DNA of 64,000 nucleotides. Source: Candidatus Hydrogenedens sp. (GTDB taxonomy: Bacteria; Hydrogenedentota; Hydrogenedentia; Hydrogenedentales; Hydrogenedentaceae). The notes beneath the pieces were generated by a model. The model was not told where the DNA came from. It saw nothing but the letters and a program-made list of their open reading frames with translations, and did not search any database. Shown here piece after piece: positions 1-64,000 of the stretch. The translations under genes were made by a program, and so were the position numbers. How positions within the stretch are numbered: position 1 is the stretch's first letter; the number at the start of each line of letters is the position of its first letter. The stretch is taken from contig JBMFRC010000001.1 in NCBI GenBank assembly GCA_049968235.1, positions 32,001 through 96,000 of the forward strand, read 5' to 3'.

Positions 1-1848
1 TGCCTTTTTCACTTTTTCTATTGCTTCTCCGGGCAACATGGGATTATCTTTATTATCCACACCTGCATAATACATACTGCCCGTATAATCTAATAGAATA
101 ATCATATTCCCTTTGATATTTTCCGGTCCAGTAAGGAAATAATTTGTTTCCCTTAAATCTAAGGGAACGCTGTCTTCGGATATGGTAAGACTAATTTTGG
201 AACGGTCTACAGGTGTAATTGTTGGGATGGCTCGTGAAGATGAATCACGTAATAAGAATACATATCGCATTACATAAGGCGGTCTACTACGATTCAAGGC
301 TCCTTCGATTCGCAAGGGTTGTTTTTCGACACGCACTTTTATGGTTTTGGATTCAACACCATTTAATGGAGTTGCTTCATTAGGGAATATAATAGGATTA
401 CGGTCCATTGCTTCTATTGTTATTGTGCGATATTCTATATCTTCTTGAAGATTATCCCGATTAATGGTAACTAAAATTTGCACACCGTCAATTAATAGAT
501 TTAATTCGCTGGGATGATAGAAATCTTCAGGATTACCATCTTCACCATTGGCTCCTCCGACAACAGGTCGAACATCGGCAATTACAGGATTGGCTTTTCC
601 TTCATCTTCATGCGTAATACGGAAATACAATTTTGAATCTCGTGGTCCAACATTAGCAATCCAAAATTCCTTTTGAACATCTTCCTGTCCAAAATCCAAT
701 ACATCCAAAGGGATTATTTCCGGACGTGCAGTTGTTTCCTGAGGTGGCTCCGAAATGGCTATTTCGGGGAGGCTTATCTGTTCAATTTTAATTGGGATAA
801 TTAACAAACAACTTCGTGTATCTATAATAATGGAATATTGTCCTGCTCCCAAAGTAATCTCTTTGGGCTTGGTAACAGTTACAGAAATCTCGACTTTGTC
901 ATTTGGATTTACTATTCCTGCAGAAGGAGTAGCGGAAATACTATTGATAGCGATACCTGTAGGTCCGACTACCTGAAGATTCCATTGGGCTTGTGTGCTA
1001 CTGCTGTTTGTTAATGTCAGTTTGGACACGGGTAAATTCGTTGTGGTACTGTCGGATGTCAATGATTCTTTTGTTACAGACAGAACCAATTGGGCAGGTT
1101 CTGCAGTAAAACTAGTTTCAGGACATATCTTTGCAAAACGAAATTCAACCAATTGAATACCTAAGGAGGATTCAAAAAACAAACCAAAATCTGTCGACAC
1201 AGTTTCATCCCAACGGACTGTAACAGGGGTACTCCCTCCTGCGGGTAAAGTCCCTAAATTAGGAGATACAGAAATATCTGCGGGAATATTGGTTCGCACG
1301 GAAGAATTATTTAAATCAGGGACATATTTAACTGACCAGTTAAAACTCTCAGTACCTACATTTTGAACGGTTACAGTAGTTTCAGTTACATCTGGACGGA
1401 TAGTAAATACCTGAGGGGTTACAGATAAAGCACTGCTAACTTCCATCGAAACAGTTACAACCTGAGTTTTTCCCGAGACACGAAACTGAAGCCCTACATC
1501 TTTATATTCACCGGAAGATAAACCGTTTCTTGAGACTTTTGCATGAATTAACTGAGATGTAGATGTTTGCCCGGATGTTGGTTCCGCAGTTAACCACGGG
1601 ATATCTTGTTCTACCCATTGTTTTTGACTTGCATTCCAGACGACTTCAGTTAAAGACCATTTTATACCCAAACTACTTAATGACCTTATATACAAGGATT
1701 TTTCGATTGCTTTATCTCCAAAGGACAAAGCCTGTGGAGACACTTCAAATCCTGTTGTAAATGGACAACCACTTGCAAGAACAAGGATGAATATTAGCAA
1801 TCCGAGATGAAGTAAAAAAGTAATAGATGGATATTTCCGTTTATTCAT
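1..1848 (-). CDS. Large surface lipoprotein with Ig-like beta-repeats and a VWA (MIDAS DxTGS) domain; C-terminal part lies beyond the window start
   Basis: ATG at 1848-1846 on the minus strand (MNKRKYPSITFLLHLGLLIFILVLASGC... lipobox). The frame stays open to coordinate 1. Spot translations match (…TSQLIHAKVSRNGLSSGEYK…, …VDNKDNPMLPGEAIEKVKKA at the window edge). The 'MIILLDYTGSMYYAG' motif looks VWA-like. Not in the ORF track because the stop is outside the window. Confidence 0.6.
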   Translation of the reverse strand, partial: MNKRKYPSITFLLHLGLLIFILVLASGCPFTTGFEVSPQALSFGDKAIEKSLYIRSLSSLGIKWSLTEVVWNASQKQWVEQDIPWLTAEPTSGQTSTSQLIHAKVSRNGLSSGEYKDVGLQFRVSGKTQVVTVSMEVSSALSVTPQVFTIRPDVTETTVTVQNVGTESFNWSVKYVPDLNNSSVRTNIPADISVSPNLGTLPAGGSTPVTVRWDETVSTDFGLFFESSLGIQLVEFRFAKICPETSFTAEPAQLVLSVTKESLTSDSTTTNLPVSKLTLTNSSSTQAQWNLQVVGPTGIAINSISATPSAGIVNPNDKVEISVTVTKPKEITLGAGQYSIIIDTRSCLLIIPIKIEQISLPEIAISEPPQETTARPEIIPLDVLDFGQEDVQKEFWIANVGPRDSKLYFRITHEDEGKANPVIADVRPVVGGANGEDGNPEDFYHPSELNLLIDGVQILVTINRDNLQEDIEYRTITIEAMDRNPIIFPNEATPLNGVESKTIKVRVEKQPLRIEGALNRSRPPYVMRYVFLLRDSSSRAIPTITPVDRSKISLTISEDSVPLDLRETNYFLTGPENIKGNMIILLDYTGSMYYAGVDNKDNPMLPGEAIEKVKKA

Positions 1849-1912
1849 AGGGGCTCCTTCCAAATTATTGCCCTTCTATATTCAATTTGATACATATATA
1901 AAACAAATGATT

Positions 1913-2512
1913 TTATTGTTTTGTTTTTTCAGCAAAGACCACATTAACCCCTGCATTTACAAGCGTTTGATAAACTGGTTCAAAATCCTTATAAAAACTA
2001 CCATCATCTTTTACTGTCCATTCAGGACTTAATGTTACGGTATCACCGGGACCCAAACCGCCGGCATTCACATTGGCTATTAATGGTGTCCAATCTCGAA
2101 TATCATTGTCCGGACCGGATATATCCAGATATTCCAGATATTGCATTCCTGCAATAGGTGTTATGTCTGTAATATAATTATTCCCTAAATCCAACCAGAC
2201 CAAATTTTTTAAATCGCGTAAAGGGGAGATGCTTATAATATTATTATCTCTTAAGTCTAATTTAACCAGAGAGGTGCAATACTCAAGCCCTCGTAAATCT
2301 GTAATACCCATACCCCGGGCTGTTAATTCCGTTATAGAATCCAATTCACCCGTACAGAGAATAAAGAAGGGTTTACCGATTGCACTACGAATGGCAGTTT
2401 CCAATGCCCTATCCGGGAACATAATTGATGAGCCCTGTAAGAAACAACACCCCGAAATTGAACTTATCAGGACACAAATACCTATTAAGTTGAATATTAT
2501 TTTCATTCTCAT
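1913..2512 (-). CDS. Leucine-rich-repeat lipoprotein (internalin-like LRR)
   Basis: Signal/lipobox MRMKIIFNLIGICVLISSISGCC. Tandem LRRs: LVKLDLRDNNIISISPLRDLKNLVWLDLGNNYITDITPIAGMQYLEYLDIS. Confidence 0.6.
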   Translation of the reverse strand: MRMKIIFNLIGICVLISSISGCCFLQGSSIMFPDRALETAIRSAIGKPFFILCTGELDSITELTARGMGITDLRGLEYCTSLVKLDLRDNNIISISPLRDLKNLVWLDLGNNYITDITPIAGMQYLEYLDISGPDNDIRDWTPLIANVNAGGLGPGDTVTLSPEWTVKDDGSFYKDFEPVYQTLVNAGVNVVFAEKTKQ

Positions 2513-3091
2513 AGTTTAAACCTCTCACATATAAAGGGTTTTTGTAATGTAAAAATGTTTATATTTACATTTAAGTGTTACTACCTGTGTTTGTGGTATT
2601 AATATGGCATTTATCTTCGATAAACAGGAAAAATGGGCTTTCTCCACCCATGAATGTTAAAAGTTTATTAATTAAGAAAGCAATAAAACATAAATCATCT
2701 GACCAACTCGCATACACTGGATGCTTGCTTGAAATCATTCGCACATGTTTCACCGTAGTTTCTCCTTTATTAAATTGTTTCATTATATTAAAATCTTAAT
2801 ATTTAATATACAATCATACATTACAGTTTATCACAAATCACACCATTTGTCAATAATTTCTTGGAAAATTTTACAAAACACAAACTTTTTATAATTCTAC
2901 ATCACTTCATCCCAATAATGTCAAGAATTTTTTGAAAAAAAATAATTATTTTCTAATAATATTACACGGGGATTTCAAAAATTACCACAATATTTATTTC
3001 GAACACTTTTAATCAAAAAATTAAAGAAATAAAAATTGTTATTTTATTTTGATATTGAAATAGATATGATGTTCAAAGAAGGAATCTTTTG

Positions 3092-3679
3092 TTATTTTTC
3101 TTTTCTTTTTATCATTGAGGTTTTTCTACAGCGGTTCATCCGATTTTGCCAATCACCTGTCCAACCTTCCTCGATGGCTTGCTGACATAAAGAGATACAT
3201 TCTTCATATTGTCCCTGTCGTTCTCGGATATCCGACAAGGTATCATATCCCAAATGTGCCGGTAGAGGTATGCCGGGCATTGTTTGTTGGATATGTTCTT
3301 TTACTTCTTTTGACAAATCTATTTGTTTTTTTGAGGTAATTATTAGCAGTGCTGTCTTCGTATCGTTATCTTTTATATCTTCTTCAATATATCTGGATAT
3401 TAATTCTTCCAAAGCATAAAAACAGTCCAGGACATCTTCTACTTCCATTTCTTCGAGGTCTTTTTCCATCTTTTTTAACAATGAGTCTGATTGTTCTAAA
3501 TCAGGACGATATGCCAGTTTACTTTTGTTAACAACGATATCTTCATTTTTCTCTACAGGCTCAATAATTGTTACCATAAAAAGACGCTGGCAGTTAGGGC
3601 ATAAAACTTTTTGCCCTATGATTGATGTCGGTAATAAAACCTCTTTAGAACAATAGGGACAGGTAACGATAAATTTCAT
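3092..3679 (-). CDS. Zinc-ribbon domain protein (CxxC…CxxC), hypothetical
   Basis: N-terminus MKFIVTCPYCSKEVLLPTSIIGQKVLCPNCQRLF. The start codon overlaps the addA stop (ATGA at 3676-3679), which suggests translational coupling. Confidence 0.5.
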   Translation of the reverse strand: MKFIVTCPYCSKEVLLPTSIIGQKVLCPNCQRLFMVTIIEPVEKNEDIVVNKSKLAYRPDLEQSDSLLKKMEKDLEEMEVEDVLDCFYALEELISRYIEEDIKDNDTKTALLIITSKKQIDLSKEVKEHIQQTMPGIPLPAHLGYDTLSDIRERQGQYEECISLCQQAIEEGWTGDWQNRMNRCRKTSMIKRKEK

Positions 3680-6600
3680 TTCTCATAGCCCTGATTTATC
3701 TTTGTTATATATTTTTCAATGGCATGATGTATTTCTGTCTCTAAAACATCACGGACAGAAACCTCTATATCTTTTATATCATATTTTAATTGGTCAATGT
3801 ATACTATAATTAATTTATTATTGACTTTTATTCCCAGATCTTTCATTGCATAATAATAAATCTCTAATTGTTTCCAGTATCGTTGAGCATGATTATCAGC
3901 ATGGGTTCCTGTCTTATAATCAATAATAGTTCCATCGGCAAGTATTGCATCTACAGTTCCTTGAACAAAATAACCTCCTGTTTTCCAGATAAAAGGGGTT
4001 TCCCGCCAGATAGGCGGATTTGCTTTTAAGATAGGATATATAGGATTGTTTATTATTTTACTAAAACACACATCTTTTTCGTTTTTGATTATATCTTCTA
4101 AAATATCCGGGCTAATTATATTCAGAATATATTTTGATAATTGCTCTATGTTTTCTTCGTAAAAATCCCATAGTTGCAATAACTGATGGTAAAATATACC
4201 GCGTTCGGCATGCTCCATACCTAACGATTGTTCATATATTTCATCATTATCTTCATCATAAATATCATCAAAAAGGAAATTCAGTATTTGTGTTACTGAA
4301 ATAGGTTCTGTTTTAAAATGTTGGGGTGTAATCGATATAGGTGGAACTAAATTATATTGCAAAGACTTTATTTCTCTTTTTAAATCTTTTTTCTTAGGCG
4401 AATAATTACTTTCTTCCCTTTCTATAATATAATACAAACCTGTATCCTTTTTTTTATTAAGGGGAAAGCAACTTGCCAGTAATGATAGGCGGGAATTTAT
4501 TTTTTGTTTTTTATAAAATTCTTCGAGATATTTTTTATTTGAAGATAGGATTAAGTAATCGCGGGCACGAGTTAAAGCCACATAAAATAAACGGATATAT
4601 TCCTGATACTCATCATAGGTATTTTGTAACTTTATAATAGTCTCCACAATATTATTTTTTTCATCTTCTTTTTTCTTTGTTTTAATAATTACGCCCATTT
4701 CTTTATGATAATGAACGGCGGTTGATTTTCTGTGTTGCCTTTCTTCGTAGAGCAAAGGCAAAACAACGATGGGATATTCCAGACCTTTTGCCTGATGTAT
4801 TGTGGTTAGAATAACAGCATCTCCTGCTTCTGTTGCAAGGTCTGCCTCTCCTTCCATTATTTTATCGCGGGAGCGTTCTACAAACCTATGGAACTGGTAT
4901 AAACTTACGGGATTGCTTTCTTGATAAGCACGGGCTAATGCTAAAAATTTTTGGAGGTTAGCAATTCGCTGTTCTCCAAACCAATGCCCTAACAAAATGG
5001 ATTCGTAACCTGTTTGAAGAACAATTTCTTGAATAAGTTCGTGGATGGGAAGATGCGTTTTTTTCCGGAAATATTGATATAAGTAACGAACTCTTACATA
5101 AGCACTGTCTTGTGTCAGAGCATCCGGAATATTATTCGTATTTAATAACATATTTCGAAGAGGTAAGTTCATCTGCCAGCGAGTAATCTGTTCATCGGAA
5201 AGTCCGCAGAAAGGTCCCCGTAAGAAAGAAAGCAGGGCTATATCATGATATGGATTTATTAATACCTGAAGGAAATTTAATATGTCTTTTATTTCTGTAA
5301 TTTCAAAAAATCCCCGACTGCTAACGACAAAACAGGGTATGCCTCTGTCTTTTAACGCCTTTTCATATTTATAAATGTAATTTTTCGTGCAAAATAATAA
5401 AGCGAAATCACCATAACATACAGGGCGTAATTTATGCGTCTTTTCATCTACAATCATTAAAGGGTTTTCGTTATGAACTAAGGATTGAATACGCTCTGCA
5501 ATAATTTTAGCCTCAATATCAACATCATCTTCTTTTAATGTTCTTTTATCATCTTCCGAATGGACAGAAAGTAAAAATTCCACACGAGGTTTAGCATAAG
5601 AACTTCGATGTGCTTGCATGGGGATATATGTTTTTTCAACCGCAGACAGGGAATTTGTTTTCTGGAAAAAGGTATTGACAAAATCTAATACTTCCGGAGC
5701 AGACCTAAAATTGTAGTTCAGTGAAAATAGATTATTATCGACAACTGATTGTCGCTGTTCTTGAAAAACTTTTACTTCTGCATTTCGAAATGCATAAATG
5801 GATTGCTTTGCATCACCTACGAAGAAAAAGGAGAGATTGGGATTTGCCGATAACAACAATTGAATTAATTGCACCTGTGTATGGTCTGTATCCTGAAATT
5901 CGTCAATGAAAATATACTTTATTCCCTCAGCAATTTCTTTACATACTTGTGTATGTCTATTCAATAAATCATAGGTTAAATGTATCAAATCATCAAAGTC
6001 CACCACACCTTGCTGGCGTTTATATTGAACCCATTGACGATAGAACTGGTCAAATAAACGAAGTATTCTATATGTAAAAGTCAACGCTTTTTGTGTGGTT
6101 TCATCTTCCGCTTTTAAGTCAACAATCTCTATTCCTATTGTTTTTTTTATATCCTCACGAATTTTCTTTAATTGTTCCTGCAATTCACCACATATATTTC
6201 TATTCTTTATTATCAATCTTGTTTTATTTCCCAATATTGCTTCTTTAATTTGAATAATATGTTCCCGTTGTTTCGCAGTTTGCAATTTTCTCAATTCTGA
6301 GATATAAAAACTACTGAGAGTCTTCATGTTTTTTTCGTCTTCCGGAATTTCTTTATACAATTCCTCTAATTGTGTTATCCATCCATTTACCGTTGTTGAT
6401 TTCACAAAATTTAACAAATATTGCTCATATTTTTCATTTATTCGTTCAATATTTCTATTGATAGATTCTTCAATAGAACATTGATTTACTTCATCCAGCC
6501 ATGGAAGGATATGTAGGGAATTTTGAAAAAGTATTTCTATAATTTTTTGAAAATTTTGTGGTGAAAGTTCTATAACTAGTTCCGGAACTTCCGTATAATT

Positions 6601-7095
6601 TTCTACCCACAAATTCATCTGACTTTGAATAAACCTATCGAGGAATAGTGGGCTTTGAAGTTCGTCCAGAATACGAAATTCCGGGTCGAAATCTAATTTC
6701 AGGGCATATTGCCGAAGTATACCGGCGCAGAAAGCGTGTATGGTGCATATTCGTGCAGATTCTAATTGTTGTTCGCACCACCTCCATTGGTCTAACTCTT
6801 CCGGTGTTGCATTACGGACATATTCATGGAAAGCATCACGCAGGCGTTGTCTCATTTCTGCAGAAGATTTTTCAGTAAATGTAATTGCTACAATTTCATT
6901 TAAATTGGCTTTTCTCTCTTCTAACAATCGTAATATTCTGGCTATTAAAACACGGGTTTTTCCGGAACCAGCAGAAGCATCAACACCTATTTTTAGTGCA
7001 TCAGAATAGATAGCCTTTTTTTGTTCCGCTGTTAATTCTGTAAAGTAACTATGCTGTTTTAGCTTCGCCACTTTCCTCATCTTCCGATATTCCAC
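3676..7095 (-). CDS. addA: ATP-dependent helicase/nuclease subunit A (AddA/RexA; UvrD-family helicase plus C-terminal PD-(D/E)XK nuclease)
   Basis: Walker A 'DASAGSGKTRVLIARIL' and UvrD-like helicase motifs. C-terminal nuclease motif '…DAILADGTIIDYKTGT…'. 1139 aa, immediately downstream of addB. Confidence 0.85.
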   Translation of the reverse strand: MEYRKMRKVAKLKQHSYFTELTAEQKKAIYSDALKIGVDASAGSGKTRVLIARILRLLEERKANLNEIVAITFTEKSSAEMRQRLRDAFHEYVRNATPEELDQWRWCEQQLESARICTIHAFCAGILRQYALKLDFDPEFRILDELQSPLFLDRFIQSQMNLWVENYTEVPELVIELSPQNFQKIIEILFQNSLHILPWLDEVNQCSIEESINRNIERINEKYEQYLLNFVKSTTVNGWITQLEELYKEIPEDEKNMKTLSSFYISELRKLQTAKQREHIIQIKEAILGNKTRLIIKNRNICGELQEQLKKIREDIKKTIGIEIVDLKAEDETTQKALTFTYRILRLFDQFYRQWVQYKRQQGVVDFDDLIHLTYDLLNRHTQVCKEIAEGIKYIFIDEFQDTDHTQVQLIQLLLSANPNLSFFFVGDAKQSIYAFRNAEVKVFQEQRQSVVDNNLFSLNYNFRSAPEVLDFVNTFFQKTNSLSAVEKTYIPMQAHRSSYAKPRVEFLLSVHSEDDKRTLKEDDVDIEAKIIAERIQSLVHNENPLMIVDEKTHKLRPVCYGDFALLFCTKNYIYKYEKALKDRGIPCFVVSSRGFFEITEIKDILNFLQVLINPYHDIALLSFLRGPFCGLSDEQITRWQMNLPLRNMLLNTNNIPDALTQDSAYVRVRYLYQYFRKKTHLPIHELIQEIVLQTGYESILLGHWFGEQRIANLQKFLALARAYQESNPVSLYQFHRFVERSRDKIMEGEADLATEAGDAVILTTIHQAKGLEYPIVVLPLLYEERQHRKSTAVHYHKEMGVIIKTKKKEDEKNNIVETIIKLQNTYDEYQEYIRLFYVALTRARDYLILSSNKKYLEEFYKKQKINSRLSLLASCFPLNKKKDTGLYYIIEREESNYSPKKKDLKREIKSLQYNLVPPISITPQHFKTEPISVTQILNFLFDDIYDEDNDEIYEQSLGMEHAERGIFYHQLLQLWDFYEENIEQLSKYILNIISPDILEDIIKNEKDVCFSKIINNPIYPILKANPPIWRETPFIWKTGGYFVQGTVDAILADGTIIDYKTGTHADNHAQRYWKQLEIYYYAMKDLGIKVNNKLIIVYIDQLKYDIKDIEVSVRDVLETEIHHAIEKYITKINQGYEK

Positions 7096-10000
7096 TTTGT
7101 TCTACTTTCATGTATCGGCATGCAGTCTTGCAGAAGCAATAATCACATGATTGCTTTTTGTAAGGGGCAGGGGTAAATTTTCCTTGATGTATATTCCCAA
7201 TAGTATCTAATATAATTTTTACTGCTATATTCTCTATTTCATTTCGCAAATTTTTATCCACTCCCCAGGGTGTACCTGTTTTTTTCTGTTCTGTTATTGA
7301 TAGAAAATAGGACTCCTCAACGGATAGACCTTCTTTTTGAAATAAATGTCTTTCGACAGCAAGTTCGTAAATAATCAGTTGAAAAGAGCAAAATCTTTCC
7401 TGCACATTATTAAATTTTATGCCCATATCCGTTTTTGTAGGGGTATTCCCCCATTTGTAGTCGATGACTCGTAATAATGGGTTACTTACATGTTTATCAA
7501 TACGGTCAATCCGACCGGAAAACAAAACAGATTTCTTTTGTGTCTCCATACAATAAGGTTTATGTTGACTTCTTTCATCTTCCGATGGATACATGGTTCT
7601 GCCAAAAGCAAGTTCAAAATATGCAGGTTTCCAATCATTATCAATCAAAGAGGCAGATGAGTTGAGAAATTCGGCAAGCACATGGGTAAGCCATTCTATT
7701 GTTAAATCAATCCATTTTTTCGGTAAAACAAACGACTTTCGGTCTTTAGAAACAATCTCTTGTATTATCTGTTGTAGTTTTTCCTTTATTACCTGGCTTT
7801 TATCCCTTAACAGTTCTTCGTAATGGTCTTTTAATAATCGAAAAAGAGTATCATGTGCCCAGGAACCAATCATCAAAGGAGAAGGGTAGATAAGTTCTTC
7901 CTCCCAATCCTGTAAGGCTAATACCCTATGTGTCCAGAAACGGAAAGGGCACTCTATATACTCTTCAATCTGGTCAACACTGTAAACATGGTCATGCCCA
8001 AACTTATTTGTAAGCCATTGTCGTATATCCTCTGCATGTAAATTCCCCGTATATATATTTTCATTCTCCTCTTCTCGTTTTTGTAATGAATACCAGCAGT
8101 TATAAATATCTGCATAGTGGTGTTTTAATACTTGTTCATCTTCCTGAATGTAGAAAAGCAGATTCCGTAATTCAGATGGGGAACAGGGAATAAACGGTTT
8201 TTTTTCTATTTCCTCCTGTTTTTGTGGGCTATTATGCACAATGTATTGACATACCTCCTGACACTCGCGTAATAACAAACTGGAAGAACATTCCCTATGT
8301 GTTTCGGAATATAAAGCGTGGGAAAGGAAGACCCCTTTTCGGGTAGTTTCAAAGATTTGTTGGAAGAACAACCATTCCCTCTGTATTTGTTTTGTAATAT
8401 CATCGATGGGTAGCCCTGATTGTCGCAGTTTCGTAATATCTTTATCGGAATATAAAACATTCTGTGTGGGTGTTAAAGGAATCGTTCCTTCTTCAACTCC
8501 ACCTACAAAAAGATAATCATATTCCATATTTCGTATCATAGGCAGGTCTAAACACATCACACCACAATTATGTCCCATATCAAAAAAAGATGCATCCGAC
8601 GATAAAGAGCGAATAAGCCTTTGAAATTCTTCCAGTGAAAGTTCCTGATTTTTAAGATAATCAGGAAGTTTTTTTATGACTGAAAGGAATTGTAAATAAC
8701 CTTTTTTCTCTTTTTGCAATTTCCTTTTATTGTCCTCATTTAATAAACAATCCTTCAACGCATTTTCCAATGAATGGAAAAGGTCAAGAAGAATAAAAAT
8801 GTAGTTTGATATTTTGTCCTGCCTTTTAAATTTATTCCGCCAGAAAAGCCATCGCTTTAGTTCATCATAGAATTGTTGAATATCTACCTTAGAAATATTT
8901 TTGTTCTCTATCTCACTAGAATATTCAATGAAATGTTCTTTCTCCTCTATTTTTTTATTAACATAGTCAAGAGACATACTCATCGAAAGCCCTACTTGCG
9001 ACAATAGCAAAAAGAATTTTTCACGAATGGATGGAGATATATTCCAGAGCGGGTCATGCAATAGTAAAGTTATCGCAGAGAGAGAATTTTCGTTAAGTTG
9101 TGCAAACCATCGTTCTAAAAATTGACCGACCCATGTTTCTCTTAAACCCTGTGACGATAGTATCCGATAAGGAATACCATAATCCATAAATGTCTTCTCG
9201 ATAAGTGGGCGGACTTTACCTAACTGGCGGTAAACAACGGCTATTTTGTGTAGTGGGACATGTTCCTGAACTAATAATTGTTTTATTTTACGTCCGATAT
9301 TTTTTATCTCCTCTTCCCTATTAATAAATCGTTCTACCTTAATTATTGAATCAGTAGAAGGGGTAAATGTTTTAGGCTCATCGCGACCAAAAAGAGTATC
9401 CGCAATAAATTCAATAGAGGTTTGAGGTATGGGTGTTTCAAAATAAATTGTCTTTGCATCTAATATAGATTGAACCCTTTTTAAGGCATCTTTCGCCAGA
9501 CGATAAATATCCTGTCTGCCGGGTATCGGGTCGAGATTAATGCCGATAATGATGTGTTTGAAGTGGGGAGATAACGCATGGATAAGTCGCAGTTCCGATT
9601 GGGTAAAATCGTCAAAGCCATCAAATATTAAATATTCCTTTCCCGCAATATAATCCGGTTTCCCTTTATGGCATTCCAGTTCTGCCTGCCAAAATAATCC
9701 TGGAACATCATACCCATTACTTTGCATTAGTTTTTCCTGATAGGTTGTATATACCCACGATACCACTTCATCCCAGGGTTCTACGGATAATTTTTTTATT
9801 TGTTCTTGAAATGCCTCTGGCGTAATTCCTGCCTGTTTTAAGTTCCGTATGATACGATGGAAAGAATCGGATAAGTTGTCAGGGGCAAGCAATCCCTGAT
9901 ACTGCTCGAACTTTTTTCGTCCCTCTTCCGATAAAATAATAGACCTTATTAATAGTGTCTGTTCCCATTCTTCAAGCAAATGGATGGGAATATACTGGGC

Positions 10001-10219
10001 TTTGAGTAAATTATAGGCAAATTGAGTAAAGTCGGTAACAATATTTTTTTCTATGGTAGGTTTTGCAATATCATTTAAAAGTTCTATACGCCTTTTCTGA
10101 GCATATTGTCGCGTAGGGACAATGAGTAAAGCAGATATATAATTTTCTCGTAGAATTTTCTGAGTTTGATTCTTACGGTCAGAGCGTTGACTTCCACATA
10201 ATATTAAGTTTCGTGTCAT
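7049..10219 (-). CDS. addB: ATP-dependent helicase/nuclease subunit B (AddB/RexB) with Fe-S cluster cysteines
   Basis: 1056 aa. C-terminal '…RIDRIDKHVSNPLLRVIDYKWGN…' nuclease motif and 'QSCDYCFCKTACRY' cysteine cluster typical of AddB. Overlaps addA by 47 nt. Ends in TAG. Confidence 0.8.
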   Translation of the reverse strand: MTRNLILCGSQRSDRKNQTQKILRENYISALLIVPTRQYAQKRRIELLNDIAKPTIEKNIVTDFTQFAYNLLKAQYIPIHLLEEWEQTLLIRSIILSEEGRKKFEQYQGLLAPDNLSDSFHRIIRNLKQAGITPEAFQEQIKKLSVEPWDEVVSWVYTTYQEKLMQSNGYDVPGLFWQAELECHKGKPDYIAGKEYLIFDGFDDFTQSELRLIHALSPHFKHIIIGINLDPIPGRQDIYRLAKDALKRVQSILDAKTIYFETPIPQTSIEFIADTLFGRDEPKTFTPSTDSIIKVERFINREEEIKNIGRKIKQLLVQEHVPLHKIAVVYRQLGKVRPLIEKTFMDYGIPYRILSSQGLRETWVGQFLERWFAQLNENSLSAITLLLHDPLWNISPSIREKFFLLLSQVGLSMSMSLDYVNKKIEEKEHFIEYSSEIENKNISKVDIQQFYDELKRWLFWRNKFKRQDKISNYIFILLDLFHSLENALKDCLLNEDNKRKLQKEKKGYLQFLSVIKKLPDYLKNQELSLEEFQRLIRSLSSDASFFDMGHNCGVMCLDLPMIRNMEYDYLFVGGVEEGTIPLTPTQNVLYSDKDITKLRQSGLPIDDITKQIQREWLFFQQIFETTRKGVFLSHALYSETHRECSSSLLLRECQEVCQYIVHNSPQKQEEIEKKPFIPCSPSELRNLLFYIQEDEQVLKHHYADIYNCWYSLQKREEENENIYTGNLHAEDIRQWLTNKFGHDHVYSVDQIEEYIECPFRFWTHRVLALQDWEEELIYPSPLMIGSWAHDTLFRLLKDHYEELLRDKSQVIKEKLQQIIQEIVSKDRKSFVLPKKWIDLTIEWLTHVLAEFLNSSASLIDNDWKPAYFELAFGRTMYPSEDERSQHKPYCMETQKKSVLFSGRIDRIDKHVSNPLLRVIDYKWGNTPTKTDMGIKFNNVQERFCSFQLIIYELAVERHLFQKEGLSVEESYFLSITEQKKTGTPWGVDKNLRNEIENIAVKIILDTIGNIHQGKFTPAPYKKQSCDYCFCKTACRYMKVEQSGISEDEESGEAKTA

Positions 10220-10245
10220 AATACCCCGTCTCTAATTAATTGGAG

Positions 10246-11190
10246 TTATAGAATCCCTTTAAAGTATTCAATCGTATATTTCAACCCTTCCTTAAGCGGA
10301 ATTTTTGGTTCCCAGTTCAGTTTTTCTTTCGCAAGAGAAATATCTGGTTTTCTTCGACAGGGGTCGTTTTCGGGTAGGGGTTTAAAAATAATTTCCGAAG
10401 ACGAACCTGTCATCTCACAAACTAATTTTGCCAATTCCAGAATAGTAAATTCTCCGGGATTCCCTAAATTTACAGGACCGGTAAACCCTTCACAATCCAT
10501 CATCCGAAGGATACCTTCAATTACATCGCTAATGTAACAAAAAGAGCGTGTTTGAGAACCATCTCCGAAGACAGTTATGGGTTCGTTTCGCAATGCCTGC
10601 ACAATAAAATTACTGACCACCCTTCCATCATTAATCAACATGCGAGGACCGTATGTATTAAAGATTCGTATTACACGAATGTCCACTCCATTTTGACGAT
10701 GATAATCAAAAAACAAAGCCTCCGCCACACGTTTGCCCTCATCATAACAACTACGTTTGCCAATAGGGTTCACATTGCCCCAATAGGTCTCAGGCTGAGG
10801 ATGCACAGTAGGGTCTCCGTAAACTTCTGATGTACTGGCTTGTAAAACGCGCGCCTTCACCCGTTTTGCCATACCCAATACATTTAACGCTCCCATAACA
10901 TTGGTTTTAATCGTTTTTACTGCATTGAATTGATAATGAACTGGTGAAGCCGGACACGCTAAATTAAATATTCGGTCTACTTCAAGAAGGATGGGTTCGG
11001 TTATATCATGGCGAATAATTTCAAATTGTGGATGCCCTATTATGTGCTGAATATTTTGTTTCCTACCTGTAAAAAAATTATCCAGGCAAATAACTTCCTC
11101 CCCGCGTCGCAATAAAGCCTCACACAAATGTGAACCGATAAAACCTGCCCCACCTGTAACTAAATTTACTCGTCTCATATCTTGCTCCAA
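10246..11190 (-). CDS. UDP-glucuronate decarboxylase / NAD-dependent sugar epimerase-dehydratase (UXS-like SDR)
   Basis: [37 protein letters not shown]… The Rossmann GxxGxxG and extended SDR fold are typical of UDP-xylose synthase. Confidence 0.8.
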
Positions 11191-11229
11191 ACAAGTCTGT
11201 TCTTTACTATTATATGATTTTTTCCCCGA

Positions 11230-11739
11230 TTATCCCAATTCCGAATGTATGAATGCTTCCCAATTTATTTTCACCACACCTTTTTTTACCGTTATTGGTT
11301 TGTTATGAAAACAAATTCCTGCACCATGCACCTCCCCGGGAAACAAAACCATAAATTGACCCGGCACATTTTGAATTACATTTATCTTGGATACATCTAC
11401 ATTATAAAACCTAACATCTTTTTTAATATCATACTCGGTTTTCACTTGAGCCATAGATTCAGGAAGCCATCCTATACCTTCTTCCCCTGAAAGTGAGAAT
11501 TGGACATCAATAAATTTCTTATGTGATTCAAAAATCGCTTCCGAAATTTCTTTTGTGGTATAGGACATAACCCGGGCTTTTATATCTTCTTTATAGATAA
11601 ACTCCATATCTGTATCCGGGCTATTTTCTTTTAGTCCCTGAATATAATTCAATACGAAATTTCCTATCTTCCCACGGAAATACCGTTCCCAATTTTCAAA
11701 TCGGTCAACTATCATGATTTTAACACCTCCTCGCAACAA
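11230..11739 (-). CDS. YhcH/YjgK/YiaL (DUF386, EbgC-like) family protein
   Basis: The N-terminus MIVDRFENWERYF… and the length (169 aa) fit DUF386. Confidence 0.5.
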   Translation of the reverse strand: MLRGGVKIMIVDRFENWERYFRGKIGNFVLNYIQGLKENSPDTDMEFIYKEDIKARVMSYTTKEISEAIFESHKKFIDVQFSLSGEEGIGWLPESMAQVKTEYDIKKDVRFYNVDVSKINVIQNVPGQFMVLFPGEVHGAGICFHNKPITVKKGVVKINWEAFIHSELG

Positions 11740-12476
11740 GCAGTGCGTATTTTCTTTGCAAAGGACACACCCGGAATATCATAAATTTTTACAGTCCCCC
11801 CTGCAAATTTTATTAAAGCAGAACCACCTGCAATATCCCATAGCATAATTTCATCTTGAATAAAAGCGTCAATCCGACCACAGGCTACATAAGCCAGAGA
11901 TAATGCAGATGTACCTAAAAAACGAACCCTTTTATACTTCTTTAATTCATGGATATATTGCTGAAATTCATTTTCCGTATATGGACGAAACACCGGAAGT
12001 CCTGTGGCAACAATTCCATGCTTCGCCTGATTTATAGGGGAAACCTTGATGGGACTATCATTTAGGAATGCACCATTTTCCTTTGTTCCCGAAAATAATT
12101 CTTGTTTCAGAAAATCATAAACGATACCCAGTAAAAATTCATCATCTTTCATAAGAGCAATTGAGATAGCACACAACGGTATTTTCCTGCTGAAATTCAA
12201 TGTTCCATCCAATGGGTCAATTATCCAGAAAGGCTCATTCATAACATATTCACGAACCCAACCTCGTTCTTCAGATAAAATAGCAAATGGTGTCGATTCC
12301 AGCACATCTATAATTGCAGATTCAGATTCGCGGTCTGCCAGTAACTTTATGTCTCGGTCGTCTTCATAAATAACTTCGCAGGGCTCTCGAAAAAGGTCTG
12401 ATAAAATAATACCTGCTCGATGTACTGCGGTAATACCTAATTCTAAATATTCCTGAACATTCATTATAAACACCAC
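11712..12476 (-). CDS. Inositol monophosphatase family protein (IMPase/SuhB/CysQ-like)
   Basis: WIIDPLDGTLNFSR (DPxDGT) and the C-terminal WDIAGG motif. Confidence 0.8.
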   Translation of the reverse strand: MVFIMNVQEYLELGITAVHRAGIILSDLFREPCEVIYEDDRDIKLLADRESESAIIDVLESTPFAILSEERGWVREYVMNEPFWIIDPLDGTLNFSRKIPLCAISIALMKDDEFLLGIVYDFLKQELFSGTKENGAFLNDSPIKVSPINQAKHGIVATGLPVFRPYTENEFQQYIHELKKYKRVRFLGTSALSLAYVACGRIDAFIQDEIMLWDIAGGSALIKFAGGTVKIYDIPGVSFAKKIRTACCEEVLKS

Positions 12477-12477
12477 C

Positions 12478-13146
12478 TTAATGGTATAAATTTTTACCCC
12501 GTTTCTGTGCTATAAAAGTACTGATAATATGTGTAATGATACAGAATACATCTTCAACGGGTCCGTATTCATCTTTCGTACTTGCAACAAGAAGTCCATA
12601 ATCACATAACGAAATCATTCTACCTCCGTCACAACCTGCTATACCTATCGTTTTAATTTCATGCTCCTTTGCCCATTCCACTACCTTTATAACATTGGGA
12701 CTATTCCCACTAACAGACATTGCTATTAATAAATCACCTTCCTTAGCAAAAGCACGCAATTGCCCAATAAATATGTTTTCATAACCTTCATCATTTCCTA
12801 ATGCAGTAATTACCGCCTGGTTATCTGATAAATTTATAGCACGAATAGGCGGACAATTTGTAACATAATTTCCTACGACCAAATCATTAACCCAATGAGA
12901 GAGGACTGAAGAACTACCACCGTTACCCGCAAGAAATAGGGTCTTCCCTTCACTGATTTTATTCCACATTACATCGGCTATTTTTGTTAACACATCTTTA
13001 TTTAAATGCGTAAGAATTTGGCACAAACGTTCACAATACCCATTATAGTAATCAGTAAAACTGGGAGATGATTGAAACAAATTTTTCATGAAATACATAT
13101 AAAATACTCCGTAGATTATTGTTAAAAAGATATTTAATTTTAACAT
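12478..13146 (-). CDS. SIS-domain protein, phosphoheptose isomerase-like (GmhA family)
   Basis: LFLAGNGGSSSVLSHWVNDL… and DLLIAMSVSGNSPNVIKVVEWAKEHEIKTIGIAGCDGG. The true start may be at an internal Met (MKNLFQ…). Confidence 0.7.
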   Translation of the reverse strand: MLKLNIFLTIIYGVFYMYFMKNLFQSSPSFTDYYNGYCERLCQILTHLNKDVLTKIADVMWNKISEGKTLFLAGNGGSSSVLSHWVNDLVVGNYVTNCPPIRAINLSDNQAVITALGNDEGYENIFIGQLRAFAKEGDLLIAMSVSGNSPNVIKVVEWAKEHEIKTIGIAGCDGGRMISLCDYGLLVASTKDEYGPVEDVFCIITHIISTFIAQKRGKNLYH

Positions 13147-13763
13147 GTTAAATCTAAAATACCTACGAATATTGTTATCACATTCCTTAATGCATAAACA
13201 AAAATAAATACAGGAAACAGTATAAGATATGCTAAATACAGGAGCAAATTATCTTTGCCCCGAATATAGCACAAGCATTTATTCCTTCTTTTGCAATTAT
13301 AAGTGGTGCGATTATTTTAATTTATCAGAGTAATACAATTATCCTGCTTTTGATAAATTCAATTTATTAATTAGCACCGGCATTTCTCTCTTTGCTTTTT
13401 ACCACGAATGGTGCGAGATGTAAATAAGCATAAAGTATTTATTATAGCAAATGATTATTCGCCATTACATAGAGATGCACTTGCCATGCAGGCGGGTTTT
13501 TGGAATGTGTTGGTAAAAATCGTTTCTGTCTGGCAGGACTTTCAGCAAGACAATGAGATAATTTTCACCACGGAGGACACGGAGGGACACATAGATATTT
13601 TTTTCTTATCACAGAAAGCACGGAGAACACAGAGAAGGGAACAGAGAATAGGTATGAGTATGGATATATTTATTCTATGATTTATATTCTCCTTTCCTTT
13701 TTTCTCTGTGTTTCTCTGTATTCTCTGGGGTGGAGTATTTTTTTTCTCACCACAGAGAGCACT

Positions 13764-14021
13764 ATCTTTTCTTGTTAATGACTGCATATAATTTGAAGTG
13801 GATATATGAGGAATTAAGGGGGCAAAAGGAGAAGTATGCATAGGTAACCAAAAGATAAAAATACTCACAGAAAATAACAAATAAAATGGGTAAAAGTAGG
13901 GATACAGACTTTTGTATTTTAATTTTTCATCGGGATTTTATCTCATAAAAACATGTATAATTTATACTCTTACCTCTTACCTCTTACCTCTTACCTCTTA
14001 CAAAAATTGTTCAGAGGTCTC
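13764..14021. repeat. ~250-bp repeated intergenic element, copy A; sits in the leader position 3' of cas2
   Basis: Aligns at ~85% identity with 40693-40926 (…tcttgttaatga(c/t)tgcatataatttgaag…ggaattaaggg…gcaaaaggaga…atgcatag…acaga…ttgtattttaattt…attttatctcataaa…aattgttcagaggtctc). Ends 10 nt before the cas2 stop codon. Confidence 0.8.
13967..14001. repeat. Microsatellite (CTCTTAC)x5 inside element copy A
   Basis: Five perfect tandem heptamers. Copy B has unrelated sequence at the corresponding position. Confidence 0.9.
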
Positions 14022-14031
14022 GTGTATTTTT

Positions 14032-14358
14032 TTATACTATAATAAGGTTGGGGTTTGAGATGGGTGTATAGTAGTTTAGTCCGTTTCTGTTGATAATTTT
14101 GATTTTATTTGCATCAGCATGGCAAAGGGGTATGATATGTATAATAAGTTGTCGGTTTTGGTCATTGGGTTGTTCGTTGGAGAGGTAATCACGAATGGTT
14201 TCCTGTAGTTTTTCGATAAGGAGTTCTTTTTCATATTCATCGAGGTCGCCCATGAAAACGGAGAATTGTATGTGCGAAGTTCCTACTTCTTCGAGGAGGT
14301 AGGTTATTTTGTTTCGTAGTTTATCGTTTCCTATGTCGAATAATAGTAGTGTTTGCAT
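14032..14358 (-). CDS. cas2: CRISPR-associated endoribonuclease Cas2
   Basis: MQTLLLFDIGNDKLRNKITYLLEEVGTSHIQFSVFMGDL… fits the canonical Cas2 N-terminal beta1-Asp/alpha1/beta2 pattern. 108 aa. Confidence 0.75.
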   Translation of the reverse strand: MQTLLLFDIGNDKLRNKITYLLEEVGTSHIQFSVFMGDLDEYEKELLIEKLQETIRDYLSNEQPNDQNRQLIIHIIPLCHADANKIKIINRNGLNYYTPISNPNLIIV

Positions 14359-14371
14359 AGGTTGATTTGTG

Positions 14372-15340
14372 TTATAGGTTGTATTTATTTTGTTGATTTA
14401 GGGTTTGTGTTAGTTTTATGGCTGCGAGCAGGATGTGTTTTTGGTAGTTGGTATTGGGGTCTTTGGGGGTAGGTTCATAGAGGCGTTCTATGTAAAGGGA
14501 GGAGAGTTTTTTTGTGTTTCTTTTTCGAGTAATCCGTTTTTCTGGAGTTGTACATTTATTCCTTGTCGTATGTAAGCGAGTAAGGGTGTATCGATGAGGG
14601 GTTGACGGAAAGGTTCGATAAAGAAGACGAGGGACTGTTTGTTGTTCTGTAGGGTGTGCAGAAACCCTGCATATGGGTCGAGTCCGGCGAGGGTTAAGGC
14701 ACGGAAGCATTCGGAGTAGAGGATGCCGTAACCGTAGTTGAGTGCAGAATTGACGGGGTCTTTCGAATGTCGGTGTGTTCTGTGGGTAAAGTTATAATTG
14801 GCTGGGATAAGTTGTTTGAAATATGACCAGTAGATGGATGAGGCGTGTGCTTCGGTGGACATGATTTGTTGTTTTGCGTGGGATATATTTTCAGTGTTGA
14901 TGGATTTTAATTTTTCGATGAGTGGGTAAATAGTATTGTGAAGTGTATCTTCGATTTGGGCTAAGTATGTTTTGTATCGACACAGGAATTAGAATTGGTT
15001 TTCGATTTTTGTTTGTATGTATTTTTTTGGCAATTTGTATGCCTAAGCCGTTCTGGATGGCTGTGTATTGGTTCCATCGGTTCTGGATATGGGGGTGATT
15101 GTATATAGGCTGGATAAAAGTGATGGAGTTCCCGTAGGGCTTACATACGGTTAAGGCGATGTCTTGCTGGCTTGCGAGTGAAAGTGCTTCAGCGGAGATG
15201 GAAAATCCTTGGGTGAAGATGATGATGTGTGAGAGTTTGCTGGATGGGATTGTTTTAAGGGTTTTGTTTTCGCCGATAATTTTGAACATGTTTTTGTGTC
15301 TACCGACACGGATATTCTTTTCAATAAGGATGAGATGCAT
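14372..15340 (-). pseudogene. cas1: cas1 pseudogene (two or more frameshifts)
   Basis: N-terminal fragment 14891-15340 (MHLILIEKNIRVGRHKNMFKIIGE…GFSISAEALSLASQQDIALTV… fits the Cas1 N-domain). Middle fragment 14488-14862 in another frame (…DPVNSALNYGYGILYSECFRALTLAGLDPYAGFLH…SLVFFIEPFRQPLID… fits the Cas1 catalytic core). C-terminal remainder in a third frame. Total span about 323 codons. Confidence 0.7.
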
Positions 15341-15461
15341 GTTAAAGTCCTCCTCTTCATTATTTTTATTACATCTAACCTTAAAAAGTTGTATTATTTG
15401 CTATGTATTTAGTCCCAATCAATTTCGAGTTTGAACCAACCCATAGGAAGGGATGCCTTTG

Positions 15462-16643
15462 TTATTTTTTTTGTGATGTAGTTAATTTATGAGACTTTGG
15501 ATAAGGTATTTGGTCAGAACATCTGTCTCTCTTTGCTTTTCCCCATTTTTTGTCATTTGTATCTCCTTGTGAAAATAGTAATGTTATAGTTTTTGATAAA
15601 GAACCTGTGCCATAACCTAATTGTAAAAATATTTTTTTGCCTCTTTCTATCCTAATATCTTCAGGGATGTCATATTCATTTTTATTTACAGAATTAAAGA
15701 ATTCCAGTTGTTTATCAATTAAAATTTCTGAGTATTTGCGTAAACAATCTTGAAAACTCTGTGTATCGTTAAGAACATTTTTAAGATATTTTATCTATTC
15801 TCCGTTATTATATTTATATTCATCCAACATAAATTTTAATGCTTGTTGGTCTAAATAGAAATCTATAATTATTTCTTTACCTTTAGGAATCAGGCATTCA
15901 GCAAATATATCAAATGGTTTAGTTGAAAATTTGTCTCCATTTTTACTTTTTACTTTTATTTGACATATTCCAAAATTGTCGATAGGAATCTCTTTAGAGT
16001 CTCTGATTACTAAAAATTTAAATAAATCATATTTTGCATCATAATTCGAATTATCTACTTCTAATGTAGTATATTTTTCTATATTTTTATTAAGGAGAAT
16101 ATTATTAATATTATTTGACTCTTTAATTAAACAATTAGTGACTGCATTTCTTATACATCCCTTTATACTTGAACCTGGAATAAAAAATTTCCCAAATGGG
16201 TATTTTATAAAGGAAAGGATTGGAGGAAGAGAAGTAGATTCTTGACATATAGATTTTGACTGAGAATTTTGGGATTGTTTTTTCTCAACTTGTTTCTGTA
16301 TTTTTCTTAGTTCTGGAGGAAGTGCTGTATGTTTAGGCGATATGGACCTTGATTGTTTATTTGTTTTTTCTCCTCTTGTTCCAAAATCAGCATATATAGG
16401 AAGAGAATAGCGAATATATTCAGGGTCGGGACGAAAGGAGGGTTCTTCAATAATCTTTAAATCAGTTTCATAATCTTCGCAATTATCCTGAAAATATTTC
16501 ATGACATCTTTTAGACAGAATAATAGCTGTTTCTCGTCAATGTCAATGTAATATTCAAAATTCTGATATTCTTCGCCATCTGATATATGGATGGGAGTGA
16601 TAGGTGTTAGTTTGAATTTGCCATGTTTCTTTTTATCGTTCAT
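15462..16643 (-). pseudogene. csm5: Type III RAMP, Csm5-like (Cas7 group), interrupted by an in-frame TAG
   Basis: The N-terminus MNDKKKHGKFKLTPITPIHISDGEEYQNFEYY is Csm5-like. RAMP glycine loop IPGSSIKGCIRNAV. ORF stops at TAG 15795-15797. The same frame continues for 110 more codons (IKYLKNVLNDTQSF…ERGKKIFLQLGYGTGSLSKTITLL…) and contains a G-rich motif. AAGGAG lies 8 nt upstream of the ATG. Confidence 0.65.
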
Positions 16644-16656
16644 TGTTTTTCTCCTT

Positions 16657-17595
16657 TTAAGGATGTTTGAAATAGATATTGAATGCGAGACCGGAACGCC
16701 AGATAGGATGAGGTGATGAGTCGTAACTGATGGCGATTACATCCCCCTTAGGCATTTCTTTGATAACAGGGAATTTACTTCCTTCTATACACATACGAAC
16801 AGATTGTTTGGGTTCATCATACCCGGCAATGCCATGTATCCACCCACCTCGCATAGTGCATTCATAAGATGCGATATTGGTGAGAATACCATTTTCAAAT
16901 TCTTCCAAAGTAGGATGATAAAGACTGAGTATTGCGGGACTGAGTATTGCGGTAGCTTTTGGTGGACTTTCCTGCCCACTTATTTTGAGCGTATCATTTT
17001 CTTCAATAATATATTTTGATTCGAAAGGTTCAATTTTTTTATAGTAAAATGTCCGAAACCTAAACTGCGTTCACCACCAATACCCAGTTTACCCAAAGCG
17101 GATAGAAAATTGACAAATGATTCTTTTTTCTCTTCTTCTAATTTAACAAAAAACCACAATCCGACATCTTCTTCGCTATTTATCTCATAAAAATTTTGAG
17201 GGTAGGCTGTAGTTTGATTAGTAACCCGGTCAATGACGGTGGAAATTTTATAATTTTCTTTAACGGTTTTTTTGGAGGGGAAACCTTCTTTATTATTTAT
17301 CAGGTCATTCATTTCTTCATTCAGGAGAAAAGTTGTTCCTGGATTCTCTTCATCACCGTCTAAATAGGGATAATCTTCTTTTTTTTGGGAAAAGTTCTTT
17401 TAATATTTGCTGGGTTTCTTCTGCTTTTTGGAATATTGATGAAGTGGTTAGAAGAATGACATTATCAAAATCACCAATGTTAACAGAAGAAATAATCGGC
17501 CCCTATTGTGTTCCACCGGTGGGTGCTTCATCTACTCTCCCGTAAGGGTCATTTGTTCCTACAAAACTTAACAGTAGAGAAGATTTCCTCCCCAT
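16657..17595 (-). pseudogene. csm4: Csm4-like (Cas5 group) RAMP pseudogene, three frameshifts
   Basis: Segments: MGRKSSLLLSFVGTNDPYGRV…, then …GPIISSVNIGDFDNVILLTTSS…KELFPKK. Next the track's 110-aa ORF (…EDVGLWFFVKLEEEKKESFVNFLSALGKLGIGGERSLGFGHFTI), whose G-rich loop and context closely parallel Csm4. Then …KKIEPFES…MEEFENGILTNIAS… up to the stop at 16657. Two of the frame changes coincide with A8 and A7 homopolymers. A 15-bp tandem duplication lies at ~16926-16955. Confidence 0.5.
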
Positions 17596-17688
17596 ACTAT
17601 TCGGTCCTTTTTTATATTTAACTTTTAACTAATTTTGAATATACAATATAAAGAGTGTTTAAATCAAATTAAAGCAAGTAGGTTATTT

Positions 17689-18069
17689 TTATTTTTCGGG
17701 GAAAGAGGAGGGGTGGGAACCGATGGCGATAATACTGCAAGCGTAGATGGGATTTAAGTTGAGTTGGATTGCCTTTTGCATAAGTTCTTCGTCTTCCGCA
17801 CCGGGGTTGATGTAAAGTTCCTCATGCTTCTTTTTAGCGATTGAGGGTAAAAGTGTTTTGCCGATTTGGGGAGGGACATAGACACTGATACGGTCGATAG
17901 GCTCGGGGACCTCCTCAATAGATTTATAGCAGGGAATTCCTTCAATTTCTGTAAGGTTTGGATTGACGGGATAAACTGTCCATCCTCTGGCAATATATGC
18001 ACGAATAGCTTTGTTGCTATATTTGTTTTTGTCTGCAGATGCACCGATGATTGCAACCGTTTTAGACAT
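17689..18069 (-). CDS. CoA-binding domain protein (YccU/YneT-like), 126 aa
   Basis: MSKTVAIIGASADKNKYSNKAIRAYIARGWTVYPVNPN…IEGIPCYKS… The ATG at 18069 lies 4 nt after the clpP stop. The 253-aa track ORF is a spurious upstream extension overlapping clpP. Confidence 0.75.
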   Translation of the reverse strand: MSKTVAIIGASADKNKYSNKAIRAYIARGWTVYPVNPNLTEIEGIPCYKSIEEVPEPIDRISVYVPPQIGKTLLPSIAKKKHEELYINPGAEDEELMQKAIQLNLNPIYACSIIAIGSHPSSFPEK

Positions 18070-18073
18070 TGTA

Positions 18074-18736
18074 TTATTTCTCTTTTTTGGGTTTTGAGCG
18101 TTGGAGAACTTCGTCGATGAGTCCGTAATTTTTCGCTTCTTCTGCACTGAGGAATAGGTCGCGGTCGGTATCTTTACGGATAACTTCGATGGGTTGACCG
18201 GTATGTCTGGCGAGAATCTGGTCAATGGTTTCGCCGATACGAACAATTTCCTGAGCTTGAATAGCAATATCTGTTGCCTGTCCACGGACACCTCCCATGA
18301 GTTGATGTAGTAAGAAGCGTGAATAAGGGAGGGCGTAACGTTTGCCTGGAGTTCCTGCGGACATAAGCACAGCAGCCATACTTGCTGCCTGTCCAAGACA
18401 GATAGTCGTAATTTCAGGGCGTATAAATTGCATCGTGTCGTAAATAGCAAGACCTGCCGTTACACTTCCTCCCGGACTATTGATGTAAAGGTTGATATCT
18501 TTATCCGGATCTTCTGCCTCTAAATATAATAGTTGAGCAATGATATAGTTTGCGACATAATCGTCAATGGGCATACCCAGAAAGATAATTCGGTCCTCAA
18601 GCAGGCGTGAATAAATATCGTAAGCCCTCTCACCCCGACTCGTTTGCTGGTATATTGTTACCGCCTGTGGATTAATGGGGCTTTCGGAATAAGGATGAAT
18701 TCCGTGTTTAAGTAATTTTTCTATTGCTTCATGCAT
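18074..18736 (-). CDS. clpP: ATP-dependent Clp protease proteolytic subunit ClpP
   Basis: …[23 protein letters not shown]…[20 protein letters not shown]…[11 protein letters not shown]…LHQ. Shows the catalytic Ser/His context and the conserved tig-clpP synteny. Confidence 0.9.
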
Positions 18737-18750
18737 GGTTTTAAGTTCTC

Positions 18751-20256
18751 TTAATTAGATTCTTTTTCCCATTCTTCGCGGGAAACAGTTTTTGTTTCAA
18801 TTTTTGCATTATCCAGAATAAGTTTCACTACTTTCTTCCGAAGGATAGTATCGGTTACATCATCTCTTCCCTGTTCTTGGATATAATTTCGAATGGTTTC
18901 TATATCAATACCTGTTCTTCCCTGTATGCTTTGTGCTTCATTTTCATAGTCACTATCCGTAATTTTTATTCCTTCTGCTTCGGCTATTTCACTTGCCACA
19001 GTATACCATTTAATTGTTTTCTCTGCTTTTTCTTTTGCATCTTTTTCCAGTTCTTCTCGCTGTTTTTCAATTTCTGACATAGGCATTCGCATCTGTATCA
19101 TTCGCTGGATTTGTTCCTCTACCTGATTTCTCGCTACTTCTTCAATGAGAGATTTGGGAATTTCAAAAGTACTACTTGCAATAACCTGTTCAATAGCGGA
19201 TGTTTCTAATTGATAATCCGTTTCCTCTGATATAGCATTTTCTATTTCTTTCTTGATTTGTTGTTTTAAGTCTTCAAGATTTTCGGCTCCTGCTTGTTTT
19301 GCAAACTCGTCATTTAATTCCGGCAATTCTTTCCTTTTAATGTCTTTTACTTTAATTTCAAAAGTAGCCTTTTTTCCTGCCAGACTTTTATTTGTATAGT
19401 CTTCTGGAAATTCTACCTCACAAGTTTTTGTATCACCGACTTTGGCACCGATAAGAGCCTCTTCAAATTTACCGAAAAATCTCTTTGAGCCAATAATATA
19501 AGGGTAATTGTTAGCACTTCCACCTGGGAAACTTTCCCCATCTATAGTTCCATTAAAATCAATAATCGCCTGGTCACCATTAGATATTTCTGCATCAGGA
19601 ACGGACTGGTAAATTGAGAAACGGTTTCTCAAAAGTTCCAGTCGTTCTTTAATCATACTTTCATCTGGTTCTAGAACTTTGCGTTCTAATTCAAGTCCAC
19701 GATATTTACCCAGTTCACATCTTGGTGCCACTTCAAAAGTAACCTGAAAAGATATATCACTATCTTCCGGTAATTTGTCAAGTTGTTCTAATCCTTCAAA
19801 TTGTGGTGTCGAAAAAGCCCTTAATTTATTGTCTTCCATTAATTTTTTTACAGATTCGGTTATAACCTTATCAAAGGCTTCTTTTCGTGCTATTTTTCCG
19901 AACTTATTTTCGACCAGCCACATGGGGGCTTTCCCTTTACGGAAACCGGGCAATTCTGCATGTTCCTTTACTTCTTCCAGATTTTTATTTATCTGTGATT
20001 TAGTATTTACTGCAGGAATAGTAATTTTTACGGAATATAAACAGTCCCCTTTGTAATCAATTTCATATTCGGGGTCTTTTTCAAATTTAAATTCTTCCTC
20101 CTCTGTATCATGGGCATGGTGATGGTGTTTATGCTCATGTGTTTTCTCTGTTGGAGATTGTTCCGAAGAATTTTCTGTTACGATTTGAGATTCTTCTGTC
20201 GGTTCCAATTCAGAGGTTTTTGTGTTTTCTTCGTTGTTGTTTTTTTGTTCTGTCAT
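18751..20256 (-). CDS. tig: Trigger factor (ribosome-associated PPIase chaperone) with ~65-aa acidic/His-rich N-terminal extension
   Basis: TF signature [18 protein letters not shown], an FKBP-like middle domain, and a C-terminal domain. The N-terminus [24 protein letters not shown]…[16 protein letters not shown] precedes the usual TF start. Confidence 0.85.
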
Positions 20257-20320
20257 AACTATTAACCTATATTTAAGTTGTTTTATTGTTCATTAAGTAT
20301 CTATTTAAAATCTTACAATG

Positions 20321-20402
20321 TGGGCGAGGCGGGAGTTGAACCCGCACACCTTGCGGTACTGGATCCTAAGTCCAGCGCGTCTGCCAATTCCGCCACTCGC
20401 CC
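20321..20402 (-). tRNA. tRNA-Leu (anticodon TAG), long variable arm, CCA not encoded
   Basis: Reverse complement reads GGGCGAGTGGCGGAATTGGCAGACGCGCTGGACTTAGGATCCAG…GGGTTCAACTCCCGCCTCGCCCA. Anticodon loop CTTAGGA. Class II variable arm. T-arm GGTTCAACTCC. Confidence 0.8.
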
Positions 20403-20482
20403 CTCATGCTAATAAACATTGGGGTTTAAAAGATTACCATAAATCCATATTTTTTTACAACTTTTGAAATAAATAGGAATTT

Positions 20483-22411
20483 TCAGGAAATGTTATATGT
20501 CCGGGGTAGATTTGGCACAGGGATATGTTGATTTTGTTCAAAAATTTCTAGGATTTTGTTAGATAATTCGTCAATAGTTAATCCGAACATTTTTAATTGT
20601 TCTTCGCGGGAAGCATGTTCACAAAATAAATCCGGTATGCCAAACCGATATATTTTTTTGTCTTCTATTAACGAATTGTCATTGAAAAATTCAAGGATAG
20701 CACTTCCGAATCCCCCTACCAGTGTGTTTTCCTCAACGGTAAAAATAAGCGGTGTAGAGATGTTCTTTAATATTTGTGTATCAAGGGGTTTAATCCATCG
20801 CATATCAATAACACCGATTGATAAACCTATCTTTTGCAATCTTTCTGATACCTTCAGACAGGTATGGGCTTTGGTTCCGATTGTAACAAAATAGCCATCG
20901 TTTCCGGTTAAAAGGACATCTGCCCCCATGTAATTTCGTTGAGAGGCTGAATGGGTAAGGATGGATTGTGCTTTGGGGTAGCGAATTGCAACAGGTCCTT
21001 CTTGAAGGACCGCTATTTCTAAAAGTTTTTCCAAATCAAAGCCATCGCGAGGTGCACAAATCTTTAATTGTGGTATAAGTCGTAAAAAGGAAAGGTCAAA
21101 AGTCCCCATGTGAGTAGGACCATCTTCACCGACAAGTCCCGCCCGGTCTATCGCGAAAATAACGGGTAGGTTTTGCAGACAAATATCATGAATAATCTGG
21201 TCATAAGCCCGTTGTAAGAAAGTTGAATAGATAGCGACAATAGGGCGAAATCCTTCACAGGCAAGTCCACCTGCAAGAGTTACTGCATGCTGTTCACAAA
21301 TTCCCACATCAAAAAATCGATGAGGAAATCTGTCTGCAAAAGTGGTCAAACCGGTACCTTCGGGCATTGCAGCTGTTATGGCAACAATTCGATTATCTTT
21401 TTCTGCCAGTTTACATATAGCGTCGCTAAAATGTTCGGTAAAACTTTTTCCTATTTCTTCGACAGATTGAGTTACCAGGATTCCATCGCCTTCTTCATCG
21501 GATTTTTGGATTTTCTTAGGTTTAATTCCATGATACTTTTGAGGGTCTTCTTCTGCTTCTTTGAATCCTTTCCCTTTTTCAGTTCGGCAGTGGAATAAAA
21601 CAGGACCTGTGAAGTGCTTTAAATTCTGGAAACATTCAATTAATAGAGGCAAATCATGCCCATCAGCAGGACCTATATAATTAAATCCCAATTCTTGAAA
21701 AAGAGAACCCTTTGTGATAAAACCTTTTACTGATTTTTCCAAATCCTGAATGGTTCGCGTCACACGTTCCCCTACAATTCGTTTCACAAAACTTCCAACA
21801 TCTTCTTTTGCCCTTTTATAAGGGTAAGCCATAATGAGTCGGTTAAAATATCGTGCTAAAGCCCCTGTATTGGGGGCAATAGACATTTCATTATCATTTA
21901 ATATTACAAGCAAATTTGTTCCGAGATGACCCGCATGACTTAATGCTTCTATTGCCATACCCCCTGTCATGGCACCATCTCCTATAACAGCAATAACATG
22001 CTTATCTCCCTTTTCTATATCGCGGGCAATAGCCATCCCTAAGGCGGAAGAAATAGATGTTGAACTATGCCCCGTACCAAAAAAATCGAACGGACTTTCC
22101 TCACGACGAGGATAGCCACTTATTCCACCTTTTCTTCGTAGCGTATAAAAATTATGATTCCTTCCTGTAAGTATCTTATGTGCATAAGACTGATGCCCCA
22201 CATCCCAGATAAGGATATCCTTGCCAATATCAAAAACATAATGCAAAGCAATGGTCAGTTCTACTACTCCAAGTGGAGATGCCAGATGTCCTCCATTAAT
22301 CAAGACTGTAGAAACAATCTTTTCGCGAATTTCTCTCGCTAATTGTTCTAACCGGTCTATAGATAGGTTTTTAATATCCTTAGATGAATTTATATTTTCA
22401 AGAATAGCCAT
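20483..22411 (-). CDS. dxs: 1-deoxy-D-xylulose-5-phosphate synthase
   Basis: …GGHLASPLGVVELTIALHYVFD…GDGAMTGGMAIEALSHAG… TPP-binding and transketolase-like motifs. 642 aa. Confidence 0.9.
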   Translation of the reverse strand: MAILENINSSKDIKNLSIDRLEQLAREIREKIVSTVLINGGHLASPLGVVELTIALHYVFDIGKDILIWDVGHQSYAHKILTGRNHNFYTLRRKGGISGYPRREESPFDFFGTGHSSTSISSALGMAIARDIEKGDKHVIAVIGDGAMTGGMAIEALSHAGHLGTNLLVILNDNEMSIAPNTGALARYFNRLIMAYPYKRAKEDVGSFVKRIVGERVTRTIQDLEKSVKGFITKGSLFQELGFNYIGPADGHDLPLLIECFQNLKHFTGPVLFHCRTEKGKGFKEAEEDPQKYHGIKPKKIQKSDEEGDGILVTQSVEEIGKSFTEHFSDAICKLAEKDNRIVAITAAMPEGTGLTTFADRFPHRFFDVGICEQHAVTLAGGLACEGFRPIVAIYSTFLQRAYDQIIHDICLQNLPVIFAIDRAGLVGEDGPTHMGTFDLSFLRLIPQLKICAPRDGFDLEKLLEIAVLQEGPVAIRYPKAQSILTHSASQRNYMGADVLLTGNDGYFVTIGTKAHTCLKVSERLQKIGLSIGVIDMRWIKPLDTQILKNISTPLIFTVEENTLVGGFGSAILEFFNDNSLIEDKKIYRFGIPDLFCEHASREEQLKMFGLTIDELSNKILEIFEQNQHIPVPNLPRTYNIS

Positions 22412-22554
22412 ATTGTAAATTTCCAGTAAAAAACTGCTTCATTTCTGGTAATATAATAACACATATATCTCTTAAATGTCCTGCTATAAGAAATTTATAA
22501 GGTTGTGTTATAATAAAACACTGTTTACATCCATTTTAATTCATTATTTAACCG

Positions 22555-23388
22555 ATGAGAAAAAGTAGTATGAAGTCTATAAAATATTGCCCCATTTTTA
22601 TTTTGTTGTTTAGTTTAATATCGATTTCTGTATTCAATATTTTTGCTGATGAGATAGCGGAATTCGGGAGGAAAATTTTCCAACAATATTCCTCTTCGGT
22701 TATTACGGTAAGAGCGAATTTATTAATAACTACATCGGATGGAGAAGAGGAATCAGTTGGTCAATGCACAGCGGTTTTAGTAAAGCCTTCTGGTATGGCA
22801 ATCCTGGCTCTTTCTGCACTTGACCCTTCGATATTAATAGACCAGGAATTACGAAACACAATTAATATTCGTATCGCTTCAATAAAGATGATACTGAAAG
22901 ATGAAAAAGAGATTCCTGCTGAAGTGTTATTACAGGATAAAGAACGCGATGTTATGGTTATTCAAGCAAAAGAGTCTATTCCGGAGGATTTAGTAAAGAT
23001 ATCCTTAGAAAAAGAGGACATTGCAGTTCCACAATTATTAGATCCCTTGTTATTAATTATGCAACATGGGAAAGTGGCTCGTCGCTCTCATAGTGCAACT
23101 CTATTGAGAGTAGAGAGTATTATCGATAAACCTTTTCTTTTTTATACATTGAGCCAGAGCCGTTCTTTTGATATTTTGAGTTCTCCTTTGTTTTCAATGG
23201 ATGGGAAATTTGTAGGTATGGGCACTTTACGTGTAGTGCAGGAATGGAAAGATGAAGTTGAAAATAATTCATTGATTATCATTTTGCCTGCGGGACAAAT
23301 TGCCCCGCTTGTAAAAGAAGCGATAGATTTAAAACAGGGAAATGCAATTAATAAACCTGAACCTGCCGAAACAAAACTCTCTAATTAA
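22555..23388 (+). CDS. Hypothetical secreted protein (N-terminal signal peptide)
   Basis: MRKSSMKSIKYCPIFILLFSLISISVFNIFA signal peptide. No confident family. Confidence 0.4.
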   Translation: MRKSSMKSIKYCPIFILLFSLISISVFNIFADEIAEFGRKIFQQYSSSVITVRANLLITTSDGEEESVGQCTAVLVKPSGMAILALSALDPSILIDQELRNTINIRIASIKMILKDEKEIPAEVLLQDKERDVMVIQAKESIPEDLVKISLEKEDIAVPQLLDPLLLIMQHGKVARRSHSATLLRVESIIDKPFLFYTLSQSRSFDILSSPLFSMDGKFVGMGTLRVVQEWKDEVENNSLIIILPAGQIAPLVKEAIDLKQGNAINKPEPAETKLSN

Positions 23389-23389
23389 C

Positions 23390-23734
23390 TTATTCTTTTG
23401 TCGAAATATTTTTATTCTGTTCAAATTCATTAATAACACTATTCTTTGATAATGCTACTCCACTTTTGAATGCAGAACGGCTAATACAATGTGCAGCGAC
23501 AGGTGCTGTAATAAGTGTGAATATAATGGGCAACATGGCACGCACTGTAACTTCTGTGTTCCAGAAATAGAGTGATAATGCAATTAGTGCCCCGGAAACA
23601 CCTAAAGTCCCACTTTTTGTCCCTGCATGCATCCGGGTATATACATCCGGAAAACGCAGTATTCCAAAACCTGCCAATAACATAAAAAATCCGCCTATGA
23701 ATAAAAATAGAGAGACCAATATTTCTTTTATCAT
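23390..23734 (-). CDS. mrpG: Mrp/Mnh antiporter subunit G
   Basis: …GFGILRFPDVYTRMHAGTKSGTLG… is MnhG-like. It is the last gene of the seven-gene mrp cluster. Confidence 0.75.
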   Translation of the reverse strand: MIKEILVSLFLFIGGFFMLLAGFGILRFPDVYTRMHAGTKSGTLGVSGALIALSLYFWNTEVTVRAMLPIIFTLITAPVAAHCISRSAFKSGVALSKNSVINEFEQNKNISTKE

Positions 23735-23997
23735 GGTTTCCCTCCAAGTCCTAAATAATATGCAAAGGTAACTGTACCTAAAAAGGAAAGAATAGTAATT
23801 GTGATTGCGTCAATTAAGTATGTGGGGGTTGATATAGCAATAGAATAAACAGCGATTATTCCGACAATTTGCGTTGTTATTAAGTCCAGCGCTACTACAC
23901 GGTCTGCCAGAGTAGGACCGATAGCAAGTCGTATCAAGGCAAATATTATACCTAAAACAACCATTATTGTAAATATAACTATACTCGAAAAAATCAT
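23731..23997 (-). CDS. mrpF: Mrp/Mnh antiporter subunit F
   Basis: 88 aa, hydrophobic, …LAIGPTLADRVVALDLIT… MnhF-like. Confidence 0.7.
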   Translation of the reverse strand: MIFSSIVIFTIMVVLGIIFALIRLAIGPTLADRVVALDLITTQIVGIIAVYSIAISTPTYLIDAITITILSFLGTVTFAYYLGLGGKP

Positions 23998-24000
23998 GTC

Positions 24001-24474
24001 TTAATTAAAAATCGTGTTTAATGGTTTTTCTATCTGCTTTTCTATATCCTTTTTCAATTTTTCAGGATTGTTGGCAAATAAAGCATGAATATACAGTATC
24101 TTATTGTCCTCGGAAATATCCACGCTAAGTGTTCCAGGTGTTAATGATATAAAATTTGCAAATAAAGTTATTTCTAATGGATTGATAGAATGAAGTGGAT
24201 AAGCAATAATTCCGGGTGCAGATTTTGGATGTATACGAAGTACTTCAATGGCTACTTCAATATTTGATAAAAATAATAATCCGATAAAACGGAATGTGAA
24301 CAAAAAAATACGAATTACTTTTAGAAAATAACCCGTTTCTTTACCATATATGATAAATAAAATAAAATAGCCAATAACAAAACCCAATAATATACTTGAA
24401 AAAGAAAGAGTTCCTGAAATAAAAGCCCAGATTAAACTTAAAAGAATATTTGCTAAAAACAAATTTGCATTCAT
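24001..24474 (-). CDS. mrpE: Mrp/Mnh antiporter subunit E
   Basis: 157 aa membrane protein. Position and size are consistent with MnhE. Confidence 0.65.
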   Translation of the reverse strand: MNANLFLANILLSLIWAFISGTLSFSSILLGFVIGYFILFIIYGKETGYFLKVIRIFLFTFRFIGLLFLSNIEVAIEVLRIHPKSAPGIIAYPLHSINPLEITLFANFISLTPGTLSVDISEDNKILYIHALFANNPEKLKKDIEKQIEKPLNTIFN

Positions 24475-24475
24475 T

Positions 24476-25966
24476 CTAATACTCCATAACTTTTTCTATA
24501 TAAGTCAACGGTTGAAGTAAACTCTGAGCGGATTTTTCAGATATAACAATAAAAGTTTCTCCGAATACTCCTAAAAAAACTGTCAGCAAAGCAAGTATTA
24601 TTACAGCACTGTAAGCAAAAAATAAATTTTTATCTGTTACGATGGATACTTCTTTTTGGTGATTGGGTAGTCCCCAGAAAGTATATATCCATATTTTTGT
24701 CATTGAGAATAATGTAAGGAAACTCACCACTATAGATATGAAAACAGTAATATAAGTCCGTGCGTTAATTCCCGCTATTACTAAAGCCAATTTGCCAACA
24801 AATCCTGACAGAGGAGGCAAACCTGCCAGAGATAATGCAGAACAGAGAAAACAGGCGGAGAGTATGGGTAGTTCCTTATACAAATTTCCCTGTGATTTAA
24901 GATAATAACTACCCGTTTTTTCGTTAATAATACCACTTATAAAAAATAAATTCGATTTGGCAATAATATTGTGGACAATAAAGTAGATGGCACCGGCGAT
25001 TCCCGCAGTAGTCCATAAAGCAAGCCCCATTAGCATATAGCCAATTTGGGATATGATATGAAAGGAAAGAATACGTCGAATCTCATTCTGAGATACGGCT
25101 CCAAGAACTCCTATTAACATAGTAAGACTGGCAATTATTAAAAGGGTGTTCTGCATATCTGTATCTATTTCTCGATAAAACAAAGTAAAAGTGCGAATAA
25201 TGGAATACATACCTACTTTTGTGAGTAGACCTGAAAACAATGCAGAAATCCCTGGCGGGGGTGTATGATAAGATGCAGGAAGCCAGAAATATAAAGGAAA
25301 TAAACCGGCTTTTATTCCGAAAGCAACAAGTAATAACGAACTAACTATAAGTTTTGGATATTGTTGTTCCATCATGGAAAGTTTTATCGAAAGGTCTGCT
25401 AGGTTCATGGTTCCTACCATACCATATAAAATTCCGGTAGAGGCAAGAAATACCGCCGACGACATAAGATTGAGGATGACATATTTTATGGAACCTTCTA
25501 ATTGCCTTTGTTCTCCTCCAAATGCCATTAACACAAAGGAGGACATAAGCATAACTTCAAACCAGACATATAAATTAAATAAATCGCCAGTAGTAAAGGC
25601 ACCGGATACTCCCATCATAAGGAAAAAGATTAAGGAAAGATAGCCTAATCGGAATTGCTCTCGGGGTATCATTGACAGGGTATATAAGAGGGAACAAAAT
25701 ACAAGTAAGGATGTAATTACAAGCATGATGGAACTGAAAAGGTCGATAACAATCGTTATTCCAAAGGGAGCCTGCCAGTTTCCGACTTGCAAAGAATAAT
25801 AATTTCCATGATAAGTAGTCCAGAGAAATATCAAGGCGATGAGGAAATAAGCCGTGTTCCCAAACCATACAAAAAACCACTGCAAACGGGGCATTTTGTT
25901 ACTAACAAGGCAAATACTTGCAGTAAGTAATGGTATAATTATGGGGAAAATAACCAGTGTTTTCAT
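24476..25966 (-). CDS. mrpD: Mrp/Mnh antiporter subunit D (NuoL/M/N-like proton pumping subunit)
   Basis: 496 aa polytopic membrane protein with NuoM/L-family TM motifs. Confidence 0.8.
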   Translation of the reverse strand: MKTLVIFPIIIPLLTASICLVSNKMPRLQWFFVWFGNTAYFLIALIFLWTTYHGNYYSLQVGNWQAPFGITIVIDLFSSIMLVITSLLVFCSLLYTLSMIPREQFRLGYLSLIFFLMMGVSGAFTTGDLFNLYVWFEVMLMSSFVLMAFGGEQRQLEGSIKYVILNLMSSAVFLASTGILYGMVGTMNLADLSIKLSMMEQQYPKLIVSSLLLVAFGIKAGLFPLYFWLPASYHTPPPGISALFSGLLTKVGMYSIIRTFTLFYREIDTDMQNTLLIIASLTMLIGVLGAVSQNEIRRILSFHIISQIGYMLMGLALWTTAGIAGAIYFIVHNIIAKSNLFFISGIINEKTGSYYLKSQGNLYKELPILSACFLCSALSLAGLPPLSGFVGKLALVIAGINARTYITVFISIVVSFLTLFSMTKIWIYTFWGLPNHQKEVSIVTDKNLFFAYSAVIILALLTVFLGVFGETFIVISEKSAQSLLQPLTYIEKVMEY

Positions 25967-26310
25967 TGTAAATCAGTCTTTATTAAATCATCCGTATCAT
26001 CTGTGTTTAATGTTTTATGTGTTCGGTGAATTAGGACTAATAGAAAGGCTGTAACACCGAAACTAATTACAATTGCAGTTAATACAAATGCCTGGGGAAG
26101 AGGGTCGGTCATCTGTGATGGAATAGAGGTTGTTCCACTAAATATAGGTGGGATATTTCTTGTAAGGCCACCTGCAGTAAATATTAATAAATTAGCACCA
26201 TGACTAATTAGACACATACCTAATACTAATTTGAACATATTTCTTTGTAACATGAGATACAATCCCGCGGAGTATAAACTACCAACCAAAATAGCAAATA
26301 GCCATTCCAT
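25963..26310 (-). CDS. mrpC: Mrp/Mnh antiporter subunit C (NuoK-like)
   Basis: 115 aa with three TM helices. MnhC-like. Confidence 0.7.
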   Translation of the reverse strand: MEWLFAILVGSLYSAGLYLMLQRNMFKLVLGMCLISHGANLLIFTAGGLTRNIPPIFSGTTSIPSQMTDPLPQAFVLTAIVISFGVTAFLLVLIHRTHKTLNTDDTDDLIKTDLQ

Positions 26311-26319
26311 AATATAACC

Positions 26320-26721
26320 TTAAACCTCTTTGATAAGTTCTAAAATAATTAATAAAGTAGTACCTAAAACTACGCAAAATACACCTGTATCAAACAACAT
26401 GGGTGTTCCTAAGGATAAAGATTTGAAAGATATCCATACCCCCGTCATAAAAGGTTGTCCAAATAATATAGAGATAAACCCACTTCCACATGCTAACAAC
26501 AAACCTACTGCTATGATATATACAGGGGATATTCTTATCCAGTTCTGTGCTCTTTCTACACCGTATGCAAAGGCAAGTAATATAAATGACGCAGAAGCCA
26601 CTAATCCCCCTGAGAACCCCCCACCTGGCTGGTTATGACCTGTTAATAGTAGATAAATCGCAAATAGGAATAATAAGGGAGCAATATATTTGCTGGCGGT
26701 TTTTAATATTAAACTATCCAT
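26320..26721 (-). CDS. mrpB: Mrp/Mnh antiporter subunit B
   Basis: 133 aa membrane protein following mrpA. MnhB domain. Confidence 0.65.
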   Translation of the reverse strand: MDSLILKTASKYIAPLLFLFAIYLLLTGHNQPGGGFSGGLVASASFILLAFAYGVERAQNWIRISPVYIIAVGLLLACGSGFISILFGQPFMTGVWISFKSLSLGTPMLFDTGVFCVVLGTTLLIILELIKEV

Positions 26722-29041
26722 GTTTCCTTAACCTCTGATAACGGAGTAATGCATAAGTGCCAATGCCTGCTATAGCCAGGACAGTTATCTCACCCAGGGT
26801 ATCAAAACCCCGAAAATCCACAAGAATAACATTTACAATATTGCCTCCATGGGCTTCATGAAGGCTTTTTGCTGTAAAATATGATGAAATAGAAGGATGT
26901 GTTTGAATACTCGAAGCAGAAAGAGTTAGAAAACCCATAACGATGCCAAAGAGTGTGCAGATAAAGCCATTTTGATATTTTGTAAGATTTCTACGGTGTA
27001 AGTGTTGTTCGGGCAAATGATAGAAAACAAAAACAAATAGAGATACAGTAAGCGTTTCGATTATGAATTGGGTCATGGCTAAATCGGGGGCACTATAAAT
27101 CAGGAATATAACCGCCATCCCATAGCCAATTATTCCGAGACAAATTACTGCCGTTAGTTTCTTTTGAGCAAAAATAACTCCAAAAATTCCTGCGATAATA
27201 ATCAGTATTAAAACAAAATCGTATATCGTAGTTTTGTGTTCAGGATGAAAGATATGTTTTAAAATATTACTTTGAATGACATTCCATTCTGCAATCATGG
27301 CAACCAAAGAAGCAATAAGGACTGCAAATGCGAATGTCTGAAGGTAGGAACGGAGTTTACCATTTTGAAAGAACCGAGTAATGCGGTCTGATTGCAATAA
27401 TAATTGATTAATTATTTGTTGGTATACTTTTGTAGCAAATGCAGTTATTCCATGTCCTCTTGTTTTATTTTTCTGCCACAATGTTATATCAAGTCCGAGG
27501 GCAATACCACCCAACCATGCCATAATACTGGGTAGAAGCATTAGATATGAATTATTTTTATTAACACTTTGAGAATGTGCATGTGTCGCTACATTTGATA
27601 GAAAATTTTCTGAGAGTTTGTGAAAAATATCCATTAAATATGGTGACAGAGGAATAGTTATACTGGCAATAGATAATAATAAAGGAATACTTGCAAGCAA
27701 ATAGGATAAAGTTTTGGGATGGAATTCCTCTTCCCTTTCTTCTTCATCTTTTTTGAATAAGGGTATTAATAAGAATCGTATTGCAAAACCTGTTATTAGA
27801 CTATTCCCAATAATTATCCATAATAAAACTATCGTTGAATATAAGGTACGTAATTGGAAAATGGAATGGATAAGTATTTCCTTTGTATAAAAACTAAAGG
27901 TGTAAGGTAACCCTGCAAGCGAACATAGGAAAGGCAAAGCAATAATCAAAAATAAAGGTTGGTTTCGCCATAGTCCTTTTATTTTTGAAAGGTATTTGTT
28001 ATGAGTTGTAAATTCAATAGTCCCTGCAAACAAGAATAAACCTGCTTTGTATATAGCGTGAGCGAAAAGTATAAGCATGGCACTATAAATAGTTTCAGGG
28101 GTACCTATACCTATCAGACAGGTAAGTAATCCTAAAGTACTTACGGTAGTATATGCTAATGCTTTTTTGATGGAGTCTTCCTTCAAACTACAGAATGCCC
28201 CCCAAAAAAATGTAAAACCTCCGGAAATAACTAATACAATATTCCAGAGAGGGATATTGGAAAAGAGAGGAGATAATCGAAATGCTAAAAAAACACCTGC
28301 TTTGACCATAGTAGCTGAATGCAAATAAGCACTTGCAGGTGCTGGAGCAGTCATCGCGTCAGGTAACCAGAAATGAAATGGATACTGGGCAGATTTTGTC
28401 ATTATCCCTAAAATTATTAAAAAAATAGATATATTTAAAAAGATAGGGTTGGAAGAAAAATTCAATTTACCATGAAGTTCCGGAAGATTTGCTGTTCCTG
28501 AGATTATAAACAATATAATAAATCCAGCAAGCAGACAAAGTCCTCCCCCACCTGTAACAAGCAATGCTTCCCATGCACTTTTTCTTGCCTCTTCCTGTTC
28601 ATGATAATGTCCTATCAGGAAGAAAGAAGCTAAACTGGTTAACTCCCAGAAAAGGAAAAGGAGGAATAAATTTGCAGAAAAAACAATACCTAACATGGAA
28701 CCCATAAAAACAAAGAACCAGAAAAACCAACTGTTCAATGATGTGTCTTTATGTAAATAAATTACTGCAAAAAAATGGATTAATATACCTATGATTAAAA
28801 TAAAAATTCCAAAAAGGAGTTGGAAATAAGAACTTTCCAGGAATAATTGCACCCCTAACGAGGGTAACCAATCCAGTCGAAAGGATAAAACTTCCTCTTT
28901 ATTTAACCAGGTAATTGCAATATAAAGTGCTATTAAAGGTGGGATGATAAGGATTTTGTTCCATAAAGTTTTTTTAAATGGAAAAGGTAGAAAAAGAAGT
29001 AAGGTAGGACTGAAGGCTAATAAAATAATAGCAAGTATCAT
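26714..29041 (-). CDS. mrpA: Mrp/Mnh antiporter subunit A (NuoL-like, with fused MnhB-like C-terminal domain)
   Basis: 775 aa. N-terminal NuoL/MnhA pump-subunit motifs. First gene of the cluster. Confidence 0.8.
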   Translation of the reverse strand: MILAIILLAFSPTLLLFLPFPFKKTLWNKILIIPPLIALYIAITWLNKEEVLSFRLDWLPSLGVQLFLESSYFQLLFGIFILIIGILIHFFAVIYLHKDTSLNSWFFWFFVFMGSMLGIVFSANLFLLFLFWELTSLASFFLIGHYHEQEEARKSAWEALLVTGGGGLCLLAGFIILFIISGTANLPELHGKLNFSSNPIFLNISIFLIILGIMTKSAQYPFHFWLPDAMTAPAPASAYLHSATMVKAGVFLAFRLSPLFSNIPLWNIVLVISGGFTFFWGAFCSLKEDSIKKALAYTTVSTLGLLTCLIGIGTPETIYSAMLILFAHAIYKAGLFLFAGTIEFTTHNKYLSKIKGLWRNQPLFLIIALPFLCSLAGLPYTFSFYTKEILIHSIFQLRTLYSTIVLLWIIIGNSLITGFAIRFLLIPLFKKDEEEREEEFHPKTLSYLLASIPLLLSIASITIPLSPYLMDIFHKLSENFLSNVATHAHSQSVNKNNSYLMLLPSIMAWLGGIALGLDITLWQKNKTRGHGITAFATKVYQQIINQLLLQSDRITRFFQNGKLRSYLQTFAFAVLIASLVAMIAEWNVIQSNILKHIFHPEHKTTIYDFVLILIIIAGIFGVIFAQKKLTAVICLGIIGYGMAVIFLIYSAPDLAMTQFIIETLTVSLFVFVFYHLPEQHLHRRNLTKYQNGFICTLFGIVMGFLTLSASSIQTHPSISSYFTAKSLHEAHGGNIVNVILVDFRGFDTLGEITVLAIAGIGTYALLRYQRLRKHG

Positions 29042-29184
29042 TTTTTATTATATTTTCATTCTAAAATTGTATTATACTCTTGTTATAATGTTGTAGTTTG
29101 TAATATTATTTTACGAAGTTTGTATAATAAATGATAGACGAAGAATTATTCAATTATTTTTTGAACACTATAAGGAGGTTTTAC

Positions 29185-29328
29185 ATGAAACATACGAAAT
29201 TAATGACACAAAAAGTTTCTACTCTTGAAACAGCATCAGCCTCTACAATTATTTCCATTATTGCTACTGTCCTTACTGCCATTGCAGGTTTATTGTCAGC
29301 ACTTGGTCCAATTATTGCAAAGAGCTAA
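29185..29328 (+). CDS. 47-aa hydrophobic small protein (single predicted TM helix), unknown function
   Basis: Strong SD AAGGAGG 7 nt upstream of ATG 29185. MKHTKLMTQKVSTLETASASTIISIIATVLTAIAGLLSALGPIIAKS. The 65-aa track ORF is a 5' extension. Confidence 0.45.
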   Translation: MKHTKLMTQKVSTLETASASTIISIIATVLTAIAGLLSALGPIIAKS

Positions 29329-29404
29329 TTTAAAAAGTTGGACAAATTAGACAAGTCGGAAATATCGGACTTGTCGGACAAGTCGTTCATATCTGAGGGA
29401 GGTA

Positions 29405-30589
29405 TTATACCAATTCAAATAATCCACTAATTCCCATTCCGCCACCAATACACATAGTGGCGATGCCTTTTTTTGACTTTCTCCGTTGCATTTCATAGAT
29501 TAGGGTTGTTGTAATTCGCGCACCGGAGCAACCAATAGGATGTCCTAAAGCAATAGCACCTCCATTAACATTTACAATATCCGATTGAATTCCTAACTGT
29601 TGTATGCAAGGTATGGATTGAGCGGAAAAGGCTTCGTTAATTTCCCAGAGGTCAATATCATTTATTGTCAATTTATTTTTATCCAATAATTTTCGTGTAG
29701 CGAATATAGGTCCTAACCCCATACAAGCAGGCTCACAACCCATTGATTGAATATCAATAATGTGTACAGGATTAAAAGCAGGTTTTATTTTAGATATGAT
29801 ATTTTCAGATACAAGAATAAGGGCAGATGCTCCATCGTTAATACCTGATGCATTTCCTGCAGTAACAGTCCCATTAGGCTTAAAAGCCGGTTTCAGTTTA
29901 CTTAACTTTTCTAATGTTGTATCTGGACGAGGATGTTCATCTTTATCCAGGATAATCGTTCCTTTTTTTGTTTCTATAGTAATAGGAACTATTTCTTGCT
30001 GGAATAAGCCTTTTTCAAAGGCATGAGCATATTTCATCTGACTTTCATAAGCGAATTGGTCCTGTGCTTCTCTGGACACTCCAAACTTTTCGGCTACATT
30101 TTCGGCGGTTATTCCCATATGGTATTGATTGAAGACATCCCAAAGTCCATCATAAATCATGCTATCAATCGCAGGGGTATCTCCCATTCGTGAACCGCGT
30201 CGTAAAGTTTTTAATAGATATGGTGCCTGAGACATATTCTCCATACCGCCTGCGATAATAATATCTGCCCGTCCGGTGCGAATTGTTTGCCATGCTAATT
30301 CAATGGCTTTCATCCCAGAGCCACAAACCATATTTACTGTATATGCAGGTGTAGATTGAGGTATTCCGCTATGTATGGAAACCTGACGGGCTGGATTCTG
30401 CCCTAATCCTGCGGTTAATACCTCACCAAAAATAATTTCATCAACCTGTTCAGGAGTAATTTCGGGATGTCGTTGCAATAATTCTTTCACGACATGAGTT
30501 CCCAGTTGTACTGCGGATAGTTCTGCAAAGATACCGTTTAAACTTCCAATAGGCGTTCTCAAAGCATCAATGATGAATACATTTTCCAT
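29405..30589 (-). CDS. Acetyl-CoA C-acetyltransferase (thiolase II)
   Basis: …NMVCGSGMKAIELA…GGMENMS…CIGGGMG… thiolase motifs. 394 aa. Confidence 0.9.
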   Translation of the reverse strand: MENVFIIDALRTPIGSLNGIFAELSAVQLGTHVVKELLQRHPEITPEQVDEIIFGEVLTAGLGQNPARQVSIHSGIPQSTPAYTVNMVCGSGMKAIELAWQTIRTGRADIIIAGGMENMSQAPYLLKTLRRGSRMGDTPAIDSMIYDGLWDVFNQYHMGITAENVAEKFGVSREAQDQFAYESQMKYAHAFEKGLFQQEIVPITIETKKGTIILDKDEHPRPDTTLEKLSKLKPAFKPNGTVTAGNASGINDGASALILVSENIISKIKPAFNPVHIIDIQSMGCEPACMGLGPIFATRKLLDKNKLTINDIDLWEINEAFSAQSIPCIQQLGIQSDIVNVNGGAIALGHPIGCSGARITTTLIYEMQRRKSKKGIATMCIGGGMGISGLFELV

Positions 30590-30738
30590 TTGCTATTCCT
30601 TTCAATAAATTTCAAATTATTATATTATGGAAATAATGTTAAATTATATCTGTTTTGACTTGACAAATGGAATATTTATTTTTTAATATAAGAATATACT
30701 TAATGGTAAGTATAAACTAAAAATTTAACTTTATAAAA

Positions 30739-31026
30739 ATGAAAGGGTTTATCATGTCAGAAGAATTGAAAGCAAAATTTGAACAGGCTTCTAAAGATGT
30801 AACTCAATTGTCAGAAGCACCCGATGCTCAAACCAAACTAAGATTGTATGCTCTTTATAAACAGGCTTCAGAAGGGGACTGCAAAGGTTCTCGTCCCGGT
30901 ATGATGGATTTTATTGGCAGGGCGAAATATGATGCATGGAAAGCGTTAGAAGGAACATCACAAGAACAAGCCATGCAAATGTATATTGACCTCGTTGAAG
31001 AATTAAAAGCAAAGGATAAAAAATAG
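30739..31026 (+). CDS. Acyl-CoA-binding protein (ACBP)
   Basis: …KLRLYALYKQASEGDC…PGMMDFIGRAKYDAWKAL… is the ACBP signature. Probable start at MSEELKAK (30754). Confidence 0.75.
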   Translation: MKGFIMSEELKAKFEQASKDVTQLSEAPDAQTKLRLYALYKQASEGDCKGSRPGMMDFIGRAKYDAWKALEGTSQEQAMQMYIDLVEELKAKDKK

Positions 31027-31057
31027 TTTTGTAGTCCGTTTTATTTGTAGTAAAAAG

Positions 31058-31089
31058 GAAACCGCTTCTAAACAATTAGAAGCGGTTTC
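31058..31089. terminator. Bidirectional intrinsic terminator between convergent ACBP and ppdK genes
   Basis: Perfect 14-bp inverted repeat GAAACCGCTTCTAA-acaa-TTAGAAGCGGTTTC, flanked by A-run and T-run on either side. Confidence 0.75.
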
Positions 31090-31116
31090 TTTATTTATGG
31101 CTCTAAATGAATAATC

Positions 31117-33906
31117 TTATTTTTTGCGAGAGGTTTTCTTCCCCTTGCTTTTTTTACTGGACTTTGCTGATTTTGCTGTTTTGTTACGAGGGCTTTCGAT
31201 TTCTGCCTGTGCTGAGGCAAACCGTGCAATAGGAACACGGTAAGGACTGCAACTTACATAATTTAAGCCGACACGATGACAGAATTTAACAGAAGAAGGT
31301 TCACCACCATGCTCACCGCATATACCACATTTCAGATCGGGTCGTGTGGCTCTTCCTTTTTCTACAGCCATTTGAATAAGTTGTCCAATTCCTTCCTGGT
31401 CTAAAATTTCAAATGGGTCTGCAGGAAGGATTTTATTTTCTAAGTAAACAGGCAAGAAACTACCGATATCATCACGGGAGAAGCCAAAGCCCATTTGCGT
31501 GAGGTCGTTGGTTCCGAAACTGAAGAATTCCGCAGTTTCTGCAATTTTATTTGCAGTTAAAGCGGCGCGTGGAACTTCAATCATGGTGCCGACCATATAA
31601 TTAATTTTTACGCCCATTTCTTTCATGACATCGCTGGCTATTTTATGAATGATAGCAACCTGATTATCTAATTCTTGTTTTGTGCCGACAAGCGGAACCA
31701 TAATTTCAGGAAGGACCTTTATCTTCTGCTTAATCAATGTTCCTGCGGCTTCCAGGATAGCACGGGCTTGCATTTCGGTGATTTCGGGATAGGTAATACC
31801 TAAACGGCAACCCCGATGTCCTAACATGGGATTCATTTCATGCAATTTCTCTACACGTGTTTTTATTTCTTCAATAGTTACATTGCAAACCTTCGCCAGA
31901 TTTTGAAGTTCTTCGGGGTCTTCTAAAAGGCTACCTACGAATTCATGTAATGGTGGGTCAAGTAAACGAACGGTTACCGGTCTACCATTCATGGCTTTGA
32001 AAATACCAATGAAATCTTCTTTCTGGAAAGGTAAAAGTTTCATAACAGCAGAACGACGTTCTTCTTGATTCTTAGCCAGAATCATTTCACGCATGTGTAT
32101 GATTCGTTCCGGCTGGAAGAACATGTGTTCCGTGCGAGCCAGACCGATACCTTCTGCCCCAAATTCTACTGCTTTCTCTGCATCGTCCGGGCGTTCTGCA
32201 TTTGTACGAACTTTCAATACACGAATTTCATCTGCCCATTTCATAATAGAAGCAAACCATTTATTCTTTTCGGGTTGAGCAGGGATAACCTTGAGTGCGC
32301 CCTTGTAAACTTTTCCGATGCTCCCGTTCATGGAAATCCAGTCTCCTTCTTTCAAGACTTCACCCGCGACATGGATTTCTTTCTTTTCAAGGTCGATATG
32401 TAAACTACCACAACCTACGATACAGCATTTACCCCAGCCGCGAGCTACCAATGCGGCGTGAGATGTCATACCGCCTCTTGCGGTTAGAATGGCTTCTGCT
32501 GCGTGCATACCATGGACATCTTCGGGAGAGGTTTCTTCGCGGACAAGAATAACTTTTTCACCTTTCTTTGCCCATGCTTCTGCGTCATCTGCAGTTAACA
32601 CGATTTTCCCTACTGCACCACCGGGTCCTGCAGGTAATCCTTTCGCAATGATTTTCGCTTTTTGTTCTTCTGATGGGTCTAACATTGGATGCAAGAATTC
32701 ATCAAGTTGAGCAGGTTTTACACGCATAATGGCTGTTTTTTTATCAATCAATTTTTCATTTGCCATATCTACAGCAATTCGGACAGCTGCCATACCGGTA
32801 CGTTTTCCGGTGCGAGTTTGTAACATAAAGAGTTTGCCTTCTTCGATGGTAAATTCAATATCCTGCATATCTGTAAAATGTTTTTCTAATTTATTGCGAA
32901 TACCGACTAACTCTTTATAAGTTTTGGGCATTAATTTTTCTAATGAAGGGAGATGTTGGTTTTCTTGACTTTTTGTGGCTTCGTTTAATGGATAAGGTGT
33001 GCGAATACCCGCAACGACATCTTCGCCCTGTGCGTTGATAAGCCATTCACCATAGAACTTGTTCTCGCCTGTGGCGGGGTTTCGTGTGAAGGCAACACCT
33101 GTTGCAGAGGTCTCACCTAAATTACCAAAGACCATAGATTGTACATTTACCGCTGTTCCCCAATCATCGGGAATTTTCTCGATACGACGGTAAGCAATAG
33201 CCCGTTTTCCGTTCCATGATTGGAATACTGCTTTAATGGCTCCCCATAATTGTTCATTGGGGTCATCAGGAAATTCTTTCTTTAATGTATTTACAATAAT
33301 CTGTTTGAATTTTTCACTTAATACTTTTAGGTCGTCAGCGGTAAGTTCAGTGTCCAGTTTTACACCTTTTTGCTTTTTCAATTCATCCATTGCAGATTCC
33401 ATTTGTTTTCGGACTGCCATCTCTTCTTTTTCAGGTTCGATACCCGCTGCCTTTTCCATAACGACATCCGCATACATCATAATAAGACGGCGATAAGAAT
33501 CATATACGAAACGTTCATTCTTTGTTTTCTCAATGAGTCCGGGAATTGTTTTAGAGCAAAGACCAACATTGAGTACGGTCTCCATCATTCCGGGCATGGA
33601 AATACGGGCTCCAGAGCGAACAGATACTAACAGAGGATTTTTGGGGTCACCGAATTTTTTGCCCATTGTTTTTTCTACTTTTTGTAATGCCTTTTTAACT
33701 TCTTCAACGAGGGAAGATGGAAGTTTCCCTTTGTTGGCGTAATATTCTGTGCACATTTCTGTTGAAATTGTAAACCCTGCGGGGACGGGAATACCTAAAT
33801 TTGCCATTTCAGCAAGGTTGGCTCCTTTTCCTCCGAGAATCTCTTTCATATCGGCTCGGCCTTCTGCCTTACCTCCACCAAAGAAATAAACGAATTTTTT
33901 ACTCAT
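31117..33906 (-). CDS. ppdK: Pyruvate, phosphate dikinase, with a 23-aa Lys-rich C-terminal tail
   Basis: N-terminus MSKKFVYFFGGGKAEGRADMKEILGGKGANLAEM… Phospho-His region GGMTSHAALVARGWGKCCIVGC. PEP-utilising C-domain. Tail …RNKTAKSAKSSKKSKGKKTSRKK. Confidence 0.9.
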   Translation of the reverse strand: MSKKFVYFFGGGKAEGRADMKEILGGKGANLAEMANLGIPVPAGFTISTEMCTEYYANKGKLPSSLVEEVKKALQKVEKTMGKKFGDPKNPLLVSVRSGARISMPGMMETVLNVGLCSKTIPGLIEKTKNERFVYDSYRRLIMMYADVVMEKAAGIEPEKEEMAVRKQMESAMDELKKQKGVKLDTELTADDLKVLSEKFKQIIVNTLKKEFPDDPNEQLWGAIKAVFQSWNGKRAIAYRRIEKIPDDWGTAVNVQSMVFGNLGETSATGVAFTRNPATGENKFYGEWLINAQGEDVVAGIRTPYPLNEATKSQENQHLPSLEKLMPKTYKELVGIRNKLEKHFTDMQDIEFTIEEGKLFMLQTRTGKRTGMAAVRIAVDMANEKLIDKKTAIMRVKPAQLDEFLHPMLDPSEEQKAKIIAKGLPAGPGGAVGKIVLTADDAEAWAKKGEKVILVREETSPEDVHGMHAAEAILTARGGMTSHAALVARGWGKCCIVGCGSLHIDLEKKEIHVAGEVLKEGDWISMNGSIGKVYKGALKVIPAQPEKNKWFASIMKWADEIRVLKVRTNAERPDDAEKAVEFGAEGIGLARTEHMFFQPERIIHMREMILAKNQEERRSAVMKLLPFQKEDFIGIFKAMNGRPVTVRLLDPPLHEFVGSLLEDPEELQNLAKVCNVTIEEIKTRVEKLHEMNPMLGHRGCRLGITYPEITEMQARAILEAAGTLIKQKIKVLPEIMVPLVGTKQELDNQVAIIHKIASDVMKEMGVKINYMVGTMIEVPRAALTANKIAETAEFFSFGTNDLTQMGFGFSRDDIGSFLPVYLENKILPADPFEILDQEGIGQLIQMAVEKGRATRPDLKCGICGEHGGEPSSVKFCHRVGLNYVSCSPYRVPIARFASAQAEIESPRNKTAKSAKSSKKSKGKKTSRKK

Positions 33907-34153
33907 AAAAATTTTCTCCTTTATTATAGGTTTAATTGTTTATATGTTTTTTTACCATAAAATCTGTATCTAAAAAATAAAAAAACCCTTCTTTATAGGG
34001 AATTGTAGAGAAATGCTACTCGTATTATTTATGTAATCAAAACAAGGATATGATATTATAATACTTTCAGAGTGATATTATCAAAAATTATTTGCTTGTA
34101 GAATTTTTTGAAATTATTTTATTTTTATAGAAGTATGAAGGTAATAGTAAAGA

Positions 34154-35689
34154 ATGTCCGTAAATAATAACAATACAGAGAATATGGGGCGTACCTTTTC
34201 TGAAAGTAAGGAAGCCTGGTATAAAAGTCCTGCATTACGATTTGTTCTGTTTTTTATAATCGTTGTTGTTAGTTTTTTAACGGCGTATCGTTATTTAATT
34301 CGGACTACATGGAACGACTTCTATCTTTTCACTTTAGCGAGGAATACATGCTGGGTTTTGAATAAGATAGGAGATAATGCGACATTAGAAGGTCTTCCAC
34401 AGAATACACCTCCAGAGGAATGCAGGGCATGGTTATCAGCCTGGGCAAGAGGTGCGAATCAACCGGCACCTGAGGATTATATTAATGTTAGCAAGGGACC
34501 TTTAACTGCATGGGAACAGTGGTCATATCGTGCTCAGAAGACGAGGAAACAAGGTGGACAAACCAAGTTAGGTCCACGAGTTGTATTTGTTTTAAAGGAA
34601 GGTTTGTTACCTAAGATAACCAATCTGGAAGAAAAAATAAGAGAACTAAATCGTAACACAAGTTTATCGGAACCCGAAAAAGCAAGTATATTGGCAAAAT
34701 ATAATACAGAGTTACAAGCATTAAGAGTGCAGTATGCAGAAGCCCAGAAAAATCCTAAAGAGAATCGGCAGATAAGTGGATATATTTTTCCATTCATTAT
34801 TATTTCGGAATGTGGTGCTATAGAAATTATGGCTATATTTTTTGCCGCGGTAATTGCATATCCGACGCTTTTTCGTAAGAAGTTATTGGGGATAGTGGTT
34901 GGAATACCATTAATGTATTTTGTTAATATTTTTCGTTTGACTTTTCTGGCAATTGTAGGGGCATTAAATTCGGGAGGGAAATGGTTTGAATTTTTACATT
35001 ACTATGTCTGGCAGGCAGTATATATTGTTTTCGTGGTAGCAGTATGGCTTGCATGGATTGAATTCGTTGTATATGCAGAAACCAGGGAAGGAATGTCTTT
35101 GCGAGACCGTATATTTCAGATATTCCAGAGGAAAACTTTGCTTCCTCTATTTCAGACTTTGCTTTTCTGCATAAAATTTATTCTTGTAGTGGTTCCGCTG
35201 GTATGTATCTGGTGGGCTTTAATTCCTGTGTATGGGTGGATACTTGTGCAGGTATCCGGCTCTATTTTGAGATTTATAATGGGTGTGCCTATTATGGCAG
35301 GTGGAATCCGACCTTCAGGTTTCTTAAATACTGCTTCTACCATTTATTTTGTTATACAGGGGTATGAATTTGAGAAGACATCGCCCATTGCTTTGTTAAT
35401 CACAAATCTACCTCCTTTTATTTCCCTGATGTTGATTACACGGATACCATGGTTAAGTCGTTTGAAGAAAATGTTATGGGGTGCTGGTATAATCATATTG
35501 GGGCATATCCTGTTTATCGTCATAGTACTTCGTTATCAGGAGGTATTAAAGGCATACAGCGAATTACCTATGGCAGTAATTCAGTTTTACCTTACGATGC
35601 CATTTATGTTATGGATAGCCATGGTATTCCGTGAGCGATTTCTAAATCGTTCTGCTAACGGTCTCTTTTCCAATAAGAAACAGGGATAA
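34154..35689 (+). CDS. Exosortase/archaeosortase-family-like polytopic membrane protein (long form)
   Basis: Central …IIISECGAIEIMAIFF… has a Cys in the exosortase active-site position. Downstream …FVNIFRLTFLAIVG… provides the Arg motif. Many TM helices. The N-terminal ~200 aa hold one TM plus a coiled-coil. The family assignment is tentative. Confidence 0.45.
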   Translation: MSVNNNNTENMGRTFSESKEAWYKSPALRFVLFFIIVVVSFLTAYRYLIRTTWNDFYLFTLARNTCWVLNKIGDNATLEGLPQNTPPEECRAWLSAWARGANQPAPEDYINVSKGPLTAWEQWSYRAQKTRKQGGQTKLGPRVVFVLKEGLLPKITNLEEKIRELNRNTSLSEPEKASILAKYNTELQALRVQYAEAQKNPKENRQISGYIFPFIIISECGAIEIMAIFFAAVIAYPTLFRKKLLGIVVGIPLMYFVNIFRLTFLAIVGALNSGGKWFEFLHYYVWQAVYIVFVVAVWLAWIEFVVYAETREGMSLRDRIFQIFQRKTLLPLFQTLLFCIKFILVVVPLVCIWWALIPVYGWILVQVSGSILRFIMGVPIMAGGIRPSGFLNTASTIYFVIQGYEFEKTSPIALLITNLPPFISLMLITRIPWLSRLKKMLWGAGIIILGHILFIVIVLRYQEVLKAYSELPMAVIQFYLTMPFMLWIAMVFRERFLNRSANGLFSNKKQG

Positions 35690-35797
35690 AATCCCTTACA
35701 TTCGCCTGCTCCAATTAAAGAAATTTGTCTTTTTTGCCGACATAAATAATGTAACTTTATGTTGGAAAAGGAACCCGACGAAAGAAGGAGACTGACA

Positions 35798-36001
35798 ATG
35801 AATACAACATCAATCGCACCGGTCAGCATCGTCGGGGCCGGACTAAGCCAGTTTCGACTGCAGTCTCAATCTGCGGATGGAGTAGGATTGAAGGAGCAAC
35901 CTATGCCTTCTACAGACTTGGGGACAGCGACTCTGGAACTTATACTTCGGACTCTGTCGCTTAATGAGTCGGAGGGGCACGACCTCGATGTGCTGGCTTA
36001 G
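35798..36001 (+). CDS. 68-aa ORF inside a GC-rich island (may instead be part of a structured RNA)
   Basis: AAGGAG 7 nt upstream of the ATG. MNTTSIAPVSIVGAGLSQFRLQSQSADGVGLKEQPMPSTDLGTATLELILRTLSLNESEGHDLDVLA. Local GC is ~50% against a ~36% background. Followed by a terminator. Confidence 0.35.
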   Translation: MNTTSIAPVSIVGAGLSQFRLQSQSADGVGLKEQPMPSTDLGTATLELILRTLSLNESEGHDLDVLA

Positions 36002-36023
36002 CACTCAATCTGTCCTTTTCCGA

Positions 36024-36060
36024 GGGAGGCAGAACAAGGATGTGGATGCCTCCCTTTTTT
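36024..36060 (+). terminator. Rho-independent terminator
   Basis: GGGAGGC-17 nt loop-GCCTCCC followed by T6. Confidence 0.7.
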
Positions 36061-36311
36061 ATTTATAAGATGGATTTATTCTCATTACTTTACAATCTAA
36101 ATATTCATTCACAACTGCACCCGTCCCAAAAATTTCAGCATCTATCTGCGGGACTTTATTCACCCTTTTGGGATGACTAAATAGGGTATTTTTTACTCAC
36201 AATAATTTGTACCCTTTGTAGTTCAAAACTATTTTCGAAATTTTGCACATATTTAAAGTATAATTTAGTGCATATATTATCAATTTTCCCGTAATTTAAA
36301 AAGGATTTTTT

Positions 36312-37463
36312 ATGGCTATTGAACCGCATGGTGGAAAGTTAGTGAATCGTTTTGTCCCCGCTGATGAGAAGATAAAAAAGATAGAAGAGGCTAAAAAATT
36401 AAAGCAAATAATATTAGATGAATATTTATCTTTTGATTTAGATTGTATTGCTAAAGGGATATTTAGCCCTCTGGAAGGTTTCATGGGAGAAGAAGAAACC
36501 TTGTCAAGTCTGGAGACCATGCATATTCGTAAAACAATTCCATGGACGATTCCCATTCTTTTGGATGTCTCATTGGATAAAGCGGAGGGAATTGAGATAG
36601 GCGAAGTTGTAGGTTTATATAGTTCTGACAATGGATTGGTAGGGACCATAACCATTCAGGAGAAATTTCGATTAGATAAAAAATACCTTGCAGAAAAAGT
36701 ATATGGTACTACTGATGAACAGCATCCCGGTGTAAAAAGGACGTATAGTCGAGGGGATGTTTTTATATCAGGTCCTGTAGAGGTTTTTGACAGGAAGATT
36801 ATTGAATTTGAAGAATACAATTTACCTCCCCAGCAAACGCGCACTATTTTTGAAGAACGGGGATGGAAACGAATAGTCGCTTTCCAAACAAGAAATCCGA
36901 TACATAGGGCTCATGAATATCTTACAAAATGTGCTTTAGAGATATGTGATGGGCTTCTAATACATCCTTTAATGGGGACTACCAAAAGTGATGATATACC
37001 GGGGAGTGTTCGTATGGAATGTTATAAAGCACTGATTGAAAATTATTATCCTGATGACCATATCCTGTTGAGTATTATGCCTGTAAATATGAGATATGCA
37101 GGTCCTAAAGAAGCGATTATGCATGCTATTGTTCGTAAGAATTATGGTTGCACACATTTTATTGTGGGAAGAGACCATGCGGGTGTAGGAAATTACTACG
37201 GCACTTATGATGCACAAAAGATTTTTGATAATTTTAATCCTGAAGAATTAAAAATCACCCCTCTATTTTTTGACCATACCTTCTATTGTCAGGCATGCGG
37301 GAATATGGCATCTATAAAGACCTGTCCTCATGATAGTACGAAACATGTAATATTAAGTGGGACAAAGGTTCGGGAAATGCTGAAGAGAGGAGAAATTTTA
37401 CCGGAGGAATTTACAAGGAAAGAGGTTGCCTCTGTTTTAATAAAATGGGCACAAAATGGATAA
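36312..37463 (+). CDS. sat: Sulfate adenylyltransferase (ATP sulfurylase)
   Basis: …VAFQTRNPIHRAHEYL… (QTRN/HRAH motifs) and …GLLIHPLMGTTKSDDIP… 383 aa. Confidence 0.9.
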   Translation: MAIEPHGGKLVNRFVPADEKIKKIEEAKKLKQIILDEYLSFDLDCIAKGIFSPLEGFMGEEETLSSLETMHIRKTIPWTIPILLDVSLDKAEGIEIGEVVGLYSSDNGLVGTITIQEKFRLDKKYLAEKVYGTTDEQHPGVKRTYSRGDVFISGPVEVFDRKIIEFEEYNLPPQQTRTIFEERGWKRIVAFQTRNPIHRAHEYLTKCALEICDGLLIHPLMGTTKSDDIPGSVRMECYKALIENYYPDDHILLSIMPVNMRYAGPKEAIMHAIVRKNYGCTHFIVGRDHAGVGNYYGTYDAQKIFDNFNPEELKITPLFFDHTFYCQACGNMASIKTCPHDSTKHVILSGTKVREMLKRGEILPEEFTRKEVASVLIKWAQNG

Positions 37464-37494
37464 ATGCATCAGGATAAAATAAAAGAGGGACTTC

Positions 37495-38547
37495 ATGAAA
37501 GTAGGGATTAATTTATTTGCTTCTGAGGAATTTGAGTCGGATGACCTCTTTTGTCGGTTTTTATATAAATGTCTTTCGCATGCGACCCAATTGCAGGAGA
37601 CAACAGAGTTCTTCGTCTTTTTTAATAAAGAGATGGGATATGAACAATGGGCAGGATGTCCTGTTATAACAGAAACCCGTAAACAGGAAGGTTTCTTTTC
37701 TTCTTTTTCAATTCGGGGTTCTGTGTTAGACCCAATTTTACGGAAGTTTAAAATTGAGGTTGTAATTACACCTTTAGAAACAGCTCATCTTATCACATGT
37801 GTTCCCTGTATTCCATTGATAATTCATACAGAAAATTGGTATCGGGGTATTTTGAAAGAGGACTTTTTTCGCAAGCGTGATGTAAAAAGGATATTCCATG
37901 AAAGCCCTTTATGGCTAACGGCCTCTGAATATACGCGTCGTAGTTGTCTGGATGTATGGAAAATTCCATTAAATAAAATTGTGGCTTTACCTGCAGGTGT
38001 AGAGCCTGCACTTTCTCAAGTAGCCCCTCCATTAATAACCCCTCCGTATCTGGTTTCTGTTATAGATGATGCGACCATCCATTATTTACCGGAAACATTA
38101 GAAGTGTTGCAATATTTCTGTAAAGAAACGCCTCATACGATAGTTCTTCTCGGAAGAAAACATATAAAAGAACCTGTAAACTGGGGAGATAATATTTTTC
38201 GAATAGAAGAGTGTCCGGACCGTACATTATCGGGTTTATACCAGCATACGACTGCATTTATATATCCAGCCATTCATGATGGTAGTGCTTTACGACCCAT
38301 AGAAGCCATGCAAGCGGGAACATGCGTTGTAACACCTTCAACCGCTGTAATGGAAGAACGATGCGGGGAATTGCCGTTTTATTACTCTGCGGAAAATCCT
38401 TCCTCCTTGAATGCTGTTCTTCATCGTATTATAAATCTCCCTTCTGAGGAGCGAAAAGAGCGGATTCGATTGGGAAGACTGAGAGTAGTGGAATATACAT
38501 GGGAACAAACAACATGGAAACTCATTACTGCTTTGAAGCGTATTTAA
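37495..38547 (+). CDS. Glycosyltransferase, GT1/GT4-like (C-terminal E-x7-E type fold)
   Basis: …IYPAIHDGSALRPIEAMQAGTCVVTPSTAVMEE… has a GT-B C-domain signature. Confidence 0.55.
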   Translation: MKVGINLFASEEFESDDLFCRFLYKCLSHATQLQETTEFFVFFNKEMGYEQWAGCPVITETRKQEGFFSSFSIRGSVLDPILRKFKIEVVITPLETAHLITCVPCIPLIIHTENWYRGILKEDFFRKRDVKRIFHESPLWLTASEYTRRSCLDVWKIPLNKIVALPAGVEPALSQVAPPLITPPYLVSVIDDATIHYLPETLEVLQYFCKETPHTIVLLGRKHIKEPVNWGDNIFRIEECPDRTLSGLYQHTTAFIYPAIHDGSALRPIEAMQAGTCVVTPSTAVMEERCGELPFYYSAENPSSLNAVLHRIINLPSEERKERIRLGRLRVVEYTWEQTTWKLITALKRI

Positions 38548-38696
38548 TATTTTTTTGCATGAAATTTACTAATGGTTTATGATAAAAAATATAGATTGGA
38601 TATGTTAGTTGTCTGACAAGTCGGATAGCTCGGATGAGTCAGACCTGTAGGATAAAGTGGATTTAATTAAGAGTTAAAATATAAAAGGATTGGATT

Positions 38697-40223
38697 ATGA
38701 GTTATGTAATTGGTATTGATGTAGGAACCAGTGGAACAAAAATCGTTGCTATAAACGAAGAAGGGAAAGTAGTTGCATCTGTTATGAAAACTTATGATTT
38801 GCATAGTCCTAAACCGGGTTGGGCAGAACAAAATCCACATGATTGGAAGAAAGCGGTATTTGATGGACTATCCGAAATTTGTCACCAGATTAACGGACAG
38901 GATGTCCGTGCTATTGGCTTAACAGGACAGATGCATGGTTCTGTTTTTTTAGATGAAAAAGGGGATGTTTTATATCCTGCGATTTTATGGTGTGACCAGC
39001 GAACAGCCAAACAATGTGAAAAGATTAATGAAATCGTCGGGGAAAAGAAACTTCTGGAAATGGTATCCAATCCTGCTTTAACAGGATTTACCGCTCCGAA
39101 AATTCTGTGGTTAAGAGACGAGGTTCCGGAGGTATATAAGAAAGTAAAGCATGTTCTGTTACCGAAAGATTATATCCGTTATGAACTTACTGGAGAATTT
39201 GCTTCAGATGTAGCGGATGCTTCGGGAACATTACTTTTTAATGTCAATAAACGGTGCTGGCATGAGGAACTTTTAAGCAAATTGGATATACCTGTTGCAT
39301 GGTTACCTAAAGTTTATGAAGGTACAGAGGTTACAGGTAAAATAAAATCTTCTGTTGCAGAGCAACTGCGTTTATCTCCGGATGCGGTTGTTGTTGCAGG
39401 TGGAGGCGACCAGTCTGCAGGAGGTGTAGGTTGTGGAGTTGTCCGTTCGGGGATTGTTTCTGCTTCTCTGGGAACAAGTGGTGTCGTTTTTGCATTTGCG
39501 GAACATGTTCATACGGACCCGGAAGGGCGTGTTCATACTTTCTGCCATTCTGTTCCGGGAGCATGGCATGTAATGGGCGTCATGTTAAGTGCAGGGGGTT
39601 CTCTTCAATGGTTTCGAAATAAACTATGTAAGGAGGAGATTGAAAAATCAAAAGAAACAGGTATTGATACTTATGAATATATTACAGGACCGGCGGGAAA
39701 AGTTCCTATTGGCTCGAATGGCTTGATTTTCCTTCCCTATTTAACCGGGGAACGTACTCCCCATAAAGACCCCTATGCAAGAGGTGCTTTTATAGGCTTG
39801 TCTTTGATGCATGGGAAAACAGAAATGGCAAGGGCTGTAATGGAAGGGGTTGCTTTTGGTATGCGAGATAGTGTTGAGATTATGAGGGGAATGGGAATAC
39901 CCATTAATGAGGTTCGTATATCAGGTGGAGGAGCACGGAGTAGTTTGTGGAGACAAATAATGGCTGATATATGTAAAGTTCCTATGATAGTTATAAATGT
40001 GGATGAAGGGCCTGCCTTTGGAGCAGGTTTGTTAGCAAGTATTTCGGCGGGGATATTTACATCTCTTTCGGAAGCATGTGAAAGTATCATCAAGGAGTTG
40101 CACCGAGTAGAGCCTAATCCACAAAGCAGTGAGGAATATGAATTCTGGTACCAGGAATATAGGTCGGCATATTTATCCATTGCACCTGCTTTTAGAAGAA
40201 TTGGGAAAAAGTTAGAAGGATAA
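38697..40223 (+). CDS. xylB: Xylulokinase (FGGY carbohydrate kinase family)
   Basis: MSYVIGIDVGTSGTKIVAINEEGKVVAS…GWAEQNPHDW… plus FGGY N- and C-domain motifs. 508 aa. Confidence 0.85.
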   Translation: MSYVIGIDVGTSGTKIVAINEEGKVVASVMKTYDLHSPKPGWAEQNPHDWKKAVFDGLSEICHQINGQDVRAIGLTGQMHGSVFLDEKGDVLYPAILWCDQRTAKQCEKINEIVGEKKLLEMVSNPALTGFTAPKILWLRDEVPEVYKKVKHVLLPKDYIRYELTGEFASDVADASGTLLFNVNKRCWHEELLSKLDIPVAWLPKVYEGTEVTGKIKSSVAEQLRLSPDAVVVAGGGDQSAGGVGCGVVRSGIVSASLGTSGVVFAFAEHVHTDPEGRVHTFCHSVPGAWHVMGVMLSAGGSLQWFRNKLCKEEIEKSKETGIDTYEYITGPAGKVPIGSNGLIFLPYLTGERTPHKDPYARGAFIGLSLMHGKTEMARAVMEGVAFGMRDSVEIMRGMGIPINEVRISGGGARSSLWRQIMADICKVPMIVINVDEGPAFGAGLLASISAGIFTSLSEACESIIKELHRVEPNPQSSEEYEFWYQEYRSAYLSIAPAFRRIGKKLEG

Positions 40224-40692
40224 AGAATTTTTTTATATATGAGGCCTCTGAATAAAACATATACGATAAATAGTATATGAAAGTTTATATACAGGAAGGA
40301 TAAGGGAAAAAATGAAACGAAAGATGTATATATTTCACAAAAGGAATAGGTTAATTACACAGTAAAGAAAAAGTTAAATGGAGAAAGGTAAATGTGCGGT
40401 ACAATGAAAGAGGTAAAGCAGATGAGGTTTTTAGATTATGCAGTATCAAAACAGAAACCGACATGATGAGAGAAATAATTGAAAGTGATGCCAGAGATAA
40501 CCCTGTGGGAGAAATTGAAATGTAGATGAGTAGAGGGGAGTGTATAAATAAAACTGGGGATAGCGAAGGAGGTTTGTCCTTACTATTTTATGCATTGTTA
40601 ACCAGTGAGTGATGATTTCTTTTTGTTCTCTGTGGTTGATTATGTTTTTTACATTACGGAGAACACGGAGAGGCTCAGAAAGAGGAGTATAT

Positions 40693-40926
40693 CATTTCTT
40701 GTTAATGATTGCATATAATTTGAAGCGGATGTATGGGGAATTAAGGGAGCAAAAGGAGAGTTATGCATAGATAATAAAAAAATAAAAGAACTGACAGAAA
40801 ATAATAACCGAAATGGGTAAAGGTAGAAATACAGACTCTTGTATTTTAATTTCGTATGGGAATTTTATCTCATAAATAATTTATAATTTATACCCTAACC
40901 TTTTGCACGAATTGTTCAGAGGTCTC
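40693..40926. repeat. ~250-bp repeated intergenic element, copy B
   Basis: ~85% identical to 13764-14021 and ends with the same aattgttcagaggtctc. Lies between the convergent xylB and the 764-aa gene. Lacks the (CTCTTAC)5 tract. Confidence 0.8.
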
Positions 40927-40935
40927 AAATATTGT

Positions 40936-43230
40936 TCAGGTACTTGCATACTGGCGCAATTCTTGTAAAATTGTGGAAAGGCGTTCTGATGTTTTTTCGA
41001 TATAAGGGAGAAATCTTTTTCCTTTTCCTTCACGAACCCCCATACGATATTCCGTAAATTCACCTGCTAATTTTAAGACCTCTTCTTTATATTTATCCAC
41101 AATAGTATTTTTTCCCTCACTTAATAAACGACACAAGACACCATCACAGGCACATAAAATAGCCCCAACCTCAAAAAGTTTCCCCCGTACTTTATATATA
41201 TCTTCTATTGTATAAAGGGTATTCGTTACTTGATTTTTTATTTCTACCATTTTTTGTAAGGTATTCATGGATTGTTTTTCTTTTAATTCTCTTATCCTAT
41301 CTATTATTTTTTCTACCGATGGTAAATAGGGTTTAAGTAGTTCAACATTAATTGAAATTTGTTGCTCAATATAATCAAAAATTCGATACATAATTATCTC
41401 TCCCCAACGCTGGCATTCTTCGGGAGTAGCAATAAGAATAATTTGTCCCTGTCCGGGAAACATTTCGCGATGGAAAGAGGGAGGTAGTTCTTCCCACTGG
41501 TAAGAACGGACAAATTGAGTAGCGTCGTATGCACGATATTGTTCCGGTAAAGCGGAACGGAAATTAATATTAACCCCTGTTACTTCTGATGTGTCTTGAT
41601 TTACAAGATAAAACAACCAGAAATTTTCTCCTTTCATCCATGTATGAATTAAAATATCAACATTATCGGGACATCTTGAACGAGGATGTTTCCGTGATTG
41701 GATATCCGGTGAAAAATCAGGAGGATTTGTAGGTTTTGCTGTCATCACTAACGAGGCAAGAGAGTAGAAGCATCCTAACCTCCCTCCTAATTCCTGCCAG
41801 ACATCACTGAAAGTCAGGAAAGGTCCTGTTAAAGAACGCTGACATTCACCTCCTGACCATAGCGGTATATTATGGTATGTATAACTTAGCCATCCGCGGA
41901 CACCGCTGGATATTGCCAAATTGACCATAAGTCGTATTTCTGGCGCAGAATTCCAAATAGGGGCGCCGGAACCAAAAACAAATGCGGGACCAATTGCCCA
42001 TAAATGTTGCCCATTAACAAATTTTATATGGGTTTTAAGGACATGTCCTAATTCCCATGGAGTTTTTGATTTCCAATGACTTATCCCGGAAATTGAAGAA
42101 AAGGGAGCGTATACGGGGAAGGCATTGGCTTCTCGTGTAAGGTAAATGACAGGATGTTTTTCATCTATCTGTTCAATTTTCTTTTTGATTTGTATATAAG
42201 CATCTACTTCCGAATCGGAGGGATTTTCTTTGATTACCCATCCGAACAAATTATCTTCGGTAGAATATCTTTTAATAGAATGCTCTTTTTCTTTGATAAA
42301 TGATGCTGTCTTTGTAGGTTCCAGGAGTACGGTTTCTTCTTCTAAAGAAATGATTAATTTAATATTGTGTTTTTTAGAGGTTTCAAAGAGTACTTCCTGG
42401 TCTCCTGGCAGGAATTCATAAAATCTTTCTACAAAGGCAACATTATGATAATGTAGAGACATATCTTCAAATAATAAATCCAGATAAGAAGATAGGTCTA
42501 TTTTCATAAGATGGGACATATTTCGGGCTGTATTAGCATTGATATAGGTTCCTATCGGAAAGAAATTATCCAGGACAGGATAATGAATCGGTTTTTCATT
42601 GGCGGATGGTAAAATATCTTTTTTGTTGAGCAGGTTTCTTTCTCTTTCCGTAGGTTCTCGAAAGCGTATACTGCGAATATACATTGTCTCTTTTGTTCTT
42701 GTAAATGAATATAAGCGGAGAGCAAAGTTTTCCATCTTTCTCGGGAAACTATTGAAACACCATGCCCTTGCTACTGTAATCCATTTAAAATCCATATCGA
42801 GGAATTCAAAAAATTGACCTGTTGTATAGTGCCATGTCCATGCGGGAAGACATTTACCATATTGCATACGATAGGATATTTCAACAATGGGGTGTTTGTT
42901 CTGTGCTATAGGGAAATGGGGAACAGAACTTGTTCGAGTGCTTAATGGAACCCAGTAACTGGGTCTTTCCATGTCTTTTAAAAAATTTAATCTGCGTAAT
43001 CCAGTAAAATCACCCGTCCATCGTAGAACTTTTTCTCCATCTATTTCATCTATCATCTTTCGGGCAGGGATATCTTTCCACTCCTGTTCTCCCGGGTCAT
43101 CTTCCTGGGACCATTTCATCAAATCTTCTGCATAAAATGTAATATTTGAACATCTCTCCCGTTCTTCTAAAGTTGGCGGTTCTTTGATTTTGTTTAGAAG
43201 TCCTTTGTAAATATAATATTCGTTTTCCAT
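40936..43230 (-). CDS. Hypothetical 764-aa protein, possibly a carbohydrate-active enzyme (next to a sugar ABC transporter)
   Basis: No signal peptide and no family recognisable by eye. Genomic context (permease plus sugar-binding protein) only. Confidence 0.35.
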   Translation of the reverse strand: MENEYYIYKGLLNKIKEPPTLEERERCSNITFYAEDLMKWSQEDDPGEQEWKDIPARKMIDEIDGEKVLRWTGDFTGLRRLNFLKDMERPSYWVPLSTRTSSVPHFPIAQNKHPIVEISYRMQYGKCLPAWTWHYTTGQFFEFLDMDFKWITVARAWCFNSFPRKMENFALRLYSFTRTKETMYIRSIRFREPTERERNLLNKKDILPSANEKPIHYPVLDNFFPIGTYINANTARNMSHLMKIDLSSYLDLLFEDMSLHYHNVAFVERFYEFLPGDQEVLFETSKKHNIKLIISLEEETVLLEPTKTASFIKEKEHSIKRYSTEDNLFGWVIKENPSDSEVDAYIQIKKKIEQIDEKHPVIYLTREANAFPVYAPFSSISGISHWKSKTPWELGHVLKTHIKFVNGQHLWAIGPAFVFGSGAPIWNSAPEIRLMVNLAISSGVRGWLSYTYHNIPLWSGGECQRSLTGPFLTFSDVWQELGGRLGCFYSLASLVMTAKPTNPPDFSPDIQSRKHPRSRCPDNVDILIHTWMKGENFWLFYLVNQDTSEVTGVNINFRSALPEQYRAYDATQFVRSYQWEELPPSFHREMFPGQGQIILIATPEECQRWGEIIMYRIFDYIEQQISINVELLKPYLPSVEKIIDRIRELKEKQSMNTLQKMVEIKNQVTNTLYTIEDIYKVRGKLFEVGAILCACDGVLCRLLSEGKNTIVDKYKEEVLKLAGEFTEYRMGVREGKGKRFLPYIEKTSERLSTILQELRQYAST

Positions 43231-43232
43231 AT

Positions 43233-44318
43233 TTATTTTGCTTCTTTTTGTGCTTCTATAGTTCTTTTTTTCTGTGAGCGTCGCATAAAGAATTCATCTG
43301 CACAAACACCTGCCAGGATAGCACCACCAATAACGACATATTCCAGTTCACTGCGAATACCCAAAATATTGACAAGATTGCGTAGAACCATAATAAGGGC
43401 GATACCTAAAATAACCCCAATCACATTTCCTGTGCCACCTCGAAGACTGCACCCACCTAAGACGGCACCTGCAACCGCATATAATTCATAGAAACTGCCG
43501 AAATCGGAGGGCTGGACTGAATTTACCTTAAAAGCAAATAGAAGTCCCCCAATACCTGCTATTATGCTACAAATGACATACGCTAATAATTTTAAACGGT
43601 TGGTCTGAATACCACTAAAGCGAGCCGATTCTTCATTGGCACCTAAGGCAAAAAGATGTCTGCCCATAGGGGAAAGGTGTAAGAAAAGACCTACAATAAT
43701 AGTAAAAAGTATCATAATTACAAGAGGAGCGGCGATTAGATCCATAAGTAAGGCGACAGTAGAGGATGGAGCACCTCCGGAAGGTTGGAGAGAAGGAAAC
43801 CAGTCTAAAAGTGTTCCTTTTCCTAACCATTTCCAGTTAGGTAGTGCATTTCCAAATCCCTGAGTTGTATCGCCGGCAAAGAAACGGGCAAAACTTCGAT
43901 ATGCGAACAAACCACAAAGTGTTACAACGAAAGGTTGAATATTGAAGTAAGAAATGAGTGTTCCATGCCATAAACCAATAAGGGCAGAAATGCATAAGGC
44001 AAAGGGGAAAATCAGAAATGGAGACCAGCCCTGTCCTTTATCTATAAGGATACAGGAAATAACGGATACTAAACATACGACGCTCCCGATGGACAGGTCT
44101 ATCCCTCCGGTAATAATAACTATGGATTGAGCCAGTGCTAAGATTCCAAATAATCCTATCCATGGGAGTAAATTTTTAAAATTTGTCAGAGATAAAAAAT
44201 TACTGGAAAAAGAAATACCTAAATCTTTTCCATGACGATACCATTGTAGCCATTCCCAAAAATATGCCAACATACATAAAACTATAATAAGACCAATTAA
44301 GCCTAATGCTTTCCTCAT
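43233..44318 (-). CDS. Sugar ABC transporter permease (RbsC/XylH-type, BPD_transp_2)
   Basis: …ITGGIDLSIGSVVCLVSVI… and 8-10 TM helices. Confidence 0.75.
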   Translation of the reverse strand: MRKALGLIGLIIVLCMLAYFWEWLQWYRHGKDLGISFSSNFLSLTNFKNLLPWIGLFGILALAQSIVIITGGIDLSIGSVVCLVSVISCILIDKGQGWSPFLIFPFALCISALIGLWHGTLISYFNIQPFVVTLCGLFAYRSFARFFAGDTTQGFGNALPNWKWLGKGTLLDWFPSLQPSGGAPSSTVALLMDLIAAPLVIMILFTIIVGLFLHLSPMGRHLFALGANEESARFSGIQTNRLKLLAYVICSIIAGIGGLLFAFKVNSVQPSDFGSFYELYAVAGAVLGGCSLRGGTGNVIGVILGIALIMVLRNLVNILGIRSELEYVVIGGAILAGVCADEFFMRRSQKKRTIEAQKEAK

Positions 44319-44340
44319 TCTTAGTTACCCTATATTGAAA

Positions 44341-45366
44341 TTATGATTTACCTAAAATTTGTTTTAGTTCAGACCAGAACGAATCTACATTTTCTTTTGT
44401 TACGGATAAGGTTGGAATGAACATTTGTTTACTTTCCGGTATACTGGATGTATTTCCTTCTGCCAGTTCTTTCAAAATACGAACGGACTGGTATCCGAAC
44501 TCAAAAGGTCTCTGCACAACGGTGCCATAAATATGTCCATCTTTTACACCCTGAAGTGTTTCATCTTCTTCATCAAAGCAAACTATTTTAACCTGTCCTA
44601 ATTTACCTGAATCACGGACACCATTAAGGATGGCAGGACCATTATAACTCCATAAACCGACAAAACATGCGACATCGGGATAACGCACTAAAGCATCCTG
44701 AACATTGGCTATCGCTTTGGCACGGTCGGTTTCATCCGTGCGTATATCTATAATTTGATGATCTGTAGATGTAATCTGTTTTTTCAAACCTTCCAATCGG
44801 TCTCGTGCATTTTGAGCATCTAAAGTACCTACACAAATAATAATTTTTGAACGCGGTGGGGTACATGCCTGTACGAGTTTTCCTGCTTCAACTCCCGCAT
44901 CGAAATTGTTTGTTCCGATATAACATTTTCTTAAACTATTGGGGGCATCACTGTCTTGGGTTATAAGGTTTGTTTTCTTTGCTGCTTCATTTAACATCTC
45001 TGTTTGATTTTCGGGGTCTTTGGGGCTAATCGCAATACCCGCAACACCTAAGGTAATCAGGTCTTGTAATATTTGTTGCTGTTGTTCTGCGGTACCTGCG
45101 GAAGGAATTCTGAAAATCACATCTACACCGAAATCCTGAGCAGCTTTTTTGGTTCCCGCTTCTGCTATCTTCCAGAAATCTGATGCATTATTAGTAATAA
45201 AAGCAACCTTAATCTTTCGGGCAGACAAGGATGCGGTTTGTTCTTTTTGTGATGTGGTGGAAGGAGAAGTTGAAGGTCCTTGTGACTTATTTCCGCAACC
45301 TATAACAAAGGTAATTACAAAAGCAAGGGATAGCACACAAATTAAATTTTGTAGAGAACGGCACAT
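44341..45366 (-). CDS. Periplasmic monosaccharide-binding lipoprotein (RbsB-like, Peripla_BP_4)
   Basis: Lipobox …VITFVIGCGNKSQ. …KIKVAFITNNASDFWKIAEAGTKKAAQDFGVDV…. Confidence 0.75.
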   Translation of the reverse strand: MCRSLQNLICVLSLAFVITFVIGCGNKSQGPSTSPSTTSQKEQTASLSARKIKVAFITNNASDFWKIAEAGTKKAAQDFGVDVIFRIPSAGTAEQQQQILQDLITLGVAGIAISPKDPENQTEMLNEAAKKTNLITQDSDAPNSLRKCYIGTNNFDAGVEAGKLVQACTPPRSKIIICVGTLDAQNARDRLEGLKKQITSTDHQIIDIRTDETDRAKAIANVQDALVRYPDVACFVGLWSYNGPAILNGVRDSGKLGQVKIVCFDEEDETLQGVKDGHIYGTVVQRPFEFGYQSVRILKELAEGNTSSIPESKQMFIPTLSVTKENVDSFWSELKQILGKS

Positions 45367-45443
45367 ATTTTTTCCTCCATCAATATTTTTTATGTTTCAA
45401 ACTTATAGTTTATCGTATTTATAGCCTTAATATTCAACCCTTA

Positions 45444-46163
45444 TTATGTGATGAAATCTTTTTTTAATGCATGGGATACAATTTCTTTGGCTCGGGATAG
45501 AGATTTCCAGTAGAAAATAGCCTTTAATATTTGTTTTTCATTTTCATATAAATCGCCATTGGATTGTAATAGGTCTATACGCTTCTGAAAAGCATGATAC
45601 AGGACAATAGAAGCGGCCACGGATATATTGAAACTCTGGGTAAACCCATACATGGGGATAATAATACTTTCATCTGCCTGATGTATGATTTCTTTAGAAA
45701 CTCCTTCATGCTCATTTCCAAAGACAATAGCGGTTGGAACTAAAAAATCCACTTCACCAATCGTTTTTGGAGAGTTTAATGAAGTAACACAAATTTTGTA
45801 TCCTTTTTCCTTCAAATAAAAGATACAATCTAATGGTTTTTTCCAACGAAAAATATCGAGCCATTTTTCGGCTCCCTGAGCAACCCGATTTGCTTCTCGG
45901 TATTTAGCACTGGTTTCAATAATATGCACCGCTTGAAAGCCAAATGATTCCGAAGTTCTCAGCACTGCATTCATATTCCCTATGTCATATAATCCGTCTA
46001 AAACGGGCAGAATGGTATAGGTTCTGTTTTGTAATACTTCATCAATTTTATTTATTCGTTTTGGTGTTAAACAAGGTTCTAAAGATTGAATAATCTGTCC
46101 GGATAGACAGGATATTCCTCCTAAATTCAACGGCTCTCTATATGGGAAATAGGGATGAAACAT
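45444..46163 (-). CDS. SpoU/TrmH-family RNA 2'-O-methyltransferase
   Basis: …LDGLYDIGNMNAVLRTSESFGFQAVHII… and …IVFGNEHEGVS… SPOUT motifs. Confidence 0.75.
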   Translation of the reverse strand: MFHPYFPYREPLNLGGISCLSGQIIQSLEPCLTPKRINKIDEVLQNRTYTILPVLDGLYDIGNMNAVLRTSESFGFQAVHIIETSAKYREANRVAQGAEKWLDIFRWKKPLDCIFYLKEKGYKICVTSLNSPKTIGEVDFLVPTAIVFGNEHEGVSKEIIHQADESIIIPMYGFTQSFNISVAASIVLYHAFQKRIDLLQSNGDLYENEKQILKAIFYWKSLSRAKEIVSHALKKDFIT

Positions 46164-46278
46164 AGTTCTTCTATTTGTTATTGAGGTTTGATAAAATGTG
46201 TGTCTTTGTTATACGATTTCCATAACTGTTATTATATCTAATAAATGCGAGATTTTACCTTTTTATAAAGATAAGGCT

Positions 46279-47043
46279 ATGGGTGTCATTATTGCTTTTG
46301 CCAATCAAAAAGGTGGTGTAGGAAAAACGACAAGTGCTGTAAATATATCCGCTTGTCTTGGAAATGAAGGTTATAAGACGCTTCTTATTGACCTTGACCC
46401 TCAAGGCAATGCAACACAGGGACTTGGCTTTAGTAAACACACATTAGAACACACCACTTATTCTGCACTGCTTTTGGATTTACCTATACAGGATGCTATA
46501 AAAAATACAACGTATAGGAATGTTTCTCTAATTCCTTCTAATAGTGCTTTGGCAGGGGCAGAAGTGGAATTAATTGAGATGGAAAACAGGGAATATAGAT
46601 TAAAAACGAGCATAGCACCGATAGTTTCAGATTTTGATTACATTATTATCGATTGTCCACCTGCTTTAGGGTTGTTAACAATTAATGGTCTGGTATCTGC
46701 TCAAAAAGCAATTGTTCCTCTGCAATGTGAATATTATGCATTGGAAGGATTGGGAGAATTATTGCAGACGGTAAAACGAATTCGAGAGAATTTTAATCCT
46801 AATTTAGAAATTTTGGGAATATTACTGACGATGTTTCAACATACAAATCTTTCTCGACAGGTTGTTAGTGAAGTACAACAATATCTGGGAAATAAGGTTT
46901 TTCAGACGATAGTTCCGCGAAATGTAACTCTAAGTGAGGCACCCAGTTTCGGAAAACCTGTAATTTATTATGATGGGAAGTCTATTGGTGCTCAGGCATA
47001 TATTGCATTAACAAAGGAGATAATATCCCGTGAATGCCAATAA
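46279..47043 (+). CDS. parA: Chromosome partitioning ATPase ParA/Soj
   Basis: MGVIIAFANQKGGVGKTTSAVNISACL… deviant Walker A. The 281-aa track ORF starts further upstream. Confidence 0.9.
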   Translation: MGVIIAFANQKGGVGKTTSAVNISACLGNEGYKTLLIDLDPQGNATQGLGFSKHTLEHTTYSALLLDLPIQDAIKNTTYRNVSLIPSNSALAGAEVELIEMENREYRLKTSIAPIVSDFDYIIIDCPPALGLLTINGLVSAQKAIVPLQCEYYALEGLGELLQTVKRIRENFNPNLEILGILLTMFQHTNLSRQVVSEVQQYLGNKVFQTIVPRNVTLSEAPSFGKPVIYYDGKSIGAQAYIALTKEIISRECQ

Positions 47044-47938
47044 AAAGAAAGCATTAGGAAAAGGTTTAGATGCAATATTAGGTCCGATACGAACAGAGAA
47101 ACCAGAGGAAGTAACCTCTGTTTCACAACAAGGGAAAGTATCCAGTGAGCAAATACTTTTATTAAATCCTGCTGAGGTTATCCCCAGTAAAGTTCAAACG
47201 CGTAAAACTTTCCGTGAAGCCTCTATTCAGAAGTTAGCCGATTCCATAAAACAACATGGGTTGCAGGAACCTGTAGTTGTTCGTAAGACGGGGGATAAGT
47301 ATGAATTGGTCTGTGGAGAGCGAAGATTACGGGCGTGCATTTTAGCCGGATTGAAGGAAATTCCGGCAATATGTCGCAATATATCTGATGATGAATCAAT
47401 TTTATTGGGTTTGATTGAAAATATACAGCGGGAAGATTTAAATCCTATCGAAGAAGCGGAAGCATATCAATCCATTTTGAACCGATTTAACTGGTCTCAG
47501 GAACAGTTGTCTGAAACCGTAGGAAAAGACCGTTCTACGATTGCCAATGCCTTGAGACTGCTTTCTCTCCCTCTATCTGTTCAAAATATGGTCATTGAGG
47601 GGATATTAACGATGGGACATGCACGAGCGTTATTAGGTCTATCGGACATGGAACTTATAGTTCAAATTGCACAACAGGTTGTAGAACGCGGTCTTTCGGT
47701 CCGGCAGACAGAGCAATGGGTAGCACGGTTAAAAGATAATACAAAGAAGAAACCTATCACATACCAAAAGACAAAGAATATCCAAATTGTCGAAATCGAA
47801 CAGGAACTATGCAGGCGGTTAGGGACTAAAGTTAATATTAAACATGGGAATTCCGGAAAAGGGAAAATCGAGGTATCTTATTTTAATAATGAAGAATTTT
47901 CGAGGATATTAAAAGTGTTAGGAATTAATTTAGAATAA
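47030..47938 (+). CDS. parB: Chromosome partitioning protein ParB/Spo0J
   Basis: …LIENIQREDLNPIEEAEAYQ… ParB box and an HTH. Overlaps the parA stop. Confidence 0.9.
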   Translation: MNANKKKALGKGLDAILGPIRTEKPEEVTSVSQQGKVSSEQILLLNPAEVIPSKVQTRKTFREASIQKLADSIKQHGLQEPVVVRKTGDKYELVCGERRLRACILAGLKEIPAICRNISDDESILLGLIENIQREDLNPIEEAEAYQSILNRFNWSQEQLSETVGKDRSTIANALRLLSLPLSVQNMVIEGILTMGHARALLGLSDMELIVQIAQQVVERGLSVRQTEQWVARLKDNTKKKPITYQKTKNIQIVEIEQELCRRLGTKVNIKHGNSGKGKIEVSYFNNEEFSRILKVLGINLE

Positions 47939-47954
47939 CAACGCGTAAAAAGGA

Positions 47955-49229
47955 TTGTTTATGATAGATATTAAACTTATTCGTTCTGACCCGGACAAAG
48001 TCAGAGAAGCCTTAGACAAACGAGGTAAAGAAATCCGACTGGAAGAATTATTAGAAATAGACCGTATTCGGAGAGAAAAGTTATATCAATGTGAGCAATT
48101 ACGGGCAGAACAAAATCGAACAGGTGAACTGATTGCTCAAAAAAAGCGACAAAAAGAAAATGTAGATGAATTGTTAAGTTCAATGGTTCAGATTAAACAG
48201 AATATTGCACAATTGGAAGAAGAATTAAAATTGTATGATGAACAACTTGAACAGATATTACTAACACTTCCTAACTTACCTCATGAGAGTATTCCCGTTG
48301 GAAAAGACTCTTCGGAAAATCGTATTGAACGAAAATGGGGAGAACCTAAATGTTTTGATTTTGAACCGTGGGACCATGTCCAATTAGGAGAATACCTGAA
48401 AATATTTGATTTTGACCGTGCTGTAAAAATTGCGAAGACAAGATTTGCTCTTTCGACAGGCGCCGGTGCCTTGCTGGAAAGAGCGTTAATTAATTTCATG
48501 TTAGATATACATACTTCTCAGCATGGCTATAAGGAAGTTTTACCACCGTTTCTCGTTAATTCTGCAACAATGCAGGGAACAGGGCAATTGCCTAAATTTG
48601 CAGAGGATTTATTCCGTATAGAAAATTTTGATTTATGGCTGATTCCGACTGCGGAGGTTCCTGTGACCAATATCCATCGTGATGAAATCATTCCAGATGA
48701 GATGCTTCCCATAAAATATGTTGCTTATACTCCGTGCTTTCGTAGTGAAGCAGGTTCGTATGGCAAAGATACACGGGGTATGATACGACAGCACCAGTTT
48801 AATAAAGTAGAACTCGTGAAATTTACACGACCGGAAGAGTCGTGGGATGAGTTGGAAAAATTAACAAATGATGCAGAACATATTTTGCAGTTATTAGGTC
48901 TCCCCTATCAAGTAGTAACTTTGTGCACCGGCGATTTGGGTTTCTCTGCCTCAAAAACTTATGACTTGGAAGTATGGTTACCGGGACAAGATTGTTATCG
49001 TGAAATTAGTTCTTGCTCCAATTTCACAGATTTTCAGGCAAGAAGAGCCAATATTCGTTTTAAGAGAGAGAAAAAGCCAGAATTTGTGCATACACTCAAT
49101 GGTTCGGGTCTTGCTGTGGGACGAACTGTTGTTGCTATTCTGGAAAATTATCAACAATCAGACCATTCTGTTATCATTCCTGAAGTTTTAAGACCTTATA
49201 TGCATGGTTTAGAAAGGATTGAACCTTAA
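47955..49229 (+). CDS. serS: Seryl-tRNA synthetase
   Basis: [22 protein letters not shown]… N-terminal coiled-coil. Class II core …[25 protein letters not shown]…. Confidence 0.9.
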
Positions 49230-49231
49230 CT

Positions 49232-50002
49232 ATGAGTGAACTTATTAAAAAATCTGCAGAGTTAATTGCGAATTCCAAGAATGTGGTCGCAGTAACAGGT
49301 GCGGGAATTTCTGTTGAAAGTGGGATTCCTGATTTCCGAAGTGAAGGGGGGCTCTGGTCGCGTTTCCCACCTGAAGAATATGCTACATATGAGGCATTTC
49401 TGGATAATCCGGACAAGGTTTGGGAATTGTTTTATGAAATTGGGGATACGATTGCAAAAGCAAAACCCAATCCTGCCCATATTGCCCTTGCGAGGTTGGA
49501 GGAATTGGGCCATCTGGTAGCAGTAATCACACAAAATATTGATAATTTGCACTATTCCGCGGGAAGTAAAACAGTAGTTGAATATCATGGAAATGCCCAG
49601 ATACTTTCTTGCACAGCCTGCTGGCGAAAAAGACCTATGAGTCTATCTCATCGGAATCATGGGGCACCGCGTTGTGAATGTGGTGGATATATGAAGCCTG
49701 ATGTTGTGTTATTTGGGGAACCCATTCCTTCTCAGGCACTATTTATGGGAGAAACATTAGCAAAAAGTTGTGAAGTTATGCTGGTTGTCGGGACATCGGC
49801 TCAAGTCTATCCCGCTGCATCTCTCCCTTATACTGCAAAACAATGGGGTGCGTTTATTATCGAATTTAATGTGAATAGAACACCATTTACAGAGTCTGTA
49901 ACGGACATATTTATCGAAGGACCCGTTGGACAAACATTACCGGAAATATTGAAGTGTGTGGAAGAAATAGATAAACAAAAACAAGTAGACAAAAATGATT
50001 AA
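49232..50002 (+). CDS. cobB: NAD-dependent protein deacylase (sirtuin, CobB/Sir2 family)
   Basis: GAGISVESGIPDFRSEGGLWSRF… and zinc-binding CxxC…CxxC. Confidence 0.85.
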   Translation: MSELIKKSAELIANSKNVVAVTGAGISVESGIPDFRSEGGLWSRFPPEEYATYEAFLDNPDKVWELFYEIGDTIAKAKPNPAHIALARLEELGHLVAVITQNIDNLHYSAGSKTVVEYHGNAQILSCTACWRKRPMSLSHRNHGAPRCECGGYMKPDVVLFGEPIPSQALFMGETLAKSCEVMLVVGTSAQVYPAASLPYTAKQWGAFIIEFNVNRTPFTESVTDIFIEGPVGQTLPEILKCVEEIDKQKQVDKND

Positions 50003-50054
50003 TTGTGCTATAATCTATAAATAAATTTAACTCCAATAGAAGGAGTAGATTGGT

Positions 50055-50249
50055 ATGGCGATTTATGAATATCATGCCATACGGGCAGAAGGTGATTTTG
50101 AAAAATCGTTTATTGGCGGAGTTGTAATTGCTAAAAACCGTCAGGAAGCAAAGGTAAAGTTGCGTCAAAAGGGATTGAAAGCCACAATGCTTCGTAGAGC
50201 ACGGGGAATTATGGCAGTATTAAAATGGTTTGACGCAGACATTCGGTAA
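50055..50249 (+). CDS. Small hypothetical protein (64 aa)
   Basis: AGGAG 9 nt upstream. MAIYEYHAIRAEGDFEKSFIGGVVIAKNRQEAKVKLRQKGLKATMLRRARG…. Confidence 0.4.
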   Translation: MAIYEYHAIRAEGDFEKSFIGGVVIAKNRQEAKVKLRQKGLKATMLRRARGIMAVLKWFDADIR

Positions 50250-50382
50250 TATTTACAAATACTGCTCTTTTTTATTTTCATTTATATAAGTATAGGGAAG
50301 CGTATTCTACTTCTATTGAAAAGACAAAGCAGGGAGTAATAATACATTTGTTTATTCAGATTAATATTTTCTTTGTATTTTA

Positions 50383-53300
50383 TTAATTGGGGTAAGTATC
50401 GGGGACGACAACAACGCGAGTACTGAAGACATAATCTATGTCTTTAAGTTCTGGCACATAAGGTTCCGGACCCGGGAAACGAATTTGAATAAAGAATGCT
50501 GTCCAGCCCTGTTGTGGCACTTCAACAGTGCCGACATACGGGATAACTTCATTTTCTCCAAACTCACAAACACATGGGGGTTCGCCTTCTTCCTCTCCTT
50601 CTGCGGTAATATAGGATTTGGCAGTATCTATAATGTTGGTTTCTAGTATTTGAATTGTAGTTTCCTGTTGTTTTGCGAGTATGGAATTATCCTTACCTAT
50701 GGACAAATTAATCGGAGTATCAATTAGAGATGTAAGTGAAATGGAATTAGAGTAATTATCTTTCGATGGGAATGAAATTGTTTGATTCGGTGGAGTATAT
50801 CGGTATATCCAATTTTTATCTTCCAATATAGTGGAGCTTGCAATACTTATAGTTTTTATTTTTGTACCGTCGAGATCTATTGCATAGAACGCATCTTTAT
50901 TGGCATATAACACATCAAAATCGGAAGTATTTAATTCGATACCTGTTATTGGAATGGATGTGTTTAACCAATCCAGAGTGAACTGAATTTTACGGATATT
51001 GTTTATTAATGGTTCCGATGTATTGTTAACAATAGCAATGGCATCTCCTGTTTCTTTTATAACTATATTCATCGTAAACAAGCCTATGGGATCTATGGTT
51101 ATAAATGCCTTTTGATTATTCGGTTTCCATAGAGTTAGTAGTAATGTGGGGTTGTCCTGGGTGTTATTGATTGAAACAATGGATGTTTGATATATCCTAT
51201 TGTCAATAGGCTGAGACTTCCACCATGCAATATGAGCCTTTAATAATTGCTCATACGGGATAGCCGAACCATCTGCAATACCCTGCGTAATTTCATTCCA
51301 CATTGGAGGCATATCTTTTTTCAACTGTATAGCCAATTCTTCTTCTCCGGATTGATGAACAGAAAAGTTTTCACTGTGAATAAATTGATTTATCTCATCT
51401 TTCAAAAGAGAACCATATTGGTATCCCATTTGATAGGGGGTACCTTCTAAACAAAGCACCTTCTGGTTATCACTATTCCGGATGTTTCCGAGAATAGACT
51501 TTGCGGTATCCATGATGTCTGAATTTGCATAATAGGATTTTTCATTGGTTGTAGATGTATCAATAATTTTTTCTGGATCAAAGCCGGGGTCACCTCCGCA
51601 TTCTTCGCAGAATGGTTTTAACTTACTGCTTGACCATTCAAGACCTATTGTACTCAAACGGAAATCTCTTCCATTTTTATTTGTTGCCTGCCATAACAAA
51701 ACCTCTTTAGGTTTGGTAATTGCATCCAGGCGAATGCGGAAGGCTCTTTTATTAATATTTATTTCTGCAGTATCCTGCTCTACCCACCAGACAAATTTGG
51801 GTCTTTCCCGATTATTAATTACGGAAAGGTAAAAGGCTAATAAGGCTCTATACGAATTTTCATCGAGGTCAAGAGCATTAGAAGATGTCAGCCCATGGTC
51901 TGTATTGGGAGCATAATATAAGTATGCATTATCGGGATATACCACACCATTAGTAAGCGTAATGTTAGGTTTTAACATATTAAAATAGAATTTTGCAGAA
52001 TCGGGAAGGAAAAATTGGTCACCCGTTGAATTTAATATAAATTTAGGCATAGTTAAGGAGTCAACATAGTTAATAGGGTCAACGATTTTCCATAATGAAT
52101 TGCCTTCTGGTGTTCCGAGACGGTCAAAGATTCCAAAAGAGACATAATCAATCAAGGCAGGGGAAAACTTTTCACCGTATGAATAATAATGATGCTCAAT
52201 TTGATACGGCATATTTAAGACATCTATTACAATAGGCATTGCAGAATAAACGCGTGGGTCAACCGCAGAAGTTAACCATGTAGTCCAACCGCGTTTGGAC
52301 GCACCTGTTACTACGAATTTATTGATTTCATATCGGCGTCCGGGCTTTTCTTCCTTTACAAATTTCTGGACTGTATCCATAGCACGCACGGCGGAACGAA
52401 CCATAGGTAAAAGTACAGGCCAGGTAATATCTGCTTCTCTTGCTTTATACCCATCCATATACTTATCGTAACTATATGCAATAATACCATCTTCAACCCT
52501 CTTTTTGGTGTCATCAATAAACTGTAAGGGTTGATTGGGTACTGCTTTCAAGATAACCGCTATTGTTCCGGTAGCAGAGACAAAAGGTAGAACTAATTCT
52601 GCCTGGTCTGTAATATCGGGTTCACTGCCTGTAGAACCACCTGTAATTAGTAATATAGCTTTGTCATGTAATACGATGGAGGGTTCTATAATGGTAAGAT
52701 AATGTTTCCAGGGTTGAGCATTATATAATTCTTGAGACCCTCTCCACATTCCGGAAGTCATTTCAAGCATGTATGAAGAGATACCGAAAGCAGGAAAAGA
52801 AGCAGTTCGTAATAATTCGTAATCATAATACGGGTCACAAATTTGAACGAATTTTTTCAGTATTTGATTTTCAGGGACCGAACTGGGGGCTTTTGTTTGT
52901 ATTGCGACATTGATAGGACTTACTGTATTTAAACTAACATTACTTACTAATAGATAGACATAATCGAAACATTCGTCCTCAGTAGGAATGAATCTTTGTA
53001 TGTTTATTGTATCAAGGACACCATCTCCATTCGTATCCACTCCATCCTGGTCTAAAGTAAAGACCTTTTTTCTTAATGGATGATAGACTGCAAATTTTAA
53101 GCTATAGCCATTATCATCTGCACTCCATTCAGTTGGATTAAAGACTACTTGTGCGGTATCAGCAAGGGGATTTATATTCACTTTTACTGCACGGGATGAA
53201 AAGGGCAACACGGAAGATAGTTCGGGAATGGTTGACGGGTTAATGGTTACTTTATCTGTGGGGGCAGGGCTTTCTCGAGCAGGAACACCGACGAAGACAA

Positions 53301-55284
53301 AACGTTCTTCATTAAATACAAAGGGTTTGTCTTTACTATCTGAATCTCGCAAAACTGTTTCTTCAAATTTTTCTGCAGATTTACCACGCACATAATACCA
53401 GTATAAATCGGATAATCTCTCTTTTTCATCTGTTGCCGCATGAATAACAGCATCTAAAGTGGCATAAGTAAGTGTAGTTGCTAATTCATAATTTACTATC
53501 TGCTGAGGTTTGATATTTTCCTTGAACACTTTCTCTAATTCTTGAAGAAAACCACCATACGGGTCTCCGGAAGCACCAATTAAAGCGATAATGGGGACAT
53601 CTGTAAGTTTTCGTTCAAGATATACCCAGAATTCATGTCCCGCTTTATAATAATTTTTAGTTTTCATTGAAACAGGCTGGAAAAGAGCCTGTGATAAATC
53701 AAGATATTCATTTTTCTCAAAAGAACGAGCCCAGGTCCGGGCAGTATCTGCTTTTGTTGATTTTGCTTCGATTTCTTCAACAACACGGTCTGCTCGTTGA
53801 CCTAAATAAATAGCAATAGATTCGCGAATCCCCTTAAAATAAGAGACCATTTGTGGTTTTCCATATATATCAATATTCGACGGGTCAGGAATTGTAAGGT
53901 TAGGAAATTGGTAGTTGTCAAAACAAGAATAGAAAAGATATTGGGCAAAAATATTATAAGGGGTCAATTTCTGTTTTATATCCATGTTGGTTGTTTCGTT
54001 CAAAGCAGTTAAAGCATTATGGATAGATACCATTAAAAGTTGCTTCGGGTCTATAACAATATTTCCAAATTTGCGGTTTGCAATTGCAAGTTGATCAAAA
54101 TTCTCATATTCTGAGGTATAGCGAGAGTTCATATTAAAGAATATAACACCGTAGGCTCCCTCATGGTCTACTAAAATGGGATTCCGCATTCCCGATGCAA
54201 TATATTCGATATAAACTCCTGCTATTTTACTGGCGAGTTTTTTCAGGCTGTCAGATATTACCGACTCCGAAAAGTTTTCATTATAGAAGGAGTTGGGATT
54301 GTCCATATTTCCTTTTTCTAATGCAACCAGTTGTTTTATAACAGGCATTGAACCAAAAATACGCCATTTTAGATTCCACGGATAGATCAACTTCGCATCT
54401 TCGGGAACTGTTACAGGCACATCGATAATAGAAGCAGTCGGGAAAAATCCTACGACATAGGTCGCCTGATAAGGTAAACCTGTAATTTTTGCAAAGGCAT
54501 AATTCTCTCGTTTCTCCCCTAAAAGAGGGACTATTGAGCCGTCATCTAAAAGAGCCAGAATCAGGTATCTATTTGCGGGACGGTCTTGTTTGCTTTCTTC
54601 ACCGGGGAACAAAGGTATTTCTAATGTAGTGGAAACTATTTTATTATCCTTACTTTTTGCAAAAAGATTTTCTGTCTTCGCATTATGGGCAATACGATAG
54701 AAGGAGGACACCAATTCCATTGGTTCTGTAAAAGTAAATTGTCGGGTTTCTTTTGTCTCATAGATACTAAATGTAGTTTTCCCGAGGAGAGCACCTTGAG
54801 GAACTATAATATTTACTCCATAACCAGAAGCAACACCATTATATATGGGGCTTTGTGGGTCAATTACAGAGAAGGTTGTACCCGGATTTACCCGGATGTA
54901 ATTCACTTCTTTCCGTTCCGTAAGACCTCTACCTGTAGATATGATTAACTTTACGGTATATAGACTGGGATTATTACCGTCTTTTGGATTGTGATAATAA
55001 GTTTTTTTCGGATTGGGTAAATTACTGGTCTCTCCATCTCCGAAATCCCAATACCATGATACAATGGGTGAGTCTTCTGATATGGAAAGGTCGCTAAATT
55101 GGACTATTAAAGGTTCATTACCTTCTTTAGGTGATGCAGAGAATTGTGCAATTGGTTCTTTGTTTGCAGGAGGTTTTTTACAGCTTACCCCTCCTATAAC
55201 AAGTGCCAAAAGTAAAAATACTACCACGGGATATAAGACATTTTTTCTTTCCATAAACTTAAATCCTATCTTCTTTAATTGCAC
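50383..55284 (-). CDS. 1633-aa secreted multidomain protein: signal peptide, PKD domain, PhoPQ-activated pathogenicity-related (PqaA-type) alpha/beta-hydrolase domain, beta-rich C-terminal repeats
   Basis: Signal anchor …VVVFLLLALVIGGVSC. PKD motif SWYWDFGDGETS. '…FVVTGASKRGWTTWLTSAVD…' matches the PqaA/PF10142-type hydrolase. Confidence 0.6.
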   Translation of the reverse strand: MQLKKIGFKFMERKNVLYPVVVFLLLALVIGGVSCKKPPANKEPIAQFSASPKEGNEPLIVQFSDLSISEDSPIVSWYWDFGDGETSNLPNPKKTYYHNPKDGNNPSLYTVKLIISTGRGLTERKEVNYIRVNPGTTFSVIDPQSPIYNGVASGYGVNIIVPQGALLGKTTFSIYETKETRQFTFTEPMELVSSFYRIAHNAKTENLFAKSKDNKIVSTTLEIPLFPGEESKQDRPANRYLILALLDDGSIVPLLGEKRENYAFAKITGLPYQATYVVGFFPTASIIDVPVTVPEDAKLIYPWNLKWRIFGSMPVIKQLVALEKGNMDNPNSFYNENFSESVISDSLKKLASKIAGVYIEYIASGMRNPILVDHEGAYGVIFFNMNSRYTSEYENFDQLAIANRKFGNIVIDPKQLLMVSIHNALTALNETTNMDIKQKLTPYNIFAQYLFYSCFDNYQFPNLTIPDPSNIDIYGKPQMVSYFKGIRESIAIYLGQRADRVVEEIEAKSTKADTARTWARSFEKNEYLDLSQALFQPVSMKTKNYYKAGHEFWVYLERKLTDVPIIALIGASGDPYGGFLQELEKVFKENIKPQQIVNYELATTLTYATLDAVIHAATDEKERLSDLYWYYVRGKSAEKFEETVLRDSDSKDKPFVFNEERFVFVGVPARESPAPTDKVTINPSTIPELSSVLPFSSRAVKVNINPLADTAQVVFNPTEWSADDNGYSLKFAVYHPLRKKVFTLDQDGVDTNGDGVLDTINIQRFIPTEDECFDYVYLLVSNVSLNTVSPINVAIQTKAPSSVPENQILKKFVQICDPYYDYELLRTASFPAFGISSYMLEMTSGMWRGSQELYNAQPWKHYLTIIEPSIVLHDKAILLITGGSTGSEPDITDQAELVLPFVSATGTIAVILKAVPNQPLQFIDDTKKRVEDGIIAYSYDKYMDGYKAREADITWPVLLPMVRSAVRAMDTVQKFVKEEKPGRRYEINKFVVTGASKRGWTTWLTSAVDPRVYSAMPIVIDVLNMPYQIEHHYYSYGEKFSPALIDYVSFGIFDRLGTPEGNSLWKIVDPINYVDSLTMPKFILNSTGDQFFLPDSAKFYFNMLKPNITLTNGVVYPDNAYLYYAPNTDHGLTSSNALDLDENSYRALLAFYLSVINNRERPKFVWWVEQDTAEININKRAFRIRLDAITKPKEVLLWQATNKNGRDFRLSTIGLEWSSSKLKPFCEECGGDPGFDPEKIIDTSTTNEKSYYANSDIMDTAKSILGNIRNSDNQKVLCLEGTPYQMGYQYGSLLKDEINQFIHSENFSVHQSGEEELAIQLKKDMPPMWNEITQGIADGSAIPYEQLLKAHIAWWKSQPIDNRIYQTSIVSINNTQDNPTLLLTLWKPNNQKAFITIDPIGLFTMNIVIKETGDAIAIVNNTSEPLINNIRKIQFTLDWLNTSIPITGIELNTSDFDVLYANKDAFYAIDLDGTKIKTISIASSTILEDKNWIYRYTPPNQTISFPSKDNYSNSISLTSLIDTPINLSIGKDNSILAKQQETTIQILETNIIDTAKSYITAEGEEEGEPPCVCEFGENEVIPYVGTVEVPQQGWTAFFIQIRFPGPEPYVPELKDIDYVFSTRVVVVPDTYPN

Positions 55285-55604
55285 AAAACACAGTTATTGA
55301 ATTGCGAATATGAAAAGTTCTATTAAAACTATTTTTTCTGTTTTTTGTCAAGTTTTTTTAACAATCATTTTATTTTTATAACATATTAAAATAGTATAAT
55401 TTTTTTATGTCTTTTGTCAACATTTTTCCTATGAAAAATGCCCTGTTTCATTTTATTTTTTTTGTTTCTTGATATTTCGGAAATAAACTATCTAATGTAA
55501 AATTATAATTTAAAATTGTTATAATTCTATATTCATCGTTTCTTTTCTCATATTATACTATAATCAGTCTTTGATAATTCTTTTTTCACTAAGGATAGGT
55601 AGTT

Positions 55605-56888
55605 ATGGTATTTAAAACTTTATTTGAAGAACTTCAATGGCGGGGAATGATACACCAGATAACGCACCCGGAACTTGCAGAAAAACTACATCAAGAAAAG
55701 TTTACTCTATATTGTGGTTTTGACCCTACATCAGACAGTTTACATATCGGTAGTTTATTACCTATTATGGGTTTAGTTCATTTTCAACGATGGGGACATA
55801 AGCCTATTGTTCTCATAGGAGGAGGGACCGGGCTAATAGGTGACCCCAGCGGAAAAAAGGATGAACGACAATTACAAAGTAAAGAAGATATAGAGAGAAA
55901 TGCACAGGGTATAAAAAAACAACTTTCCCAATTTATCTCTTTTGTGGGAAATAATCCCGCTATTATGGTTAATAATGCGGACTGGCTTTGTGAATTACAT
56001 TTGTTGGATTTTTTGAGGGATATTGGCAAACATTTTAGTGTAAATGTAATGTTAACAAAAGATGCTATACGGCAACGATTGGAAGACCGCGAACATGGCA
56101 TTTCTTACACGGAGTTTACATACTGTCTTTTACAATCTTATGACTACCTGTATTTGTGTAAAAATTTTGATTGTTGCCTCCAGATAGGTGGCTCTGACCA
56201 ATGGGGTAATATTGTTTCGGGTATGGAATTAACGCGTCGATTGTTAAGTAAAGAAACTTATGGGCTAACTCTTCCTCTGGTTACAAAAGCGGATGGTACA
56301 AAATTCGGGAAAACGGAATCCGGCAATATCTGGCTTGATGCGAATAAAACAACTCCCTATCGCTTTTATCAATTCTGGATTAATCAGGCAGATGCAGATA
56401 CTCCGAAATACCTGCGATATTTCACCTTGCTATCTGCGGAAGAAATAGAAGTATTGGAAGAACAAATTCAAACGGAACCTCACAAAAGGGCAGGACAAAA
56501 AGCATTAGCGAGGGAAATCACAAGAATGGTGCATGGTGAAACTGCACTCCAGAGTGCTATTCGTGCAAGTGAAGCCATGTTTGGAGGAGATTTGCATCAA
56601 CTGGAACTTTCTGTGCTGGAAGATGTTTTTAGTGATGTTCCTCATGCAAAGGCTCCGATAAATTACATTACAGAAAATCACTTTTTATTAGATTTACTGA
56701 TAAATACAGGTATATTGGAGAGTAAAGGGGAAGGAAGACGACTTATAAAAAATGGAGGTTTATATATAAATAATGAACGAGTAACAGAAGATACATTACG
56801 ATTAAATGAAAATTATCTTCTCGGTGGTTCATTATTGGTTATCCGCCTTGGGAAAAAAGATTATAGATTAATTCAATTTTTGAAATAG
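55605..56888 (+). CDS. tyrS: Tyrosyl-tRNA synthetase (with C-terminal S4 domain)
   Basis: …YCGFDPTSDSLHIGSLLPIMGL… (HIGH region) and KFGKTESG (KMSKS). Confidence 0.9.
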   Translation: MVFKTLFEELQWRGMIHQITHPELAEKLHQEKFTLYCGFDPTSDSLHIGSLLPIMGLVHFQRWGHKPIVLIGGGTGLIGDPSGKKDERQLQSKEDIERNAQGIKKQLSQFISFVGNNPAIMVNNADWLCELHLLDFLRDIGKHFSVNVMLTKDAIRQRLEDREHGISYTEFTYCLLQSYDYLYLCKNFDCCLQIGGSDQWGNIVSGMELTRRLLSKETYGLTLPLVTKADGTKFGKTESGNIWLDANKTTPYRFYQFWINQADADTPKYLRYFTLLSAEEIEVLEEQIQTEPHKRAGQKALAREITRMVHGETALQSAIRASEAMFGGDLHQLELSVLEDVFSDVPHAKAPINYITENHFLLDLLINTGILESKGEGRRLIKNGGLYINNERVTEDTLRLNENYLLGGSLLVIRLGKKDYRLIQFLK

Positions 56889-56897
56889 ACAAATCAT

Positions 56898-57689
56898 ATG
56901 TCAGCAAATCAAACAGAGGCTTTTGTTGTCCATTTATATGATTATAGTGAAACAAGCCGAATCATCCAGTTTTTAACAGCACACAGGGGGAAAATGTCAT
57001 GTATCGCCAAAGGGGTACATCGAAAAAATAATCCATGGAGTTTTTGCCTGGACCGATTAAATCGAGTTGAAATTTTTTACACATGGAAATCTACACGCGA
57101 GGTGCAAACTTTAACCGAAGTTAATTTAATCGATAGTTATCCTGAATTAAAGAAAGATATAAAAAAGCAGGTGCTTGCAAGTCTTGTATTGGAAACTGCT
57201 TTTTCTATGACGGAAACAGAACAGAGAATCCATAGGACATATACACAGGTCTGTAAAGCATTTGAACAAATTAGCAGTCTAAATACAAATAGTGAACATG
57301 CTGTCTTTCTTGCTTGCTGGCATTTATGGCAGATATTAGTTCACAATGGGATAGAACCTCAATTGCGTATCTGTGTTCGCTGTGGGAAACCATTAAAAGA
57401 AGTGCGACATTTCTCATTGCAGGGAGGTGTTGTATGTAACAATTGCAAATCAGATAGAACATTAAATGATGAAGAAATTCGTGGGTTGCAATTATTACAA
57501 TATCTCGAAGACCCTTTGAATATCCCTTATGAGAATAAATCTTTTCTGTCTCTTTTTGATAAGAAAATTTTACCTTTTATATGCTCTTTCATAACATTTC
57601 ATCTTGGACATCCGTTAAAGTCGTATAATGTGTTCAAAGAACTATATCCTATAAATTTACAAGGAGTTAATCATGAAACACAAAACTAA
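56898..57689 (+). CDS. recO: DNA repair protein RecO
   Basis: N-terminal OB fold …EAFVVHLYDYSETSRIIQFLT… C-terminal zinc finger CVRCGKPL…CNNC. Confidence 0.8.
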   Translation: MSANQTEAFVVHLYDYSETSRIIQFLTAHRGKMSCIAKGVHRKNNPWSFCLDRLNRVEIFYTWKSTREVQTLTEVNLIDSYPELKKDIKKQVLASLVLETAFSMTETEQRIHRTYTQVCKAFEQISSLNTNSEHAVFLACWHLWQILVHNGIEPQLRICVRCGKPLKEVRHFSLQGGVVCNNCKSDRTLNDEEIRGLQLLQYLEDPLNIPYENKSFLSLFDKKILPFICSFITFHLGHPLKSYNVFKELYPINLQGVNHETQN

Positions 57690-58974
57690 CATTCTATTCT
57701 TTCTTTTATCTTTTTTGATTTTATTGCTGAATACTTCCTGTTACTCCATCATATTTGGTAGTAGAGACTTTAATATGAAGAGAGGTGTTTTATATCGTGG
57801 AAAAGATGAAACTTATATCCTCCAGTGTTTTTATGCGCCCGAGACCGCCAGACAGGGTGCTGAATTAAAAACAATGTTGCCTCTATTAGCCAGTATAGGA
57901 GAGGTTGGTGGAAATGGTATTGCTATGGACCTACTTCGAGATGCGAATTCCGTCTCGGTTGATATGAAGGACATAGAAACAATTAAAACTTATGCAGACC
58001 GTGCTAAAGACCAGTATATGACTGTTGTTTTGAGAATTGCACCTAATTCACAGCCTAATAAAAACAATCCTTTATTAAATATCCTCAGACAGAATTTCAA
58101 AGGGTTATTAACTATTATTTATTGGACTGATGGACCTTATGCCAATGAATGGACAAAAGCAATGAAGAAGATTAATAGATATTGGGTCTTTGTTTCTAAA
58201 GAGAATGCAGATTTAATCCTTACAGAAGATGTATCACGAACAAAATTACCTAAAGAAAAAGTTATATTTACTGTTGCTCCCGGAGAACAAATTGGCAAAG
58301 TTCATTTCTTATTACCCTATACCAGGGAGAATCTTAATCATATAGAAGAAACTTATGCTAAATACACACCCTGCACAAAATTGGATACAAATTCTGCACT
58401 ATCCTTATTAAGTGAACAGGAACGACAGGAAGGATTTATCCCATTATTTGACGGGAAAACAATAAATGGATGGTGGTATTTAGGGGATAATCATAATTGT
58501 TTTGCAGTTAATCCAAATGGATTTATTGAATGGAAAAGTAAGGGGGGCAAAGCATTAATGTCTTGTGAACGATATGATAATTTCATCTTACGGTTGGAAT
58601 GGATGATAGAGAAAGGAGGCAATACGGGGGTATGGGTTAGGGCTCCGCGTGGAAGTAGAGCATCTAAAATTGGATTTGAAGTACAAATATTGGGTGATAG
58701 TGATACAACCGCATTAACCGATGATACAACCGGCGCTATTTATAAGGTGGTCCCACCGAAAGTAAAAGCCATGAAACCGGAGGGGCAGTGGAATGACATC
58801 GAAATTATTTGTAATGGACCTTATGTGAAAGTAACTTTGAACGGGCAGGTAGTTCAGGACATTAATTTTGATGATGTTGAAGAATTAAAATATCGTTTAC
58901 GAAAGGGATTTATTGGGTTGACCGACCACGGAAATTATTGTGGATTCCGGAACATTAGAATTAAACCTCTATGA
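57673..58974 (+). CDS. Lipoprotein with C-terminal DUF1080 (3-keto-disaccharide hydrolase-like jelly-roll) domain
   Basis: Lipobox …LLLNTSCYS. …FIPLFDGKTINGWWYLGDN…NTGVWVRAP…GFEVQILGD… has the DUF1080 pattern. Confidence 0.6.
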   Translation: MKHKTNILFFLLSFLILLLNTSCYSIIFGSRDFNMKRGVLYRGKDETYILQCFYAPETARQGAELKTMLPLLASIGEVGGNGIAMDLLRDANSVSVDMKDIETIKTYADRAKDQYMTVVLRIAPNSQPNKNNPLLNILRQNFKGLLTIIYWTDGPYANEWTKAMKKINRYWVFVSKENADLILTEDVSRTKLPKEKVIFTVAPGEQIGKVHFLLPYTRENLNHIEETYAKYTPCTKLDTNSALSLLSEQERQEGFIPLFDGKTINGWWYLGDNHNCFAVNPNGFIEWKSKGGKALMSCERYDNFILRLEWMIEKGGNTGVWVRAPRGSRASKIGFEVQILGDSDTTALTDDTTGAIYKVVPPKVKAMKPEGQWNDIEIICNGPYVKVTLNGQVVQDINFDDVEELKYRLRKGFIGLTDHGNYCGFRNIRIKPL

Positions 58975-58987
58975 TAGGTAAGTTGTA

Positions 58988-60454
58988 GTGAAAAGTTTTT
59001 TTCTTTTTTCAAATCAGATATTTTACCGTTTCATCTTACTTATTTTTGTTTTTACTCATATCGCTTGTGCGGTAGAACCGATAATTACCAGTGAAACACA
59101 ACTGGAGCATGGTGTTGAAGTAGTGTCCGTTAAAGGGGATTGGAACTACCAGATTATTACTGCTCGTGTTCCGTATATAGGGATTGAAGGTGATAATAAA
59201 ACGGGTCTGGCAAGACTTGTCATTCCAGTTCGCAAATTAAAGGAAAAGAACAAATTACCCGCATTTTGTCATGTTCATTACGAGAAAGATATAGCAGGGG
59301 CAAAAAAATGGGCACAAAATGGCTGGATTGTTTCAACCGCAGTTTACACCCCTGCAGAGGGAGAATCCCCCATAGACTCCGCTCTGGGTAATGGCTATAA
59401 TTTAGCACGGGCTATTATTCAATGGATAAAACGGCTACCCATCGTTGACAAATGCCATATTTTAATTGATGGGGGTAGTCAGGGTGGATATATGGCTCTG
59501 GCAATGAGTGCAGACCTATTCCCTGTCATTGCCACACATGCAGATGTTCCTGTCGTAAATTGGGCATATAATTTTGCTTATTTTGAAGCGAATAGAGAAA
59601 TTGCAGGATTTGGGAAACCTGCGGACCAATCTCCGATACCTGTTCTTGCAAGTGTGATTGGTCTAGCAGATATGTGTTATAAATACTTCCCTAAAGATTT
59701 AAACAATGAATGCTGGTATAATCTAAGCCCTATTTCTTATTTAAATTTAATAACAAATCCGGTAATGATAACCTGTGCTACCGGAGATATGCTCGTCCCT
59801 ATAGAGCAGATGACTCAAAAATATGTAAGGGAATATGATAGCCAGCAGTTTCCGGAAGGATTTACAAGGGATTTTAAAAATCTCCCCTTTTGTCCATTAG
59901 CTAAAAAGGTGTTTGAGGAACTTATTCCCGAAGATAATTATGAAATATTTTTGCTTCAACCCCAAAAGAATAGTTTTGAAATTACTCGCGAGATGTTAAC
60001 GAATAACAAATTAAAACCGAAAGTTCGTCCTGAAGCCACAGACAAGCCATGGAGTAGAACCCGTCAATGGTCTCTTGTATATCTCGATGAAGGGGGACCT
60101 TCTCCTGTAGCAGGACATACCAAACTTGAATGGGCTTTAACACCCGATAGTTTTACAGAATATTACAAATCTGCATCTTTACCTGTATCTGTATTAACTG
60201 TCGATAAACTGGAACATTTACTACGAAGATATAATGGAGAAATGGATAGACAAATTTTATTGAATAATGGCAACTCTGCACAGAGACTCAATTATTCCCA
60301 TCTGGAACAATTCGATGTTTTAATTTCACTTTCGGAATATGCTCAAATCAGTGAAGAACATAAGAAATATTTACAGGAAACTTACGAAAAATCAACTATT
60401 AAGCCGTTTGGGTCTTCCATCAACGAATATCTTTTGAAAAAAGCCGTTTTGTAA
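58988..60454 (+). CDS. Secreted alpha/beta-hydrolase-fold protein (GxSxG nucleophile elbow)
   Basis: N-terminal signal/TM. …ILIDGGSQGGYMALAMSA… Family otherwise unassigned. Confidence 0.5.
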   Translation: MKSFFLFSNQIFYRFILLIFVFTHIACAVEPIITSETQLEHGVEVVSVKGDWNYQIITARVPYIGIEGDNKTGLARLVIPVRKLKEKNKLPAFCHVHYEKDIAGAKKWAQNGWIVSTAVYTPAEGESPIDSALGNGYNLARAIIQWIKRLPIVDKCHILIDGGSQGGYMALAMSADLFPVIATHADVPVVNWAYNFAYFEANREIAGFGKPADQSPIPVLASVIGLADMCYKYFPKDLNNECWYNLSPISYLNLITNPVMITCATGDMLVPIEQMTQKYVREYDSQQFPEGFTRDFKNLPFCPLAKKVFEELIPEDNYEIFLLQPQKNSFEITREMLTNNKLKPKVRPEATDKPWSRTRQWSLVYLDEGGPSPVAGHTKLEWALTPDSFTEYYKSASLPVSVLTVDKLEHLLRRYNGEMDRQILLNNGNSAQRLNYSHLEQFDVLISLSEYAQISEEHKKYLQETYEKSTIKPFGSSINEYLLKKAVL

Positions 60455-60539
60455 TTTGTTCTAATAAAAGATTTTTCGATATTATTTTTATCCGTAGAAT
60501 TTATCAAGTTTAAATACCAAGAAACCGGTGGAGGAGTAA

Positions 60540-60719
60540 ATGATGCAAACTTTGTTGATTATTGAATCAAATGGACGAGGGAAAAGTGAATTAGACCGTT
60601 TATTAGAAGAAGGTTGGACGGTAATATCTATTACGCCCAATCATGGGAAAAGTTATAATGACTTTTTGATTATTTTAGAGAAAGAAGAAACTTCTGAATC
60701 AGATAAGAAAGCGGAATAA
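60540..60719 (+). CDS. DUF4177-like small protein (59 aa; below the ORF-track size cutoff)
   Basis: GGAGG 7 nt upstream of ATGATG. MMQTLLIIESNGRGKSELDRLLEEGWTVISITPNHGKSYNDFLIILEKEE… resembles DUF4177 (…EGW.lvSv…). Confidence 0.45.
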   Translation: MMQTLLIIESNGRGKSELDRLLEEGWTVISITPNHGKSYNDFLIILEKEETSESDKKAE

Positions 60720-60736
60720 ATTTTAATCGTCATCTC

Positions 60737-62467
60737 TTATACGATTTGTTTTACAAAGAATATCATCCCGACTACAATGCACCAGATGAGTGTAAAGCCT
60801 ATCATTCCCTGTAAGGAAGGATAGGGGATTTCTATACTTTTGAAGGGCAAAAGTTTTTTGTGTTCGCCGGGTTCAATTCCTTCGGGAAGTGTAAAAGGAG
60901 CAACATGTTTTTCCCCTTTTTTAACGGGGGTATATAAACAGGTATATATTCGATTTAAGTTTTCCTCAGGAACAGGCTTTGTTAATAAACTTACCAGAAT
61001 CCCCAGTGAGAAACCTGTAGTTAGATAGAAGGTCATCTGCCATGAAAGTCTTAATTTCTCCTGCCATAACATAAATTCAGGTAAGTTCTGGACAGCCCAT
61101 CCTTGAAATGCAGGTAGAGAAGTGATAACAAACACAGCAAAACTTCCGAGTGTTGAAGCCCAGGCAGATTGCGGTGTTGTTCGCCTCCAAAATAAACCTA
61201 ACCAGAAAATAGGTCCCATCATTGCTTGCAGGGAAAAGAATATTTCTAATCCGCGGGGGACATTGGGAACCTGAAAAGCAAAAATAATTCCCACTACCAC
61301 AATTACAACAGAGGCAATTCTCCCTACTGTAATATAATGTTGTTCAGATTTATCTTTAACCCAATAACGACGATATAGGTTTTGTGTAAATAAAGCGGAT
61401 GACGAGACCATAAATGCATCACAGGAGGACATTACAGAAGCCACCAGGGCAGAGATAAATAATCCCAATAAACCGGGTGCGATACCCGGTAAAAAGTCAC
61501 GGGCAATCATGCCAAAGACCTGGTCTGTTTGTTTTCCGGTAAGATTGGGATATAATGCAACAGCACAGAGTCCTGTAAATGCCCATGCTATTGTACAAAA
61601 ACGCTTTAATAGATTCCCTCCTGTTAGCCCAACTCTTCCATCCATCTCTGTTCTTCCTGCAGAACAATTTCCTAAAATGTGCGGTTGTGTAACAACGCCT
61701 ACCAGTGCATTAAAACAGAGAACGATAACATAAAAGAGGTTGATTTCTCCCGGGGCAACTAATTGTAGCATTTCCGGATTGCCAATTTTGTCCCGCAACC
61801 CTTCAATGCCACCTACTGCTTGAAAAACAAGCGGTAATAACATGAATGAAAAGATAACTGTTAATATTCCTTGAATAAAATCTGTAATAATCGCTGCACC
61901 CAATCCTCCTGCTACTCCATATAGAATAAAAATTCCGCTCACAAAAAGAATGGAAATATACCTGGGAATAGCCCCACCTGTTAACGCTTCAATTGTGGCA
62001 CTGGCACCTAACTGGATAACTCCTATGTTGACTGTTAATTGTATTACTCCAACAACAGCATAAAGAGCCCCGACACCGGGACTAAAGCGTGCTTCAAAAT
62101 AATCTCCCATTGTAAGAATACGCATCCGTCGCAATATAGGAGGTATTAGCCAGTAGAACGGGGTGCAAAATAGCCATAGCCATTGATACCAGATACCGGA
62201 AATACCATTGGTATAAACTTTTGAGGATACACCCACAGCATCATTACCGCTGGTTCCTGCACCAAAAGAGAAAAATACCATAGTAACTTTACCAAACCGA
62301 TTTCCTCCCATAAAAAAATCATGCATATTGCGAATATTTCGTGCAAACCAAACACCTACAAAAGAAATTATAAAAAAATATAGAAAGATGGTTGCCCAAT
62401 CAAAAATAGTCAATCCTAACATCCATCCATTCCTATGTGGTCTGTGAATTAGTTGAGGGGAAAACAA
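60737..62467 (-). CDS. Sodium:solute symporter family (SSF) transporter
   Basis: 576 aa, ~13-14 TM helices. N-terminal …IFLYFFIISFVGVWFARNIRNMHDFFMGGNRFG… is SSF-like. Confidence 0.7.
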   Translation of the reverse strand: MFSPQLIHRPHRNGWMLGLTIFDWATIFLYFFIISFVGVWFARNIRNMHDFFMGGNRFGKVTMVFFSFGAGTSGNDAVGVSSKVYTNGISGIWYQWLWLFCTPFYWLIPPILRRMRILTMGDYFEARFSPGVGALYAVVGVIQLTVNIGVIQLGASATIEALTGGAIPRYISILFVSGIFILYGVAGGLGAAIITDFIQGILTVIFSFMLLPLVFQAVGGIEGLRDKIGNPEMLQLVAPGEINLFYVIVLCFNALVGVVTQPHILGNCSAGRTEMDGRVGLTGGNLLKRFCTIAWAFTGLCAVALYPNLTGKQTDQVFGMIARDFLPGIAPGLLGLFISALVASVMSSCDAFMVSSSALFTQNLYRRYWVKDKSEQHYITVGRIASVVIVVVGIIFAFQVPNVPRGLEIFFSLQAMMGPIFWLGLFWRRTTPQSAWASTLGSFAVFVITSLPAFQGWAVQNLPEFMLWQEKLRLSWQMTFYLTTGFSLGILVSLLTKPVPEENLNRIYTCLYTPVKKGEKHVAPFTLPEGIEPGEHKKLLPFKSIEIPYPSLQGMIGFTLIWCIVVGMIFFVKQIV

Positions 62468-64000
62468 ATAATAATGTCATTTCACCCGGGTTCAATTTTA
62501 GATTATTAGGAGGGTTCACAGGTTTCACTTCCGCAGTAATAGGGTCTAACCATATAAAATCTCCTTTCTCTCTTATGCTAACTTTGACCTGCACTTCTTC
62601 TTTACCTTCATTAAAAAAGAGATACCCATGAATCCCTTGCAAGACCGCATGATGATACCTGATATTTACTGTCGCAGGATATAATAAAACATCGGGTTGA
62701 ATTTTATCTCGTATAAAATCCAATAGTCCTTGTGCATTGTTTGCATGATACTTTATCCCTGGTAATGATTTTTGGTAAGTTATAACTCTTTCTGCTTGAA
62801 TCATAGGTTCTAATTTATGTGTTAGTTCGATGGGAAGGCAGTTAAAATCATCAATGATAAGTATTGGATATTTCATAGCAGAAACTTTGATACCATCGGA
62901 TAAAACGGTAGCGATATTAAGGAGTGTTTCTATATCAAGATAAAAGAAGTCTATCTGGTTTTCAAACAAAACTCTACATGCTACCCATGGGAGGTATTCC
63001 ACATCAGATAAAACAGCAACATCAGCGACGGGAGTTCCCTCTCCAATGAACCAGCATAGTCGTCTGCATTTGTCAGCATAGTTTTTGTAATTATCCCACC
63101 ATACATTATGAGGACCTACATCCGGAGGGCGTTCATCTTTGCGGGGACCTTCAATAGAGTAGTAGAAAGCGTGTGGGATTAATAAATCTACTCCACGAAC
63201 CAATAACCATGCCGTTAACCATTCCATTTCATTATATGTAAAATTCCAGCCGTATGCCCCAAAACATTCGTTCATATTTCGTTTACGATTGTAATGTAAT
63301 TTTGCTGAAGCACTACATTTCGGACCTGTGGATTCGGGACCTTCTATACTATTTTTTTGGAAAGGTTCTACATATCGCCAGACGATATCCTGTCCCGGTA
63401 TGTGGAAGTATTTAAGTGTATAAATATCCATGGGACCTTTGGGATGTCCTGTCAAAGCAACGCCATGCTCTTCACACCACTTACTGTAAGGCATATAGAA
63501 TGCATATTCCAATCGTTTTTGAACCACTTTGTTAAAAACTTTTTGCACTTTTTGGGCTTCACTTGATTCCCCTCCCCACAGCAAAGGGATACATGGTTTG
63601 AAATCATAACCTACACTTTTTGAGATAAAATCAAGCATACCCCATGTCCATGGGATAGCATCTTTTATGGGTTTTCTACCTAAAGGATTCGGTTCATCGG
63701 TAAAAATACCGATAATCGTATTTCCAAAATAATCTTTGAATTCTGCATAGTATTTTTCGTGGACAAGTTCAAAGAACCGTTTTACGGCATCGGGATTTAA
63801 AATATCTCCCGCTGGAGGGGCTCCCGCTTCGCCGTCATCTGTACCAAAATGGACGCCCCGAATGGTCCCCATAGAACGAGTATGTACATATTCATATTTG
63901 TCTGTAAGCAATATTAATTCTTCATCATCTTTCACAGGAATGGCGCCTTTTTCCCGGCGAATTAATGCGCGGGCAGAAAAACGAGGATTACTTTCAACTA
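62433..64000 (-). CDS. Hypothetical protein, possibly glycoside-hydrolase-like; 5' end beyond the window
   Basis: The track ORF begins at a GTG (63935), but the frame stays open to the window end (…ALIRREKGAIPVKDDEE…). Overlaps the SSF gene by 35 nt. Confidence 0.4.
   Translation of the reverse strand, partial: VESNPRFSARALIRREKGAIPVKDDEELILLTDKYEYVHTRSMGTIRGVHFGTDDGEAGAPPAGDILNPDAVKRFFELVHEKYYAEFKDYFGNTIIGIFTDEPNPLGRKPIKDAIPWTWGMLDFISKSVGYDFKPCIPLLWGGESSEAQKVQKVFNKVVQKRLEYAFYMPYSKWCEEHGVALTGHPKGPMDIYTLKYFHIPGQDIVWRYVEPFQKNSIEGPESTGPKCSASAKLHYNRKRNMNECFGAYGWNFTYNEMEWLTAWLLVRGVDLLIPHAFYYSIEGPRKDERPPDVGPHNVWWDNYKNYADKCRRLCWFIGEGTPVADVAVLSDVEYLPWVACRVLFENQIDFFYLDIETLLNIATVLSDGIKVSAMKYPILIIDDFNCLPIELTHKLEPMIQAERVITYQKSLPGIKYHANNAQGLLDFIRDKIQPDVLLYPATVNIRYHHAVLQGIHGYLFFNEGKEEVQVKVSIREKGDFIWLDPITAEVKPVNPPNNLKLNPGEMTLLFVFPSTNSQTT

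What the first reader, a model, noticed from the sequence alone, without database searches (positions are those of the whole stretch)
16657..17595. Csm4-like gene split over four frames, with shifts at A8 and A7 homopolymers
The track shows only fragments (110-aa and 83-aa ORFs). Stitching frames through the poly-A runs near 17350-17357 and 17034-17040 (plus-strand T7) yields a ~320-aa protein. Its G-rich loop region (…FLSALGKLGIGGERSLGFGHFTIKKIEPFE…) parallels Csm4. Homopolymer-associated shifts may be sequencing artefacts, phase variation or genuine decay. A third shift near 17505 is not at a homopolymer, which favours decay.
Basis: partly seen in the sequence, partly recalled or inferred. 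Interest (0 to 1): 0.5.

Follow-up and report, generated by a model that had tools for sequence, protein, structure and literature searches.

The report
Deletion scar in dead CRISPR locus
This is not one broken Csm4 gene but the scar of a 6-kb deletion that joined the first 73 codons of a regulator gene to the last two-thirds of csm4, inside a type III-A CRISPR-Cas locus that is decaying as a whole: ordinary gene loss.

Summary
The fragments are real, and the 3' 725 nt (16657-17381, minus strand) are csm4: NCBIfam TIGR01903 gives 97 bits against a cut-off of 55. They cover only profile positions 111-302 of 304.

The first 73 codons (17595-17377) are not Csm4. They are the 5' end of an RtcR-like CARF/sigma-54 activator gene (75% identity, E 1e-36).

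Related Candidatus Hydrogenedens genomes carry the intact order dxs-tig-clpP-CoA_binding-rtcR-cas10-csm2-csm3-csm4-csm5-cas1-cas2. The window lacks about 6.0 kb, from rtcR codon ~75 to csm4 codon ~147. The junction lies in the A8 run at 17379-17386, where the relatives share an AAAAGAAG microhomology.

The "third shift" is an in-frame TAG (17503-17505, Tyr to stop). Near the A7 run, one base is missing.

Downstream genes are damaged too. csm5 has one stop and one frameshift. cas1 has two frameshifts and one stop. Only cas2 keeps its ORF. No CRISPR array is present.

Two other near-identical MAG assemblies share the junction, the TAG and the A7 frameshift. Forty-four other A/T runs of 7 or more lie in long uninterrupted ORFs. 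The cas remnants also evolve faster than their relatives (151 vs 58 unique changes). I conclude genuine decay, not artefact or phase variation.

One side observation: in the relatives, the regulator plus a sigma-54 promoter precedes cas10.

The parts
17377..17595 (-). 5' stub (codons 1-73 of ~503) of an RtcR-like CARF / sigma-54 enhancer-binding-protein gene
   Evidence: BLASTP to P0010 gives 54/72 identical, E 1e-36. tblastn of L004 rtcR matches aa 3-75 only. P0010 carries Pfam RtcR + Sigma54_activat + HTH_8.
17503..17505 (-). In-frame TAG nonsense codon in the rtcR stub (Tyr to stop)
   Evidence: The window has CAA TAG GGG where L004 has CCT TAT GGA. All four relatives encode Tyr here.
17379..17386 (-). 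A8 run: junction of the ~6.0-kb deletion that joins rtcR codon ~75 to csm4 codon ~147
   Evidence: blastn: window 18227-17381 aligns to L004 1-856, and window 17382-14026 aligns to L004 6892-10275. In relatives the rtcR side reads CCAAAAAAAGAAGTA (L006) and the csm4 side GGAAAAGAAGAT (L004), sharing AAAAGAAG.
16657..17381 (-). 3' fragment of csm4 (codons ~147-384), in two frames
   Evidence: TIGR01903 97.4 bits, profile positions 111-302 of 304. tblastn of L004 Csm4 matches aa 147-275 and 251-381 in two frames. 71% identity to P0001, E 1e-104.
17021..17040 (-). Stretch holding the -1 frameshift in csm4; the A7 run 17034-17040 is the likeliest site
   Evidence: There are 20 nt between the GHF and PFES codons, against 21 nt (7 codons) in P0001, P0003 and P0005.
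16923..16952 (-). Perfect 15-bp tandem duplication inside csm4 (in frame), polymorphic between strains
   Evidence: TRF and the repeat finder both report it. It is absent from intact relatives and from the sister assembly L012, but present in L011.
15415..16643 (-). csm5 pseudogene: in-frame TAG at 15795-15797 and a +2 frameshift at about 15475 beside the A8 run 15465-15472
   Evidence: tblastn of L004 Csm5 matches aa 1-406 in one frame and aa 404-423 in another. The repaired translation hits TIGR01899 at 86.6 bits over positions 78-364 of 364.
14378..15340 (-). cas1 pseudogene: +1 at about 15028-15030 (A7 run 15022-15028), TAA at 14989-14991 (from CAA), -3 at about 14624, -1 at about 14509 (A7 run 14507-14513)
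   Evidence: tblastn splits it into three frame segments. Indels are and the stop. The repaired translation hits TIGR00287 at 189 bits.
14032..14358 (-). cas2, 108-aa ORF still uninterrupted but fast-evolving
   Evidence: Pfam CRISPR_Cas2 5.5e-10. 76% identity to L004 Cas2. 18 vs 5 unique changes in the relative-rate test, p 0.007.
17692..18069 (-). Intact CoA-binding gene, the syntenic left anchor of the locus
   Evidence: 126 aa, 86% identical to the L004 orthologue. CoA_binding_2 8e-26. It occupies the same position in L001-L004, L006 and L007.

Best explanation
The region is a non-functional deletion scar inside a decaying type III-A CRISPR-Cas locus of a Candidatus Hydrogenedens lineage.

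The ancestor carried rtcR-like - cas10 - csm2 - csm3 - csm4 - csm5 - cas1 - cas2, placed between the CoA-binding gene and a SIS-domain gene.

Shown:
- One deletion of about 6.0 kb removed the 3' 85% of the regulator gene, its downstream sigma-54 promoter, cas10, csm2, csm3 and the first ~146 codons of csm4.
- It joined the two remaining ends inside an A-rich stretch.
- The remaining genes carry inactivating lesions. The rtcR stub has a TAG. csm4 has a -1 frameshift and a 15-bp duplication. csm5 has a TAG and a frameshift. cas1 has two frameshifts and a TAA.
- Amino-acid change is accelerated across all the remnants.

Inferred:
- The deletion arose by slippage or illegitimate recombination between short direct repeats (AAAAGAAG or similar).
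- With the effector gone, the other genes lost selective constraint.
- The small indels near poly-A runs are ordinary replication slippage in unconstrained DNA.

Nothing here is expected to make a working protein. The locus records the loss of type III-A immunity in this lineage.
For: Identity of the two halves:
- Csm4 profile match is limited to positions 105/111-302 of 304.
- The N-terminal 72 aa are 75% identical to the RtcR-like P0010, E 1e-36, and show nothing to Csm4.

Intact syntenic loci:
- The same flanks (dxs, tig, clpP, CoA_binding) and the full gene order occur in L001-L004, L006 and L007.
- The same cassette sits in a different flank in L008 and L009.

Deletion:
- The blastn breakpoints are L004 856 and 6892.
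- No cas10, csm2 or csm3 hit occurs anywhere in the 64-kb window.
- Microhomology is present at both parental sites.

Other lesions.

Not an artefact:
- L011 (GCA_049971155.1) and L012 (GCA_049969095.1) are 99.6-99.96% identical. They share the junction, the TAG, the A7 frameshift and the csm5 TAG.
- 44 of 62 A/T runs of 7 or more lie in long uninterrupted ORFs. 5 of the 7 runs in the remnant coincide with a lesion (Fisher p 9e-6).
- Three of the lesions are base substitutions to stop codons.

Relaxed constraint:
- Tajima relative-rate test gives 151 vs 58 unique amino-acid changes in the cas remnants (p 1e-10).
- Housekeeping genes give 41 vs 58.
Against: - No reads are available, so the exact length of each homopolymer cannot be checked. 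One run (cas1, 15022-15028) is A7 here and A6 in L012, so homopolymer lengths do vary between assemblies.
- The three assemblies carry adjacent accession series and may come from one study. If so, their independence is limited to separate assembly.
- The relative-rate test assumes that the window's cas module is sister to L004's. For cas1 the window is equidistant from all relatives. That would also fit an older divergence.
- The exact breakpoint and the microhomology are inferred from relatives that are only ~75% identical.
- Only 64 kb of a 421-kb contig was examined. A second CRISPR-Cas system elsewhere, or an array elsewhere, cannot be excluded.
Confidence: 0.93

Rival explanations
1. Sequencing or assembly artefact: the gene is intact in the organism, and the frame changes are homopolymer miscalls or a mis-join.
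For: - All four small frameshifts in the locus lie at or next to A runs of 7-8.
- One such run differs by one A between two assemblies.
- The source is a metagenome-assembled genome.
Against: - Three separately assembled MAGs share the junction, the TAG and the A7 frameshift exactly.
- 44 comparable runs elsewhere in the window leave long ORFs of up to 1633 aa uninterrupted.
- Three lesions are substitutions to stop codons.
- 6 kb, including cas10, csm2 and csm3, is absent from the whole window.
- A mis-join across an 8-nt microhomology is not something k-mer assemblers produce. This last point is my inference.
- The remnants show accelerated protein evolution.
Confidence: 0.02
2. Phase variation: slippage in the A8 and A7 runs switches expression of a Csm4-like protein on and off.
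For: - Removing one A and adding one A restores a continuous 312-codon reading.
- A simple recombination between the AAAAGAAG repeats would have been in frame.
Against: - The restored reading still contains a TAG at codon 31.
- It is a chimera of a partial CARF domain and a Csm4 that lacks profile positions 1-104.
- Its partners cas10, csm2 and csm3 are gone.
- csm5 and cas1 are also broken.
- The A8 and A7 runs do not vary among the three strains.
Confidence: 0.02
3. The fragments have been co-opted. The annotated 110-aa and ~125-aa ORFs, or the intact cas2, still make small proteins with a new role, for example a Csm4 C-terminal domain acting with a type III system encoded elsewhere.
For: - NCBI annotation calls the fragments as proteins in all three MAGs.
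- cas2 keeps a full 108-aa ORF.
Against: - The fragments are delimited by the lesions themselves.
- The 15-bp duplication inside the C-terminal fragment is polymorphic.
- Substitution rates are raised in every remnant, cas2 included.
- At the observed lesion density, roughly 8 in 3.5 kb, a 327-nt ORF escapes damage about half the time. This last figure is my own arithmetic.
Confidence: 0.03

Closest known systems
Csm4 (Cas5-family RAMP of type III-A effector complexes; NCBIfam TIGR01903, Pfam Csm4_C PF17953)
   Same: Residues encoded by 16657-17381 match the family above its curated cut-off. The match includes the glycine-rich loop GIGGERSLGFGHF and the C-terminal domain. Best relatives are 368-389-aa Csm4 proteins of Candidatus Hydrogenedens.
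   Different: It lacks the N-terminal ~146 codons (profile positions 1-104). It is frameshifted and carries a 5-codon duplication. It no longer sits behind cas10-csm2-csm3.
RtcR-like CARF / sigma-54 enhancer-binding proteins (Pfam PF06956 + PF00158 + PF02954)
   Same: Codons 1-73 at 17595-17377 are 75% identical to the start of such a protein, P0010. The gene occupies the same position after the CoA-binding gene as in relatives.
   Different: Only the first ~15% of the gene is left, with a stop at codon 31. The AAA+ and HTH domains are deleted. Even the intact relative scores below the equivalog cut-off of RtcR proper (312 vs 650 bits) and is not next to rtcAB, so it is RtcR-like rather than RtcR.
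Degraded or orphan CRISPR-Cas loci (cas pseudogenes left after loss of the effector module)
   Same: There is a large internal deletion, scattered nonsense and frameshift lesions, no detectable array, and an accelerated substitution rate.
   Different: Nothing unusual. The only special point is that the breakpoint can be mapped to a few bases, because intact syntenic relatives exist.

Membership tests
Csm4 (TIGR01903) | Profile score above the curated cut-off | tested here: met
   96.7-97.4 bits against a cut-off of 55.
Csm4 (TIGR01903) | Full-length match including the N-terminal RAMP/RRM domain | tested here: not met
   Only profile positions 105/111-302 of 304 are matched. Intact P0001 matches positions 3-302. 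The upstream 72 aa belong to another family.
Csm4 (TIGR01903) | Uninterrupted reading frame | tested here: not met
   The fragment occupies two frames, with a -1 shift between GHF and PFES.
Type III-A CRISPR-Cas system | cas10/csm1, csm2 and csm3 present alongside csm4 and csm5 | tested here: not met
   tblastn of L004 Cas10, Csm2 and Csm3 finds no hit in the 64-kb window at E <= 0.01. All three are present in relatives.
Type III-A CRISPR-Cas system | Adjacent CRISPR array | tested here: not met
   No repeat-spacer array was found anywhere in the window. Only 64 kb of the genome was seen.
RtcR-like CARF sigma-54 activator | N-terminal CARF-type domain | tested here: inconclusive
   The first 72 residues are clearly homologous (E 1e-36). 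They cover less than half of the domain. Pfam RtcR matches residues 35-166 in P0010, and no Pfam family hits the stub alone.
RtcR-like CARF sigma-54 activator | Sigma-54 interaction AAA+ domain and C-terminal HTH | tested here: not met
   The tblastn match stops at aa 74-75. The rest of the gene is absent from the window.

The most novel reading that the evidence does not exclude
The stub is the last trace of a regulatory design that I could not find described. In six distinct related loci, with regulators down to 41% identity and several different genomic flanks, an RtcR-like CARF enhancer-binding protein sits directly upstream of cas10-csm2-csm3-csm4-csm5. A -24/-12 sigma-54-type element (TGGCAY-N5-TTGC or a close variant) lies 19-38 nt before the cas10 ATG in the four loci where my scan measured it; L006 and L015 carry variants with a weaker -12 element.

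The Cas10 proteins keep the GGDD cyclase motif. No csm6, csx1 or other CARF effector is visible in the cassette.

The most novel reading is that this type III-A operon is transcribed from a sigma-54 promoter under a CARF sensor. That sensor might respond to Cas10-made cyclic oligoadenylate or to cleaved RNA ends, which would give transcriptional feedback. The window shows the destroyed version of this module, not a working one.
Probability: 0.35. Interest if true: 0.6.

Novelty: new member of a known kind. Interest (0 to 1): 0.2.

Why it matters
For the window itself it matters little. It shows that this Hydrogenedens lineage has lost its type III-A CRISPR-Cas effector. It also shows that the annotated 'RAMP superfamily' and 'Csm5' proteins of these MAGs are pseudogene fragments.

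It is a clean, base-level example of a microhomology-associated deletion followed by neutral decay. It is also a caution against stitching frames without checking each segment's family.

The comparison loci may be more useful than the scar. They suggest a sigma-54 / CARF-activator control of type III-A operons that deserves a systematic survey.

Tried and rejected
1. I suspected that the strong plus-strand G>C, T>A skew at 14-16 kb reflected C-to-T decay of the pseudogenes. Rejected: the intact cas1/cas2 of L004, L006 and L008 show the same coding-strand C>G skew of -0.19 to -0.43 (-0.36 to -0.43 in cas1, -0.19 to -0.34 in cas2).
2. Exact search for the junction 42-mer in genome contigs and metagenome contigs found 0 hits. 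Those collections do not hold these MAGs. The sister assemblies were found through exact protein look-up instead.
3. The search for related loci with the Csm4 fragment in genome contigs gave only L010, which is the same contig as L006.
4. A homologue search with the regulator's CARF domain alone returned nothing, not even the parent protein. I treat this as a limit of the candidate retrieval step. The full-length query worked.
5. The search for related loci with the CARF domain in metagenome contigs gave only two near-identical loci.
6. A CRISPR array or leader downstream of cas2 was not found. The tails after cas2 in L004, L006 and L008 resemble neither each other nor the window.
7. Rfam at gathering thresholds found only one tRNA.
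8. The promoter/terminator scan of 16.5-18.2 kb was at background level.
9. The CARF classification paper of 2020 could not be retrieved.
10. Structure prediction was not used, because sequence evidence was decisive.

Full report
**What is in the sequence**

On the minus strand of 16657-17595 there are only short ORFs. Translating the three minus-strand frames shows four coding segments that use two frames.
- Segment 1 runs from the ATG at 17595 to a TAG at 17503-17505.
- Segment 2 continues in the same frame up to an A8 run at 17379-17386.
- Segment 3 is in the +1 frame and runs to an A7 run at 17034-17040.
- Segment 4 returns to the first frame and ends at the stop at 16657.

The 939 nt are divisible by three. 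Deleting one A at the A8 run and adding one at the A7 run gives a 312-codon reading with one internal TAG. The A8 coordinates are about 30 nt off. The 'third shift near 17505' is a nonsense codon rather than a frameshift.

**What the stitched reading matches**

NCBIfam TIGR01903 (Csm4) scores 96.7 bits (E 1.6e-27, cut-off 55) and Pfam Csm4_C scores 1.5e-10. The match covers only residues 91-307, which is profile positions 105-302 of 304. An intact relative, P0001, matches positions 3-302, so the missing N-terminal match is not a weakness of the profile.

A homology search with the stitched reading returned two kinds of hit.
- Csm4 proteins of 368-389 aa from Candidatus Hydrogenedens that cover only the last ~77% of the query (best hit P0001, E 1e-104, 71% identity).
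- One 503-aa protein, P0010, that covers the first 23% at 74% identity.

P0010 carries Pfam RtcR (the divergent CARF domain), Sigma54_activat, AAA_lid_14 and HTH_8. The first 72 residues of the reading are 75% identical to P0010 residues 3-74 (E 1e-36) and show no similarity to Csm4. The 'gene' is therefore a chimera of two unrelated genes.

**Comparison with intact loci**

Contigs encoding the Csm4 relatives carry dxs - trigger factor - clpP - CoA-binding - rtcR-like (501-507 aa) - cas10 (916-945 aa) - csm2 - csm3 - csm4 - csm5, followed by cas1 and cas2 wherever the contig reaches that far (L004, L006, L008).
- L001-L004, L006 and L007 have the same left flank as the window.
- L008 and L009 have the same cassette in a different flank.

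blastn of the window against L004 gives two collinear blocks. Window 18227-17381 aligns to L004 1-856, and window 17382-14026 aligns to L004 6892-10275. About 6.0 kb is therefore missing, from rtcR codon ~75 to csm4 codon ~147.

tblastn with the L004 proteins finds the following in the window:
- rtcR aa 3-75 only.
- Csm4 aa 147-381 only.
- No cas10, csm2 or csm3 anywhere in the 64 kb.

**The junction**

The junction lies inside the A8 run. The parental sites in relatives read CCA AAA AAA GAA GTA (rtcR of L006) and GGA AAA GAA GAT (csm4 of L004/L002). They share AAAAGAAG in the same codon phase. A simple recombination there would give CCA AAA AAA GAA GAT, which has A7 and is in frame. The window has A8. 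Either the join was made one base out of register within the A run, or a +1 slip followed. The data cannot separate these two options. That the deletion used this microhomology is an inference from relatives that are only ~75% identical.

**The rest of the locus is also broken**

- csm4 fragment: 20 nt lie between the conserved GHF and PFES codons, where relatives have 21. The A7 run is the likeliest but unproven site of the lost base.
- csm4 fragment: a perfect 15-bp tandem duplication (16923-16952) is absent from relatives.
- csm5 (16643-15415): an in-frame TAG at 15795-15797 and a +2 frameshift beside an A8 run at 15465-15472. After the shift, the conserved C-terminus LPMGWFKLEIDW continues in another frame.
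- cas1 (15340-14378): split over three frame segments, with +1 at about 15028-15030, -1 at about 14509, a 3-nt deletion at about 14624, and a CAA-to-TAA stop at 14989-14991.
- cas2 (14358-14032): keeps its 108-aa ORF.
- No CRISPR array is present in the window.

**Artefact or real?**

The window comes from a Candidatus Hydrogenedens sp. MAG on a 421-kb contig. The 110-aa csm4 fragment and the 282-aa csm5 fragment occur with identical sequence in three NCBI assemblies. The two that could be fetched are L011 (GCA_049971155.1) and L012 (GCA_049969095.1). They are 99.96% and 99.6% identical to the window over 4.8 kb and share the junction, the TAG, the A7 frameshift and the csm5 TAG.

The differences between the assemblies are what one expects in unconstrained DNA:
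- The 15-bp duplication is absent in L012.
- The cas1 A7 run is A6 in L012.
- A (GTAAGAG)n microsatellite differs by one unit.
- There are five point differences.

Elsewhere in the window, 44 of the 62 A/T runs of 7 or more lie inside long uninterrupted ORFs of up to 1633 aa. Of the 7 runs in the remnant, 5 coincide with a lesion (Fisher p 9e-6). The 'intact' set is defined by being uninterrupted, so this figure is only indicative.

A Tajima relative-rate test also points to relaxed constraint.

| Gene set | Changes unique to the window | Changes unique to the nearest relative | p |
|---|---|---|---|
| cas remnants, all | 151 | 58 | 1e-10 |
| rtcR stub | 12 | 2 | 0.008 |
| csm5 | 55 | 24 | 5e-4 |
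| cas1 | 44 | 13 | 4e-5 |
| cas2 | 18 | 5 | 0.007 |
| clpP, tig and CoA-binding | 41 | 58 | not accelerated |

The caveat is that the test assumes the window's cassette is sister to L004's. That holds for rtcR, csm4 and csm5 by identity. It is not resolved for cas1.

**Conclusion on the finding**

The region is a deletion scar and pseudogene remnant, not a phase-variable or artefactually split csm4. Scientifically this is ordinary gene loss in a known system.

**Side observation: the regulator in related loci**

The deleted regulator is interesting in its own right. The CARF survey of 2014 states that the RtcR-like family, unlike most CARF families, is not typically found near cas genes, and that RtcR-like NtrC-type proteins are often next to restriction-modification systems (PMC4012209). 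I found no paper in the held library that links sigma-54 with Cas10.

Here the regulator sits directly upstream of cas10 in L002, L004, L006 and L008. The same is true for more distant homologues in differently flanked contigs: L015 (47% identity) and L016 (41% identity). A 39% homologue in L017 instead precedes a type I R-M operon.

Each intergenic region contains a -24/-12 sigma-54-type element, lying 19-41 nt before the downstream ATG where the scan measured it.

| Locus | Element |
|---|---|
| L004 / L002 | TGGCATATTTCTTGC |
| L006 | TGGCATCTTTCTTGT |
| L008 | TGGCACTCTTTTTGC |
| L015 | TGGCACACTTTTTGA |
| L016 | TGGCATGAAGTTTGC |
| L017 | TGGCACATTGCTTGC |

All six Cas10 proteins keep GGDD. 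No csm6 or csx1 gene is seen in the cassettes. A sigma-54-dependent type III-A operon sensed through a CARF domain is therefore a reasonable hypothesis. It was not tested here, and in the window that module has been destroyed.

Noticed in passing
L004 2143-2314; L002 5642-5813; L006 5741-5900; L008 5682-5838; L015 9530-9763; L016 5658-5833: In intact relatives an RtcR-like CARF/sigma-54 activator gene directly precedes cas10. The intergenic region holds a conserved -24/-12 sigma-54-type element (TGGCAY-N5-TTGC or a near variant), 19-38 nt before the cas10 ATG in the four loci where the scan measured it. Cas10 keeps GGDD, and no other CARF protein is in the cassette. I found no description of this arrangement in the searchable literature.
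   Followed up: partly
window 14032-15340; also L004 8956-10267, L006 12550-14157, L008 12530-13932: cas1 and cas2 of this clade have an extreme coding-strand excess of C over G: GC skew -0.36 to -0.49 in cas1 and -0.19 to -0.39 in cas2, with G only ~11-16%. This holds in the window and in intact relatives. The csm genes next to them do not show it. The skew is not a product of decay, and its cause is unexplained.
   Followed up: partly
window 13763-14031 and 40690-40936: A ~250-270-nt dispersed repeat (79-85% identical, same orientation) abuts the stop codon of cas2. A second copy abuts the stop of a 764-aa ORF (40936-43230) that has no Pfam hit. It is not found in the relatives' loci and has no Rfam match. 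It could be a small mobile or terminator-associated element, or a trace of the event that removed the CRISPR array.
   Followed up: partly
window 13967-14001: A perfect (CTCTTAC)5 microsatellite lies just downstream of cas2, inside the dispersed repeat. The sister assembly L012 has six units, and the other repeat copy at 40.9 kb has none.
   Followed up: yes
window 15022-15028: The A7 run at the first cas1 frameshift is A6 in the sister assembly L012. That frameshift is therefore either polymorphic in the population or an assembly difference. It is the only homopolymer in the locus that varies between the three assemblies.
   Followed up: partly
L004 10268-10378; L006 14158-14395; L008 13933-14140: The contigs of three relatives all end 110-240 nt after cas2, as expected if a CRISPR array breaks the assembly there. 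The window runs on for 880 nt of non-coding DNA to a SIS-domain gene, with no array.
   Followed up: no
L017 8001-17572: A 39%-identical homologue of the regulator precedes a type I restriction-modification operon with an MNT/HEPN pair and a reverse transcriptase. It has a perfect TGGCAC-N5-TTGC element 41 nt before the first downstream ORF.
   Followed up: no
window 20321-20402 (minus strand): A tRNA gene (Rfam RF00005, 60 bits) lies between dxs and the trigger-factor gene.
   Followed up: no
window 17689-18450: The mechanical 253-aa ORF is an over-extension. The real gene is the 126-aa CoA-binding protein at 17692-18069, and the upstream part overlaps the 3' end of clpP (18074-18736) in another frame.
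   Followed up: yes

What the first reader, a model, noticed from the sequence alone, without database searches (positions are those of the whole stretch)
35760..36060. GC-rich (~50%) 300-bp island downstream of the exosortase-like gene: a strong-SD 68-aa ORF or a structured RNA, ending in a clean terminator
Local GC is far above the ~36% background. A canonical AAGGAG-N7-ATG starts a 68-aa ORF (MNTTSIAPVSIVGAGLSQFRL…HDLDVLA) with no recognisable domain, followed by GGGAGGC…GCCTCCC-T6. The 5' part (GGGGCCGGACUAAGCCAGUUUCGACUGCAG) superficially resembles the start of tmRNA, but no tRNA-like 3' end is present. High GC in an AT-rich genome often marks structured RNA or recent acquisition.
Basis: seen in the sequence. 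Interest (0 to 1): 0.5.

Follow-up and report, generated by a model that had tools for sequence, protein, structure and literature searches.

The report
Structured mRNA for small sigma-28 protein
The GC-rich island is a self-contained gene for a 67-residue protein found across the candidate phylum Hydrogenedentota, apparently driven by a flagellar-type (sigma-28) promoter, and its messenger RNA is also conserved as a folded RNA whose loops look like binding sites for the regulator CsrA.

Summary
Window 35760-36060 is the GC-richest stretch of the 64 kb. It has AAGGAG-N7-ATG, a 67-codon ORF (not 68) and a hairpin+T6 terminator.

It is not tmRNA or any Rfam family, and it is not functionally tied to the exosortase-like gene.

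- **Coding.** The ORF belongs to a Hydrogenedentota-wide family of about 124 clusters of 60-77-residue proteins. Selection is frame-specific and the stop codon is conserved. There is a weak but recurrent link to Pfam YjfB_motility.
- **Structured RNA.** "Synonymous" sites change 2-6 times less than in the flanking genes. The UTRs are conserved. A 5'-3' closing helix, a helix enclosing the SD/AUG and a long-range helix recur in genomes of 36-63% GC. Fourteen pairs show compensatory changes.

A sigma-28-type promoter (TAAAG-N14/15-GCCGA) lies 51-57 nt upstream of the ATG in every family locus but one lineage, which has TCCGATAA.

Four A(N)GGA motifs are kept: one in the 5' UTR, the SD, the apical loop of a hairpin that encodes L-K/T/M-E/D-Q, and the terminator loop. 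They fit CsrA-type control. That step is inferred and untested.

Verdict: a new variant of known kinds, of moderate interest.

The parts
35716..35720 (+). -35-like element TAAAG of a sigma-28 (FliA/SigD)-type promoter
   Evidence: This is the only match to TAAAG-N11-15-GCCGA in the 64 kb. The same motif lies 51-57 nt before the ATG in every family locus. The consensus is taken from PMC12784957.
35736..35743 (+). -10-like element GCCGACAT (consensus GCCGATAA), 15 nt after TAAAG; the predicted start of transcription is about 35751
   Evidence: The spacer length is constant (14-15 nt) while the spacer sequence varies across 36-63% GC genomes. The start site is inferred from the -15..-8 position of the element and has not been measured.
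35751..36060 (+). Predicted transcript of about 310 nt (5' UTR, ORF, 3' UTR, terminator)
   Evidence: MFE z-score is -4.39 for 35760-36062 and -3.5 to -6.0 for four distant homologues. G-U pairs mark the + strand as the folded strand.
35764..35772 (+). P1 5' strand GGAAAAGGA, containing the first A(N)GGA motif (GGA-1)
   Evidence: It pairs with 36013-36021. One P1 pair changes on both sides within the clade (G-C to A-U, 2 of 10 sequences). In distant loci the two strands differ in sequence but still pair with each other in that locus.
35774..35780 (+). P2 5' strand CCCGACG
   Evidence: It pairs with 35830-35836. It is 100% paired in 15 sequences, and the only changes give G-U.
35785..35790 (+). 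Shine-Dalgarno AAGGAG, the second A(N)GGA motif, 7 nt before the ATG
   Evidence: AGGAG and ATG are invariant in all 15 aligned sequences.
35798..36001 (+). ORF of 67 residues: MNTTSIAPVSIVGAGLSQFRLQSQSADGVGLKEQPMPSTDLGTATLELILRTLSLNESEGHDLDVLA
   Evidence: The profile search found 27 representative proteins at E<=0.001, and the wider search found 121 proteins, almost all 59-80 aa, all Hydrogenedentota where named. Frame-1 pN/pS is 0.51-0.60 against 0.88-1.5 in the other frames.
35830..35836 (+). P2 3' strand CGTCGGG (codons of I-V-G in the VGAG motif)
   Evidence: GGG (Gly13) and GCC (Ala14) are invariant at the third codon position in all 15 sequences, and Val12 is GTC in 14 and GTT in 1.
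35843..35851 (+). P3 5' strand CTAAGCCAG (codons L-S-Q)
   Evidence: It pairs with 35993-36001. It is 92.6% paired across 15 sequences against 21-42% in slid controls.
35864..35923 (+). P4 hairpin covering the variable middle of the protein. Its apex is TTG-AAGGAG-CAA (35888-35899) and its hexaloop AAGGAG (35891-35896) is the third A(N)GGA motif, encoding L-K-E-Q
   Evidence: The apical 3 bp plus an A(N)GGA(N) loop occur in 16 of 16 sequences. A lower stem folds in each lineage from a different sequence. Four pairs show compensatory changes within the clade.
35926..35961 (+). P5 hairpin (codons of the predicted amphipathic helix ATLELILRTLS)
   Evidence: two compensatory pairs within the clade. 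It is not conserved at the nucleotide level in distant lineages, where the same residues are kept with different codons.
35968..35983 (+). P6 small hairpin GTCG...CGAC
   Evidence: It is invariant within the clade, so there is no covariation evidence.
35993..36001 (+). P3 3' strand CTGGCTTAG, including the stop codon
   Evidence: All 124 aligned family proteins end at the same aligned column; the last residue is Ala in at least 90% and invariant in the 31-sequence alignment. UAG and UAA both occur.
36013..36021 (+). P1 3' strand TCCTTTTCC, a CU-rich anti-SD-like element in the 3' UTR
   Evidence: It can pair with either the GGA-1 region or the SD region.
36022..36060 (+). Intrinsic terminator hairpin plus T6. 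Its loop ACAAGGATGT (36034-36043) is the fourth A(N)GGA motif
   Evidence: Four to six stem pairs have compensatory changes. The loop is A(N)GGA(N) in all 15 sequences. It matches the CsrA SELEX consensus RUACARGGAUGU quoted in PMC7652899.

Best explanation
This is an independent transcription unit of about 310 nt, and I describe it in five steps.

1. A sigma-28 (FliA/SigD)-family promoter drives it. This is inferred from a conserved motif.
2. It encodes a 67-residue, mostly disordered protein with one amphipathic helix and an invariant C-terminal GHDLDVLA. The protein belongs to a family that spans the phylum Hydrogenedentota and is probably a remote branch of the YjfB 'putative motility protein' family. 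Coding and family membership are shown. The YjfB homology is suggestive only.
3. The mRNA is under selection as a folded RNA (shown). P1 pairs the 5' UTR with a CU-rich 3' UTR segment. P2 encloses the SD and AUG. P3 pairs codons 16-18 with the stop-codon region. P4 is a hairpin whose stem is free to change in sequence, which makes that part of the protein variable.
4. Four A(N)GGA motifs are kept at fixed places: the 5' UTR, the SD, the P4 hexaloop and the terminator loop.
5. The most likely mechanism is post-transcriptional control by a CsrA/RsmA-type protein. It would bind the SD and the 5' UTR site to repress translation, and the two loop sites would add affinity or let the abundant late-class mRNA titrate CsrA. 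This is analogous to CsrA control of the sigma-28-dependent flagellin mRNAs. This step is inferred only; I give it about 0.35. The stated confidence of 0.6 covers steps 1-4.

The GC-rich island arises because an AT-rich genome has to keep the G/C-rich helices.
For: **Coding**
- The profile search found 27 representative proteins at E<=0.001, all but one 62-77 aa and most matched nearly end to end. The wider search found 121 proteins.
- The alignment contains indels and the motifs VGAGxSQ, LK[DE]Q, AALxLI and GHDLDVLA.
- Frame-1 pN/pS is 0.51 within the clade and 0.60 between lineages, against 0.88-1.5 in the other frames. In the helix region the Leu/Ile codons differ while the residues are kept (pS 0.80, pN 0.39).

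**RNA-level constraint**
- pS in the ORF is 0.07-0.36. For the same genome pairs it is 0.43-0.76 in the exosortase-like gene and 0.38-0.66 in PPDK.
- Variable sites by codon position are 21/19/29.
- The UTR blocks are invariant.
- In the clade alignment, 87 pairs are 97% paired. Fourteen pairs have compensatory changes, against 2-3 in slid controls and 0 of 500 shuffles reaching that number.
- Across 36-63% GC genomes, P2 is 100% paired and P3 92.6% paired.
- MFE z-scores are -3.5 to -6.0 in five lineages, with the same architecture.

**Promoter**
- TAAAG-N14/15-GCCGA lies 51-57 nt before the ATG in every family locus. One lineage has TCCGATAA instead.
- There are only 4 other matches in about 590 kb of loci, and this is the sole match in the window.
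- The consensus comes from PMC12784957.

**A(N)GGA sites**
- The P4 apical hexaloop is present in 16 of 16 sequences.
- The terminator loop is present in 15 of 15.
- The K/T/M and E/D variation in the protein motif always preserves A-N-G-G-A.
- The CsrA site definition comes from PMC7652899.

**YjfB link**
- PF14070 is the most frequent Pfam hit among family members (8 of 124, best E 2.2e-5).
- YjfB is described as an uncharacterised small protein linked to sigma-28.
Against: - No csrA, fliW, fliA or flagellin gene could be looked for in these genomes. None is present in the 590 kb held.
- The overall GGA count is not clearly enriched over dinucleotide shuffles (p 0.01-0.6). A(N)GGA is only moderately enriched.
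- Most of P2 and P3 is invariant rather than covarying, and it overlaps conserved residues, so part of that conservation could be protein-driven.
- The gene neighbours are not flagellar.
- Sigma-28-family factors also serve non-flagellar programmes in some bacteria (from general knowledge).
- The window protein itself does not hit PF14070.
- The AlphaFold model is of low confidence (pLDDT 59.5).
- Only 15-16 distinct DNA sequences were available, 10-11 of them from one clade.
Confidence: 0.6

Rival explanations
1. The structured mRNA is real, but the structure serves something other than CsrA. It could stabilise the mRNA through 5'-3' end pairing. It could act as a switch in which the 3' CU-rich element alternately masks the SD or the upstream GGA-1 region. 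It could be autoregulated by the encoded protein or by another RNA-binding protein.
For: - The 3' CU-rich element can pair with either the GGA-1 region or the SD with comparable energy in several lineages. In L071, where GGA-1 is absent, it can pair only with the SD.
- P1 closes the 5' and 3' ends of the transcript.
- The GGA count is not strongly enriched.
- No CsrA was found in the held sequence.
Against: - Two hairpins keep an A(N)GGA(N) apical loop while their stems change. Stability alone does not explain that.
- The window's terminator loop matches the CsrA SELEX consensus at 11 of 12 positions.
Confidence: 0.25
2. This is an ordinary small protein gene. The nucleotide conservation would reflect codon bias, recent horizontal spread or short divergence times, not a functional RNA structure.
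For: - The ORF, SD and terminator have a textbook gene layout.
- The family is conserved at the protein level.
Against: - Flanking genes in the same genome pairs are near saturation at synonymous sites (pS 0.6-0.75), while the ORF shows 0.15-0.36.
- Variable and invariant blocks alternate, which is unlike a recent sweep.
- The non-coding 5' and 3' UTR blocks are as conserved as the ORF and are complementary to each other and to ORF segments.
- Compensatory changes exceed the controls.
- ORF GC3 is 0.53 against 0.29-0.34 locally, which runs against the local codon bias.
Confidence: 0.08
3. This is a non-coding regulatory RNA, for example a CsrA sponge. The ORF would be incidental, and the 'protein motifs' would be by-products of conserved helices and loops.
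For: Most conserved residue motifs coincide with RNA elements: VGAG with the P2 3' strand, SQ with the P3 5' strand, LKEQ with the P4 apex, and DLDVLA plus the stop codon with P6, P3b and P3. Codon-position periodicity within the clade is weak (21/19/29).
Against: - pN/pS is frame-specific.
- Leu and Ile residues of the helix are conserved with different codons where the RNA sequence is not conserved.
- AGGAG and the ATG are invariant, with similar spacing between them.
- All 124 aligned family proteins end at the same aligned position.
Confidence: 0.06
4. This is a partner or substrate of the adjacent exosortase-like protein, or a tmRNA-like or other housekeeping RNA.
For: The gene is adjacent to the exosortase-like gene in all 12 close variants. 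GGGGCCGGACUAAGCCAGUUUCGAC superficially resembles a tmRNA 5' end.
Against: - There is no PEP-CTERM-like tail or C-terminal transmembrane segment.
- The gene is absent next to the exosortase homologue in L021 (76% identity) and L022/L023 (65%) and in all 39 more distant loci.
- No exosortase homologue lies within 6 kb of the distant family members.
- ARAGORN and Rfam are negative.
Confidence: 0.01

Closest known systems
YjfB family of small 'putative motility proteins' (Pfam PF14070 YjfB_motility)
   Same: The size is similar (about 55-70 residues). It is associated with sigma-28: the literature describes YjfB as an uncharacterised small protein in a sigma-28 gene sub-module, and this family has a sigma-28-type promoter. 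PF14070 is the top recurring Pfam hit among family members (8 of 124, best E 2.2e-5). From memory, and not tested here, YjfB proteins also end in a G-x-x-[LI]-D-[VI]-x-A-like motif.
   Different: The window protein and most family members do not reach the Pfam model. The family appears restricted to Hydrogenedentota. Nothing comparable to the conserved mRNA structure is known to me for yjfB.
CsrA-controlled, sigma-28-dependent flagellin mRNAs (Bacillus subtilis hag; Campylobacter jejuni flaA, a 'dual-function' mRNA)
   Same: It has a late-class sigma-28-type promoter and a 5' UTR with two GGA motifs, one overlapping the SD. It is an abundant mRNA that could both be repressed by CsrA and titrate it (PMC7652899, PMC4894983).
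   Different: The product is a 67-residue protein, not flagellin. There are extra A(N)GGA loops inside the ORF and in the terminator, plus helices that span the whole transcript. CsrA and FliW have not been shown in these genomes.
Csr/Rsm sponge sRNAs (CsrB, CsrC, RsmY, RsmZ)
   Same: It is a short, independently transcribed, highly structured RNA with A(N)GGA(N) loops on hairpins and an intrinsic terminator.
   Different: It has only about four sites. It contains a conserved, selected ORF. It matches no Rfam Csr/Rsm model, even at E<=10.
Dual-function (coding and structured) bacterial RNAs such as SgrS/SgrT, RNAIII/hld and SR1/SR1P
   Same: It is a small ORF embedded in an RNA whose structure is itself under selection.
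   Different: Here the ORF spans about two thirds of the transcript, and its conserved residues are co-encoded with the helices. No base-pairing target is proposed.
tmRNA
   Same: Only a short 5' string resembles it: GGGGC..GA....UUCGAC.
   Different: It has no acceptor 3' strand, no T-arm, no ARAGORN call and no Rfam hit. The GGGG is the 3' strand of helix P2.

Membership tests
tmRNA | tRNA-like domain (acceptor stem closed by the 5' and 3' ends, and a T-arm), detectable by ARAGORN or the Rfam tmRNA models | tested here: not met
   ARAGORN finds only tRNA-Leu at 20320-20402. Rfam at gathering thresholds and at E<=10 gives no tmRNA hit.
Any curated Rfam RNA family (including CsrB/CsrC/RsmX/Y/Z, 6S, SRP and RNase P) | Covariance-model match at or near the gathering score | tested here: not met
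   Four chance-level matches in 35600-36300 (E 3-9.5, 10-21 bits against cutoffs of 39-80).
YjfB_motility (PF14070) | Match to the Pfam HMM at the gathering score (27 bits) | tested here: inconclusive
   The window protein has no hit at E<=10. Eight of 124 family members hit it, with best E 2.2e-5. One inspected hit scores 15.4 bits over profile positions 7-49 of 57. A profile-profile comparison could not be run because no YjfB sequences were available.
YjfB_motility (PF14070) | Small size (about 55-70 residues) and association with sigma-28/SigD | tested here: met
   Almost all family members are 59-80 residues. A sigma-28-type promoter motif lies upstream in all loci examined. The association rests on sequence motifs only.
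Sigma-28 (FliA/SigD)-dependent promoter | -35 TAAAG and -10 GCCGATAA separated by about 14-15 nt, at a fixed distance from the gene | tested here: met
   The window has TAAAG-N15-GCCGACAT (6 of 8 in the -10 element). The other lineages have GCCGAAAA, GCCGAAGA and TCCGATAA. The motif always ends 51-57 nt before the ATG.
Sigma-28 (FliA/SigD)-dependent promoter | Transcription that depends on a sigma-28-family factor encoded in the genome | not testable with these tools
   No whole-genome search was possible. A partial E. coli FliA query found nothing in the 590 kb held.
CsrA/RsmA-regulated RNA | GGA motifs, typically A(N)GGA in hairpin loops, with one overlapping the SD | tested here: met
   Four conserved sites are present: GGA-1, the SD, the P4 apical hexaloop in 16 of 16 sequences, and the terminator loop in 15 of 15. 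Count enrichment is only weak.
CsrA/RsmA-regulated RNA | CsrA encoded in the genome and binding the RNA | not testable with these tools
No literature links Hydrogenedentota and CsrA.
Exosortase substrate (PEP-CTERM-type sorting signal) or dedicated partner | C-terminal sorting motif plus a transmembrane helix and a basic tail; co-occurrence with the exosortase gene across genomes | tested here: not met
   The protein ends in ...ESEGHDLDVLA, with no hydrophobic tail. The two genes are adjacent only in the Ca. Hydrogenedens clade.
Intrinsic (Rho-independent) terminator | G+C-rich hairpin followed by a U tract | tested here: met
   The stem is about 10 bp (-20.6 kcal/mol for the region) and is followed by T6. 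Stem pairs carry compensatory changes. The simple consensus scan missed it because of its long loop. In distant lineages the U tract is interrupted.

The most novel reading that the evidence does not exclude
The transcript is a true dual-function RNA. It would be a late, sigma-28-driven mRNA whose four A(N)GGA sites and end-to-end fold make it a CsrA-titrating regulator as well as the template for a YjfB-like protein. Protein and RNA would have co-evolved so tightly across a whole candidate phylum that most conserved residues (VGAG, SQ, L-K/T/M-E/D-Q, DLDVLA plus the stop codon) are dictated jointly by helices, loops and peptide function. This would be an RNA antagonist of CsrA outside the Proteobacteria.
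Probability: 0.2. Interest if true: 0.7.

Novelty: new variant of a known kind. Interest (0 to 1): 0.5.

Why it matters
If the reading holds, it matters in four ways.
- It gives an annotation and a regulatory context (a sigma-28 regulon) to a family of about 120 'hypothetical' small proteins in an uncultured phylum.
- It gives a clean natural example of a gene under simultaneous protein-level and RNA-structure selection. One protein motif, L-K/T/M-E/D-Q, appears to be shaped by an RNA hairpin loop.
- It offers a testable candidate for CsrA-type control, or CsrA titration, by an mRNA outside the well-studied phyla.
- It is a practical warning for genome scans: a GC-rich island in an AT-rich genome can mark a structured mRNA rather than a non-coding RNA or foreign DNA.

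Tried and rejected
**Searches that found nothing**
- Rfam over the whole window at gathering thresholds and over the local region at E<=10 gave only a tRNA and chance hits.
- ARAGORN found no tmRNA.
- Pfam and NCBIfam gave nothing for the 67- and 80-aa readings.
- nhmmer with the element profile found nothing beyond the close clade in the 43 exosortase-homologue loci.
- A PDB profile search gave only a designed coiled coil.
- tblastn for CsrA, the flagellin N-domain and FliA in the 590 kb held was negative, which says little.
- Literature searches for YjfB function, PF14070 and Hydrogenedentota with CsrA or motility gave only context.

**Searches and analyses that gave too little**
- The metagenome scan with back-translated peptide motifs returned only six close relatives.
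- AlphaFold2 with 124 sequences gave pLDDT 59.5 and a single helix. That was too poor for a fold search, so none was run.
- Two further Pfam batches, meant to locate the members that hit YjfB, found only one weak hit.
- GGA count enrichment against dinucleotide shuffles was weak.
- An ungapped alignment of P4 across lineages recovered only the apical 3 bp, because the lower stems are in different registers.

**Ideas rejected**
- Exosortase partnership.
- A tmRNA-like RNA.
- Recent horizontal acquisition.
- The 80-aa start at 35759.
Full report
**1. The observation**

The stretch 35760-36060 is as described.
- Local GC reaches 0.535-0.55 in 200-nt windows and 0.52 over 300 nt, against a window mean of 0.369. 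It is the GC-richest stretch of the whole 64 kb (z about 3.2).
- AAGGAG (35785-35790) lies 7 nt before ATG 35798. The ORF runs to TAG 35999-36001 and encodes 67 residues, not 68.
- GGGAGGC...GCCTCCC followed by T6 (36024-36060) is a good intrinsic terminator.
- The upstream 511-aa gene (34154-35689) carries the exosortase/archaeosortase signature TIGR04178 (55.7 bits, cutoff 23). It reaches no named Xrt subfamily cutoff.

**2. What it is not**

- Rfam finds nothing here, either at gathering thresholds or at E<=10.
- ARAGORN finds no tmRNA.
- The tmRNA-like string GGGGCCGGACUAAGCC... is the 3' strand of one helix plus the 5' strand of another (see section 5).

**3. The organism, and the link to the exosortase-like gene**

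Close relatives of the ORF and of the exosortase-like gene come from Candidatus Hydrogenedens, including Ca. H. terephthalaticus, and other Hydrogenedentota.
- In 12 distinct close variants the order PPDK(-) / exosortase-like(+) / small ORF(+) is kept, while the gene downstream differs.
- The adjacency stops there. A 76%-identical exosortase homologue (L021) and two 65%-identical ones (L022, L023, where gatC follows directly) lack the element. None of 39 more distant exosortase loci has it within 4 kb.
- Conversely, five distant members of the small-protein family have no exosortase homologue within 6 kb.
- The peptide has no PEP-CTERM-like tail.

The neighbourhood is therefore local synteny, not a functional pairing.

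**4. The ORF is a real gene**

- A profile of the eight close proteins, searched against 1.84 billion representatives, found 27 proteins at E<=0.001. All but one are 62-77 aa, and most are matched nearly end to end.
- A second search found 121 proteins, almost all 59-80 aa. Every one that carries an organism name is from Hydrogenedentes/Hydrogenedentota, apart from one MAG labelled Nitrospiraceae.
- The alignment has indels and the motifs VGAGxSQ, LK[DE]Q, AALxLI and a C-terminal GHDLDVLA. All 124 sequences end at the same aligned position.
- Between six divergent lineages, pN/pS is 0.60 in the ORF frame against 1.01 and 1.51 in the other two frames.
- In the predicted helix (residues 42-56), Leu and Ile are kept while their codons differ (CTG/CTA/TTG, CTT/TTG/CTC, and so on). 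There pS is 0.80 and pN 0.39.
- Within the close clade the frame effect is the same: 0.51 against 0.88 and 1.21.
- AlphaFold2 gives a low-confidence model (pLDDT 59.5) with one helix at residues 41-55 and the rest unstructured.
- No Pfam or NCBIfam model matches the window protein. Among 124 family members, however, the most frequent Pfam hit is PF14070 YjfB_motility (8 members, best E 2.2e-5).
- A recent paper describes YjfB as an uncharacterised small protein in a gene sub-module with sigma-28.

I regard remote YjfB homology as likely but not established.

**5. The mRNA is also a selected structure**

*Conservation beyond coding*
- For the same genome pairs, the proportion of synonymous differences is 0.43-0.76 in the exosortase-like gene and 0.38-0.66 in PPDK. 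In the small ORF it is only 0.07-0.36.
- Variable sites are nearly even over the codon positions (21/19/29).
- Invariant blocks of 20-30 nt alternate with highly variable blocks.
- The 5' UTR (GAAAAGGAACCCGACG...AAGGAGAC) and the 3' UTR (UCCUUUUCC) are as conserved as the ORF.

*Helices predicted by RNAalifold on ten clade sequences*
- P1: GGAAAAGGA pairs with UCCUUUUCC and closes the 5' and 3' ends.
- P2: CCCGACG pairs with CGUCGGG and encloses the SD and AUG.
- P3: CUAAGCCAG pairs with CUGGCUUAG, which includes the stop codon.
- Hairpins P4, P5 and P6, and the terminator.

*Support for those helices*
- On that clade alignment 97% of cells are paired. Fourteen pairs show compensatory changes, against 2-3 when partners are slid, and 0 of 500 shuffles reach that number.
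- The many G-U pairs mark the + strand as the folded strand.
- Five distant homologues from genomes of 50-63% GC keep the same nucleotides and helices.
- Across 15 sequences P2 is 100% paired, and its only two changes give G-U. P3 is 92.6% paired, against 21-42% in slid controls.
- P1 is remade with different sequences in the distant lineages.
- The window and four distant transcripts all fold far better than dinucleotide shuffles (z = -4.39, -3.50, -5.49, -3.70 and -5.97), with the same architecture.
- Gly13 (GGG), Ala14 (GCC), Asp62 (GAC) and Leu63 (CTC) keep the same codon in all 15 sequences regardless of genome GC.

This explains the island: ORF GC3 is 0.53 where the neighbours have 0.29-0.34. 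An AT-rich genome is holding on to G/C-rich helices.

**6. A promoter that points to the sigma-28 regulon**

- TAAAG-N14/15-GCCGA(A/C)A lies 51-57 nt upstream of the ATG in every family locus. The spacer varies in sequence but not in length. One lineage has TCCGATAA.
- This is the only match in the 64-kb window, and there are only four other matches in about 590 kb of loci.
- It fits the sigma-28 elements -35 TCTAAAG and -10 GCCGATAA (PMC12784957).
- The inferred start of transcription is near 35751.
- This fits the YjfB lead. Flagellin genes have been reported in Ca. Hydrogenedentes.

I could not check fliA or flagellar genes in these genomes, and sigma-28-family factors are not strictly flagellar.

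**7. Four conserved A(N)GGA sites**

- There is one site in the 5' UTR (GGA-1, inside P1) and one at the SD.
- The apex of P4 is (C/U)UG-A(N)GGA(N)-CA(G/A) in 16 of 16 sequences. Each lineage also folds a lower stem there from a different sequence.
- This apex is exactly the protein motif L-K/T/M-E/D-Q. The otherwise odd K/T/M variation (AAG/ACG/AUG) always preserves A-N-G-G-A.
- The variable middle of the protein is the P4 stem.
- The terminator loop is A(N)GGA(N) in 15 of 15 sequences. In the window it reads ACAAGGAUGU, against the CsrA SELEX consensus RUACARGGAUGU with GGA in a hairpin loop.
- The CU-rich 3' element can pair either with GGA-1 or with the SD.

**8. Mechanism and its limits**

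The pattern resembles CsrA control of the sigma-28-dependent flagellin mRNAs, including the 'dual-function' flaA mRNA of C. jejuni. I therefore propose CsrA-type repression, and possibly CsrA titration.

This is inference, for three reasons.
- The overall GGA count is not clearly enriched.
- CsrA was not found in the held sequence.
- No binding data exist.

A CsrA-independent role for the fold, such as mRNA stability or a 3' anti-SD switch, is the main rival.

**9. Verdict**

This is a conserved small-protein gene, YjfB-like, with a sigma-28-type promoter, and its transcript is a conserved structured RNA. It is not tmRNA, not an exosortase partner and not foreign DNA. It is a new variant of known kinds. 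Interest is moderate (0.5), and would be higher if the dual-function CsrA reading is confirmed.

Noticed in passing
window 14032-16643 (- strand): There is a CRISPR-Cas remnant or locus here: cas2 (14032-14358); cas1 split into two ORFs (14488-14862 matching Cas1 profile positions 152-254, and 14891-15340 matching 2-109), which suggests a frameshift or a pseudogene; and a RAMP protein (15795-16643). No repeat array was seen in 13100-14100.
   Followed up: partly
window 34154-35689 (+); loci L017-L059: The 511-aa exosortase-like protein belongs to a Hydrogenedentota-restricted family of about 480-540 aa. It has a long N-terminal extension and extra C-terminal transmembrane segments. It passes only the generic exosortase/archaeosortase signature and falls below the XrtH, XrtX and ArtB cutoffs. 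Shorter homologues of about 305 aa also exist. It may be an undescribed exosortase subfamily.
   Followed up: partly
L066 4440-8150; L071 4425-8103; L068 6463-9876; L069 4538-5812: In distant lineages the small gene sits between two conserved genes. Upstream is a conserved secreted protein of about 425 aa (3 of 5 loci, 61-69% identical, with a weak ceramidase-like hit). Downstream is a conserved polytopic membrane protein of about 570 aa with no Pfam hit (3 of 5 loci, duplicated in L068). In L068 a second sigma-28-like motif (6360-6381) precedes that membrane-protein gene.
   Followed up: partly
window 35759-36001 (+): Some public records call this gene as an 80-aa protein starting at the upstream ATG (for example P0002). 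That start has no SD and is not conserved in other variants. The 67-aa start at 35798 is the conserved one.
   Followed up: yes
loci L020, L022, L026-L028, L038, L048, L054: Several MAG records that carry these Hydrogenedentota-type genes are titled 'uncultured Nitrospirales/Nitrospiraceae bacterium'. Their gene content and similarity place them with Hydrogenedentota, so the record titles look mislabelled.
   Followed up: no
window 35682-35696: A short palindrome, AGGGATTTTATCCCT, overlaps the stop codon of the exosortase-like gene. The scan flagged it as terminator-like on the - strand. It might terminate or insulate the upstream gene from the sigma-28 unit.
   Followed up: no
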